Assembly: GCA_977016875.1 (NCBI GenBank)
Contig: CDRNST010000033.1
Span: forward strand, 992,001-1,056,000
Direction: 5' to 3'
From: Pavona decussata
Lineage: Eukaryota
Length of the DNA: 64,000 nt
Under the pieces are notes generated by a model that did not search any database, was not told the DNA's origin, and saw only the letters and a list, made by a program, of their open reading frames with translations. The translations under genes were made by a program, and so were the position numbers. This document shows, one piece after another, positions 1 to 64,000 of the stretch. The stretch's first letter is position 1. Each line of letters begins with the position of its first letter.

Positions 1-39
1 ATGAGAAAGAACGCTGGGTACAAACTATTTTCCGTGTGT

Positions 40-817
40 TTATGGTTCGGTGAACGCAGGAAAATACCCATTTTCTTGAATTTGCATGAATTCACCGTCC
101 TAGGAAACAGCATGAAACACCAGTAAAACACTGGCAAACCCCGGAATATCAATTAAGGGTATTTTCCGAGCTTTAACGGTTTGGTGAACGCTGGAAAACA
201 GGCGTTTTCTTCGATTCTCTTTAATTCACTGTCCCAGAAAATGTAAGAAAACAAAGCAAAACGCTTGTGAACGGCCGATTATTTGCCGTTTTCCCAGCGT
301 AAACGGATTGGTAAATACTGGATAACATACGTCTTCTTAAATTTACATGAATTCACCGTCCCAGAAAATGTAAGAATACGCAAGAAAAACGCTTGCAAAC
401 TCTGGAATATTGGCTGTTTTCCAAGCATTAACTGATAGGCAAACGCTAGTTTGCCAGCGTTGACCTACGTTGAACTGGGATTTTCCGTGGCAGAAAACAA
501 CAGAAAACTCAGGTTTTTACTGGATAACAGCGGTGAATGCGACGTTGGACGGTGGGAAAACTCCAGTAAACGCCCGGAATACAAGACGTTTTTAAGCGTG
601 TTAACCGACCATTGAACGCCGGAAAACGCACACCGCAACAGAAAACTGCCGGATAGTGGAACGAATACTCCAATTCACCTGCACGAAAACTCGCGGAAAA
701 GATCGGACTTTCCTATTTGGTGAACATTGAAAAATACCACATTTTACGTAAGTTCGCCGCATGTTTTCTTAGCGGTAAAATCCCACTTTTCCTGCCATGC
801 CAGTTTCGCAGAACACC
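40..817. repeat. Degenerate tandem repeat (~125-135-bp units), possibly the subterminal array of a DNA transposon cut by the window edge
   Basis: GGT(G/A)AA..CTGGA..A, AATTCAC(C/T)GTCC and CAGAAAATGTAAGAA blocks recur, with units starting near 49, 183 and 310. Confidence 0.55.
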
Positions 818-1149
818 AATAGCCTTGCCTCTACTCGACAGAAGAAACAGTTACATTTGACAGCTGCAATGAATTTTGCTGGGGAAAAATAAACTATGAT
901 TGATTGCCTGCAAGTAAGCACTTTGGTTTCCCAAGAATGTCTTACATTTTTCCTTGTTTGTTTTCAATTAATGCCTTGTCCACAGCATGAAGCAAATAAT
1001 GTACAGCATAACATTGAGGACAATCAGTTCCACCAAAATCAACACTGTATTGTACTTATGCTGTCCCACAACCATTTTGTCTGGTCTTTGTTCTTGTCTA
1101 TAGTGCAAAGGTTTTAGAGGTTCAATATGAGAGCAGAACCTTGTTACAA

Positions 1150-1488
1150 TTATAGCCTTTTAGAATTCAATGGATGTGTAGAAATTACACAATATATATA
1201 CCACAAACACCGGCCTACAAGCTGCAGTTGCAGATAAGTAGCACCTCGAGTTTTGAAGCCCAAAGTTTGAAAAAAACGTTTGATGAAAAAAAAGTAAACT
1301 TTCCATGCAATGACTTTAGCCTTGAGTACGTCCCTTCTCCAGCTCCAGAAAAAAGTGGCATGCTGTATCAGTTTCGTCTTTAGGTTTTGTGTCAGCTCTT
1401 CTCTTTGGGCTTTCCACTGGTAAAAATAACTTTCATCCACAGCAAACTTCCCTCCAGCAGTAGGGCGTCCATGATCAACAGAATACAC
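1150..1488 (-). pseudogene. Remnant of a pogo/Tigger-like transposase N-terminal HTH region
   Basis: AGGKFAVDESYFYQWKAQREEL resembles pogo-family N-terminal HTH segments; degraded. Confidence 0.35.
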
Positions 1489-3811
1489 CAGATTAAGCTA
1501 TGATCGTAGCCATGTTTCGCTAATATTTATTTACTTGAGTAGGATCGAATATGAGTAGTGGTGCTAATTGGTTGTAACTGTTTGTTGTTGGTTTTTACTG
1601 TTTTGTACTTTGATAATTCACATCGAACCATGTTTTTATTGCATCCCATTTATCAATTTCAGAACTATTGGAGTTAATATTTCCAATCTGACTCAAGTAA
1701 AAGACAGAAGGAAAGCTGCATCCAATCAGGTCCACAATGGGAAGAGATACATGTACCAGAAGGTGTGACTCCTCAAACTTCACCGTGTGAAAACATACAT
1801 GTACCAAAAAAAAGATGTGGTTTGTTCTTTGTCGACACCTGCTGGCACACCATCAACACCAGGATAGGCCAGAGCTATGAGCTGCAAAGGCTGCCAGTAC
1901 AAGAGCAAGCTGAGTAATGTGCAGAGGGTAAAACAAGGGGTTCAAGGAAAAACTGGCCACCTTGAAGAAAACTGTATGATTTTAAATGTATTACCTTATA
2001 AAAGTTGGCAATTTCTAAGGATCCCTGAATACCATCGTCTTTCAATATTAAAGCTTGCCTCTTAGTTATCACAACTTTTGATTACAATAAGCACAGGTGT
2101 AGCGTTATGGCAAATATAAGTTTTTGTCTATAAAGATTGGCATTCCAATTTTTAAATTAGTTCCATCCTTATAATACCTTCTGATACACAAACTGTAGAA
2201 GAACCAGATCTCCATTTAAACCAGCTACGCTGAACTGGAATTTCTAAATAAATAAATAAATAAATAAATAAACCAGCTGAACAAGCCAGCAAAGGTCTTA
2301 TTGAAGACCAAAGTGTTTCTCAGCATACTATACGTGGTCGTATGTTTCATTTGCAGAAACAGAAAATGATGGTATCAGCAAAGACGGTGATTAGGCTCCA
2401 GGACAGAATGGAATGGATGACACTACTGAGGACGAGGACAACAACACTAAAGATGAAAATGACATCAAGCCTTGTTACCTGGGGAATTATGTACATGTGT
2501 CCATATTAATTTGTGGATATTTCAAAAAGCCTGTGATTTACTTTTTTCCTTCAGAGTTAATTTGAATGGCCCTGCCTTTGCACACAAACAGCCCAAGCTC
2601 ATCATGACCTATGAGATATTCTTGAAGACTTTTGGTTGCTTTGTTTTCATTGCTATCCTGATAACCACGTGTCCATGAGGCAAACTGGCACAATGGTGAA
2701 GACAGAAACGCACTAAGTGAATATTAGGGTATGCCTACTCACAAACGTTCATGCCTCATGGAAAATATTCAGTCTGAAATGCACTTTTAAACTTTGCAGC
2801 ATTGAAAAGTGGTGCTTTAATAAGTACGACGTTGCTAGTATCGCACCACATGCAGTTGTTTAGTCTACGTGTGCCTTCTTTACAAATCAGTGGTCAGTTG
2901 TGTTCTCAACTGTTATCCATCATAGGGAGTTATACAAAGCAGCCTGTATTAAAAAAGTAACAAGTATGTGGGCTGTGGACTGGTAAGGTGACAGACACTT
3001 GACAACTCAATGAGACATTCTACTAAATGTAGACTCTACACAATTTTGTATACAACTATAGTGAAAGTTGTGCATTTTATTGCTGTCAAGTGAACAGCTG
3101 TTGTCGCTGATGCATACATTGTCAGAGATTCTCCAGCGGACATATATTTTATCAGCCATCAGTAAGGGTGGGCATGTATTTCTTGTCCACTGACCAAAGT
3201 GACAGACCAAAGCAAGAAAAGGCCTTCACGGCGATATTATAAACAATAATCCTTCATCACAAGAATTTTTTTGGGCAAACAAAGAGCACAAAAGGTGCCA
3301 GGTTCTGTGGTGTATATGGGTTCTGTACTTTGGAACTTTATGACCAGGAAATATAAATGACCTGGTGCTCAAATTTGAGATATTTCTAATGATTTCTGCC
3401 CTAGTATCACATCAGCTTCAACTTCTTGTTGTAGACTTGAAGAATTTTTATACTTTTCATAGACCTTGTTTTTTTTTATAAATTTTAGTTTTAAATTGCT
3501 GTTTACTTTTTATTGTCTTGTAAAAGGCTCCCATTTCCATCATTTTACCTTGATTTGTTAAGAATGTGGTTTTAGTCTCATGATCTACAGGCTTTTAGGG
3601 ACTGGTCATAAAGTACAGGGGGGGGGTGGGCTGGAAAAAAAGGGGGGGTGGGTCACTGTTTTCATGCATGTAAAAAGGGGTGGGCTAGCAAAAACCATGC
3701 ATCATTAAAGGGGTGGGGCACATAATATTTTTGCACATGTTTTGCATCAAATGGTGCCTTTTGCCAGTAAAACTGTGAAATGTATTAACAGTAAAAGCAC
3801 AAATTATAATT

Positions 3812-3989
3812 GTGTAGTTTCAGAAAATATCCATCCCCCATCACAGAGGGAATTTATAAAAGGACGCCCTGGAACTTCCAAGTTTCTTTCATACAATCTC
3901 TGTAATTTTGTTCTTTCTCTTACCACCATCCCCTCCAGAATCTTGAATTCCCTCCATGGGTGGGGTAAGGATATTTTCTGGAACTACAC
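3812..3989. mobile_element. MITE inside the Zator-like element
   Basis: TIR GTGTAGTT(T/C)CAGAAAATATCC at both ends; ATT on both flanks. Confidence 0.75.
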
Positions 3990-4219
3990 ATTCTATCAAG
4001 AAAAGGGCAAGTTCACTCGCATCCATTAAAATGAACAACTATGATTCCATGTGGTTATTAATGATACATATTAGATGCACATTATCTTCTCAAAATCATT
4101 TCAGGTATTTCAACAAAAATAGATCTCATGCAATGATAAACTTCAAAAACAAGACTTTGTACAATATTTTCAACTAGAGTCAACAGTCCACTTTGAAAGC
4201 TATTGTGCATGCATGATCT

Positions 4220-6041
4220 TTACAAACATAGGACATCATCAGCACTTTCATTCCCATCCATTTCATATTCATCATCTCCATCAGAACTGGTGTCACTGTC
4301 AGACAATGGTAATGATCCTGTAGGAATCATGATCAGTGACTGTATCACAGAAACAGCACTCTTGGTAAACATCTTTCTCTCTATCAACATTTTTAGCCAC
4401 TTCATATCACTTGTTTTAAGGCTTGATATACCAGTAGAGTTGAGGTTTGAGGCATTGGCTGTGTTTCCATAGCCACACGTTCCCTCCAGTGAATTATTAA
4501 TTACCACTAAATCATAGACCCTTTTGCAGTTTTTTTCATGGCGATCATGTTTCCTTTTTTTGCTTTTGGCCTTGTTCTCTTTCTGCCTTCTCTTTCGGGA
4601 CGTTTGGGCCTGTTTGACTTCTGGATACATTCTCCGGTGTTTCTCATGCATACATTTTGTAGTGGAAAGGGCACTTTCAATGCGGTCTGTTATGCTTTGT
4701 AGTCTTCCAAAGCATTCTTCGTTGAACTTGTGTGCACAAGTTTGAGTAGATTTTATTTTACCAGATTTAGTAAAACAGCTATCATCACCCACTTTTAATT
4801 CTGCCCTAATCTTATTGGTTTTATCCTTTAGACCTTCCAACTGTGTACTTCTGTAATTTATTCCTGTGAGGTCAGTAGGCATCAAAGGCTCTTTCAATGG
4901 TTGTTCAAAAGATGCAACCCTTTCTTCCAAAGTATTTAGTTCTGTATGAAGGTCATATTCCCTTCTTCCCTCTGAATGGAAGACCTTTGAAAAATCTCTT
5001 GCACTGTGGGAGAATTTCCATTGGCTCTTGTACAATGAAGGAAGAACTTTCTCATTAAGAAACTTTGCTCTTTCAGTTTTTGGATGGGGTATATAGCCAA
5101 ACTTCTTATCCTGCCATGGAGTCTTGTTTTCTTTGGGAGGCATCAACAGGGCTGTCAGGTCATTATTCTTGCTGCCTCCAACTTGGTCTTTTTGAGGCTT
5201 GTCTTTTCCATAAAGTCTCTGAAGTCTTCTTATCTGAACAGCAGTTAATCCTATGAAAAATATTCAATTGAAATGTTACAACATTGAAATAAAACTCTCT
5301 ATATATTTAGGAAGGTTTTAAGAGATTTTTATAGACTACAAATACTTCACAGACCATCTTTTTCTGAGTGTAATTCATTTATCTGGAATATGTATACATA
5401 ATATTTAATTATGCTGCAGCAGCTAGTAAGCTGACCATTCACATTTAAGTATAGCAATTAATGGGAAACCTCTGTGGATTAAAATTATAGATGGTTATTT
5501 ATATAAGGCAATTTAATATCCAACATACCTATTGTTGCTAAATCCTCAGCAGTTACATCTGTCAGGTGGCTAATCTTTTCGACGCCTTCAGCTAGAAATT
5601 TTGCTTCAAAGAAACTTAAATCAGACAGGGCCAGAAAAATTCCAATCTCTTCAGAACCACTATATAAAGCATCTGTGTTTGCTACTCTATTGTGCAAGGA
5701 CTCAACCTTCTTCCACTCTCTATCGAATCGTCTTGCCTGTATTTCTGTCAGTCCTATAAAAATAGAAACATGTTTACTATAAATAGTGTATGAATAACTG
5801 TTGGAAAGAATAATAATTCATCAGGAATCTGAATGAATCGGAATGAACGAGTAAAGAAATTCAATTTGTGCTCACCTATTTTCTTCAGATCCACATTTGT
5901 CACATCTCTAATATGCTCAACTTTGGTTATTCCCTCGCTTTGGAATGCAGCTTCAAATTGATGCAAGTCAGCAATGATGAGAAAGCTTTTAATGCTTGCA
6001 TTCTTTTCGACAAAATCGTCATCGAGAGATACGTCCGCCAT
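4220..6041 (-). CDS. Transposon-borne tandem SAM-domain protein, 3 exons (6041-5876, 5753-5529, 5250-4220), 473 aa
   Basis: AAAATGGCG start; GT-AG introns keep the frame (166+225+1031=1422 nt); two SAM-like repeats (FLIIADLHQFEAAFQSEGITKVEHIRDVTNVDLKKIG|LTEIQARRF and FLALSDLSFFEAKFLAEGVEKISHLTDVTAEDLATIG|LTAVQIRRL); basic NLS-like segment and acidic tail. Confidence 0.8.
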
Positions 6042-6115
6042 TTTGAATTTTGAGAGTGCTTCAAAATCGCCCCAGACCCCGGCGATTTTGAAGCGCTCTC
6101 TGTGCATTATGGGAT

Positions 6116-9100
6116 ATGTCGAACAATATGGCTGGAAAAGAGAAGCCATCTTGTGAAAGGTTGGCAGTTTTTGGCAAAAAAGAACAACGAGCATGCTCCA
6201 GAGTTTCGACTGGGTCTTGGAAATCCCTTCAGACGTGTAATGTGAACGAAAATGAGGAAAAACTTGAAGGTTTGCTTGCATATTACAGACAACAAAAAGC
6301 CGCACACAAAGCGCTAGTTGCAGAGGCCAATCTATATGTTCTACGCCAGCTTTTGGCTGCAAGTTCTGATGAAGACTCGCGTGGACGAGGATTCCTACAA
6401 TTTGATGAGGCCTATGGATTGTACAGTAGCTTTTTCGAAAAACCGGTAGAGAAAGCAGAATTCCGCGATCATCTGCTGGATAAGGTTCATGGACTTCGAG
6501 TGTTTGTTGCTACCGTTCAAGGAACAAGGTAAGTCTTGACACTGTTCATCTATAATACTCCCTCTGTAATGCATTTTTGGAATGTTGGAAAGATCTAGCA
6601 AAGCGAGTCCCAGTCTTGGTTGTGCTTGAAGGAACTCTTCCTTCAGTGTATCCTAGATTTTAAGATTCTGTCACGTTTTTCTTCTGTACATGTTCTATTT
6701 AACTTACACTAATATGAAGAATCCAAGTCTCGCCGAGCCTCCGAGCAGTATTTTTAATCCGAGTGCGAGTCAAGCCTCACTCAAATTTTAAGCTGTACGC
6801 TGCTTTGAGACACCATTCTATGCCCCTCAGAGTGGTTTGGGAGTTTCAGAGGGCTTGTTTTGAGTATAAATGCTCCTATCAATGTTCAAAATTTTCTTCA
6901 TCATTTTAAATTAATGCTATAAAATTATTGTGTTAAAAAACACTAAAATTTTGTTGCCAGATATGTCATACTGGAAAATGACTTCACGTGTATTGGATGG
7001 TTGCTGAAAGACTTCGAAAATTCAGCCAAAGAAGAGTCAGACAATGTGCGGTACGAACTCACTGCTGCCAATTTAAAAACCATCATAGCTTCTATGGACA
7101 CCGAATATGACAAAAATGCACTCAAGGCTGTTATATTTGCAACCAGAAGCCGCAGTGAAGTTCAAGCTTTAGGAATAAAAGCTGACAGAGCAGTAAATTT
7201 TTTGCGAAACACAATTAATGCTGCTGAAGAATGGGAGAATACTATGATGGCAGCGGAGGACATGATTGAGCTGCGCCTAAAAGAGAAAAATGATGCTGTT
7301 GAAACAAAAATACATCAAATAGATGAAAAGATCGCCAAACTAGGAGACTTTTTGCCACAAAGTAGGAGAGATGACCTGGAAACTGAAAAGGAAATGCTAA
7401 CGGAACGTGCAGCAAATATAGCGCGTCTTCAAACCAAGCAGGATGCTACAAGCAAGAAGCGCTTTCAACAGTGCAAACGGAGATTAGCTGTACAGCTCAT
7501 TGATGATAATCGGGTGAAGAGACGTAAAACCTGTTCAGGGGCACCACGGTTGCTGGACAGTGAAGATGAAGAATTTATCCAAAAAGCAGTTGAAGATAAA
7601 AGCACAGCCCATGGTCGTCGACACGATTCAACTCTTTACTCAAACCACCGAGTAAAGAAGAAGGACTTCCTTACAATTGCAAGATATAATTTGTATAGGA
7701 GAGGAAAGAAACTGATCAAAAGTGCGACGACAGTGCTCAATAGAGGTCGACCAAGAAATATATCTTCCAAAGCTGCGAAGGCACACCTGGGGAAATGGTT
7801 ATTCTGTGCCAAGAAGCCACCCAAAACAGAGCAGGAAGCAAATGAGTGTACGCATCATCAGCGTAAGCATGTAAAGAATGTCAAGCTTTCTGTATTTGAG
7901 CAAGGTAGAGAGAAAGAAGGTCTCATTTTGTCCATGGATGACAAAGCCTACCTCCGTCCTGGGACTGACGTGGGGATGCGAAATGTAAAGGCAGGCAAAA
8001 TCTATGATGTTGTTGATGAAGACAAGCAAAGAAAGCTGCCCCAACATGATTTTAGCAACCCACAAATTCATGTTACCCCATCTTCATTTCGCTTTATGAC
8101 TGCACACAAGGAAGACATTAATGGGAAGACACACGTTGTGAATGATGTTGATCAGACAGTTGTAATGAACAGACCAAAGTACTACATCGGTAGTAATGGA
8201 AGTGTGTGGGGATCTGATACCATGTTTTTACGATGGGAACTTCCCCAACTTTTTGAAGTTCAAGATGGTCCTTTATACAGATATTGTAGTTTACCACTTA
8301 GACAGTTTTGCGCCCGAGTCCATGACTGCGCCTATTATTTTGAAGACACTACAATGCATGAAGACGTGATGTCATGCACTGAAAGCCCAGACTGCAAATT
8401 CCGAGCCTATGAAGAATCTCGTCTGACATGGTTGAAACAACAGTTACTGGCTGCACAACAAAAGTGGGATGAAGACAAGGTTTTAATTGAGGGAGAAGAT
8501 GTTGCCCTAGGCAATGAAGTCAAAGACACCGTGACTACAGTTACAGACACATTAGATGAGATTGGGGATATCTCTTCTGATACCAAGGAAAAAATATGGG
8601 ACAATTGTGTCACTGTGCTGGGAAAACTTAATGGAACGCAAGAATGTATCAAGAGATTAAATCTTCCACCAGTTAAGCCAGATATGCTAAAGGCAACCGA
8701 CGCAGGTCCTGGTGTGGGATGTTCAAACATTGAAGTTAAGTTCAGAGATGCCGAAATGGCAAGAGTTCTGAACTTTGATCGTCTAAACAGAGTCCACAGG
8801 GCGCGGAATGACAGTGGGCAAAACGAGTCAGAAAGATCTAATGCTTGTATCGGGGAAGCTCTTGTCGACGGTGCTTCCTTACAGTGGAACTATTATGGAC
8901 CCCTTGACAACCTGGATGAGGATGAGATCAAGAAGCTCTCCGTTGAAGATGTCAAGCAGCTAGAAGAAGACGCAATGCAGAAAAACGCTTGGTGTGTAGC
9001 CAAAGATGTCACTGAAAGGATACAGGATGAGCCTGGTCCAGCCGGAGATTTTATGAAGGCCTTTGTGACACCAAGAGAAAGTGAGCAGTTTTTCTTCAAT

Positions 9101-10102
9101 GGTAAAGAACTCAGGGAGTTTACATCAGCAACTGAATCAAAACAGAAGGATGTTCCAGGACATGCATACTTCCAGAAAATCGAAACATTTTTAAAACAGC
9201 ATGTCCAAGTTGGTGAACTCTACCTAGAATTCCTAAAAGGTGATTGTAAACAGACCAGTGGCAAGCTCTGTGACTTCTGCACTAAATATCCATCTTTTCG
9301 TGAAAACTTACAGCGGGTACCAAGGCCAAAGCCTGATGTAACAGCCCTACCAGAGCTAAAGTACTTACCACGTGACAAAACACCAAACACGACAACAGAT
9401 GGACACCAAAGGCCCGTTGATGATTTCCAACCGAGAGCTCAGATAAAGAAGCACGTGGAAGAAGGAACACTAACACTGACAGACAGTGAATCGATTACGT
9501 CATTTTCTAAAGCATTTGCTGTAGAGGAGGACCTTGTAAGAAACTATCTCGAGCATCTACAGTATCTTAATCTAAAGAAATTGAAACGCATAGATGACAG
9601 GAAAAAGAAGAAACAAGCTGAATCTCAAATGACATACAACGACTATGACTGGGAAGACATGTTTAAGAAAGGGACACTGAAGAAGAAAACAGTGCCAGTC
9701 TTGGATCTCTTTCTACAAAAACACCAGCTGCGAACGAATCGAAAAATGAAAAAGGGTGAGAAGCTAATGGTAATTAATGCTTGGTTTGCGAAATCCCAAC
9801 TCGAAAAAATTGGAGAAGGAGAAGACAGTGATAAAGTGGACAATGAGATCGACGAAGAAGACGTGGAGGAGGAAGAAGACGATGGAGAAGAGAGCGAGTA
9901 CAACGATGCTGATGACAATGAACTTGCTTCTGATAGTGAAGATGACAACTCTGATGTAGTTCTGCAAGAAATTGGCTATTCCAGTGATGAGGATGAGCAG
10001 ACAGACGATGAAACGGAAGGGGAGACAGAACACCTTAGAACAAGAGCCGGGAGACCTGCAACAACCTACCGATCGAGACAATTTTTTGGAGACTCCGACT
10101 GA
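6116..10102 (+). CDS. Zator-like DD(D/E) transposase, 2 exons (6116-6528, 6961-10102), 1184 aa (alternative ATG at 6128)
   Basis: AG|GTAAGT donor and TTGCCAG| acceptor join the 138-aa and 1033-aa ORFs in frame; ILSMDDKAYLRPG, ATDAGPG and SGQNESERSNA match the Zator catalytic blocks; C-terminal SAP-like motif. Confidence 0.82.
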
Positions 10103-10699
10103 CTGTTACTCAAACTGAGGTGCGTTGTACATTATATCATTGCCAATGCCTTATGTTATCACCTTATAAAATACCATAGTGACTAATAAGTGCATGTGTG
10201 CTCCTTCCTCTATCATACTTGTCCTCTAATTTGTCTAGTTTTATGTATAGTCTTACCTTTATTTACTAGGGGTGGGTCATTTCATTTTTTACCTGAAAAA
10301 TATGGGTGGGCCATGCATTATTCTGCAAAAATATGAGGGTGGGTCACACAAAACTAGCCTTCGTAAAAATGAATTTTTCCAGCCCACCCCCCCCGGTACT
10401 TTATGACCAGTCCCTTAGAATTGATATATTTCCATAATACACATTTAATGTTATAAAGTAAGACAGTGTAAAGTGCTTGCACTGAGGGTTGACGCCAAGT
10501 ACCAATATTTACACTTTGTGTGCAAATGGCAAGTTTTGTTTCTTCGAGAAATACGTCATTTTCTTAAACTTCTTTCTGAGTTTGCATATTTAAAAACTCC
10601 CTGTTTCTCGATTCTTGATCCTCAATTCTCGTGCCTTAAAACCCTAACAATACGAGACGAATTGCCTGTGGCCTTCCTTCATATAGCTCGTACTGTTCA

Positions 10700-11452
10700 C
10701 GCAGGTTCTGAGAACGAAGAGCCCTCTGACGACGATAGTAGTGCTTCAGAGGACTCTAGTGATGAAACTGAAGATGAAGATGACAGTACTGAGGATGGCA
10801 ATGACCAAGACTATTCGAATTTGCGATGGTCTTGTCACATTCAAGCTCCAAGAGGGATGGATTTCAAGGAAGATGTAGGCATCAAAGTTGATATGCCGGC
10901 TAATTCCACTTGCTTTGATTATTTTCATCAGTTCTTCACCGATCATGTTTACCAGCTGATTGAGTGAGAGCATCCAGTTTGAGCGGCAGAAAGGTGAACT
11001 TGATGCGGATTTATTAGGCAGTCTCCAAAATTTTGGTGTCCCTGAGTTGAAAGCTTGGCTTGGTCTCACATTGGCCATGGGCTTAGTGAAAAAAACAACC
11101 TCAAATCGTATTGGTCCTCTAATGCAGTCACTAATACTCCGTTATTTGCAACACAATGGCTAGAGATAGCTACCTTGCAATTCTAAGGTTTCTGCATTTT
11201 ATAAGCAATCACAATGCACTAGACCCTGCAGATCCTAATAGGGATAAACTGTGGAAAATAAGACCATTTCTAAATATTCTGCTTCCAGTGTTAACTTCAG
11301 TTTACTCACCATCACAGAATTTATATTTGGTTGAAACTTTGGTTAAATTCGAGGGAAGAGTCCAATTGAGGCAATTTTTGCCTTTGAAAAGAAGCTGGTT
11401 CAGTCTGAAGGGGTTTGTAATTGCTGATGCAGACAATGGCTATGTCCTGAAC
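10700..11452 (+). pseudogene. piggyBac-like (DDE_Tnp_1_7/PGBD4-type) transposase, part 1
   Basis: YFHQFFTD, ELKAWLGLTLAMG, MARDSYLAILRFLHF, DKLWKIRP, QFLPLKR and ADNGYVLN; stops and frameshifts. Confidence 0.85.
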
Positions 11453-11483
11453 TGGTCAGTGTAAAATGCAGACTGCAGACTGC

Positions 11484-11757
11484 AGACTGGGGGTAAAATG
11501 CAGACTGAACAATGCAGACCAGGGGTAAAATGCAGACTAAATTATAAAGACTATCTTTTTAAAGTTAAAACACTCGACGACTGGGTTGCGACCTCACAAG
11601 TTGGTTTTTAGTGATAAGGTAGACTGGGGGTAAAATGCAGACTGAACAATGCAGACCAGGGGTAAAATGCAGACTAAATTATAAAGACTATCTTTTTAAA
11701 GTTAAAACACTCGATGACTGGGTTGCGACCTCACAAGTTGGTTTTTAGCGATAAGGT
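11484..11757 (+). repeat. 137-bp tandem duplication in the MULE left end
   Basis: 11484-11620 and 11621-11757 are nearly identical. Confidence 0.9.
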
Positions 11758-13888
11758 ACCAAGGTTGCTATGACACCGTGATCACGTGGGAAGTCACATG
11801 GTCAAGTCAAGTTCGCGGTCTTTTGTCTCAAGATGTCGGAGAGTGATGAGGAAGAAATTGCGGTAAGCTATTCAGGGACCCTGAGCTTCATTTGTGAGGG
11901 AAATTACTTTAATTTGCATTATAATGGCTGCTTTTTTCCCTTGTTATACAGATTATTTATGTCAAAGACCCAGAGGTGAGGAATAACGTGAGTAATTCTC
12001 TTGCGTAAACCCACGTGCTTTACTAGATATGCTTGTTACCAGTATTATAAAAAAAAGCTTTCATTCCCAAAAATCCATATGGACTAGAAGGTATAAAATG
12101 GTGGCAATGTATTCGACAGTTAAATTTCCTTTCGGTGCGAGCATTTAGTAGGTTGAATTCGTAGGAATTTTAAAATTTTGCAGGCTACGAAATGGCGAAA
12201 ACTTGCGCGTCACTTGCGCGTATTCAGGTATAAAATAATTTTGTTGTACTGTACTATTATTGCCAACTTCAAATAAGCTGTCTATTGCATTTGTACTTTA
12301 CAAAATTTAATCAGTAAAATCTTGTCATTCTTTGATTGTTGGACATTTTATATGGAAGTATGTATGCGGTGTTTATTTTCTTTCCGCGTGTGAAATCACG
12401 CTCCTCGCATGATAGTTCGCTCCACGCTTCTCGCTCACCAACCGCTGAAGTGCCTGTTACACAGGCTATGGTGCTCCTGCAGCGGCATCCACAGAAAAAC
12501 CAGCTCGTTGTGAGATGAGCAGGATATAGGTTATAACTAAAATTAGCTGGAATCACTCTGAGACACTCTAGAAACTAACCCAAGATACAAAGGCATTCAT
12601 GTTTTTAGCTCATAGAATAGATTTTTTCCATGTAAAAATGTTTATGTTATTTTTTACCGTTGTACCAGCCAGAGGTAATCAATGATGTCAATAGTAATCA
12701 GTGACTTATCAATGAGAAATCAGTTGGGTGTTGCCAGTGGTCAGTGAGTAATTGATGAGTAATCAGCACCTAACACAATGTTAAGCTAGATTATTGAAAA
12801 ATGGCATGCCAAAAGGTAGTCACCCTGCTATGCATGTAACATTAACATAGCCCCTAATTTCCAGGAAAATGCCCCACTTAAAAGACCAATATGACATGTT
12901 ACCTTACTATTTCAGGTGCAACTCGACACTTCTAGTGACTTCGAGGTGAGTACATAGTTAATAGGAAAAAAATCAGTGTTAACCGATGCTGCACTCTAGA
13001 GCTATCAGCAATGTGTAATAAAATATTATTGTATGTTTGTCATATACCCAACCAAACAGGTCACCAAGGAACATTACAATATATAGCTAGCGAGTCGCTC
13101 AATCTATTTTATAACGCGCAAGGGTGCATACATGACTCTATAAAAAAGACAGGCGTATAATCAATCATTAGTGTTAAAGAATGATGACAACAGAAAGCAA
13201 GAACAACATGGTGCAATAAAACTAGTGCCAGCCCCCTATCATGCAAATAATACATTAAATGTTTCTCTTGGCTAATGCCTCTTATGCTTGTCTTGTGCTC
13301 TACCAACTTTCCACATGCATATGTAACTTGTTATACACATGGTAAGCATGAAGTAATTATTAAATATTTTTTTTTATTTTAATGACAATCAAACAACTAT
13401 TTCCTTGCTGACAAAATCTACCATGATTTTATGTCAACAGTTACAGACCTTTGCTTTTCTATATTCCTTTAGGATGTGTTAGAGGACTTCAAACACTTGT
13501 CTCCAGTTAAAAAACGCTCAAAACCAGATATATCTTTGACACAGAAGGTTAGTAAGTATTGTTAGAGTTAAATTAGAATCGTATACATTCTGCGAGTAAA
13601 TCAGTACTTTCCTAGTTACTTGTCTTGGTACATGCAGTGAATATTTAGCTCAGGTATTGGAAATTGCACCACTCATAAAATTGTTACATAACTACATTCG
13701 GGAAAGTAATGACATATTTTGTATATCCTCATTAGTGAGGACATCGATGACGTCACATTCGCCAATATGTTTGCCTTTTATAATTATTCAATGAAGGAAG
13801 TGGTTGGCAAATGATCAAATGATCTTTGGACCTTTCTCGAAAATCTTCGGCAATCTTCGGAAATTTTCGAAAATGTTAGGAAACATTT

Positions 13889-15566
13889 GTGACCGTACAC
13901 GGGAAAACGTACTTTAACGCTTATCCGTTAAACGGACAAAACCGTTAACCATCCGTTAGCTGCCCGTTAGAAAGCTCTTTCAAAAGCGTTAGAGGCGTTA
14001 ACAAAACCGTTAGCTTTAAACGTTTAGCGTTAGAACGAAAAGTTTACCCGTTAGCCGAAGTTCTGTATCCGTTAGCCGTTAGAATTAGAGCGTTAGAGCG
14101 GACAGCGTAGGCGTTAATACAAAATTTGTATCCGTTAGAACGCCTTGCAGAGGCGTTAGAAAAAATTACCTTCCGTTAAACGGGTAAATCAACTGTTTAC
14201 TATCTGCCGTTAGAATTGCGTGAGAAATAGCCATGTTTCGGTCAGAAGTTTCACTGCTCCGTACGTAAAGAAAGATTTTGCCGAAGCGACCTTTTTAGGT
14301 CATGAAGCAGACGAGCGAGCGAAATTCTCATTTGCAGGCGTATCCTAAACAAATTCGTTATAACTTCTGCGAAAGAAACTGACCATGAGCGAGCGACATA
14401 GTCGCAAGAGGGAAAAAGACGAATCGAATGATTTTATTGTACGTCTAGCGAAAGTTTTGACGATTGGTTTGTGCTGTTGACTGATAATGTTGTTTATGTC
14501 GTAATTCAAGTGGTAAGTCTTTGTCGCGTCAGGTCGCGACTTTGATTTCTGATTTCGTGTGCTCTTTCGAGCGGAAAGTTGTTTACATAAATATGTCCAG
14601 CACGAACGCTTTTTGCTATCAAGTGGTTGTTGTCTTGTATTAGGTTTAAGCTTTCATGGCGATAAAACCTCTTTAGCTTGATGACATCCTGAAATTGGCA
14701 TCGGAATAAATTATTCTGATATTGAACAGGAATTAAGCCGTCAAACGCTCCTCGGTGAAATCATTTGACATCCATGACTAAATAAAATAAAATTTTAAAC
14801 ATTACTTTCATTCAAGTCTTTTATATTTCTGATGGCAGTATAAACGAAGCAAGCAGAGCGTGTGAATGCGCAAGTTCACGTCAACTCCGTCGTAAACAAA
14901 ATGCAAAATAATGTTGACGCCAAAAATAGACGTGGCAAGAAATTGTGCGAACAGTTTGTTTTCATTTTGCGCTCGTTGACTATGTTTACATGAAAATATT
15001 TCAAGCTTTTATGCCTATACCGATCCGGCCATTTCGCTCCACGACAACCTAAAAATTAATTTGCTTCAGACTTTATTCAGATCTTGTCAAACGCTCCTCG
15101 GTGAAAACATTTGACCTTCGCGACTATGTAAAATGAAATTTACATTTTCATGTGTGGTTTTTTATACTTCACATCGTGCAACGTGATTGTGAGATATTCA
15201 GCAGTTCGTGAAAATCTTGTCGGTACACTAGACTGTATCTACCGCTTCTAACGCTCATGCAAGTCGTTAATGTAAGCGTTAGATTTTTTTCTCGGCCGTT
15301 TAACGGCTCCAGCTAAGCGTTAGAACAGGTTGCGTAAGCGTTAGAAAGTTTTCATGAGCCGTTAGACAGAATTAGTTAGGCGTTAGAGCGTTAGGGTTAA
15401 ACGTTAAAACGCTCAAATGATCCGTTTGCCATGACCAGTTTGCCGTTAGACCGTTAGGACAAACCGTTAGAACGCTTTCAAGGCCGTTAACTACCCGTTA
15501 ACTACCCGTTAGTTTTTAGCTGTTTAACGGATAAGCGTTAAAGTACGTTTTCCCGTGTACGGTCAC
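13889..15566. mobile_element. Non-autonomous TIR element, copy 1 (4-bp TSD, possibly Sola-type)
   Basis: TIR GTGACCGTACACGGGAAAACGTACTTTAACGCTTATCCGTTAAAC; ATTT TSD; dense CGTTA(G/A) arrays. Confidence 0.9.
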
Positions 15567-16517
15567 ATTTCTATGATCTTTGGAGGATGTTCGGAAATTT
15601 TTCAAAATTTTTTGGGAAATTACACAGTACAAATTGAGTTGCGCTCATTCGTAAAATATGTTTTTACCACTCGAACATAAAATTCATATCATCACATCGC
15701 CATATAGTATCCTCTACATCTCTATCAGGTTTCAAATGCCTGGTCCTTAGAACTCATAACTCCGTCTTTCTCAAATAGTTACCTACTTCTCGAGTATACT
15801 TAGTGGTGCAACGGCAATCCTGTAATGAGGTAAATCGTTTACCTAATGACAACCTTACAATGTTCACTTACTCTTCCCATAGTCAAACGTTGCTTCAAGA
15901 CTGTTTAATGAAGAGGGAGAAGAGATTGAGAAAAGGTAAAGGACAAAGAACCGGATCGTACACTATGTTAATATTTGCAGAGTGCCATCACGGAGGCCCA
16001 AATCAGTTAACAGTGTTAACTCGTGTCAAGCAAGAAAGCCTACTAATCTGTGGGTCATCACTGGATGCTACCCCCAGTGAAGATTTCTGCTTTCACTTAC
16101 GTCTTAGACCACGTTTAAATAGCGTTATATGAAGGGAAGCACTTGTTGCACATCTTGTGTTCATGTAATTCTTGCGACTGTTTACTTTATTTTAGATAGC
16201 GTGGAAGTGCTGCTTTTTCTTGTTCATTTCATTTTTCCTTCCTGAGGTGGACAACGATTAATCACGTTTTAAATGGTTGCTGGAGTGAAATGTGCTCTCA
16301 GATTACACCAAACAGTCTGTTGAAATTGTGGTACTTTAAATTGGAAAACATGACCCATCCACTTCCCTTCCTCAACCTTTGATCACAAAAAGTGAAGTCG
16401 TAATGGTGATACAAAACTAACTGAAAAAGTGAACGCTGTTGTAATTCTTAATAGATGTATATCAATTACCACTGAATTATTCTTTTCATTTTCTTTCTTT
16501 CTTCGTATTTTTTTTAG

Positions 16518-19089
16518 TTGCAAAATTTAGTATTTTAAAGGAATTAAGAAATGCCCAATCTACTGCTGCTCTGCACCATGCTTCAGCATCCAAGAACTTG
16601 TCTCAGTACTCATATGTACAGATGAGGACAGGGTTTGTACCGAAAGACCAATAGCATGTTGAGGAAATGCCACTTTCATTTTGGACACTTCAACTTTACA
16701 TGAGCGAGATGACTTCAAGGCTGATGATAATGGATCATTTTGCAACCAAAGAAAGAAGACAGACGTTGTACAGCTGGACAATAGTGGTAATGTAACCAAA
16801 GTGAGCAGCCAACCTATTATTCTGAAAGAATGCCAGTACAAGTTGATACGAACATACTGGGTGCATACCTCCAATCCCGACTTTAAGAGAAGAGTTGCTG
16901 AGCTTGAGGACAGCAGTGGCAACCTCTCTCCACTCATGATGCTTCAGTATATATATAGTGGAGACCCAGATGACATAGAAATAAAACCACATGGAGGAGC
17001 CAAGAAGAACCCTCGACCTTTCTTTTCAACAGCCCCTGGAACTCGCACGAAAATATCAGATAAGGCAAGTTCTTCTTTGGGACCATCCTCCATTTATGAT
17101 GAGCTCTACCAGGAAGCAGGAGACGTTATATCTCGAAAAGCATCTTCTGCTGTTCCCAGAAGCATAGACCAAGTCAAGTATCAGAGGAAGAAACTTCGGA
17201 CCAAGCACGAGAAGGACCAGTTAGCTGAATTGATAAGTCTCTCCAACAATGGCTTTGTACGAAATGTGCAAGTAGGTCCAGGCGTGAAAGCGGTCCTTGC
17301 TACAGAGGAGCAGTTGGCAGACGTTGTCCGATTTTGCACCAGTCCTGAAGAGTTTGGCATTCTGGGCATTGACGTCACCTACAATATTGGTGACTTCTAT
17401 GTCACCACAACGACTTACAAACACCTTGCTATTGTTGATAAGTCAACAGGGAAGCATCCAACTTTCCCTGGGCCAATGATGGTGCATACCAATGAAAAGG
17501 AAGCCACGTTCCATTACTTTGCCAGCACACTGAGGGAGCTGAATTCAGACATACAGAATGTTCTGTTTATTGGATCTGACCAACAGCGTTCCATTGAAAA
17601 TGGCCTTGGTCCCCAAATGCCAATTGCGCAGTTTCTTGCATGCAAAAAGCACGTGGAAGACAATGTAAAGATGAAGTTAGCCACATTAGGCGTGCCAAAC
17701 AAGTGTGATGTCTTGATTGACATATTTGGGGACAGCACTTCACGTGGTTTAGTCGACTGTGAAACAAATGAAGACTTTGACAGTAGACTGCTACAACTAA
17801 AATCATCTTGGGAGAGCGTGTCACATGGCAAGGAATTCTATTCCTATTTTGTAACTCATGTTGCAGAAGAAATGAAGTCCAAGATGCTTCTTCCAGTTCG
17901 CCGTGCTGCAGGTTTAGGGGACAACTTCTTCAACAACAGTACCGAAAGTATCAATTCAAGTTTGAAGAGTGAAGTTGAAAAGCGAAAGAATGCCGCCTCA
18001 CCTGGGAGACCATCCAAGTGTTCGTATGGGGAATTTGTAAACATTGCCAATGGTTTTGTTAGCCGATATCGACGTAACGTTCACAGGGCAATTGTTAGTA
18101 ATGGCCCTTACGTACTTGCATCAAGGTATCAGTATCTTGAAGTTGCAGAAGATGCTTGGAGAGAGATGTCCCTGAAAGAGCGGTGTGCCAAAATCAGTGT
18201 TATTGATCCGGTGGGGTCCAAGAAACTACCCCAGAGCGCAAATGCTAGGTCAACTTCAGTTCAACAAGTCTGTATCACATCTCCAGTTCTTTCAGCTGCT
18301 GACACTGGTCTAACTGCACAGGAAAACCTTTCAGACTTTGAAGTAAGTGGCCTTCCCGAGTATCTACGCGGATCCTGGGACAAAGCAAAGGAAATCATAA
18401 GGAAGAATGGAGTTACCAGCATCAATGATGGCACAATGATTGTAGTTTCAATAACCAACCCCCGAAAGCCTCACATAGTCAATATTGTTGATTCAAGAGT
18501 CACGTGTGACTGTGAGAGATTCAAAATGGAAAGGCTGTGTGCACACACCCTTGCAGCCTCCCACCATAAAGAAATTCTTCATGATGTGGTGTCTTCATGG
18601 CAGCCAAAACTATCCGATCTTGTGAGCTCGTCAATTCCTAAGAAAACAGGAAAGAAACCTGGCCCCACCAGGTACCGACCCAGTCGTCAAGCACAAGAGC
18701 GAAATGTTCAAGTTCTGGAAGCTCCTGATACACAGTACCAATTCCAAGATCAAGACAAGCTGAAAATTACCTGGCTTCACGGGTTGAAAATTACCACGTG
18801 TTATGGCTGCAAGTTCTGGAAAACCGCGAGTTACCCAGTACCACCAGAACCCTATGACATTGTTTTGTGCAGAAAACAAATCAGAGCGTATACCCCGAAG
18901 GGGACAACTGGCCTTAGATTTACTGTAAAGCCGAAAAATACGTATTTTTACTTAAAAAGGGCTTGCATTCAGAGTGACACATCTGAAAGAATTGGTGCTC
19001 ACAGCCTTGTTATCACCGAAGATGACAAGCGTCATCTTAAGCAGATCCATTTGAACAAATTGAAACAAGAATTTGGAGTTAACATTTAA
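16518..19089 (+). pseudogene. MULE transposase with SWIM zinc finger: main exon, 802-aa open part, with in-frame stops just upstream
   Basis: GIDVTYNIG, GSDQQRSI, CKKHVEDN and NNSTESINS (DDE plus CxxH); SWIM CDC...LCAH; TGA at 16660 interrupts the upstream frame. Confidence 0.8.
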
Positions 19090-19236
19090 TATGTATGAAA
19101 TGCTTTTCAGGCAGCTTTTCTTAAGAACTGATACATATTAGTTTTTTTCTTAGATATTTTCAAACTTCTACAAAGCTAGTATGTAGTGTAGTTTGCATTG
19201 ATATTTTGCACTGACTTGGATGTCGTATTCTTTGCC

Positions 19237-19365
19237 TGTAACGAGATTCCCCTAACACGTGATCTTTGTATGGTCAATTACACAACAAGAGACTCGAGAC
19301 CTTCGAGCACGAATAAAGCTCAATGATCATGTCAACAGAGTTTGTCTCTTCATGACTTCCTTACA
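19237..19365 (+). repeat. 5' LTR
   Basis: Matches the 3' LTR at all but 3 positions; contains AATAAA. Confidence 0.95.
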
Positions 19366-19376
19366 TGGTGGCAGCG
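19366..19376 (+). promoter_or_regulatory. Primer-binding site, likely tRNA-Leu
   Basis: TGGTGGCAGCG immediately after the LTR, complementary to a tRNA 3' end ...CGCTGCCACCA. Confidence 0.75.
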
Positions 19377-19441
19377 AAAGCGGAAACGAATCCACAACCA
19401 GTACCCCTCGAAGCGAAGACACGAGTAGTAGTCAATCCACT

Positions 19442-22400
19442 ATGGCCACTGGATTTAATCTACCGCCTCCGCCTCCACTCGAGATCCACGACGACAATAT
19501 AGCAGAAAAATGGAAGAAATTTCGTCTTGCTTGGAGCAACTACTCCCTTGCAACAGAATTAAACAAAAAAACAGAGGCGATACAAGTAGCTACACTACTA
19601 ACCGTGATCGGAGAAGAAGCGAGAGATGTCTACTCTACTTTTGACTGGTCAGACGAGGGAAACAAGAGCAAAATCGAACCGGTATTACAACAGTTCGCCG
19701 ATTATTGCCAACCTCGCAAAAATGTTCCGTTTCAGCGCTACCGTTTTAACAAACGGGCTCAGGAAGCTGGTGAGAGCTACGACCAGTATAAAACGGCATT
19801 AAGAAAGCTTGCCGAGGGCTGTGAATTCCACACTATCACATCCGAGGAAATATTGCGTGACCGTTTAATATTCGGTATTCGTGATGTCAAAGTACGGGAA
19901 AGACTGTTGCGAGAATCGCAACTCACATTAAAGAAAACCGACGAGATCTGTCGTGCTTCGGAAAGTACAGCGGCACAACTAAAAGAGGTCAGTGAGGGAG
20001 ATACTGTGAGTGCTGTGAATTTTCGCAAGAAACCTTGGCGTCCACGTGGCAAGAAAGGAGACACCGGCGAGTCAACAAAAGAATGTGGAAATTGTGGGCG
20101 GATACACGAGCCAAATAATTGTTTTGCTCGCGGTAAAACATGCGGCAACCGTGGTCGACTAAACCATTTTGCAGCCGTTTGTCGAAGTGGAAAGCGCCGA
20201 GACGCAAAGAGCGACTCAAGCGTTAAGGCTATTGACCAAGAGGCTAACCACGGCGATGATTCAGACGAAATTTATGTGGTCAGCGAGATTGCAGTTGTCA
20301 CGCTTGACGACACACAGCTTGTAACGCTATGCCTTGAATCTGGGAACTACCTGCGTTTCCAGCCAGACACTGGTGCACAGTGCAATGTTATTCCAGTTCA
20401 TTTATACAAGAAAGCTGCCAATGATCCTGACCTAAAACAGATTAAACCCACTAACTCGGCGATCTCAGCTTATGGTGGTTCAAAGCTTCTGGTTCTTGGT
20501 CAAGTTACACTTAGAGTATGGTGTGACAATGTTACCTACCGTTTGGACTGCAAGCTGGTCGATAACAAGGACATTCGTCCCATTCTAGGACGAAAGGCGT
20601 GCATTGGCATGAACATCGTTAAGTACACCGATAATGACGCCATTAACAAGCCAACTACCGGAAACGCATCAGTTTACTCAGTGGAGGACAATCTAAGCGG
20701 CATGTCAAAAGAAAGTCTCGTGAAACAGTTCCCAGAAGTTTTCGCAGAAGAAGTCGGGCAACTTGATGGCGAATATCACATCAAAGTTGACCCCACTGTT
20801 AGTCCCGTACAGCATCCCCCCCCCCCCCCGCCGAGTGCCTGTTTCTGTACGTGAACAACTCAAGTCAGAGCTGCAGCGTCTGACCGAACGTGACATAATC
20901 GCTCCTATAACAGCACCAACGCCATGGGTCAGTTCCCTTGTGGTCGTCCCAAAGAAGGACGGGAAACTGAGGTTGTGTTTGGACCCAAAGGACTTAAACC
21001 TAGCGATCCAGAGAGAACACTACCCTCTTCCGACCATAGAAGATGTAGCAACACGCTTGCATGGAGCAAAGGTCTTTACAAAACTAGACGTCAGAAATGG
21101 TTTCTGGCATATCAAACTAGATGATAGCTCGACCTACCTAATCACGTTCAACACTCCCTTTGGCCGATACCGGTGGAAGCGCATGCCTTTTGAGATCCGG
21201 TCAGCTCCAGAAGTTTTCCAGCGAAGAATGCATGAGCTAATCGAAGGGATGCCGCACGTTGAAGTAATCGCTAATGATTTTGTTGTTGTTGGTTATGGAG
21301 AGACCATGGAACAAGCGACACAAGACCATGACAAGACCCTGAAGGCGTTTCTTCAGCTGTGCCAGGATCGCGGGCTTAAGCTGAACACTGAAAAGCTAAA
21401 ACTGAGACAGACGCAGGTGTCCTTCATTGGCCATATGGCAACAGGTGATGGTTTACAAGTGGACCCTGCCAAAGTCAAAGCCATTCGAGACATGCCGGCC
21501 CCCACAGACAAGGCTGGAGTGCAGAGGCTACTGGGCCTGGCACAATACCTCAGCAAATTTCTCCCTAACCTGTCGGACCTGACAAAGCCATTACGAGAGC
21601 TGACACAGCAGAATACTGAGTGGTGTTGGGATGACGCACAGAACACTGCACTTAACCAACTGAAGGAAGCAGTCACTCGCACTCCGATCCTCCGTTACTA
21701 CAACCTTAGTGACGAAGTGACCCTTCAATGTGATGCATCACAATCGGGTCTAGGAGCTGCCATTTTGCAGAAAGGGCAGCCTGTGGCGTTCGCATCCAGG
21801 GCTCTAACATCGGCGGAGACCCGTTACGCTCAAATCGAGAAAGAGCTCTTGGCGATTGTCTTCGCGTGCGAAAGATTCGACACATACATCTATGGCAGAG
21901 ATGTGGTAATGGTTGAAACCGATCACAAGCCCTTGGAGGCCATTGTGCGCAAGTCCCTTAACTTAGCACCCCAACGCCTTCAGCGTATGCTGCTTCGCCT
22001 CCAAAGGTACAACCTCGATATACGATACAAGAGAGGCAAGGAGTTGTTCCTCGCTGACACACTTAGCAGAGCCTTCCCACCCGACGAGGAAGTGTCCGAA
22101 TTTGTCCATGAGCTGGAGGAGATTGATCACAAGGACGTACTTCAAGACCTTACTGTCAGTGGTGCCCGATGGCGTCAAATTGAGAGTGCATCAGCAGATG
22201 ATCCTGTCTTGCAAGAACTGCGACTGACCATACAGCGCGGTTGGCCTCTAACCAGAGGTGATGTTTCCCAGTGCCTTTATCCGTATTTTGATATACGCGA
22301 TGAGCTCACCGTGCAGGGTACGTTGATATTCAAAGGGCAACAAATTGTTGTGCCAGCTTCACTTCGAAAGGAGCTTCTCACAGCGACACATGCGTCCCAT

Positions 22401-23445
22401 ATTGGAGTTGAGGCTTGTATCCGACGAGCACGCGATAGCCTCTATTGGCCACGGATGCCAACAGAACTGAAAGAATACATTGCAAAGTGCGATGTCTGCA
22501 TGGCGCACCGCAGTGAGCAAAGCAAGGAGCCAATTCAGCAACATGATTTTGTAGCAAGACCCTGGTCCAAAGTAGCCGTTGACCTTTGCGACCTAGACAG
22601 GCGCACCCTTCTGGTCATATCAGACTATTACATCAATTACCTCACGGTCCATCATAAAGGAGCTCAAAGCAGTCTTCGCGCGGTTTGGCATACCAGATGT
22701 CGTTCTGACCGACAATGGTCCTCAGTTCTCCTCAGCTGAGTTTTCCGTCTTTTCACGCATGTGGTGTTTTGATCATGTGACATCATCACCCAAGTACCCA
22801 CAATCCAACGGCAAGGCCGAAAATGCCGTCAAAACCGTAAAGCGACTCTTTAAGAAATGTAAGGACTCTGGTCAGTCAGAATTTCTGGCTCTGCTTGACT
22901 GGCGCAACACGCCTACAGAAGGAATCGGAACGAGCCCGACACAACGTCTTTTGGGGCGACGATGCAGAACCCTGTTGCCAATTGCAGAAAGCCTCCTGAA
23001 GCCCCGTTATGACACTGGAGGTGATACTCGCGCCCTAGCAGGGGCTAAGCAGCGTCAGCAACACTATTACAACAGAGCTGCCAAGCCACTGAAGGCCATC
23101 ACGCCGGGAGAGACAGTACGCATGAAACTTCCCGGTAAGGACACATGGAGTCCAGGAACCTGTACTGGAAAAGTTGCCGACAGGAGCTATGTGGTAAAGG
23201 TGGGCGACACAGAGTACAGGCGCAACCGCAGACACATACAGAGAACAAAGGAGCCGCCAATTCCAGAGCCCGAACTTCCGGAAGCTGATGAGACTGTTCC
23301 AGCACCTCTCGAAGACAGTCAAGCCAAACCTTTTGACCTAAGCAGCGAGACTCCTGCCACGGACAGCAACAATGGTCTCCAAAGATCGAATCGTACCCGC
23401 CAGGCTCCTGCCTGGCACAAGGACTATGTAATCTCTCGAAACTAA
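19442..23445 (+). pseudogene. Gag-Pol polyprotein (zinc knuckles, protease, RT, RNase H, integrase), disrupted
   Basis: CGNCGRIHEPNNC; PDTGAQ; RT IAND (expected xADD); CDAS..EKELLA; HHCC; SPKYPQSNGKAE; frameshifts at the C14 run (20816-20829) and near 22635. Confidence 0.9.
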
Positions 23446-23574
23446 CCTGGTCCACAGCAGGGAACTTAACCATCCGTGGACACAGAACGTTATATAACTA
23501 GTAATAGTGCATTGCGGACACTTAGTAGCATTCTGTTCTTTGTTTTTTTGGTTTTGTTTTTATAAGGGGAAAGA

Positions 23575-23703
23575 TGTAACGAGATTCCCCTAACACGTGA
23601 TCTTTGTATGGTCGATTACACAACAAGAGACTCGAGACCTTCGAGTACGAATAAAGCTCAATGATCATGTCAACAGAGTTTGTCTCTTCATGACTTCGTT
23701 ACA
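23575..23703 (+). repeat. 3' LTR
   Basis: Direct repeat of the 5' LTR, preceded by the PPT. Confidence 0.95.
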
Positions 23704-24068
23704 TTGCCCTTTCAGTTAAGAGTTATAAAATTGTTGCTGTTACTGTTAAATCAAACTAAACGACCGTAAGAATACTATTTCACTTGAATACGTTTACAGT
23801 TTACATGAAAATGTTGGTGATGGTGGTGGTGGTGGGGGGTTGAAAAAGCTCTTATGCAAGATAAAATATAATTTTGTTGTTACTGTTAAATCGAATTAAA
23901 ATCACCATAAGGCTGTGCTTTCACAAGTTTAGGTTGGTGAAGACGCGATGAAGCTCTTACTTATCATTACTACCGATTGGATGAACTAGTAATTAGTTAT
24001 AGTTTTGTTGATGTTACTGTTACTGTTAAACCAAACTAAAATCACTGTAAATTGTGGCGAGAACATGT

Positions 24069-25713
24069 GTGACCGTACACGGGAAAACGTACTTTAACGC
24101 TTATCCGTTAAACGGGCAAAACCGTTAACCATCCGTTAGCTGCCCGTTAGAAAGCTCTTTCAAAAGCGTTAGAGGCGTTAACAAAACCGTTAGCTTTAAA
24201 CGTTTAGCGTTAGAATGAAAAGTTTACCCGTTAGCCGAAGTTCTGTATCCGTTAGCCGTTAGAATTAGAGCGTTAGAGCGGACAGCGTAGGCGTTAATAC
24301 AAAATTTGTATCCGTTAGAACGCCTGGCAGAGGCGTTAGAAAAATTACCTTCCGTTAAACGGGTAAATCAACTGTTTACTATCTGCCATTAGAATTGCGT
24401 GAGTTTCACTCCTCCGTACGTAAAGAAAGATTTCGCCGAAGCGACCTTTTTAGATCATGAAGCAGACGAGCGAGCGAAATTCTCGTTCGCAGGCGTATCC
24501 TAAACAAATTCGTTATAACTTCTGCGAAAGAAACTGACCATGAGCGAGCGACATAGTCGCAAGAGGGAAAAAGACGAATCGAATGATTTTATTGTACGTC
24601 TAGCGAAAGTTTTGACGATTGGTTTGTGCTGTTGACTGACAATGTTGTTTATGTCGTAATTCAAGTGGTAAGTCTTTGTCGAGTCAGGTCGCGACTTTGA
24701 TTTCGTGTGCTCTTTCGAGCGGAAAGTTGTTTACATAAATATGTCCAGCACGAACGCTTTTTGCTATAAAGTGGTTGTTGTCTTGTATTTGGTTTAAGCT
24801 TTCATGGCGATAAAACCTCTTTAGCTTGACGACATCCTGAAATTGGCATCGGAATAAATTATTCTGATATTGAACAGGAATTAAGCCGTCAAACGCTCCT
24901 CGGTGGAATCATTTGACATCCGTGACTATATAAAATGAAATTTTAAAGATAACTTTCATTCAAGTCTTTTATATTTCTGATGGCAGTATAAACGAAGCAA
25001 GCAGAGCGTGTGAATGCGCAAGTTCACGTCAACTCCGTCGTAAACAAAATACAAAATAATGTTGACGCTAAAAATAGACGCGGCAAGAAATTGTGCGAAC
25101 AGTTTGTTTTCATTTTGCGCTCGTTGACTATGTTCACATGAAAATATTTCAAGCTTTTATGCCTATACCGATCCGGCCATTTCGCTCCACGACAACCTAA
25201 AAATTAATTTGCTTCAGACTTTATTCAGATCTTGTCAAACGCTCCTCGGTGAAAACATTTCACATTCGCGACTATGCAAAATGAAATTTAAATTTTCGTG
25301 TGTGGTTTTTTATACTTCACATTGTGCAACATGATTGTGAGATATTCGGCAGTTCGTGAAAATCTTGTCGGTACACTAGACTGTATCTACCGCTTCTAAC
25401 GCTCATGTAAGTCGTTAATTTAAGCGTTAGATTTTTTCTCGGCCGTTTAACGGCCTCAGCTAAGCGTTAGAACAGGTTGCTTAAGCGTTAGAAAGTTTTC
25501 ATGAGCCGTTAGACAGAATTAGTTAGGCGTTAGAGCGTTAGGGTTAAACGTTAGAACGTTCAAATGATCCGTTTGCCATGACCAGTTTGCCGTTAGACCG
25601 TTAGGACAAACCGTTAGAACGCTTTCAAGGCCGTTAACTACCCGTTAACTACCCGTTAGTTTTTAGCCGTTTAACGGATAAGCGTTAAAGTACGTTTTCC
25701 CGTGTACGGTCAC
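24069..25713. mobile_element. Non-autonomous TIR element, copy 2
   Basis: Near-identical to 13889-15566 and in the same orientation; has its own ATGT TSD. Confidence 0.9.
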
Positions 25714-25976
25714 ATGTCAAAGCTCTTAAGATGAGTGACGTTGACTTGCAGATTTATATGACAGTTACTCTTTTCTATATGAAAGTGTCAACACATTCAT
25801 TGAAATTCTTAGTTCAGCTATGAACATTGATGTTATTACTGATTTTCTTTTAAACTGATTAAACTTAGAAGAACCTGTAAATCTGTGCTTTCTATAATTG
25901 ATTTCATATGAGAATGTATACTCACTGTTGTAAACCGCATAGACATCAACATGATCAAAGTATTTCCCTTTTCGGC

Positions 25977-26300
25977 ACAGGGTCCAGAGAAGTTCAATTC
26001 CATCATGTACTCATGTTCAATTCAATCATGGCTTTGTACAATGAACTCCTGAATCCAATTTTACCGGTTTTTCCTTTTCTTTTTGCCATAAAACTGTCAT
26101 AAATATCCTTTCGATCGGCTTCCAGGTTCGTTCACCATGTTGTTTTTTTACTTCACAAACCACAATCACCGGCTCCCGGGCGCAACTTCCGGGCCCACAG
26201 TAATTTGGCCCACGGTAAATATTTTGTGTAACGCAATCGTCATCGTAATGCAACATAAACTCAGCGGTATACGATCGAATTGAACTCTTCTGGACCCTGT
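25977..26300. mobile_element. MITE
   Basis: ACAGGGTCCAGAGAAGTTCAATTC ... GAATTGAACTCTTCTGGACCCTGT inverted ends. Confidence 0.7.
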
Positions 26301-26558
26301 CTTTTCTCAGAGGCTTCTTTTGTTTGTTACACCGATGTGGCCGGCTCTTCCTCGTCCAGTGAATCTGTGGAATCTGCAGGTAAATTGGCTTAAAATGTTT
26401 AAAATGAATGATTACTTTCTGGGATACAACTTGCCCAACCGAACAAAATTTAATTTAATTTAGTCTGCATTTTACCCCTGGTCTGCAGTCTTCAGTCTGC
26501 ATTTTACCCCGAGTCTGCATTTTACCCCCAGTCTGCAGTCTGCATTTTACACTGACCG

Positions 26559-26880
26559 TGTCCTGAACACCATTATTTATACTGGGAAGGAAGGTCCTGC
26601 AGCTAGTTAAGATCTTGCTTTTAGAGTTGTAGTTGCAGATTAAGGCTACCCGTTGTATGTTGACAACTGGTATACCTCAGTCCCACTATTATTGGAACTA
26701 GAAAGGAGAGGAATACTTGCAAGTGGTACTATAAGAGCAAACAGAAAATATTTGCCTCAGGATATTGTGGATCCTAAGAAGGAGCAAGTTAAGAGACTAG
26801 CTCGAGGGGAGTCTCTTTTCAGGCAAAGTGGAAGTCTTGTTTGTGTTACATGGACAGACCAAAAAAATGTGCATTTGGTG
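26559..26880 (+). pseudogene. piggyBac-like transposase, part 2
   Basis: VLNTIIYTGK continues part 1 across the TSD; YVDNWYTS, GTIRANR and WTDQKNV. Confidence 0.85.
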
Positions 26881-27268
26881 TCTTTTAAAGAATCCCTAAG
26901 AGGAAAGTTATTTGATATACTTGAAACTGTAGACTCCTATGTTGAAGTGGAAACGATAATTGACCAATTGAAAAACTGATCATTGTATGATTTGATACTC
27001 CTTTTCCCTTTTCCTCTCTTTTCTATTGTAACATTAATGATAATAAAAAATTACATATAATTTACTTTAATTTTGATGCATAGCCTTATCTAAATCTGCG
27101 TTATTATGTAAAGTTAAGTTTTTCCGTTTTCCAGCATGTTTGTAGTTTATTGTAATTTTTTTCATTATGTTCTCGTGGTCGTCTTATCCCACCTCGACTA
27201 GCTTTGTGGCTGATTTACAGGACAAGCCCCTTATGTAATCTGAATTTGTAAATAAATTGTTGTTGTTG
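26881..27268 (+). mobile_element. 3' tail of a CR1/L2-type LINE
   Basis: ORF end, CACCTCGACTAGC motif, AATAAA and a (TTG)n tail; interrupts the piggyBac between NVHLV and STLPE. Confidence 0.6.
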
Positions 27269-27501
27269 TCTACTTTGCCAGAAGGTCCTGAAATTGGGCA
27301 GGTGGAAAGAAAAGTTAAGTCCCAAGGACGCTGGGAGAAAAAAAAACTTTCAACAACCAAAATTGATCAAATTGTACAACTCACACATGGGAGGGGTTGA
27401 CTTAGGTGATCAAAGGATGGCAACTTGCCCCAGACTGATGACAGGCCAGATATGGTACTACAAAGTGTTTTTCCACATGCTTGAGGTTGCTGTGCTAAAT
27501 G
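27269..27501 (+). pseudogene. piggyBac-like transposase, part 3
   Basis: PKLIKLYNSHMGGVDLGDQ and WYYKVFFHMLEVAVLN. Confidence 0.85.
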
Positions 27502-27509
27502 ATTAAGAA

Positions 27510-27667
27510 ACCCAAACATCCAGATCAGAAATTATACTCGAGAAAACCACAAAACTGTGTTTCTACACCAACAACAAAGACAAAGTGCCACTTTTAAGCA
27601 AATTGCACGTCGTGTACAAATTTAGTTGTCCCGGCTGCCAGTCATCATACATAAGCAAAACTGACGA
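27510..27667 (+). mobile_element. Penelope-like GIY-YIG fragment
   Basis: Translates as KDKVPLLSKLHVVYKFSCPGCQSSYISKT. Confidence 0.65.
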
Positions 27668-27669
27668 TC

Positions 27670-29263
27670 TTTTAAGCTCGATAAACGTTCTACATGAGTG
27701 TGAGAACCAGATCTAAAACCTTACAGATGGCCAATACTGACTCAACCTCAAACAAGCTGGACACCGTCCTTGCCAAAATGGACGACTTACTCAAGTCAAG
27801 AGACGTACAAGAAACAAAGTTGAATAGTATCGTTGAGAAACTATCTAGTTTAGAGAGCTCACAGAAAAAAACTGCTGCCGACGTGGATGCCCTAAAAGAA
27901 AGCTACCGCTTACTGGCTGCGCAAATGATAGATGTAGATAATGAGCTGACTAACAAAGTGAGCCGTGAAGAATTGGCGTTAGTTTATAAGAAGATGGAGG
28001 ACCTGGAAAATAGGTCAAAGAGAAATAACATCGTTATCTGGGGCCTCAAGGAAGGTGCAGAAGCGGCACACAACTCTTTAGAAGGTTTCCTGAGGGTCGA
28101 ACTCTTCGAGAAACACATGCAACTTTAAAACATTGAGGTGATGAGGGTCCATCGAACGAATGTCAACCAACATGCCATGGAGGTAAACACATCTATGGTT
28201 AGGCCGATTCATATCTATCTTTTAAGACATTCTGACAAAGTTCAAATTCTTAAAGACGCCGCAAATGCTTTGAAGAATATCCCCTTTCTGGACAGTCAGA
28301 TTTTTATTTCTGATGATGTCTCAAAGAACATCCGTAAAGACCGAGCAAAGCTTCGTAAAGACCATCTCAAGGGGATTAAAGAAAGAAGTGATGTTGAATT
28401 TGCATTCATACCATGGTCGGTACCAGCACAAATTCTGTTCAAGGAAAGAAACTGCTCAAAATTAAAATCTTTGAAACTGATCTACTGACGGAGGAACATG
28501 TCTACGTTTTTTGACGTTTATTAATATATTAAATATCTTCAATTGTTCTCATCACTATCAGAATATTAATCTAGATCAACTTGTTGTTAACATTCTGGTA
28601 TTGAATAGTGAGATTGATTGTTATGCTAGTTGTTAATTCCAGTTTAGATTTATTAACATTGATATTGGGACCTCTATTAGCATCTCACGTATAGTTACTA
28701 TCAGAACATTACCAGGATACTGCTGCAGAATATGTTAAGCTTTAAGAGCTAGAATACTCTTTTGTACAAGCAAGCTAGTTCAGTTCGAGTGATAATCGCC
28801 TTTAGGTAGAGATCCCGACGGGAGTGCATTGCAACCATAGGATGGTAAGTGCGCTTTCGTTTATATGTATGTGTGTCTTTGTCATTGGGTGTGTGTTGGT
28901 TTTTGTTCTTTCCTACACTGCACGAAAAACTTTACTCTTAGACACAACACTCTCTACTCTTAAACTGATACCATGCACATTAATGAAATTATCTCTAATA
29001 TCTTTGTTCTTTTGTTCTTTTTTTTCTATTAAATAGCATTATGTAAATTATGTAAATTTATATGTATATTTTTGATAATTTAAATCCCTGTATTGTAACT
29101 TTATATAAAGTATCTTGTAAATACAGAAAGTAATTGTGTAATTAGAGTACAATGTAGCATGAGATTTGTATTTTCAGTTGTGTAGGCAGAGTATCTGTAG
29201 TATTTGTAGTGTTTGTAACTGTAGTGTTTGTAATTGTAAAAAAGAGTGACATTAAAAAAAAAA
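27670..29263 (+). mobile_element. L1/Tx1-type LINE retaining ORF1 (27694-28488, one stop) and poly(A), with ORF2 essentially absent
   Basis: Coiled coil plus EDLENRSKRNNIVIWGLKE, RVHR, RPIHIYLLR and FISDD; poly(A) near 29254. Confidence 0.7.
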
Positions 29264-29301
29264 TTTAAAGACAATGAATCTACTCGGTCTATCGTTCATC
29301 T

Positions 29302-29465
29302 TAAATGCACACCTCCTGTACCAGAAAGCAGGCTACCCAGATACCACTCTTGGTCATTCAAAGAGACACTGGTGCAACAACTAACTGGAGGAAATTGTTT
29401 CACCATCAGGACAGGAGTCAAATAATGCCCCACATTTGCAAGGCACATGACTGTTTACACCTTCG
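29302..29465 (+). pseudogene. piggyBac-like transposase, part 4
   Basis: LNAHLLYQKAG...FKETLVQQLTG continues AVLN; TAAATG at both junctions. Confidence 0.6.
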
Positions 29466-29859
29466 AAAAAATCATCTATCAATTTGTTTTCCCTTATTTC
29501 CATCCCTGCTTCTTCGTCTTCTTGCCCGTCAACAAATGTGCTATATACTGAAAATTAAAAATACTATATATTTCATTAATAATCAAACATTTCCATATGT
29601 AATTGTGGCAGGTCAAAAAACATAAATGGCAGGCCAAAATTTGTCTGGCCTGCCAGAAAATAAAAAAATGGCAGGCTATAACTATAATGTCGTCATGGCT
29701 CAGGGGTGACCTTTGAACTCTCTGCTGGTGGGAGTCCCATGGTTTGCATCGCATTTGCTTGCTTGCTGGCCTGTGAGATAAGTCATTTTTGCTTGCCTTA
29801 TTTTCAAGCTCCTTTAGGTCAAGCCTTTTCGTTGTCATGTCATCTTAGCGTCAGACAAA

Positions 29860-30910
29860 TAATAGTCGTTCAGTCGCTCTTTTTAGCGACCCGTCGCACG
29901 CGTCATGTCTGCAGGCGCTGGGGTCTCTTCCAGTTCAACTGTGGTTTCTCTGGCGGCTCCAACCAGTTCGCCAACAGTTCCATCTTTGCCTGCAACGAAT
30001 TTCCCTCACCCAGCCTTCCTTGCTGCTGTTGTTAAGGCAGTAAAAGTTGCGTTGGCTGCTGACAAAACATGCGCTTTGTCGGATGTCGCTACTGTGCTGT
30101 TTTCCATGCCTGAACCTTCTAGTTCGTCGTTGTGGTGTGTTTCAGGGGGTGTTATATCTCAACATATGGACTTAGGCGCTCGCACAGCGACTTTTCTAAC
30201 ATCCAGTGTTGGTTTTCCTTTGTTCCAACCAGCCTCATGTCCTCCAGCATCCTAAATCAGGAAAAGGAATATTGTGCCTTCCTTTGTTTCTACCTTTGTG
30301 GCCCCGCGCTCTGCGCAGTAATTTCTCTCAGTTCACCGGTCCCGACTACAATTCCTTGTGATGTCAGCGCTGTGTCCTCTACTAGCTTGCCGTCTGGTCC
30401 TCTCAGCCTTTTGTCATTGGTCCTGGCTTTTCCCTGGTCCCGGCCAAGACTGTTAACCAGATCATGAATGGTAAATTTGTCGATCTGAGTGACTTGCTTT
30501 CACGAACATCGTTCACACTGAGCCAGATGCGCAGGTCCTGATGGATGGGCATTTGGTCTTCACACCCTCCACGAAAGAAAACTGTCGTCAGGTTGAGGAT
30601 ATCGCTTCTTGGTGCAAAGCTTTCGCTATTTTTATGCTCATTCTTCCACTGGAAGGATTTAACCAACTACAAATTGCGCATTCTCCGCACATACCGTCAG
30701 TTCAGTGGGTGCGTGTGGCTGGCATACAGTAAAGCTTTCCGCGAGCATGCAGCGGCAACGAGGATGGTCGATTGGTCAACTCTGAACGTACAGCTCTATA
30801 ATTTCTGAGCTTGTTTGACAGTGCTTTTAACAACTTGCCTCAACCTTCGGCAGCGGCTTCTTCGCGGATTGTATGCAGGTTGTGGAACAGAGGTCCTTGT
30901 TCTGCCCAAT
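29860..30910 (+). mobile_element. DIRS/Ngaro-type gag remnant
   Basis: GPGFS..PAKTVNQIMNGKFVDLSDLL, VEDIASWCKAF and ILRTYRQFSGCVWLAYSKAFREHAAA..DWSTLNVQLYNF. Confidence 0.75.
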
Positions 30911-31003
30911 GTATGTATAATTTTTTTTTTTCTGTTTTGTATTATATTAATTTGTCAAGTGTTTTTCACCTAAGCCTCTGACTCCACAGATTGAGCAAAC
31001 ACT

Positions 31004-31144
31004 NNNNNNNNNNNNNNNNNNNNNNNNNNNNNNNNNNNNNNNNNNNNNNNNNNNNNNNNNNNNNNNNNNNNNNNNNNNNNNNNNNNNNNNNNNNNNNNNN
31101 NNNNNNNNNNNNNNNNNNNNNNNNNNNNNNNNNNNNNNNNNNNN
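31004..31144. other. Assembly gap (141 N)
   Basis: Run of N. Confidence 1.
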
Positions 31145-32415
31145 AACAGCGCGTGCTCTCATTAGTTACTTTGAGGTCACGTGACATCTAACGATGAAAC
31201 TGTTACCTGTCAAAAGTATCTGAGCGGGCAACATTGCAAAATCAATGGCGTCAGAGAGTAACAGTGATATTACCCACGAATGTTGACCGATGACCACCAT
31301 TGCACGGGAACAGAGCGTGATTGAAGGTGGCGTGATGATAACCTTTCACTGCTAGCGCATTTTTTAAAGTCATCTACTTTTTATTACTTGCAATTGCTGG
31401 CCTTGTGGAAGAGAAAGATTCCAAAAACACACAGTTAGCAACTAAAACTGCCTTTTCCACATTAAAAGCAGTCTGTGGAGAAAAATATCCTGAGAAAGAC
31501 CAAGATTTTGACAAAATTTCTAAAGAAGAACTAAAAGAAATCCTTGTGGACTTTTATCCCAATGCAAGAAAAAAACTGAGGAGACTACAAGAAGACAGCA
31601 CTAACAAGCATTCACTTTGGCCTGCAACAATATTTTATCCTGAAGAGGATTTAACATTATTGCTGCCGATGCTTTTAAACAGTCTAACCAGGTCTTTGAA
31701 GCGGTTGTCGTTCAACTTAAACAACAAGGGTTTGCCAAAGTTGACCATCATGAACCAATAAAGAAAGAGGACTTGACGAAAATCTATATGTAAACTCTCT
31801 CAAGAGTATACTAACCATTGCATAAGATTGATAGCAGTATCAGTTCTTGATAAAAACAACGTTGAAGCTCAGCATATTATGCGCGTGTCCAGGCACAAAA
31901 GTGAGAGTAGCATAAGGTCTTACAGTCGACAACTAATGGAATCTAAAACAAGAGAAATATCACAAACTTTAACTTCTGCCTGTGCCCAAGGTAGCACTGA
32001 AATTGTTCCTTTGGGAACTGAAGTTGAGCAAAGTAAGCTTAATGTGCCAAACGTGCAAAATTCCCCTGTGCTAACGTACAATTTTGCTACCAATAGTAGT
32101 CAAGAAACAGTTCACTTCCATACCTTAGCTTTTTCATCTGGTTGTAATATTACAGTGAATTTCCACTATCATTAAACCTTGCTGTAATTCTTTTTTTTTC
32201 TTAAGTTTTTGTAAATTTTAGTCCACTTCAGTTTACCTTTATGTAGATTTTTAGCATTTTAGTATTACGCGCTCTAATGCACTTACATGTAATTTATCAA
32301 TAAATTTTCGATTTGTTTTCACATTGCGTCTTCTAATGTCTTCGTCATGCTTCTCGGCTCCATCTCGGGAAACAAAATTAACTGTTTCCCTCGGGACCAG
32401 TCACTAAGTGTTAAT
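31145..32415 (+). mobile_element. Internally deleted Crypton (tyrosine recombinase) remnant
   Basis: SKNTQLATKTA..DFYPNARK and YTNHCIR..IMRVSRHKSESSIRSY (H-x-x-R, H, Y motifs). Confidence 0.75.
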
Positions 32416-32419
32416 TATT

Positions 32420-32507
<88 letters not shown>
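32415..32507. repeat. (ATT)n microsatellite
   Basis: Seen directly. Confidence 0.98.
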
Positions 32508-32508
<1 letters not shown>

Positions 32509-32689
32509 TAGCAGCAATACCAAAATAACTGAAATTAAAGACCAACTCTGATCTTGACTGACCAGGGAATGTTGCAAATTGTTTGAATACTTATTTTACA
32601 GCAATTGGACTGAAAAATGGACCTTATGGTAACAGGCTCAACATGGGGAGTAGCAGCACTTCAAGGAAATGTAACGCTGTGCTTAAAGA

Positions 32690-33058
32690 AACATTATTGA
32701 GTAATGTATCGAGTGGAACACCCCTTTGTTCATCAACTTCCGGAAAGCCTTTGACATTCTGCATCATGACACCCTATCGGAGGTCTTGCAATCATATGGA
32801 ATTCCTCCAAAGGTGGTCACACTTATGAGGATGTTCTACCAGCAGTTCGAGTGCAGGGTTATAGTTGACAGGAACTTGTCAGAATGGCTCCCTGTGGAGT
32901 CTGGTGTATGACAGGGTTGCATCATTTCTACCATCCTCTTCCTGATTGCCTTTGACTGGGTCATTCGGAGGGCAACAGCTGGCAGACCTAGAGGCATCTG
33001 GTGGACTCTCTTCTCCCAGCATGAAGACCTGGACTTTGCTGATGACCTAGCTGCTAGT
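32690..33058 (+). mobile_element. RTE-type LINE RT fragment
   Basis: KAFD, YGIPPKVV, SGV*QGCIIS and DLDFADDL. Confidence 0.8.
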
Positions 33059-33099
33059 GGAAATGAAAGGCCTGCCAATTGGAGAGCCAGTCAGTCAAC

Positions 33100-33925
33100 C
33101 AAGGTTCCTAAGCTGGTAATAATGAAATTTAATGGATCATTCATGGATTGGCCACGATTTTGGAGTCAATTCTCCGAACCCATTGATGAAAGCAGCGTGC
33201 TGCCAGTGACAAAATTCACTTATCTGCGTGAGCTTTTGGATGACAGAGCAAAGAAAACAATGGAAGCTTTACCGCACTCACCAGAAGGCTACAACATAGC
33301 CAAAGCAATTATGAAAGAGCAATTTGGTGGAAATGGAGCAGCAGCAGTGGAAATGCCCATCAGGCGAGTGTGTTTATTGCAAGGAGAAGATCACCGGCCA
33401 TCTGAATGCACTTTACTTACTTCGCCCAAAGAACACAAGCAATTACTGATCACCAAGAAGCTTTGTTTCAATTGCACTGGACCTTACAAATACTCAGAGT
33501 GTAGAAGTGTTTTAAAGTACCAAAACTGAGGAAAACGGCATCATACTTTCATATGCGACACGCAAAGGTATCACAAGACTGAAAGAGTGTTGACAGCACT
33601 TGATCCGGAAAACAAAGACATTGTTTATCCAATTATTCTGGTTGACATCAATGGGATAAAAACGTACGCACTACTGGATACTGGCGCCGGAAGCTCATAC
33701 ACTTCAACTAAACTCCTTAATCTCCTTAACAAAAGGCCTAAAGAAACTGTGGCTAAGAGAATAGATACCATGCTAGGATTGTCAACTACCAAAGTTGAGA
33801 TTTATTCGACAACTCTTGGAGCCGTGAACAGGAGTTTCGACATGAACATTGAACTTTCTAAAGTTCATAAACAGCAACTTTTAACCGTTGATAACCCGAA
33901 TTATTCTAAACTCCTGAGCAAATAC
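33100..33925 (+). mobile_element. BEL/Pao gag-protease fragment
   Basis: KFNGSFMDWPRFWSQF..TKFTYL, Cys/His knuckles and ALLDTGAGSSY. Confidence 0.8.
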
Positions 33926-34199
33926 AGTGAGTCCACATTGGTTGCTTTGCTATTACTTGTTTCATTATTTGTAATGACTATTCATGAAGAAAGATTTGAT
34001 GACAATTTGTCATCTGTGTTTATCACCTTTAAGGAGATTAGTCCATGGCATTTGATTTGTAATTGAAACCTGAATCTACAATATCGAATAAACATACATG
34101 TATTCCACCACCATTATTTTTTGAAAGCAAGAATGGGAAACTACCTGGCAAGGTTAACCATGCGTGCTGGATACCTTGTGCTATTACCTAGTGACATGA

Positions 34200-35900
34200 G
34201 TTTGAACTTGGGACCTGTGAGCAATTCTACTTTGGCTGGCTGTTTAAGTTTGAGAGGGTTTCTGAATTTTTCATCTCAAAACAGCTTAAAGGGCTTAAGA
34301 CAAAGAAAGCTGTAGGCCTTGATAATATTCCACCACACTAAAGATAGTACCCACTATCACTTTAAAGCCTCTTATGGCAATTATTAATGCGCCTCTGTGG
34401 CAAAGTAAAGTTCTCAATGCTTGGAAAGCATCACATGTGATTCCTCGTTCAAGAAAGGAAAGAAAGATGATATGTACAATAATTATTATAGGCCCATTTC
34501 TATCTTGCTGGCCATTTCTAAACTGCTCCAGAGGGCTGTTCATGTTCAACTCCATGAACATTTACATGAGTACACCATACTGACCCCATACCAGAGTTGG
34601 TTCAGGAAACAATATTCCATGGAATTTGCAGGTTCATCAATTGCTGATACTTCAAGAAGTACATATTGATCAAGGTCAAATGATGTCTTCATAGACCTCC
34701 AGAAGGCCTTTGACAGTGTGAAAGATTCCACACTGTTAAAAAGCTATTTGCCCTGGGTTGGTAGACCAAAGCTGTCTCTGTAGACCTCTGTAAGGCCTTT
34801 GACAGAGTGAATCATTTCACGCTGTTAAAGAAGATAATCCTTTAATTTCTATCAGCTTGCGAATCCTTTTTGTTTTGTATATTCACTTGTTTCTTTACTA
34901 CTTATTTAATTTTTATTTTAGTTGTGGCTGTCAATTTATAAACAACAAATTTATTTGTATTTAGTTTAGTATAGACATACCTACCCGCCTCGACTAGCTT
35001 TAGCTATTTGCGGGTAGGTATATAACCAGCTTGTAACTGTCTTTTTAATAAAGTGTGTGCGTGTGTAGATATCTGCCCTGGGTATAGTTGTTCAAGAACA
35101 TCAATGGTTTGTGGACTATCTTCAAGAGAGAACTGAGGTTGTTGGCTTTCAGGGGACACTTTTAGACCCTGAATCTCTTGTAGTTGACATGCCACCTACT
35201 GTATACCGGTGTATGCCAATGATACTGTGTTGTTTTGTGGTGGGAAGACTGCCGCACTGCAACAGAAGTGAAGAAAGCCTTAATTGAGACCTTAATCTTA
35301 TTGGATTGTGGTTCTATGACTGACCTGATCATGAATGTAGCAAAAACTGAGGCTATGATGTTTGGAATGCATACCAGGCTTTCTCAGGGGACACTGATTT
35401 TAGTATGAGATTTAAGGGTCATCAAGTGTTTACTAATTTAAATACTTATGAATTCCCATATTAAGAACATTCTATCCAAAGCTGGTAAGAGACCAGGAAT
35501 GTTACGATGTATTAGGGGAAATCTAACATCTCATTGCGCCAACATTATTTATGCAAAGTACCTGCCATGGAATACTGTGATACTGTTTGGAATTGCTGTG
35601 GAGTGTGTAACAGCACTCCATTAGATACATTGCAAAGATGTGCAGCAAGAATAGTTACTTAAATCAATGAGAGCAACAACGCTTTAGAATAATTATCTAA
35701 AATGGACTACTCTGCAGAATAGACCAAATTGACCAGCATGTTAAAAGATGTATTAAGGGTTTTTGTCCACAATTGTTTAAAGATTATTTCACTCTCAACC
35801 ATTATCTACATAATTGCAAACCCAGTAAAGCAATTTGCTTCACCTGCCACAGTTCCCAACAGATATCGTGAAAAGTTCTTTTAAATACAACGGTTGTAAA
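34200..35900 (+). mobile_element. Decayed CR1/L2-type LINE RT fragments
   Basis: KAVGLDNIP, YRPISIL, FIDLQKAFD and YANDT spread across several frames. Confidence 0.7.
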
Positions 35901-37776
35901 TTTAAAAAAAAGGTTAAATTCATGATTCAATACTTATCACCTAATTATTATTGTAAATAGCTCTATTCTTAATTTTTAAACCTGATGTATATCGTATAAT
36001 CTTTTAGTTTCATAAATGTATATATTTTTTTTCTTTTGCAAGGGTCCCTGTTGATAGCAATATTGCTTTAGCTCTTGAAAGGATTACCCTGTATAAACTA
36101 AGGTGCCTTGACTTATCTGCTTGATCAGCTACAATGGCAAGTTTGCCGGCTCTCTGAGCCTAAACAATTTTTTTTTAACTATAGCATTAACTTCTTAAAT
36201 TAATTTAAGAAAATAAAAAGTTAATCAGTTGTGAACAATTCATGTCTAAACACAGCAGTTTGATGTCTTTTGTAGTTTGACTTGACAGTAAAGCCAAATA
36301 ATAAATCCTTTATTGACCAAGCTTGCTTGGTCAAGATGGCTTAACATTTGCCTCATACATGTATTTTATCTGCATTTTTATGAACCAAGACAAATTTTCA
36401 CCTCATGTCTAGTCAATAATGTATAAGATGTAATGACACCTTGAGACAGAATGTCCACTAAAACAAATCAATGGTATTACCAAAAAAACACCTCACCCAA
36501 AGAATCTCAAAGATACAATGCTAAGGTCTTCTCCTGTAACCCTTTCTGGTCACGGTGGCTTGCTGTAAAGTCCTTTGCTAGACCTCATGGTTTGTCATTG
36601 AAACTGACAGAAAATTACTAAATATGTTAGTGACACAGAACTAACTAAATACTATACTCCCAACAAAAGTTGAAATTGACAAAATGGCTTGTCTAAATCT
36701 GATCCCAAGGACAAAACTTTCAACAGCAAGCAGACTGAAAAAGAGGATTCATTTTTCAGACAAAACAATATTTTTCTGACATATCTGATGTTCATTTAGA
36801 ATTCAAAAATTCAGAGCAAATTCAGACACAAATGTATGTCAACAAACAGTATGAAACAACATATCTCCTATTTTTATCCAAATACAAATTTGCCCAAAAA
36901 CTAAAAAAAAAAATGGCTTTTTTGTTAACTTTGAAATGGTAAAATAATTCCAACATCTGAAATGGCCAGCTTAACATCAAGTATCACCTTAAAACGACAA
37001 TGTCAGCAGGGGAGTAGAGTCACCTTGTCAATATGAAAATGTTGCTGTGATCACAGTATGGCACCCTTGCTTCATGAGTCTTGCCAAGGGTTTTCAGTGT
37101 TATCATTCAGGATGGAAATTGACAGTTTAATGACTAAAAATGCTGCATACCTGGTGAATTTAAGTCCAAACTTGAACTTCATTACCTATGAAGACAGGAA
37201 TTGGGAAGGGTAAAATATTTTGTTTCCCTTTTATCAAATGAATGCTTGCACAGGTAAAACAAGATGCAAACATTAAAACCCACAACTACCACTGGAAAAG
37301 TGATAAATATTGATTTATATGGACGCAAAATAAAGAGAAGGGGCCTGTAAAAACAAATCAGTGATATGTCCCAAACCCAGGTTTACTCACATATCCTTAA
37401 GTGGTGATAATTTCCAAGGCAGCCTTCATTTCAATTTACTGAACTCTACTGTAAAGACAAGACAATATGGATTGGAAAAGCATTCTACAGAGTAACACCA
37501 AGACTACTCACCTCTTGTTGTTTTGTGACTAAAATGCCTGTTGAGTAGCAACACTTGTCAGCACTAAATGCCTGAAACAAATAAAGGAATTACTCAGCTT
37601 GTTTTTCATGCACTGCCAGACTAACCAAAAACATGGATATTTGACGTTATTTTGAACTGTACCAGGGAAATTAGACAAAACTTATATCATCCAATTAGGG
37701 GCTGACATGGTAATTTTTTTAGATTACAAAAGGTCACCACATCGGAATCTTGTGACCTTTTTCTTTAAATTCCTTA

Positions 37777-37975
37777 GAGGTGTCTCGCGTTCAAGCGAGG
37801 TAGCGCGTCAGGTTTAAATTGTACATACCTAAACCCCTATATCAAAATTAATAAAGTTTGATAGCTAGCTCTATAAGCTTTGATTTGATATAGGGGTTTA
37901 GGTATCTACAGTTTAAACCGGATGCGCTACATCGCTTGGATGCAAGACACCTCTAAAGGTATACAGTAACTTTAG
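37777..37975. mobile_element. Hairpin MITE; a related terminus lies at ~45888-46007
   Basis: GAGGTGTCT...AGACACCTC palindrome; same sequence family at 45910. Confidence 0.7.
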
Positions 37976-38349
37976 AATTGTGCTGTGCAAAAATACTTGA
38001 AGGATTATCTGCAGGAAAAAAAAACAGACCTTGTTGACTTGAGTCTAGTGCATAGTTCTACAATGCCAGACTTCGAAGTGCTGAAGTTGCAAATTTTGTT
38101 TCAAGGTTGGTTGGTACTTTGCCGCAACATATTACCTAGTTTGTAACCAGTTGTCAAGTCTGCAAAGAGAAAGTTATAAAGAAGTTACAAAGAAAGTTAC
38201 AAGGAATTTTAAGGCAAAAAAACTGAATCCAAAAGATGATGGTTGTTCCATCACAAAATCATTGTATTCTGAAAGAGTAGCTGCCTACTCCTCAATGGAC
38301 ACTAACCAAAGACTGCAGTGGGTAGAAACATCAAATGAATGAAAGGGGA

Positions 38350-39072
38350 ATGAAGGAAGTATTTATTACTGTATGTATAAGGAATGAAGCATTGAAATAA
38401 ACTGGTAAAAATTCACAGAAACTTTTAGAACAAAACAAATTTGTTGGTTCAAAATAACACTTCACTACTACACTAAAAAGTTACAATACATTTTTTTTAC
38501 AAAAAGTTTGTATATTTCCCAGAATGTTCCAGAACATTGTAGTGAACATTCTACGACATTCTATGGAACATTCCAGAACATCTTAGAATAGTCTGAGTGA
38601 TGGCTTGCATAATAATTATGTATTATTGTCTTTTAATAACATATTCCGGTAAATTTACTGAAAATAGATTTCAGTAGGTTCTAGAGCCTTGTTGCATGAC
38701 TATTTAAGTAAGTGAGTTTAGCAATTGGATACGGTTTTTTTGGTGCAGTGTTAACAGTGTGTTTAGAAGTCTATTCAACAGGCTGTGTGCCAGACCTCTT
38801 ATTTAAAGTAGCTGTGTGCTTGATTCAAGTGTAAAAGCTGCGTGCCACAGCTGCATGCTGAAGTCTGTGTAACAAGAATCTCTGAGTTGTGTAGAAGTCT
38901 TGTGTTGGAGAATAAATCTGCTTGTTGCTGTTACCGAGAATCCTGCTCAAGTTCAGTCTACAAACAACCTGCTTCTTTAGCAAATCTCGCAACATTGGGT
39001 ACCTGTCTGCGAGGGAGCAGAATCCTCGTTTACTGGACTAGCGTAAACATGGAAGGTACCGATCAAGCTACA
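38350..39072 (+). mobile_element. Probable 3' LTR of a truncated LTR retrotransposon
   Basis: Polypurine GAAAGGGGAA followed by TG...CA, a TATTTAA box and AATAAA. Confidence 0.45.
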
Positions 39073-39707
39073 TAGTGTTATTTGCAGCACTTCTAACAGA
39101 ACTGTGTACTGTGTTTGACAAGTGGACAAGTTGTAACTGTGTGTCTTTAAACTGGTTGAGAAATGTGAAGTTTCTACAGTTAGGTAAAGAGTTTGGACAT
39201 GAAGGAGGAGAGGTGACCACTTGACACACAATCTGTTGGAAATTGAAAAATGCGTCGCTGTAACATATTGGCTACATCATTACAGCGGACGCCGTAAATC
39301 TCACAGTTGGAGCCACCGGAAGTGTCTCCTGATATGATATAGCTTAGCATAATTGAAACAATTGATGAAATACACATGCACTATACTTCACACTAAAATA
39401 AACTTTAATCAGATTGAATCCCTTGTAGGAAAAAACTCTCTTATCTTATATCTTTCTTATCTTTTTGCCTATGTTCCGTTCCCTGAAAAATTTAGACAGT
39501 GCTAACTGGAGTAATAAAAGAATCAAGTTTCTTCCACATACAAACAGTAATCACCATAGACCCTAGGATGTTTTGCCTAGAAATATTTTGGACCAGTCTT
39601 AATATACTTGTAGCTAAGAAAAGTCATTACTATGGGTTTCGATAAGCACTGGCAAAAGGGTTACGTCTCCGCAATTACCATATATAAATTACCCGAAGTT
39701 TAGACCC

Positions 39708-39800
39708 CCTGTGGTCTGACCTCTGGTAAGCGACCACCTCCCGTAAGCGACCACATATCCTTGACATTATAGGTGGTCGCTTACAGGAGGTTCGACTGTA
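39708..39800. mobile_element. Tc1/pogo-type MITE
   Basis: TAAGCGACCAC repeats and a GAGGTTCGACTG-TA end. Confidence 0.55.
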
Positions 39801-40409
39801 GTTCAAAACCTTTTCAAATCAAATTTCCACAATACTGCGAGCTGCATCATGATAGTAAACAACGATGGATTTTTCAGTTCATTTCAGTATCATCAAATGT
39901 GACCGGCCAACGTGACCGGCTAAACGAAAGCCGGTCAAATCCTTAATCAGGCCAGACATTGTCCGTTGACCGGCCGTTATTTCCAGACCTGGATCACTAT
40001 GACAGTGGCATGGTCCATGCATAACTTCAGCTTATGTGTGGTGATGTGCGGAAATCCTTCCGAGTTTAATATTAAAGCTAGGAGAGCAGCAAACAATCTT
40101 ACCTGCATGTTGTGACAATTCTTCTACACAACATCTGCACTTCACTACCCTGAGAGCAGTGGTTTCTACTGTTCGCAGGGTAGCACTTCGCAACACAGAA
40201 TCCATAGTATAATGTGATGCGGGTTCAGCCTTAGCTTATTACGGCCTTCTTCATTTTCCAGTGCATCCCTTGTCAGTTTACTTCAGGAATCGCCCATGTG
40301 AGCAAAAACGCCTTAGCATCCACGCCTGTTGTCCCTCCTTCACAAAGCAGTGCATTGTTTGTCCACAGGCAAGGCAAGGAAATGTTGATTGAGTCACGTG
40401 TGGTTTTTT

Positions 40410-40480
40410 TGTTTTTCGTTTTTTTTTTTTTTTTTTTTTGTTGTTGTTGTTTTGTTGTTGTTGCTTTTTTTTTTTTTTTG
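40410..40480. repeat. T-rich/(TTG)n low-complexity tract
   Basis: Seen directly. Confidence 0.9.
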
Positions 40481-40968
40481 CCATTCCGATCCGTGGAAAC
40501 TTTTCTCTGGCGAGTTTACTGCTTTCTAGTACCGGCCTTCGCCCGGCAACAGTAAACTCTCCAGAGAACATGCAAGTTGTTAAAATCGGGGGATATTCTG
40601 CAAGATCGATAGTGGTTACCTTTCAAACATTACTTAGTTTGTAATCTGTCTGAACTGAGTGATTATCCATTTACCTAAACTTCACTTCAAGGTAGCTCAG
40701 AAATCGAGGCAATCTGTAGAAAATTACTTTTCGGGCCCGAAAGTATTTCGCGCCATTTCCCGTGTATAAATCCCACTATGCAAGTAGTACTGGACTGATA
40801 TTTTCCGAAGGAAATATCATTTGTCTCTTTGATTTTCTTGATCGATTAGTCGTCATGAAAAGCTGGAAAATTGTGAACTGCCAACCTGTCTTTGGCTCGT
40901 TTGTTCTTCTTTGCAGTCCGTGCGAAATTTTAGCGATTTTCAAAGAATTGGTTGGACTTTAGAACATG

Positions 40969-41300
40969 CCTGGGGGGTGCACCGCGCTCGTACTCCCTAT
41001 AATGGCCTATACAGGGAGGCTCCGCCCGAAAGGGGTACTTTTTTCACGCTTAAGGTACATGAAAGGGTAGGGATTTCACGAGTCGAAGTATATAAAAGGG
41101 TAGGGAAATATGTCATTTAGTTATTTAAAAGGGCCTTTCTTTATTTTCCAATGGAAGGTATACGAAAGGGGTACCATTTGTCAATGGAAGGTATACGAAA
41201 GGGGTACCTTTTCTGCCAAAAATGGTATATAAAAGGGTAAGGGGTCGGACCTCGGGGCAGGGCCTCCTCGTATTAAATTTTTTTTGAGTACCCCCGGGGG
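40969..41300. mobile_element. MITE with AAAGGGGTAC subrepeats
   Basis: CCTGGGGGG..GTACTC and GAGTACCCCCGGG inverted ends; internal tandem duplication. Confidence 0.65.
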
Positions 41301-41755
41301 GGGGGGGGGCGAACAGTCTCCATATGCAGAAAATGGTGGCTTGTTTGTTTCCAAGAGAGATGTTTCGTCAAAGGAAGAAAGGTATCACAGTTGTTTGCAG
41401 ATGACGGCTGTGATAAGTCATTTATTCGAGGACTTGCATCCGGGATGTCCTATGGCTGTAAAATGTATTTTTCGTCCAGATTTGGTGCTGTCATATGTTC
41501 AAAAGTTGTTGACAAAGTTGCTTCAAGTGAATTCCCCCAACACAGACGCAAGATAACAGCCTTTGAACCGAATCCAGAGAAAAAGGTCTCAATATTGGCA
41601 GTAACAGTAACACCTACAAGTACAACTTCTTTACCAGAACCTTAAAAGAATGGAACATTCTACCTTCTTTTTTATTAGATCAGCCATCTGTGGACGATTT
41701 CAAATTTGTTATGACGAACTATTTTAGTCTCTCCCACTGATTTTGTATATTCATT

Positions 41756-41791
<36 letters not shown>

Positions 41792-42329
41792 TTTTTCTAA
41801 CATAATAGCACTGCTTCTTTCTTTTTCTTGTATTTTCAATCTTTCACATGCACATTCACAGTGATGGAAAATCTTTGTGAATTATAATATATAAATAGAT
41901 AAATAAATAAATAAATAAATGATATATAAATAAACGAGATAACTCACCACAAACGGAGAACAAATATTATAGCTGCTAACGGGAAAACGTTTTCAGTTAG
42001 TTCACTGACTAGGCGGCCGTCCGACATCGTTTACAACTTTGTGTTGACATGTAATTATAACTTTTCATAAGGTACGTTGTTGCAATTAATAATGGCAAGT
42101 TTTCAGCTTTAATTATAGCTAGCTCAGTCAGAATGCACTGGAAGATTTCTGGGGAAAATTTATAAAAATAACCAATGACCATGTTAATAAATAACCTTTC
42201 TAGTGCCAAGTTAAAACTGAATGAATGGTCAAAGAGGAAACTACGGTTCAGTAGGTTTCGTTTTAATTGCTACACTTTAAGATATAATCCACACACTCAG
42301 AAGTTGAACCACTTTCTAGTCAGCATAAT

Positions 42330-42415
42330 CAACCTCGTTCCCAGCGCCTTTTCCCTGGCTTGGCCCAGCCCCGCCCTGCCGCCAAGCCAGCGAAAAGGCC
42401 CTGGGAACGAGGTTG
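42330..42415. mobile_element. 86-bp palindromic MITE with a 9-bp TSD
   Basis: CAACCTCGTTCCCAG...CTGGGAACGAGGTTG flanked by CAGCATAAT on both sides. Confidence 0.9.
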
Positions 42416-42569
42416 CAGCATAATTAACAGCGCCACAGGAAAGCGATACCCAATAGCTTTCCTTTAAGATGGTCACACTCCAGGGCCCAATTGTTCAAAG
42501 CCCGATTAAGCTAATCCTGGATTAACGTGAACTTTGATTCGAATTTAATTTTTCCAAAACAATTTTGCC

Positions 42570-42908
42570 CTTCGACGGAAACGGAACGTAAAAAATTACG
42601 GTCGCGTCTTCTGAATAAATTCGCGATGATTTATATTCTCTAAGTTTGTGTAAAATGGCCGAACTATCGAGGAGCTAACGTCGTAAGGGCACCTTTAAAG
42701 TTCCGAAAGAGAAAGGAAAATTAATTATCATGCGTTCGCGTTCTACATAAAACCTTAAATTTAATCATTTCACGTTGTTGTTTTGCAGAGGACGACAAAG
42801 AAATGTACCAAAGTGTATAACGCACGTGTAGAGCCAGTGTTTTGCTAATTACAACTATTGTATTCTGACGTTCTCGTTGACGTCGTCGTCGTTGCTGCCT
42901 AAGGTCCC
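42570..42908. mobile_element. Truncated MITE of the same family as 44061-44428
   Basis: Shares TTTCACGTTGTTGTTTTGCAGAGGACGACAAAGAAATGTACCAAA and the AGGTCCCT end. Confidence 0.7.
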
Positions 42909-43458
42909 TATTCACTTGCTACTGACTTGTTAGAGTACGTCCCATCTGTTGCCCTCTTTCTCTGTGAGCTATCCTTCTTACTTGTTTTAAATGTTCTTTC
43001 TGGATGAAGAATTTTCTCCCTGTGTTTAACAGTTACTACACTCAAATGACACCCATCTCAGAAAGGTAACTGTCCTAGAATTGAAAGGCTCTAGTTCTTT
43101 TGTTTTCAAGTCCGTTACTACATTTAGTTGGTTCTGTCCTTAAGTATTTTAATTGATGTTTCTTAGACACTTGTTAGGACATCTGAATTTGTTTTTTAAT
43201 ATATTGCTCATTCTATTTTATAACAATTTTTAAATTTGCAAGTATAAATGAATTTGCTTTAAGCCATTTATCTAGTACATAACATTTTTTTCACATTTTA
43301 AAGATTCAAACGGACTAGCAAAGCCTCCATGGCAGGTCTCAATTTTTTCTAGTAGTTTGGGAAACTTCTTTGACACTATGAAAGACTCAGAGCAAGTGTT
43401 TGGCACTGTAAAGGATACTATTGAATTGCCACTGTGGCAAATAGACCTGTTTGATTTA

Positions 43459-44595
43459 GGCTTGGGGCAAACGTCGAATCTTCGTCGAACTTAATTCGTC
43501 GAACCTATTAATTTTGAAATAGGCGCATGAATGGTCCGACGTTTGCCGCAATTAAGTTCGACTCAAATTAATTGGTTCGACTCCAGCATAAGTTCGACTT
43601 GCCAAGTCGGATAATGCGACAGTGGTTCGGCGTTACAGCAAACGCCGTTCTGAACACGCGCTGAACTCAATTCATAAATCATGCAAATTACAAAATAATT
43701 GATTCAAATGTGATGGACTGCGCAAACGACACAAAAATACCTACTTCCCCATCTGCCAAACACTATTTCCCCTCCTGACGAGCATGCGCTGTACAAAGAC
43801 AATTTCGCGACCAGAAATGGCGAGCTATCGAAAGCCATTGTTGACATCGCAAAGCGTGATGGAAATGTGTTTTTCGTGTTTCATGAACACTAAATATAAA
43901 TGATTGAAATGCGAATTGCCTATTTGCAATAAATTCTCAGTGTTTGAGTCTTCTCTTTCTATTTTTCGCAATTAAATTGCCAAAGAAAAGCCCGACGAGC
44001 ACTGTATTTCGGCACTTCGCTAGCAAGTCCTAGTAATAACTAGCCGCGCATCGAGTGAATAGGGACCTTACGAATGCAAGACGGTGACGCCAACGAAAAC
44101 GTCATTTGAAAGTATAAATTTATTTCATTTGTGCTACTTCGCGATTATTTTAACTCATTCAACTTGTACACAAACGACGAACTACCCAGGAACCAAATTG
44201 GTGGGAGTACCGTTCAAGTTAAGGAAGAGAATGAAAAATTCACTGTCGTGTGTTCACGTTCTCCACAAAACCTTGAATTTGGTCGTTTCACGTTGTTGTT
44301 TTGCAGAGGACGACAAAGAAATGTACCAAAATGTAAAACGCACGTGCAGAGCGATTGCTTTTGCTCATTAAGCCTTTTGTGTTGTGGCGTTGTCTTCGCC
44401 GTCGCCGTGGTGTTTTCGTTAGGTCCCTAATAGCACGGGGACACGTGCTTATTCCTGTGTTTCACGAAGTGCAACTTGTGAATTAGGGTCTACGCAGGTT
44501 CGACGTTTGCTACCACACTGGAATTAAGTCGACTCTTTGTCGAACCTATTTTTAATAAATTCGACGCGACTTAGATTCGACGTTTGCCCTAGGCC
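43459..44595. mobile_element. Harbinger-type non-autonomous element
   Basis: GGC(T/C)T(G/A)GGGCAAACGTCGAATCT TIRs; TTA TSD. Confidence 0.8.
44061..44428. mobile_element. MITE nested in 43459-44595
   Basis: AGGGACCT..AGGTCCCT ends; AAT TSD. Confidence 0.8.
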
Positions 44596-44716
44596 TTAGT
44601 TTAAGCTTATAGCTGCCAATGCCACATTAGCATGTTTTATTTTATTCCTTATGAGAACAACAAAGGAAATTAATGGTGTTATCTAGTGGTAATCATTTTA
44701 GTTTTAAACATCTTAA

Positions 44717-45085
44717 AGGGGAAGTATCACGAAAATTTGCTGTCATTTCAAAACCCAAAAATGTTTGACTGTCAATAGAAACAACGAAATAATTGTCAAA
44801 TTTGTTAAAAATTATCACCCCAGTGCAATAAAACTGTCGATTAGTGCCTCTGGCCAGAGACAGAGTAGGCCTGTGTAGATTGAAACTTGAAAAATATTAG
44901 GCTAATGTTTTTCAAGTTCTCGCATTTTTGTTTCCAAAATGCGCTAGAACAGATCACAAGTTGTTTCTTTCAAGAATTGAGTTGATTTCGTTCCTCTCGT
45001 CATTCTAGAATTATTTGGCAGGTGATTGAAGGTCTTATTTCATCACTTTTAACAAAAGATATTAAAAACCCCATGATACTTCCCT
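44717..45085. mobile_element. Kolobok-type MITE
   Basis: TTAA on both sides; AGGG(G)AAGTATCA inverted ends. Confidence 0.75.
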
Positions 45086-45139
45086 TTAAGGACCCACCAA
45101 ATGCTAAAAGGTATTAGAATCACCCTTCTGCGTGCGCAC

Positions 45140-45610
45140 TCACTTCAAACCGACAGAAACTTTCCAGTACACGCTCTATCAAAGGCGAAACCTTAAGACT
45201 TCTCAAAACAAAATCTTCAAAAACAATATTTGAAGAAAACATTACTCTATTCAACAGAGATTACGCTACAGAGGTTACCCCGATAACCTAATAGATAAAA
45301 CTCTCTCAGAAGTCTATCAGCGAAAGAATGTCGGCACTACAAAACAAACAAAAAACGCGCAAACACGTTTTGCAGTTTGTAACGGAATATCGCCCATCTG
45401 TACCTAACCTAAAAACCATTCTGATGAGTAAATGGCATTTGATAGAAAACCAGCCTCTGCTAAGAGAGATCTACAAAGATCCTCCCCTACTTCGTACAGA
45501 AAAGGGAGCCATGATCTTTGAAAGACGTATACTCGTAAGAGGAGAGCTTTGAAGGTCATGTACTTCTTATCTCGACTAATAGGAGTCGTGTTTGGCCTGT
45601 CTTCATTATT
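45140..45610 (+). mobile_element. Penelope-like element fragment
   Basis: IKGETLRLLKT and FVTEYRPSVPNLKTILMSKWHLIENQPLLREIY (post-RT region). Confidence 0.65.
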
Positions 45611-46595
45611 TTACCATCAGCGTTAATGTGTGTTACATTTACGGTTGGTATTACATTTAGCGTTGTTATTCCATTTAGCGGTGATACAGGGGGTTCTGGC
45701 AGCGCGCCGCCAAACGTTGTTAGGTTTAGCTTGGGCGCAATTTGTCGTGGGATGTCAATGCGCATTGAATTTATTACACGGCAAGCAAATTTCGTATTTC
45801 GGTAAACCTCTCTTACCAATGTGAGCCGAGTCTCAACTCTTTCTGGTCTGCCATTTGCAAAACTTCGCACGCCATCACGTCGTCCCGTTAAGGTTACCCG
45901 ATACCTTCAGAGGTGTCTCACGTCCAAGCGATGTAGCGCGTCCGGTTTAAACTGTAGATACCTGAACGCTGTATCAAATTAAAGCTTATAGAGCCGGCTA
46001 TCAAACGATACGAATAATTTTGAAATGAAGTGAATTGTCGAATTTTCACATGACCTCTAAATGCGAGTGTCTGAATCACCTTCAAGGTTTCTCCTAATAA
46101 ATAAAAGCAACCAAGTATAGTCCTTGGTATCGTCGAGGTGTCAACTCTTTTAACGAATTGGTGGTTAAAGCTTTTGCATCTTTCCAAATGCAGTGCGTAG
46201 GTGGTCTAGGTGGCTCTCAGTAAGTCTTTGTTTTGCATTAGCACTTGTTTTGCGCGGACGAAAAGTACAGGCAAAATTATTTAAAAAAAAAAAGACAAAT
46301 GTGACACTTGAATATATATTGATCAGTGTCACGTTGCTTATGACTACTTCTTATTGTACATGTGTGGGTTTTGTATCCAGTACTGGTAAAATCAAAGCAA
46401 AAGTAGCCACCCTAATGAGTAAATAATTGGTGTCCAGCGCGCTAAAACAAGTGTGACCAAAATTGGCCGAGAAAGTGCTACGACTTTTCATGATCAATCC
46501 CAAAGCGCTGTGAAGAAAGGCCAAAGCAAAAAAATCACTTTCGACACATAGTTGAGAGTGGTCAATCTACAGTCATAAGTTAAAAACGGCTATAT

Positions 46596-49500
46596 TTAAC
46601 GCACGAAAATGTTCCAAAAGTCTCCTTTAGAAAATGTAGTATCACTGGATCCCTCGTCACATTCCCATCTTCCACTGAAGATTGTCCAGTGATGCAGCAA
46701 AGCGACAAAAGCAGCGTGATCGTACAGACGCTTTTCTCCCTGTTTGCTGTGGTGTCCCCATTTTCCCACATAATGAGCTCCGTCGTTTCCCCATGCGCTG
46801 CATTTATCCGCCAGATAAGAGGTGTCATCTTCCATTTTAACAAACGAGCCACAAGAGGCAGGCAGGACATTTGTCTGTCCACTGAAGTACCGGACTACAG
46901 CTTCACCTGTGCTGTTAAGGACCGTGGTCACGTGGAACGTACGTCCCTGTTGTTTTCTGCAGTGGAATCTCAGCTGGGTGAAAGACAAGTGTGTTCTGAG
47001 CTCATTCATGGCGGTGTTTGTGATTCCCATTCGGTTGTTCTGATAGTTGCTGATCCCGCGGTATGTTGTCTCAGCAGTCCAATCAGGGGGAGGGTTAGGA
47101 CCGTCTACAATCAAGTTAGCGACAAGTAGCCAGCCCCCTGATGATGATAGAAAGCAATTAAAGCTTCACCAAATAAAGTAATCTTGATTCAATATCTCTA
47201 CAACGTTTCCAAACAACATCCCAGCCCTTTCCGGAAAGAAGATATCGTTAATAAAACCCGAAAATAGAGACTATTCCAAATTATCATCTCTGTCCCATAG
47301 AAATTATGATATCAAGTTCAATTTGTGACCAGGAAGTACGAAAGAAAAACTGTATGAAGGATTTTATATTTTATCACTTGTAGATAATTTTGACATTGTT
47401 TTCTTTTTATCAGAGATATCCTGAATGCGATATAATAAAGTTTTCTTATCTCATATTTGAGAATATGTGAACTGCAAAGAAACTACCGAAAATACCCATA
47501 TAATTAACTGATGTCTTTAAATTTAATGCGATTAGTCTGAATTGAATTAGATATTTTTTAGCGAATGTAAATTAGCGTTTTTGTCTTTTTAATTTTATAA
47601 CAAGACCCCACAAGCAACAGCTTTAATTTTTATCGTGTTTAAATAATAGACATTGTATTGTATTGTATTGTATTGTAAATACCTTTGTAGCGAACTTATA
47701 CGAGTAGCGAGTTATGGCTGTTAGCTGAACGCGAAACTATCAAGGGTCCATGACCGTCGAACTTAAGGTTTTCGGAACTTAAGGTAGTCCTGCTCAAAAC
47801 ACAAGTCAAAGACGCACCAGATTCATATTGTATCGTGCACAAAATGGACCGCATTTATGCTTGGGTGTAATTTTGCAATGAATAATAACCTCCGTCCGTT
47901 GTCATATCGCAGTAAACTTTTAATTGGTTTCCATTCTTGTCTGGGTCAATCCAGTAGTCCCCGTCTCCTCTTGCGTCTCCAGAGTCCAGAATGTGCTTAC
48001 AAGAATGTCCAGCATTTGAAGCAATAAACCCGAGTCTTGCTGGGGATGGTAAAACAGAGAAGATTAAGAAGTTACGACAGACTGAACACAGGCCATCCAA
48101 AAAGGGCTGTGACGTGAGCAAAACTACATTTCTCTCACTCGTTCTTAGAAGTGGTGATTGGAGTTTCCCCGTGAATTAATCACAGATTTTATCCGACCAA
48201 ACTTCCCGAACTGAATAAAAACCAACGAAATTAACCGATTCTGGCAACTGAAACAGAAGAAAGGGTTTTAACCCTTACAACTTTCTTAAAAAAGTGCACA
48301 GGCGGGCAGAATTTGACTTTCACTCACGTGTCAGGCATTTTGGCCCCTTGTATCCAGGCAGACAATCGAAGTCTTCTTGTTGAGTCTCGAAAGTGTTTTG
48401 AGAACAAAAAACCTACGGATGAAAGACACTTTAGTTTGCATATTTGCTAAGTTACACTGGTTATAGATTCAGATTCACGTTCTGTGGGTGCATTGATTTA
48501 ATTGTAAAATTGTGCCTTATGAAATTTCAAGATAAATAAATAAATCGTTTATTAGACATCATACTGCACAGTCGTACAACTCAATTATGTACAATAAACA
48601 GAAAAGAAAAGATTAATTGCAATAAAAATATTTGAAATTTAAGGTTTTACATTACATTGCCAATTGCTAAAAGATTGCTCAAAACACGGCGTTGTGTATT
48701 TTGTAGATAAACAAAATGGGACCGTGGAATTTCGAAGATATGGCAAGTGAATTTGTATTTATTTTTAAACTAGACATCGTAATTGTTTTGCATTGGCTCC
48801 ATGCAATTTTGCACAAGTCGTGTTTATTGTAATGTCACTGTATTAAACGCAAGAAAACTGGAGTTAAAAGTCGTTTAAATCGACTTTTTAAACCTCCGAT
48901 AAACAAAAGTTTAAACTTTTTTTTTCGAAAGCACGGAGCCTTTATCCTGTTTACAACCCCAGATCCCTTCATTTGAAAGGGGATGAAAAGATTTACAATT
49001 AGTGTTATCTGGACAGTTCAATTTGCAAATTAATTTACACTGAATCTGTCACCAGAAATAGATATATTTCTTTCAGCAAGCTTCTTTTCTTGCTAACTGT
49101 AGAGATCTCATTCGTCATAACAGTCGACCTGTTGAAGCACCGGCGGCTGAAATTTTCAATTTCATTTCGCAGAAAGTACGGATGATTCGCTAAGCTGTTT
49201 GCAACCCCTGTTTGTTTCAGTTGATAAGAGCTTGAAGGATTTGCGTTTCGTTAAGAATGTTATTGTCATAACAAATAAAGAGGATTTCCAAGGCTTATGA
49301 CAGGTCAGGGTGCCGTTTTTGCCGTACCTACGTAATGACCTCTTATTTCTGTTTTCAAAGATATCCACTCTGGGTAGCGAGTTTGAAAATTTCCGTTTTA
49401 GGAGCATGGGGACTGCTGGCAGATAGAACATTAAACCTGCCTTTTCAATAAACGTACCGGGACTGCGCCGTAGTAATTGAAGTCCTGCCTTATTTTCAAA

Positions 49501-50075
49501 TCACCTGGCCTCGATATTCGTGAATGGTTATTTAACTCGCAGTGCCTATTGCCAATATTGTATGATTGACAGGTGTCATTTCTTATACATTTCCCAGCAC
49601 ACTCCGTATGGTCAAGAACAACACAGGTATGGAATATATGACCAAATAACGCATACCCTGCAAAATAATAGAAAGTGCAATGCATGAGACAATAATCGAG
49701 ATACGACTTTCAACTTGGGAAGGAGAGCAAAACACAGGGCTTTGTAAAATAGAAAATAGACCTACTTTTCAGATACTTTAGATCGCTGGATATGTAAGCC
49801 AATTTTTGAAACATTTCAAAAAAGTTTGGCAGTTTACTCTAAATATCAGATGGTCTTCTTAAAGAATTGAAATTTGAAAATTCGATTTATGTAACATGGA
49901 ATTTAACATTACTATGAAAATAAACAAGGGGTTTCAGATGAACTTATCGGTAAAAATATACCAAACTCTCACCTTCGAAAGTTTCAAACACGTTCGCACA
50001 ATCTTCGGCTGTGGATGAAAACAAGGATGCCCTCCAGAACATGATGAAAAATGAAATGTGAACGGCTAGAAACAT
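46596..50075 (-). CDS. Secreted PAN/apple + EGF-like + fibrinogen-related-like protein, 5 coding exons (50075-49973, 49657-49458, 48412-48328, 48039-47890, 47137-46596), 359 aa
   Basis: Hydrophobic signal peptide; ECAGKC..CQSYN..CELN; CLPGYKGPKC; SCKHIL..DGDYWIDP..VYCDMTTDGGGWLLV; all GT-AG junctions phase-compatible (1080 nt). Confidence 0.85.
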
Positions 50076-50197
50076 CGCGGCAGCAGTCGACTGTGGAGAA
50101 AAGCACACACAGCAAGTTATGAAATACAGGAGCAAATTTATTGTTAGACTATCACTTTAGTGAAAAAAATAGGAACAAAAAAACTGAAACGAGCAGC

Positions 50198-50835
50198 AGG
50201 TGTTACTAAAGTGCATATCAGCAGACCGCGGAACCTGCGGAACCCGTATTTTTTCACCAAAGGAAAAAAAATGGAGGCTTTGTTTCTTTCACTTTACCTT
50301 TACCTGCCCCGGAGATTTCCTGTTTTGGATTGCATTGGAGTCAATTGTTGTAAGAACGTTCCATGGTAGCTAAAACATGTAGTAGCAAATGCCCCTACCG
50401 GCGGCGAGGCTGTTTTGTTGCATGTAGGGAACAAAACACGAACAAAAGTTTACCGGGATGTACGAGTTAACAGGCAGCGGGGATATTTCAAACGTAAGTG
50501 AAGTTTGTTTGCTTTCGTTCCATCATTTAGTGTCTGCGTTAAACTGGAGAAGCCTTTAGATAGAAGTTAGGATGAACAAGCCACTGCCGTTGACATTTTC
50601 AAATGTATTCAAACTCATGTCTAAACTCGCTCGCCACTCGCCATCTTGGCGAATGAAACAGCACCATGTGACTCGCCCCTTTTGGTCGCGCATATCCGCG
50701 GAGAGGAATGTAGCAAAAATGGCTATTAAAGCTGGAAGTCAAAGACAATAAATGAAGTACTACAAAACTTATCAAAAGGGAAAATAAAGGTTCCGCAGAT
50801 TCTGCGGTCTGCTGATCCGCACTTTAGTAACACAC
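50198..50835. mobile_element. MULE-type MITE
   Basis: GTGTTACTAAAGTGC..ATCAGCAGACCGC TIRs; 9-bp TSD AC(G/C)AGCAGC. Confidence 0.75.
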
Positions 50836-50899
50836 ACCAGCAGCCTGCATTTAACATGGCAAATATGACAACAACAAAAAAATAATAATCTATGAATGC

Positions 50900-51360
50900 G
50901 CCACTTTGCATCAAGTATAGCTCAAGGTGTCGCTCAAGGTATGCTAAGCAGACACAATTACTCCTCAGAGAGAAGAAAGAGCTCAACAGCTTCACCACCA
51001 GCTGCTATAGAAAAACTCCTGGGTATTAAGAGAATGGACTTCATCTCGAATGAAGAAGTACTCAAGAGAGTGGAACAAAATCTGCTCATCCACCTGATTC
51101 AACAACGACAGCTTCACTTCTTAGGGCATATCCTCAGGAAACCAGGGAATGAATTGGTCAACAGGTACGCCCTTTTCCACCCTAAACATGGCAAGCGTAA
51201 GCCCGGTCGCCCAAGGCTGATGTTTCATCAGTACATTGCCAGCGTAATCAGCTAGCCAGGCATACCCACCAACGCCAGAAGAGATTCGAAGCATGGTGCA
51301 AGACCGGAAGGCGTGGAGAAAGCTCGTGACCGACTGCAGTGCAGTTGGCTGATGATTATT
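50900..51360 (+). mobile_element. 3' end of an RTE-type LINE
   Basis: ISNEEVL..RQLHFLGHILR..GKRKPGRP..QDRKAWR and a TGATGATT tail. Confidence 0.75.
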
Positions 51361-52199
51361 TACCGTAAACAATTGCAAGGTCTTTCCAAAGGAAAGAGGA
51401 AAATACTTCAAAAAGTATAAAACCATTATGTCTCAATTAGGGAACAACCACGCACCAACCAAAAGGAAAGTTTGTGTAATAACAAGACAGAAGAAGCCAT
51501 TTCTATTCGTGTCAACGCAAAACGGTAACTTTCTTGTTAAGGGAAGTAAAGGATCGCTTCATTAAACATTGAAACTAAAGGAATTACAAAATTAATTTAA
51601 GACCCCATTTTTCTAAGTGACGCAGTGAATTTGTTTGATCAGGGTTTTATTCTTGTTTAAATTTGTTTGCTCTTACTAATAAGATATGAATATCTTTAGC
51701 GTTCGAAAAAGTTGCAGAAAAGTGTTCTGTGCTATGCTTATTACAATGAATTGTGTTGTTCTTGTTTACTTCAACTTCAATGCCCTCGGGTAAGTAAAAT
51801 AAAATTTTCACACAACTGAATATTAGGAGAATATATATATGCACTCTGTTTATAACCGTTGTTACTTACCTTCAGTTTTCATTAAAATATTTTGTTGCCA
51901 AATTTCTTTGAAACCACGACATCGATTCCAAAACGTTACTTACGATTAAAAACCCTTTGTTTATTCGCCTTCAGCGCTGGATTGTAAATACATTTGGCTA
52001 CCGTAAAGCTATTAATTATTAACAACTGACAGCCCGATTTCATTTGAGTGACAATTGAAATAAATATATATATGTTTTTTCACTTATCTCGCAAATATAA
52101 ACATTCTCAGAAACAAGAAAGATGGTATTATAAGTTAGTGAAACAAAAAATTGGATAAAAGAATCCGAGTTCTCTCACTAGTTCTCTGAGTTTTACATC

Positions 52200-53372
52200 T
52201 CCTTACGTTTCCTTCACGACTTCTTTACAGATATTAGACCTTTTTAGTGAAATTTCTGGCCTCCGGCTAAATAACAAGAAAACAGTGGCGTTATGGATTG
52301 GTGCCAACACAGGAAAAGAAACAAACCTTGCCCCAGAGAAGGATTTTAAATGGGTAAAAGACAAAGTTAAAGCATTAGGGGTATGGCTTTCGACCAACCC
52401 CGAAACCACCATAGAAGCTAACGTTCTAACTTTTCAAGGCGTGTTATCAGCTGTAAAAGCCCTATCGAAAAGCAACGTGGCAAACTTCCACAATGGTAAT
52501 GCCATACACGAATCTATTACTGATACTTTTTTAAAGACGAAAAAACCGAATAGACTAGCGTACAAAATTCTTGTGAGCAAAAAAAAAAAAGAGACCCATC
52601 ACCGCCCAAAGGAATGCATGCTTGAAACCCAAGAAATTATCGATTGGAAGACAGTTTACCAAACACCTTTTCTTAGCACAAAAATTACAAAAATAATTGT
52701 CTTCCAATTTAAGCTATTACACAGAAGACTAGCGACCAACAGTTTTTTAACCAAAATAAACCTAAAGGATAATGAGCAGTGCACTTTTTGTCAAAATGAT
52801 AAAAAGACTCTCATCCATCTCTTCTGGACATGTGAGGTATCCACTCTTTTTTGGGCAAGGTACCTCTGGGCAATCAACCGAGGAGAATTTTCAAATAATA
52901 CTAATATATCACCATATCTGGTATTAGGGTTAAAGCCAAACAAGAACAAGAGCATAAACTTCTACTTTTTGATCGCCAGATATTTTATTTGAATATATAA
53001 AATGCGCAGTCTTTCTCCCAAAATAGAAAACTTTTCCCTTTTCCTCTCACATTACAACATAACAAAAACCTTTTCTTAATCCACATGTAAAGGTAAAGCC
53101 ATGCAAACCTCTACCTTAATCTCTCTCTCTCTCTTTTTCATTTATGTATATATATTTATAGTTTTTTTTCCTTTTCTCTCTCTCTCTCTCCTATGTAATA
53201 GCTTTGTAAGTAATATTAAAAGCGTATTGTAAATATACCAATGTACTGTAAGTGATATACGTATTTGTATCTTAGTCGTGTTGGTGCCCCATTGTAAGTA
53301 GTATTTATTGTTGCAGCAGAGTGCTGTATGTTTTGTATTGTAATGTAAGTGATTGTGTTGCATTAAAAAAAA
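52200..53372 (+). mobile_element. L1/Tx1 ORF2 3' fragment
   Basis: FQFKLLHRRLATN and CTFC..HLFWTC zinc finger; poly(A). Confidence 0.8.
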
Positions 53373-55334
53373 GAGTTTTACATCCAAAAGAGAATTACGA
53401 ATGTTTGAACGGTCCATGCTGAATCATATAACAAAACTGAGAAACAATAACAACTTTTATTGTTGTTTCCAAACGTTAAAGGGACAGTGTCACCCATTTT
53501 TGGTGTCACTTTAAGTAGCCAAAAAACACATTATTTTGCATGGATGTAAACGTCAAAATAAATGGCTCGGTTTTGTTAACAACTCTCACTGTTAAAACAC
53601 CCTCCGTTAATAGTTCATTACTGGATGGCTCTCTAGGGATCCCGTTTCAGTAAATTATTCTGGTTATTTTTGCCTCCGTTTGTCAAGTAACGCTCTCTGT
53701 CTCGTCCAGTAATGTATTTTTGTTGTTCTGGTCACGTCGCCGAAGCGTTGTGCTTTCGACTTCATTAGCGAGTTTACGCCTCAGGACGGCTGATGTGGTG
53801 GGACGGCAAATTGTGCTTGTGTGACCAACGTGACGGCTAAGTATTCATGACTCTAGATTATAACATTCCTACCGCTCGTGGTTTTCAGGTTGTCACAGCT
53901 GAGAGAACACCAGTTTTCTAAAAATGTTGCCTAGTTGCCTAAAAATGTGAAGGTACTAAGACGTTATGTTGGTCACATAATGATATTTCACAGTCCCCTT
54001 TCCTCAACCGCCCTGTTGCGTAAGCTCCGGGCTATCCGACCAACAACTTCAGCCAAATCCTTCTGTCTCACCATATCAAGTTCCTGTTGAGCATCGTCAA
54101 CAGATCCCTGGGTAAGATTTTGCAGAGATAATCAGCCAACAATAATTCCAAAAAGCTTTAAAATGCATAACAATATGTGGACTCCTTTTTCCAAATTGTG
54201 ACGTAATATTATTTCTGAAAAATGCGTGGCTAACCCCCAATTTTCTTTTAGGCAGTTTCAATAGCCCTTGCTCAGATCTGGTCTTTCTGCATAGTCACAG
54301 ACCGCGAAAACTACCTTTGGACTAGTAAGCACTGTTCAAGAAACCCGAGTTTCTTGGACCAACCCAATTTGTGTAGAGCGCATGCGTAGTAGCCAAAGGA
54401 GTAACCGTGAGAGGTGGCCGCGGCGTGATGTAGCGACAAAGGGGACTTTACGCAACCACCAGTGCAACGCCAACAAACACGTCATTTGAAAATACAAGTT
54501 CGTGGTACTTGTACTACTTTGCGCTTATTCCAATTCGTTCAACTTAGTCTCAACTTTTACATTTTCTAGATTTTCGAGGTATATAGTCGCTACGCCCCTG
54601 GTAGGAGAGCTTCACCCTTCGGAAGCACATGAAAGTCAAGCTGTATTACTTTTCTCCCACTGCGACAAAGGAAAATAAATTTTTTCCTTAATCCAACTTG
54701 ATGCAAGGCTAAACTTTCACATTCAAGAAAACACAAGACGTCTTAGAATTAACTGTTCCGAAAACGAATGAAGAGATTAGCCAAGGATAGAGCCAGTTGC
54801 CTCAACTGTGGTGCACTGTGTCTGCAAATTTGCTCTATGTAAAAGTTCAGTGGTACTTTGAAAAGAAAAATTTCCCTTGGAGCAATGTATTATCTTACGT
54901 TTCCTTTTTGTCGCTGAACAGAATCTTTTGAGAAATCTAGCGATATTTAGTCGTCACTTGGTGACGTATAGAAACCGTTTTATTCTTGAGAATAAATGAT
55001 AATTGTTCATAGTTTTACCTAGGTTCAAGGGGTATTTTTTTAATACTTTGCTTTTATTTTATCCAGTTTTAGATTTTTTTCTTTATACCTATATTGTTAT
55101 CAAATTTCTTAGAGCAAACAAACAAAAAACAGAATAATAAGAAGAATGGTATCACCTCGCTGTACTTATCAGATGACATCTCGGAATGAATGATATAACA
55201 GCTACTATGCACGGCTGCTACTGACAAAAAATCATCCTGAATTAATCGGTGGTGGGAACCACCAACTCTCCCCACCTCTGGACGTCCTGGATGAACAAGG
55301 GATACCTGACAGCGAAGCATGACATTAAAGCATT

Positions 55335-55590
55335 TTATATTGCCGCTTCGTCAATGTCCAGACCCCTATTAGCAAAGTGCGTGTTCATTGCTCTTATACT
55401 TTTGTTCATCTTATTTCGATGACCAATCAGTGAGATTCCCATTTCTCTCAAATCACTATCCCGCAGTCTAGCGACGTTTTCCAGGTTATCGATGTTCGCA
55501 GCGTGGAATACGTCCACGTACTTCTCCATGTTGATAAATTTGAGCCATTCATCGACAGACTGGAATTCTGGCGGAGCCTCTTTCTCGGAA
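55335..55590 (-). CDS. Terminal exon encoding a SAM domain, Eph-receptor-like
   Basis: Pyrimidine tract with CTAG acceptor; FQSVDEWLKFINMEKYVDVF..LREMGISLIGHRNKM; hydrophobic C-terminus EAAI*. Confidence 0.7.
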
Positions 55591-56094
55591 CTAGAAAAAA
55601 AAAAACTTGTTTAACCATTTGAGAATTAAAATTGGGCTACATTATATTGCAAGAGTAGAGCAGTTTTTTCGAATTAAAATAACTGGCGTATACTATTTTT
55701 CTAATTGGAGGGCGAGGGGCGACAGGCATTAAAGCCAATGACTGACAAATGCATCGTCCAACAATGTAGATACTGCTTATACATGCATTAGAAGCAATGC
55801 AATTTTCCTCATTGACTAGAAATATTTTCCTTCAAGACTAAGTACGCTAACAACATTCACGCGACGCTGGCAGGCTTTATAAATCCGGAAATAACAACTG
55901 CGTGCCTAAGACAAAGTCGGCATTAGTTTAAAGGTGCATCTTTCATAGCAAATACGAAGACGCTTGTTAAACCTTAGTGTCCACGTGGCCCTGATCAGTT
56001 AGTTAACAGTACGATTAATGGAACTTACTCGTTTGTACTGGGACTGGCAATGGCGGAGTAAAGACGTGTTGGAAAACCTTCCGTCTAATATTAC

Positions 56095-57930
56095 CATTTG
56101 GATGACTTAATGAAAGATTTTTTTAAGCTACTGCTCACTAAAAGAAAAACAAGTCATTTATCCTCCGATAGTTCTCTAGATACCTCGCCAGAACCAAAGA
56201 AACTTAAAGAATGTGACAAATCTAATTCTTCCGAAACCGAATGCGACGAACGAAGGTGACGATATTTTCCTATCTGCACTGAATATGGCCGAAGAAGAAT
56301 GGGACAAAGAGGACACGGAAATGGTGCTGCGGACCTTCCTGGAAACGGAATTAGGCTTTGATGATGCTGTCAATGTTGAAATACAGCGAGTTCATCAGGT
56401 CCATCGCCTAGGAAAAAAAGAGTAGAAAGCCCCAGACCCATACTTGCTAGATTCCTACGATATAAGGACTGTGGAAAGCTTCTTCGTCTTCGGGAAACCA
56501 ACTACAACTGAAAATGTACCAAGACCCTCCTTTTGAGATTGTTGAACGTAGGAGAGCGCAGATGGAAACCTTCATTAAAGGCAAGACGTAACAATATACC
56601 CGCAGCCTTCAGCAAAGCCCAGCCTGACAAACTGTACATAAGAGGAAAATTATGGCCGCCTGGAATGCCATTAAAACTGTGAGTTTAATAATACAAGTCT
56701 CAAATATTTAAGTTGTAACTTTTAGTATTTTCTCTTCAACAACTTATATCCGTTATTTCATCTGAAGCACTTGTTTTGTGTTTACTCGATCTTATGAAAG
56801 GTGGGCGGGACGGAAAACACGCTTCTGTCGGAATACATCTCTTCTTAAACTTTACTTGGTTTTGTGACTCTCGAAACCAAGCAAGTGAGATTTCCACTGA
56901 AATGCCACGCTCTGTCAGTGATCTTTTTTTATTTCTTTTGGTGTTTTTATTTACATGTATGTTTTCTTTTTTGTTTAATCGAGGAAAAAGTGTCCTACTG
57001 TTATGTAATTAGTTCCTTTAAATAATCTTCTAATTTTGTTGCTATGAAAATTCGTCCAACGAATGTTTGTTTACGGAAATCAACTCGAACAGTTTTGCAT
57101 TCGAAATACTGCTTCTGCTCAAAAGATGCAAATCGAACAGGTAACACCTCATCTTCGCTGGTTCACTATTTAAGACAATACCCTGCTATTAACTGTGGTA
57201 ATGGCTGAACTAAAAATTGCATCTATGAATGTCAGGGGAATAGGAAACAACAACAAGAGAAGAGAGACATTCAACTGGCTCAGAAGCAAACAACAATCAA
57301 TTATCTTTTTGCAAGAGGTACACTCTACGGAAGCAACTATTGACACGTGGAGATCTGAATGGGGCTACAAAGCTCTCTTTAGTTGCTTTTCAAGCAGCTC
57401 AGCAGCCGTCTGCATTCTCTTCAACAACAATTTTAAATTTGATATTTTGAAAACCTTTTCGGACTCTTCCGGACGTTATATTATATGCGATATCAAAACT
57501 GACGAAAAACATTTCACCCTTGCAAACATTTACGCTCCTAATGAAGACGACCCGACATTTGTTAAGCAGTTTTTTGATCACTTACACTACGAAGAAATTA
57601 TCTTGGGAGGTGATTTCAATCTCGTTTTGGATGTTAAGGAGGATAAGAAGGGCGGCCTTCCTAGAACCTACCAAAATGCTTTGAAAATAATCAATCAAAA
57701 TTGCGAAGAACTTAACTTAACTGATATACGGAGAACGCTGAACGCTGATAAACACAGAGAAATACATGGCGCCGGAAGAAGCCAGAAATCCAACGCAGAC
57801 TTGATTTCTTTTTAATAAGCTCAGATTTAATCTGCGATATTAACCTAGCAGACATTGTTCCCGGGTACAAAACCGATCATTCAATGATATTGCTTAAAAT
57901 AGCCCTACACTACAACCCAAGAGGAAGAGG
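56095..57930 (+). mobile_element. L1/Tx1 5' fragment (ORF1 remnant plus APE endonuclease)
   Basis: EIQRVH..PRPILARF; ASMNVRG, LQEVH, NIYAPN, GGDFN, RLDFFL and TDH. Confidence 0.85.
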
Positions 57931-58119
57931 CTTAGGTGACGCCATTAAAAAAAATAATAAGAAAACAATAAATTTAAACAACAACATAAATTAATTTCCA
58001 TTACATTTAATTTATACAGCTATTTCAATTAACGTTGTCGGATCAAAGCATAAAACTACAAGGCAAGACCGCAAGGTTATATGGGATATTTTTATGAATA
58101 AATTCCATCAAAATCAGCA

Positions 58120-58310
58120 ATGTATCGCCCGTCCAGTGAAGATCTACGATGGTGAGCCATTTGGATGAAAGAATGTTAGGATATCAAGTGGATGAAGTGG
58201 CAGCTGTTTTAAGGGTGCCAACAAGAACTATCAAACGTTATGTCGCAAGAGTTATATATTTCGGAGAAGTGAAAGCAAACACCATTGGAAGACCGATAAA
58301 CAGTGCCCTT
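58120..58310 (+). pseudogene. Tc1/IS630-like transposase N-terminal HTH fragment
   Basis: SEDLRW..EVAAVLRVPTRTIKRYV..GEV..GRP. Confidence 0.55.
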
Positions 58311-59029
58311 GCTGATCTTTACTTATATTTTACAGCCGTTACAAAGCTGGTTAGCTTTTTGTCTAAGATAATAGATCTAAGAGCACGGAGATATAACTTT
58401 ACACGAGCCCATTCACTGAATGGCAATGGTTGGTCTTTGAACTATAGCGGCATTGTGGGTTCAATTTTCTCTCCCTTTCATATAAATAACACACTGGTTT
58501 TTCGACATCAACAATCTGTCTCAGTTATGGAACGGATTTAAACATTACAGTAAAGACACAAGGCGCAAGTCCGATGACAATATTCCACAACAACTTAAGA
58601 TAATAGAGGTGCAGAATGTATTTATGCAACAGTGAAACGAGAAACCACTAAAACATTTCTTGTCACGTTTCGTTTCCAATAATTTAACCGATAAATAAGA
58701 CAAACTAATTCGGTTTTTTAGTTTTATTTCTGAGTAATTTTTTCTTCATTCTTCGGAAATCTGGTTGACTTTTTTTCGAAGTCATTCGCATTACAAGGCG
58801 TAATAGATCAAGACCGTAGTAAAAAGTACTAACCGGACGGGTGTAAACATACAGCCACAACTGTATCCACAACGAAAAAGTTGTTGAATTATTTTAAAAG
58901 AACGACGTTAATCGAAGACGTAGGCTGTGTTTTTTAAGAGTAGCGGCGGGTAGGGTAGTTCAAATCTTTTCTCATGGTCATGAAAACACTCTCAACCTTC
59001 TATGATTGTGTTGACAATCCTTCGACAAA

Positions 59030-59700
59030 ATGTTTCCTAATACTGAGCAATTGAAGGGTTTCATCAGGGGTTCCAAACACCGAGAAACAGATGAAAGCAC
59101 GAGGCCGCTCCGGCCGAGTGCTTTTATTGTTTCGAGGTCGAAGAAGAGTCTGCTTTTGTCAGTGGAGCTAGACCAAGTAGCCCGAAGTACAAAGATAAGT
59201 GGGTGGTGGAAATTGTTTTTTTGGCAAAGGACGAGAACATTGAAATTTCCGGATTTAGAAGTTCGAAGCGTTTTCAAAGATTACGATTTTCACCTCTTGT
59301 GTTCTCTCGAGGACAATTTGGAGCACATGGATGCTTTATCGTTCAACTACTGGCTTGCTAAATTTATCCAGGAGGTGGCAAATAAGAAGGGCAGCCGCTA
59401 TTCTCCACGAACGTTGTATGGTATCGTATGCGGTCTAAAGAGGCATTTAGAGGAGGTGAAGGGCAAATCCGCATTCAATATTTTGGATTATAAGGACAAG
59501 AGGTAGGCGTGTGCATATAGAAGCGACCAGTGAGTCTTCTGACTTTTTAAATAAAAAAGATTGTTTTACTGTATTTAAAAAATTCGAAATATTTCGCCGC
59601 ATACTGGACGCTAAGATGAAAGACGTCACTCATGTTGATGAGGCGCCTCCGACAAAAAGAGAGGAGAAAGAAGCAGTATCTGACGAATTACCTTCAATTG
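59030..59700 (+). mobile_element. Crypton-like (DUF3504-type) remnant
   Basis: FNYWLAKFIQEVANKKGSRYSPRTLYGIVCGLKRHL and FRRILDAKMK. Confidence 0.75.
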
Positions 59701-60122
59701 CCTTTATTTAAACTTCGTTTGCTTACATGACCTGCTATACTACCGTACATACGTTAGCTGATAGCTTACTTGCATTCATTACTTATATTGGTTCCCTCCC
59801 AATTTGCTGGCTTAATTGAATCATCACTTATTGATGCTGTATCAATCTTTACTGTATTAACCTTTAATCCAAAGCTTATTAAACATTTTCCGTGTTTCCA
59901 TAGCGTCACAGAAGACGAGTAGAAGTCTCAGAGAACGAAACCTTGCTGAGAAAACACGGGCCATAGGAGAGTTTTCAATACTCTTTGAAGTTCTCCCAAA
60001 CGACTACAATTTGTCTCTAATAATTCTATGGCAATAACACAAATGTTTTCGTTTCCTAAGTTTTTAGAATAACCCATGAAAAACGAACCATGTTTTAAAC
60101 ACCCTATAGAAACATGGACTTA

Positions 60123-60826
60123 AGCGGCCTTCACACGGCAAACTCAAGTTGGTGTGTGTGAACGGCACAAAAACAGTCGGCAAACAAGTTGGTAAACTGT
60201 TGGCGACAAATAGAACTTGCCTCTATTCTCGCCAATTTTTTCAGCAACTTTTTCGTGTTGGTAAACTCGTATTTGACCTGTGAACGGTTGGCAAACGTGT
60301 GTCGGTGACTGTCAACGAATCAAAACACGCGCTCTATTCACGTGATTTGCATGACACTTCACAAAATGGTGGACGTACGTGAAGACGAACGTGCAATTTT
60401 TCAATTCATCGAGGAAGTTCAAAACTGTCCAGATCTGTGGGGACAAGAGAGGATGAAGGTACCTTCATCCTCTCTTGGTGGGGACGAAAATGGAAGAACT
60501 AGCGGAGAAACTGGGGTTAAAAGGCGCGAAGCTCTTGGACAAGCGTGTCGCACGCTCCAAGGTTGGGATTTCTACTGATATAAGGTTTCGTCGAAACCTT
60601 TCTATTTTTCCAGCGTTTTCTGTTTCTTCTTCGGCGATTATCATACACTAGGACCAAGGCACAAGCAGCAACTCTTCGTGAGTGCCACTGCACTACGTCA
60701 GCCATGGTGCAAATTTAGCGTGTTGTGATTTGACGCGAGTTTGACATGTGAAGGCACGAGCTTGCCAACTTTTTGAAGTTCGCCAACACGAGTTTGCCAA
60801 CTTTAGTTTGCCGTGTGAAGGCCGCT
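60123..60826. mobile_element. Internally deleted PIF/Harbinger element
   Basis: AGCGGCCTTCACACGGCAAACT TIRs; TTA TSD; convergent MADF-like (FIEEVQNCPDLW, +) and transposase N-terminal (-) stubs. Confidence 0.85.
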
Positions 60827-61705
60827 TTAAACTCTTTCAGAGCGCACACTCACAATTTTTGCAACTAATTTTAGCCCTTATCGTGGTCAACAACCAAACA
60901 ATGAGAGCAATGAGAGCGTGCGTTGCAGTCAAAGTAAATTCAGGTACATAAACAATAACTCAGTATATTACCTTACAAACACTAATTATCCTACTGTAAC
61001 CCCAGAAAATTTACCGACCCGTTTGGACAAATCACTTTTTTTCTATTCTATTAACAGTTTTCCCTTTAGACAATCATATTTGGTGACAAGAAAACAATAA
61101 ATTAGAACAGGCACATGCATGCCATACGAAAACAAAGCCAAAAAATACTGTGGTTCTATTAGCTGTAAATTAGTTCTTAGAAATACTTCAGAAACAACTT
61201 AAAATTGAAAACTGCAAACGGAATAGGTTAGTGTGTAATTAACTTTCCTTCCGCTGTATTTTACCCCAACGAAACAACGTTAAATATCCATAAAATGATA
61301 AACAACCCTGTGGCTGTTTCTGAAAAGAAACTACGGCTTAACAAATAAAGCCTGTTAACAACAGGTATATTTTCACCATTGTCAAGTCAGTATTGTTGCA
61401 ATTATTTAAAACGGCTACTGTCACCTTCCATCAGACGAAGAAAGGGAAGAAAAATCAAATGAACCAAATGAACTGAAACATCCCTAAAAACTATTGTGAC
61501 GATTAGCCAATCGAATGAGTGACATTAGCTTCAACTTTCTCCGAGGTCTAAGCCAAGGTAAGCAAGATCTCTCAAAAATGAATGTCTAAGATATATTTTG
61601 ACTTACATTGCTTTACCCAGTTTTCATTGCATTTTGCAATTGATTGTTAGTTAGTTTTAGCAGTCTTGGTAACTATTATTAGTAAATGGAAAAATTTGTA
61701 CACGC

Positions 61706-61707
<2 letters not shown>

Positions 61708-61775
<68 letters not shown>

Positions 61776-61790
61776 GTTGTTGTTGTTATT
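61708..61790. repeat. (ATT)n/(GTT)n microsatellite
   Basis: Seen directly. Confidence 0.98.
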
Positions 61791-62032
61791 GGAGCCGGTT
61801 CTTCAAAAGCCGATTAACGCTGATCCCCTATAAAAAGTTAACCGAGGTTTTCAATTTGCTCGTCAAAAATATCTTTAAAAGTTAATATTAAGCTGATGGC
61901 AAGGAAAATTCTATGCCAAAACTGAAGGACAAAAATCTTCCCACAAAACTTTAATTGATTAGTAATTAAACTAGAATCAAAGTTCAGCTTTGAACAACAG
62001 GCCTCTGAACCACAGTATATTGTTTGTTTGTC

Positions 62033-62352
62033 CTAGATCCTTGTCTCGTATAACACTTCAATGTCAGTGGGAGTGAAACCGGTGCTTCCTGCATAAAATG
62101 TACAGGAACGACCAGATGAAGAATACCCTGGGGGGAGGGGTTAAGCTCTGTCACAATAGGTATGAGAATATTCTAAGGTTCCTGCGTCTATGAAGATGTC
62201 ATCAGTACCAAACGATGGTCCATTCTCATAGCATCCGAGTATAGCGTAACGGGTTTCCTCCGACTTGATCTGCAGCTTAACAGGAGCGTAGCCATTGATG
62301 TTATACAGTGAGAAGATAAATGCTTTATTGGATGCAACATACGCGCACCTTG
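62033..62352 (-). pseudogene. TLDc-domain terminal exon with an in-frame TAA
   Basis: AFIFSL..YAI..GPSFG..DIFI..*..FYAGSTGFTPTDIEVLY*; the domain continues in frame past the stop at 62141-62143. Confidence 0.7.
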
Positions 62353-62599
62353 CTTGGGAAAAAACAAAAATATTTAGCTTAGCAGCATAACATCTGTACC
62401 TGTTGATTTTTTTTTTAAACAATTTTTATTCTACTTTCTGTCGTACTTGTTTACATCAAATCGGCTATTTACATATTACTATTAATTCGCTAAAGCAATA
62501 CAATGTAACTTAAGTTAAATGTTACACAATATTATTATCAAAGTCATTTACATCATTATTCATTTATTATTGTAGTTGTTTTAGGGGGGGAGGAGACAT

Positions 62600-63600
62600 T
62601 TTTTGTACTTCATTGCTGACCTTCAACTATGTACTTTGGAAGGATTCTTGTAATAAAATCTGGGAGGAGAATTAATTTATCGTGTAGTTTGCTAGTATAG
62701 ATGTAGTACCTCGTGAAAAACAGGGTATAATTAAATCTGGCTAATAAGCGTTTTTCGTACGATCCGGAAAGGATGGCAAACAGTTTTTCTTCAGCAGGCG
62801 GGTTAAATCGAGAGCCATTTACGGTATTGAACCAAGCGATAACTTTCTGTGTGAAGACTTGAATGGGGGAGCAATCTCTAAAAGTGTGGTCGATGGAATC
62901 TTTTTCACCACAGTATATACAATTGTCATCTTCTTTAATGCCAAAACAATGCAGCTCTTTTGTGTCACTTTAATTCGATGAATTAGCTTGAAATGAAATT
63001 CCTTTAGCTTTGTTTCTTTGCAGAATTTATTTTAGGGATGAAAACATTTTTTTCCACTTTTCCTCACTCAGAGATAAATTTCTGTTCCATTTCTTTGGAC
63101 CTGCATGCTCCGCTGTGTGGGTTTTTTCCAAAAGTAATTCATAAACGTCCCTTGTCTTGATATTATCTAGGCGTGACTGGAGTGATTCATGGAAATGAAC
63201 AGGGAAGACATTATCATTGTAAAGCTCTTTCCTAATTGGTTCTGGGGTCCTTGCGTTAATCAAAAGTAGTTTTGGAATGGCGCTGATAATCTGATAGTAT
63301 TGAAGAAAATTAGTTTTACAAGAGTACTTTCTAATACATTAACGGTACGATAATAATTGACCTTCATGGTCTAGAAGGTCTTAGATAGACAGAATGCCTT
63401 TCTCATATCATTCTTTATTGAACACCGGGTTGTTTTCGACGAGTATTTCTTTGTTATTATAGAAAACGGTGTCTTGTGCTTGATCATAACCATAGAGAAT
63501 CTTAAGTTCATTGAAGTAGGCCAAAATATATCTATAGAAAGTTGGAAGTTGGGGAAAGTGTTTTGTATCGTAAATTACATTTCAATAAAAAATTCAGTAA
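62600..63600 (-). mobile_element. L1/Tx1 ORF2 3' fragment
   Basis: NFLQYYQIISAIP, KLKEFHFKLIHR and CIYCGEKDSIDHTF. Confidence 0.75.
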
Positions 63601-64000
63601 CTGTTAATATTTCTTACTTAAATGTTTAATGTCTTACTTGCATTTTTTTATATCGACTAAGTACCAAATAACCACAAAACTGTTGGTTTAAAGCCAACGA
63701 TTTGTTGAAATTAATTGTTAGTTCAAAGAAAGTACTGAGGAAATAAAATTCTCAATTCACATTTAAGCACGGCTCCTGATTACGAGGGGACTGGGTCGGG
63801 AGTAAGAAGTTTCTGTTGTTTGTCCAGTCTCCTTTCCCGCCCGATCGATCCTTGCCGTCTAAAATTGATTTTCAAGACACTTGAAGTGTTTTCTATGTGA
63901 ATAAAAAACCAGGAAACTTCGCCGGTCAGATAAGTAGATCAAAAACATTTTTGCAGACTACACTTGGAATGCCTTGGTTTGGAGCCTCTTTTGTCCCGTT

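What the first reader, a model, noticed from the sequence alone, without database searches (positions are those of the whole stretch)
3598..10414. Intact two-gene Zator-like transposon: transposase plus tandem-SAM protein, head-to-head
Seen: near-perfect 41-bp TIRs, an exact TTA TSD and two uninterrupted spliced ORFs that fill the element, diverging from a central point. Known: a TWA TSD, GG termini and DDKA/DxGP/NxxER motifs characterise Zator, which is described as encoding one transposase. Two-protein DNA transposons such as Harbinger (Myb/MADF partner) use other partner types. Inference: this could be an undescribed two-component lineage in which a SAM partner scaffolds the transpososome, targets chromatin or interferes with host SAM polymers. 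Both genes are intact while neighbouring TEs have decayed, suggesting recent activity or selection on both.
Basis: partly seen in the sequence, partly recalled or inferred. Interest (0 to 1): 0.88.

Follow-up and report, generated by a model that had tools for sequence, protein, structure and literature searches.

The report
Active two-gene Zator-like coral transposon
This is an intact, recently active cut-and-paste DNA transposon whose transposase always travels with a second gene (a self-associating module such as SAM joined to a conserved helical core), and the same gene pair lies inside similar terminal repeats in corals, acorn worms, lancelets and mussels, and side by side in a fish, so the second gene is an old, integral part of the element.

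Summary
Window 3598-10414 is a 6,817-bp element with 41/42-bp terminal inverted repeats (TIRs) and a TTA target-site duplication (TSD). It holds two intact divergent genes with canonical GT..AG introns: a 1,184-codon transposase and a 473-codon protein with two SAM domains.

- **Activity.** It is the only coding copy in the 602-Mb genome. At least 40 deletion derivatives of about 793 bp are 98-100% identical to it, and 9 of 9 checked have 3-bp TSDs, so activity was recent.
- **Classification.** The transposase hits no Pfam or NCBIfam model. Profile-profile comparison (E 3.6e-7), predicted-structure matches to ISAzo13/PF07592 clusters and mariner-type best solved folds place it in the TP36/Zator group. 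It carries a roughly 130-residue four-helix insertion.
- **The second gene is not a one-off capture.** Homologues flank diverged transposases (35-45% identity) in at least eight other lineages of this genome and in ten outside loci: two further coral or coral-like contigs, Ptychodera (2), Branchiostoma (2 families, 3 loci), Mytilus, a loach and a metagenome contig. TIRs enclosing both genes were verified in Ptychodera, Branchiostoma and Mytilus.
- **What is conserved.** The conserved part is a helical core with a basic stretch and an acidic tail. The N-terminal module varies: one SAM, two SAMs, B-boxes or a Cys-rich motif.

Its function is inferred, not shown. Whether Repbase or Dfam already list it could not be checked.

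The parts
3595..3597 (.). Left copy of the TTA target-site duplication
   Evidence: the same 3-bp duplication type flanks 9 of 9 derivative copies
3598..3638 (+). Left terminal inverted repeat (starts GGGACTGGTCAT, then a G-run and GTGGGCTGG)
   Evidence: the terminal motif is conserved in Ptychodera, Branchiostoma and Mytilus elements
3598..4160 (.). Left part kept in the ~793-bp non-autonomous derivatives. It includes the subterminal GGGTGGGYCA-like repeats at 3626, 3646, 3677 and 3711.
4220..5250 (-). Partner gene exon 3: last helix of SAM-2, conserved helical core, basic stretch, small C-terminal helical region, acidic tail, stop codon
5529..5753 (-). Partner gene exon 2: end of SAM-1 and most of SAM-2
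   Evidence: the intron 5251-5528 is matched by a spliced contig
5876..6041 (-). Partner gene exon 1: start codon and most of SAM-1
   Evidence: SAM_TNK 26.6 bits, over the cut-off
6052..6100 (.). 20-bp-arm palindrome (95% complementary, 9-nt spacer) in the 74 bp between the two divergent start codons. It is a candidate shared promoter or regulatory element.
   Evidence: I4; function not tested
6116..6528 (+). Transposase exon 1 (137 codons plus 2 nt)
   Evidence: homologous N-termini in paralogues
6961..10102 (+). Transposase exon 2. Candidate catalytic residues are D326/D327 (7937-7942), D580 (8699-8701) and E624 (8831-8833). It has a four-helix insertion between the first and second Asp and a C-terminal Cys/His cluster.
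10190..10414 (.). Right part kept in the non-autonomous derivatives, with three GGGTGGGYCA repeats at 10270, 10304 and 10337 (about 33-bp spacing, + orientation)
   Evidence: 4 matches in the window, all in the element ends; 0.07 expected
10374..10414 (-). Right terminal inverted repeat
10415..10417 (.). Right copy of the TTA target-site duplication

Best explanation
Window 3598-10414 is the single autonomous (master) copy of a DDE cut-and-paste transposon family that was active very recently in this genome. The genome is probably a stony coral, judging by its closest protein matches.

Its roughly 1,184-residue transposase is a strongly diverged member of the TP36/ISAzo13-Zator branch of the IS630-Tc1-mariner group. 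It has an RNase H fold with candidate catalytic residues D326/D327, D580 and E624, interrupted by a roughly 130-residue four-helix bundle. Integration makes 3-bp T(T/A/C)A duplications.

The element belongs to an old, pan-metazoan clade. In that clade the transposase is always accompanied, inside the same TIRs wherever the ends could be read, by a second gene. That gene encodes an N-terminal self-association module (two SAM domains here; elsewhere one SAM, B-boxes or a Cys-rich motif), a conserved coiled-coil-like helical core of about 220 residues, a Lys/Arg-rich stretch and an acidic tail.

Inferred, not shown: the partner is a transposition cofactor. It would be imported into the nucleus through its basic stretch and would oligomerise through its N-terminal module. 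It would then help the transposase assemble on, or pair, the two ends, which carry arrays of GGGTGGGYCA subterminal repeats. This would be analogous to TNPA of En/Spm or the Myb-like protein of Harbinger. The deletion derivatives keep only the ends and are mobilised in trans.
For: **Structure and TSD.**

**Single coding copy.** The next best transposase in the genome is 40% identical.

**Derivatives.** At least 40 scored copies (127 candidates) of the left end are 99-100% identical. The derivatives are element positions 1-563 joined to 6593-6817, at 98.4-100% identity. Nine of nine have 3-bp TSDs: TTA/TAA eight times, TCA once. Other deletion forms appear in public runs.

**Transposase family.**
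- 70 homologues occur in corals, Ptychodera, Branchiostoma, Mytilus and a loach, with invariant DDK, TDxGPG and ExERxN motifs.
- The AF2 model has pLDDT 88 and pTM 0.89.
- ESM Atlas structure hits fall on PF07592 clusters: TM 0.79 over 220 residues at rmsd 3.2. A language-model lead points to the same clusters.
- The best solved RNase H folds are Metnase (Z 8.7) and Mos1 (Z 8.4 and 8.2).
- hhalign to a PF07592-bearing eukaryotic family gives E 3.4e-6 to 3.6e-7. The second half aligns collinearly, with D and E in register.

**Partner recurrence in this genome.**. This includes a family with at least 5 intact copies at about 99% identity, with the partner inside the left TIR.

**Partner recurrence elsewhere.**

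**Partner family.** 838 clusters at 50% identity have E<=0.001, and none is longer than about 460 residues. SAM is over the Pfam cut-offs in five more partners. B-box or no recognised domain occurs in others. The helical core model has pLDDT 84.6.

**Subterminal motif.** It is enriched only in the element ends.
Against: - No Pfam or NCBIfam model, PF07592 included, hits any of 18 family members directly. The Zator/TP36 link therefore rests on profile-profile and structure comparisons. The second-half hhalign on its own is weak (E 0.028).
- No reference Zator sequence or Repbase/Dfam entry could be compared.
- The partner core matches no characterised fold beyond generic antiparallel helical bundles, and it has no recognisable DNA-binding domain.
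- The complex prediction with transposase residues 1-720 gave no answer.
- Expression evidence is one spliced contig.
- One 7-kb metagenome contig with a relative's transposase showed no partner. Its flanks are only 1.6-1.9 kb.
- Requirement of the partner for transposition is entirely inferred.
Confidence: 0.72

Rival explanations
1. The second gene is a regulator or host-interaction factor rather than a transposition cofactor. It might be a repressor that limits copy number, or a chromatin- or silencing-directed factor. Its oligomerising SAM or B-box module and acidic tail would act on host proteins such as SAM polymers or histones.
For: The N-terminal modules (SAM, B-box) are typical protein-protein assembly modules of chromatin and signalling proteins. 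The protein has an acidic tail and a basic stretch, no detectable DNA-binding fold and no predicted interface with the transposase (no verdict). Some transposase relatives carry PHD fingers, which suggests that chromatin matters to this clade.
Against: Strict co-inheritance with the transposase across phyla and through rearrangements (head-to-head and tail-to-tail) fits a function needed for propagation. The subterminal repeat arrays call for an end-binding or end-pairing factor. Neither point excludes a regulator.
Confidence: 0.25
2. The SAM gene is a captured host gene carried by this one element as a passenger.
For: DNA transposons do capture host fragments. SAM domains are common host domains. 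The tandem SAM arrangement is lineage-specific.
Against: Partner-core homologues lie next to transposases only 35-45% identical to this one in at least eight other lineages of this genome. They also lie next to transposases in Ptychodera, Branchiostoma, Mytilus, a fish, other corals and a metagenome contig, and inside verified TIRs in three of those outside loci. The family has 838 diverged clusters, none fused to larger host proteins. ORFs are intact.
Confidence: 0.03
3. The transposase clade is not Zator but a separate, so far unnamed superfamily-level lineage of the IS630-Tc1-mariner/TP36 assemblage. The resemblance to Zator (3-bp TSD, motifs) would reflect only shared ancestry of the RNase H core.
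For: There is no direct PF07592 or ISAzo13 HMM hit. Compared with the ~450-residue PF07592-bearing eukaryotic family found in the same genome, it has a ~130-residue helical insertion, long N- and C-terminal extensions and a partner gene. hhalign probability is 88-93%, not 100%.
Against: The alignment covers both catalytic halves collinearly, with D and E in register. The named structure matches are PF07592 clusters. TSD length and sequence fit Zator as described. Superfamily borders are a matter of convention.
Confidence: 0.3

Closest known systems
Zator superfamily (Bao et al. 2009) and bacterial TP36/ISAzo13 (Pfam PF07592)
   Same: Both have 3-bp TSDs, TIRs, and a DDE RNase H transposase in the IS630-Tc1-mariner neighbourhood. 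The DDK, DxGP and NxxE(R/H) motifs are shared with a PF07592-bearing eukaryotic family. Structure matches fall on PF07592 clusters.
   Different: There is no direct HMM hit. The transposase is about 2.5 times longer, with a four-helix insertion between the first and second Asp and N- and C-terminal extensions. A conserved second gene is present. From memory and the papers read here, Zator is treated as a one-transposase superfamily. The original paper was not held.
PIF/Harbinger two-gene transposons (transposase plus Myb/SANT-like protein)
   Same: Both have 3-bp TWA duplications and two genes that are both integral to the element, and both mobilise MITE-like derivatives in trans. In Harbinger the partner mediates nuclear import and end binding, which is the model for the inference made here.
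   Different: The transposase is not DDE_Tnp_4/IS5-like: it hits no Pfam model and its fold is nearest to mariner and ISAzo13. The partner has no Myb/SANT domain; it has SAM, B-box or Cys-rich modules joined to a helical core.
En/Spm (CACTA) TNPD transposase plus TNPA end-binding and end-pairing protein
   Same: Both have arrays of short subterminal repeats at both ends and a second protein. In En/Spm that protein binds the repeats and pairs the ends. This is a functional analogy only.
   Different: The transposase family is unrelated, the termini are different (GGGAC, not CACTA), and the two proteins come from separate divergent genes rather than alternative splicing. The partner's DNA binding is untested.
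Mos1 / Metnase (SETMAR) mariner transposase catalytic domain
   Same: These are the best solved-structure matches for the RNase H core: Z 8.2-8.7 over 170-183 aligned residues.
   Different: Sequence identity is 6-11%. The target is TA with a 2-bp TSD in mariner against a 3-bp TSD here. Mariner has no helical insertion and no partner gene.

Membership tests
Zator superfamily | 3-bp target-site duplication | tested here: met
   TTA at the window copy. Nine of nine derivative copies have 3-bp duplications: TTA/TAA eight times, TCA once. TTA at the Branchiostoma element. The Ptychodera copy shows a 7-bp flanking repeat instead.
Zator superfamily | Transposase related to bacterial TP36 / Pfam PF07592 (DDE_Tnp_ISAZ013) | tested here: inconclusive
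   There is no direct hmmscan hit in Pfam or NCBIfam for 18 members. Indirect links are positive. hhalign gives E 3.4e-6 to 3.6e-7 (probability 88-93%) to a eukaryotic family with precomputed PF07592 hits, and the catalytic D and E align collinearly in the second half. ESM Atlas structure matches to PF07592 clusters reach TM 0.79. There is also a language-model lead.
Zator superfamily | Phylogenetic placement among reference Zator transposases (Repbase) | not testable with these tools
   No Repbase or Dfam library and no reference Zator sequences were available. Bao et al. 2009 and Yuan & Wessler 2011 were not held. Supplements searched held none.
Zator superfamily | DDE catalytic triad on an RNase H fold | tested here: met
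   D326/D327, D580 and E624 are invariant in 18 and 42 sequences. The confident model shows an RNase H fold matching Mos1, Metnase and integrases. Catalysis itself was not assayed.
PIF/Harbinger | IS5-like DDE_Tnp_4 transposase | tested here: not met
   No DDE_Tnp_4 or any other transposase Pfam hit.
PIF/Harbinger | Myb/SANT-like DNA-binding partner protein | tested here: not met
   Partner exons hit only SAM families. Relatives hit SAM or B-box. The core is a helical bundle with no specific match.
SAM-domain proteins (partner N-terminus) | Match to a SAM Pfam model over the curated cut-off | tested here: met
   Window exon 1 scores SAM_TNK 26.6 against a cut-off of 25. Exon 2 is below the cut-off (16.9 bits, E 0.0066) because each SAM is split by an intron. 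Unsplit or longer partner SAMs pass: 37.4, 33.1 and 31.7 bits (SAM_TNK), 23.9 bits (SAM_2), and 40.6 bits with two stretches (SAM_1).

The most novel reading that the evidence does not exclude
A pan-metazoan clade of Zator/TP36-like transposons is an obligate two-protein system that has not been described. Its second subunit would be a new protein family: a conserved helical core with an interchangeable oligomerisation head (SAM, tandem SAM, B-box or a Cys-rich motif). That subunit would be required to pair or load the ends. The window would hold a currently active master copy that could be turned into a new two-component gene-transfer tool.
Probability: 0.4. Interest if true: 0.78.

Novelty: new variant of a known kind. 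Interest (0 to 1): 0.64.

Why it matters
Two-protein cut-and-paste transposons are few (Harbinger, En/Spm, MuDR, ProtoRAG/Transib with a RAG2-like gene). Each has shown how transpososomes are assembled, imported or regulated, and some gave rise to paired domesticated host genes.

This element adds a transposase-partner pair that has been kept together in cnidarians, hemichordates, cephalochordates, a vertebrate and molluscs. The partner's head domain has been swapped repeatedly among oligomerisation modules, a natural experiment that points to self-association as the selected property.

The copy in this window looks functional. Both ORFs are intact, it is the single master copy, and it has dozens of 98-100% identical derivatives with clean TSDs. 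The question 'what does the partner do?' is therefore directly testable with this sequence. The family is also a candidate new genetic tool.

It also matters for annotation. Both proteins are labelled 'uncharacterized' or mis-named in public genomes, and neither has a Pfam model.

Tried and rejected
- **Direct HMM searches.** Scans of the transposase (18 members) against Pfam and NCBIfam gave no transposase family at all.
- **Solved structures.** Foldseek against PDB gave nothing significant for either model. VIA-align for the partner core gave only generic helical bundles such as CorA and spectrin-like repeats.
- **Complex prediction.** Transposase residues 1-720 with partner-core residues 35-310 gave 'no answer' (score 0.00). 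This is not evidence either way.
- **Internal duplication.** hhalign of the partner against the transposase found no meaningful match, so the partner did not arise by duplication of the helical insertion.
- **Literature.** Searches for a SAM-containing second ORF in DNA transposons and for the DAGPG motif found nothing. Bao 2009 and Yuan & Wessler 2011 were not held. Supplements of PMC7386202 held no Zator sequences.
- **Extra flanks.** Flanks were walked instead with small own-genome DNA searches.
- **Partner near the short family.** The partner was not found within the 3.2-kb loci of the short PF07592-like family, nor on one 7-kb metagenome contig of a long-type relative. Both have flanks too short to decide.
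- **Rejected readings.** A domesticated host gene pair is rejected because of the TIRs, TSDs, MITE-like derivatives and multi-copy paralogues. A one-off gene capture is rejected because the partner recurs across phyla.
- Every search used single exons by reference.
Full report
**Observation**

The element spans window 3598-10414 (6,817 bp). Both ends start GGGACTGGTCATAAAGTAC, followed by a G-run and GTGGGCTGG. The two 41/42-nt arms differ by one mismatch and one 1-nt indel. TTA flanks both ends, at 3595-3597 and 10415-10417.

On the + strand a transposase gene runs from the ATG at 6116. Exon 1 ends at 6528, a GTAAGT..CAG intron covers 6529-6960, and exon 2 runs 6961-10102. That gives 1,184 codons.

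On the - strand a second gene starts 74 bp away at 6041. It has three exons (6041-5876, 5753-5529, 5250-4220) and two phase-1 GT..AG introns, each splitting a SAM domain before its last helix. That gives 473 codons.

Searched exon by exon, exon 1 passes the SAM_TNK cut-off (26.6 bits) and exon 2 matches at E 0.0066.

One contig of a public run skips exactly 5251-5528, the predicted second intron. This is weak evidence of splicing.

**Recent activity**

The window lies in a 602-Mb assembly. The coding part of the element is unique there: the next best transposase match is 40% identical. The 163-bp left end, in contrast, recurs in at least 40 scored places (127 candidates) at 99-100% identity.

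Nine fetched copies are internal-deletion derivatives. Eight are 792-797 bp (element 1-563 joined to 6593-6817). One is 716 bp with other breakpoints. They are 98.0-100% identical to the window copy.

Each sits in a different flank with its own 3-bp duplication: TTA/TAA eight times and TCA once. Public runs of the same organism hold two more deletion forms (4817-6591, and 5205-9107 with an 8-nt filler). A run labelled as another organism holds pieces across the element with only four differences.

This is the picture of one master copy that has been mobilising MITE-like derivatives in trans very recently.

**The transposase**

No Pfam or NCBIfam model hits it or any of 17 relatives. A word-indexed search found 70 relatives (34-94% identity) in stony corals and an octocoral, Ptychodera flava, Branchiostoma floridae, Mytilus and the loach Paramisgurnus. 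All are unnamed or mis-named.

Alignments of 18 and 42 sequences show these invariant motifs: S-x-DDK, T-D-x-GPGVG and D-S-x3-E-x-E-R-x-N. They also show a C-terminal Cys/His cluster.

An AlphaFold model of the core (pLDDT 88, pTM 0.89) shows an RNase H fold. A roughly 130-residue four-helix bundle is inserted between the first and second Asp.

- Foldseek against PDB found nothing.
- The exhaustive aligner put Metnase (Z 8.7, 175 residues) and Mos1 (Z 8.4 and 8.2) first among RNase H folds, ahead of retroviral integrases.
- In the ESM Atlas, the named structural neighbours after its own family are ISAzo13/PF07592 clusters, with TM 0.79 over 220 residues at rmsd 3.2. This agrees with a language-model lead.
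- Searching the genome with PF07592 found a short (~450-residue) transposase family at sub-threshold score. Several of its public relatives carry precomputed PF07592 hits.
- hhalign between that family and this one gives E 3.4e-6 to 3.6e-7 (probability 88-93%) over the first catalytic half. The second half aligns collinearly but weakly (E 0.028), with DxGP on DGGP and NEAER on NPIE(R/H).

I conclude that the transposase belongs to the TP36/Zator branch but is a long, insertion-bearing clade. Formal membership in Zator needs reference sequences that I did not have.

**The second gene**

The large exon has homologues next to diverged transposases elsewhere in the genome:

- C251, C382, C239, C6, C65/C30 and C10, all head-to-head.
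- C289, tail-to-tail.
- A family with at least five intact ~99%-identical copies. By walking upstream I found its left TIR (TAA|GGGACCGGTCAT...), an intact 349-codon partner core and a one-exon SAM domain (SAM_TNK 37.4 bits).

The same pairing occurs outside the genome:

| Locus | Layout |
|---|---|
| Logan coral contig | Same as the window |
| Ptychodera flava, two families | Head-to-head; in one, 43-nt TIRs starting GGGACTGGACAT enclose both genes in 12.1 kb |
| Branchiostoma floridae, two families | Tail-to-tail; TIRs starting GGGACTGTACG, TSD TTA, 9.8 kb |
| Mytilus edulis | Head-to-head; perfect 42-nt TIRs starting GGGACCGGTCA, 10.9 kb |
| Paramisgurnus (loach) | Tail-to-tail, unannotated ORF |
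| JGI metagenome contig | Intronless, tandem SAM |
| ENA coral assembly | Head-to-head, partner with a SAM exon |

These rows rest. Only one 7-kb contig showed no partner, and its flanks are short.

An exhaustive profile search found 838 clusters (50% identity) of the partner core at E<=0.001. None is longer than about 460 residues, so there is no sign of a host-gene source.

**What the partner looks like**

The conserved part is the following:

1. A PW..KFG.IP...T.RA.F.N..LP.FY......F.K.FH.EGRR.YD block.
2. Long helices, including a D..LF.K.GK.K.G..C.H.FN motif.
3. A Lys/Arg-rich stretch of about 25 residues.
4. A small helical region.
5. An acidic tail.

The model is confident (pLDDT 84.6) and consists of antiparallel long helices. 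Its only resemblances are generic.

The N-terminal head varies:

- Two SAMs: the window, its close relative and the JGI contig.
- One SAM: Ptychodera and several lineages of this genome.
- Two B-boxes: one representative, 55 bits.
- A C-x4-C-x-C...C-x2-C-x-C-PP-x2-H motif: Branchiostoma and one lineage of this genome.
- Nothing recognisable in others.

SAM and B-box are both self-association modules. Repeated swapping among such heads on a constant core suggests that oligomerisation is the selected property.

**Mechanism (inference)**

The ends carry arrays of GGGTGGGYCA-like repeats at about 33-bp spacing. Four exact matches occur in the window, all in the element ends, against 0.07 expected. 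Similar arrays occur in the Ptychodera and Branchiostoma ends, and the derivatives retain them.

My preferred reading (about 45%) is as follows. The partner is a cofactor that enters the nucleus through its basic stretch and multimerises through its head. It then helps load the transposase on these repeats, or helps pair the two ends. TNPA does this for En/Spm and the Myb-like protein does it for Harbinger.

A regulator or chromatin-directed role is the main rival (about 25%). The complex prediction gave no verdict.

**Comparison and novelty**

The element works like Harbinger or En/Spm in being a two-gene system. Its transposase is of the Zator/TP36 kind. It fails the Harbinger membership tests (no DDE_Tnp_4 transposase, no Myb partner).

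The papers I could read treat Zator as a transposase-only superfamily related to TP36 and lacking a Pfam model. No paper in the library links a SAM protein to a DNA transposon. Repbase and Dfam could not be consulted, and lancelet or Hydra Zator entries may already include such copies.

Other first-stage notes on this genome independently flag two-gene Zator-like elements. That agrees with my paralogue survey but is not independent evidence.

I rate this a new variant of a known kind, with moderately high interest. It is a real, apparently functional element, and its partner question is tractable.

Noticed in passing
window 6052-6100: A 20-bp-arm palindrome (95% complementary, 9-nt spacer) fills most of the 74 bp between the two divergent start codons. 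It could be a shared bidirectional promoter or regulatory site. Other lineages have 0.3-1.6 kb between the genes.
   Followed up: partly
window 4200-10100 (public runs X5, X1/X2, X9): One run of the same organism carries, at about half depth, a form lacking 4817-6591. Another sample carries a form joining 5204 to 9108 with an 8-nt filler. A run labelled as a different organism holds pieces across the element with only 4 differences in about 5.9 kb, which means a close relative, a mislabel or recent horizontal transfer.
   Followed up: partly
G000:C175:2103346-2106537 and 2235860-2239051 (L076, L077): A short (~450-residue class) transposase family gives a sub-threshold PF07592 match (DGGPDW and YNPIEH motifs). 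It is present as two 99.6%-identical copies in opposite orientation 130 kb apart. It is probably a canonical TP36-like/Zator element. No partner gene was seen in the 3.2-kb loci.
   Followed up: partly
L061:2337-2343 and 14493-14499 (Ptychodera flava): This copy is flanked by a 7-bp direct repeat (TTACCAG) rather than only TTA. The cause could be chance, an atypical duplication or 4 extra bases at the left junction.
   Followed up: no
L061, L062, L073 versus window and L075: Intron load of the transposase gene differs greatly between hosts. There are about 10 introns in Ptychodera and Branchiostoma (and a 6.8-kb gene in the loach), one in the coral element and none in the metagenome contig. 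Gene order also differs: head-to-head versus tail-to-tail.
   Followed up: partly
P0023 (transposase relative), P0200 (partner relative): One transposase relative ends in a PHD finger (PF00628, E about 1e-8). One partner relative starts with two B-box zinc fingers (55 bits). Accessory chromatin or assembly modules are therefore being shuffled on both proteins of this clade.
   Followed up: partly
window 3626-3720 and 10270-10346: Apart from the TIR itself, the subterminal GGGTGGGYCA-like repeats lie in the same (+) orientation at both ends. The two ends are therefore not equivalent. The same holds in the Ptychodera element.
   Followed up: partly
public annotations of relatives: Relatives are annotated as 'RNA-directed DNA polymerase from transposon X-element' (Paramuricea), 'Transient receptor potential cation channel subfamily A member 1' (Stylophora) and 'probable ATP-dependent helicase PF08_0048' (a Ptychodera partner). 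These are likely mis-annotations or gene-model fusions with neighbours.
   Followed up: no
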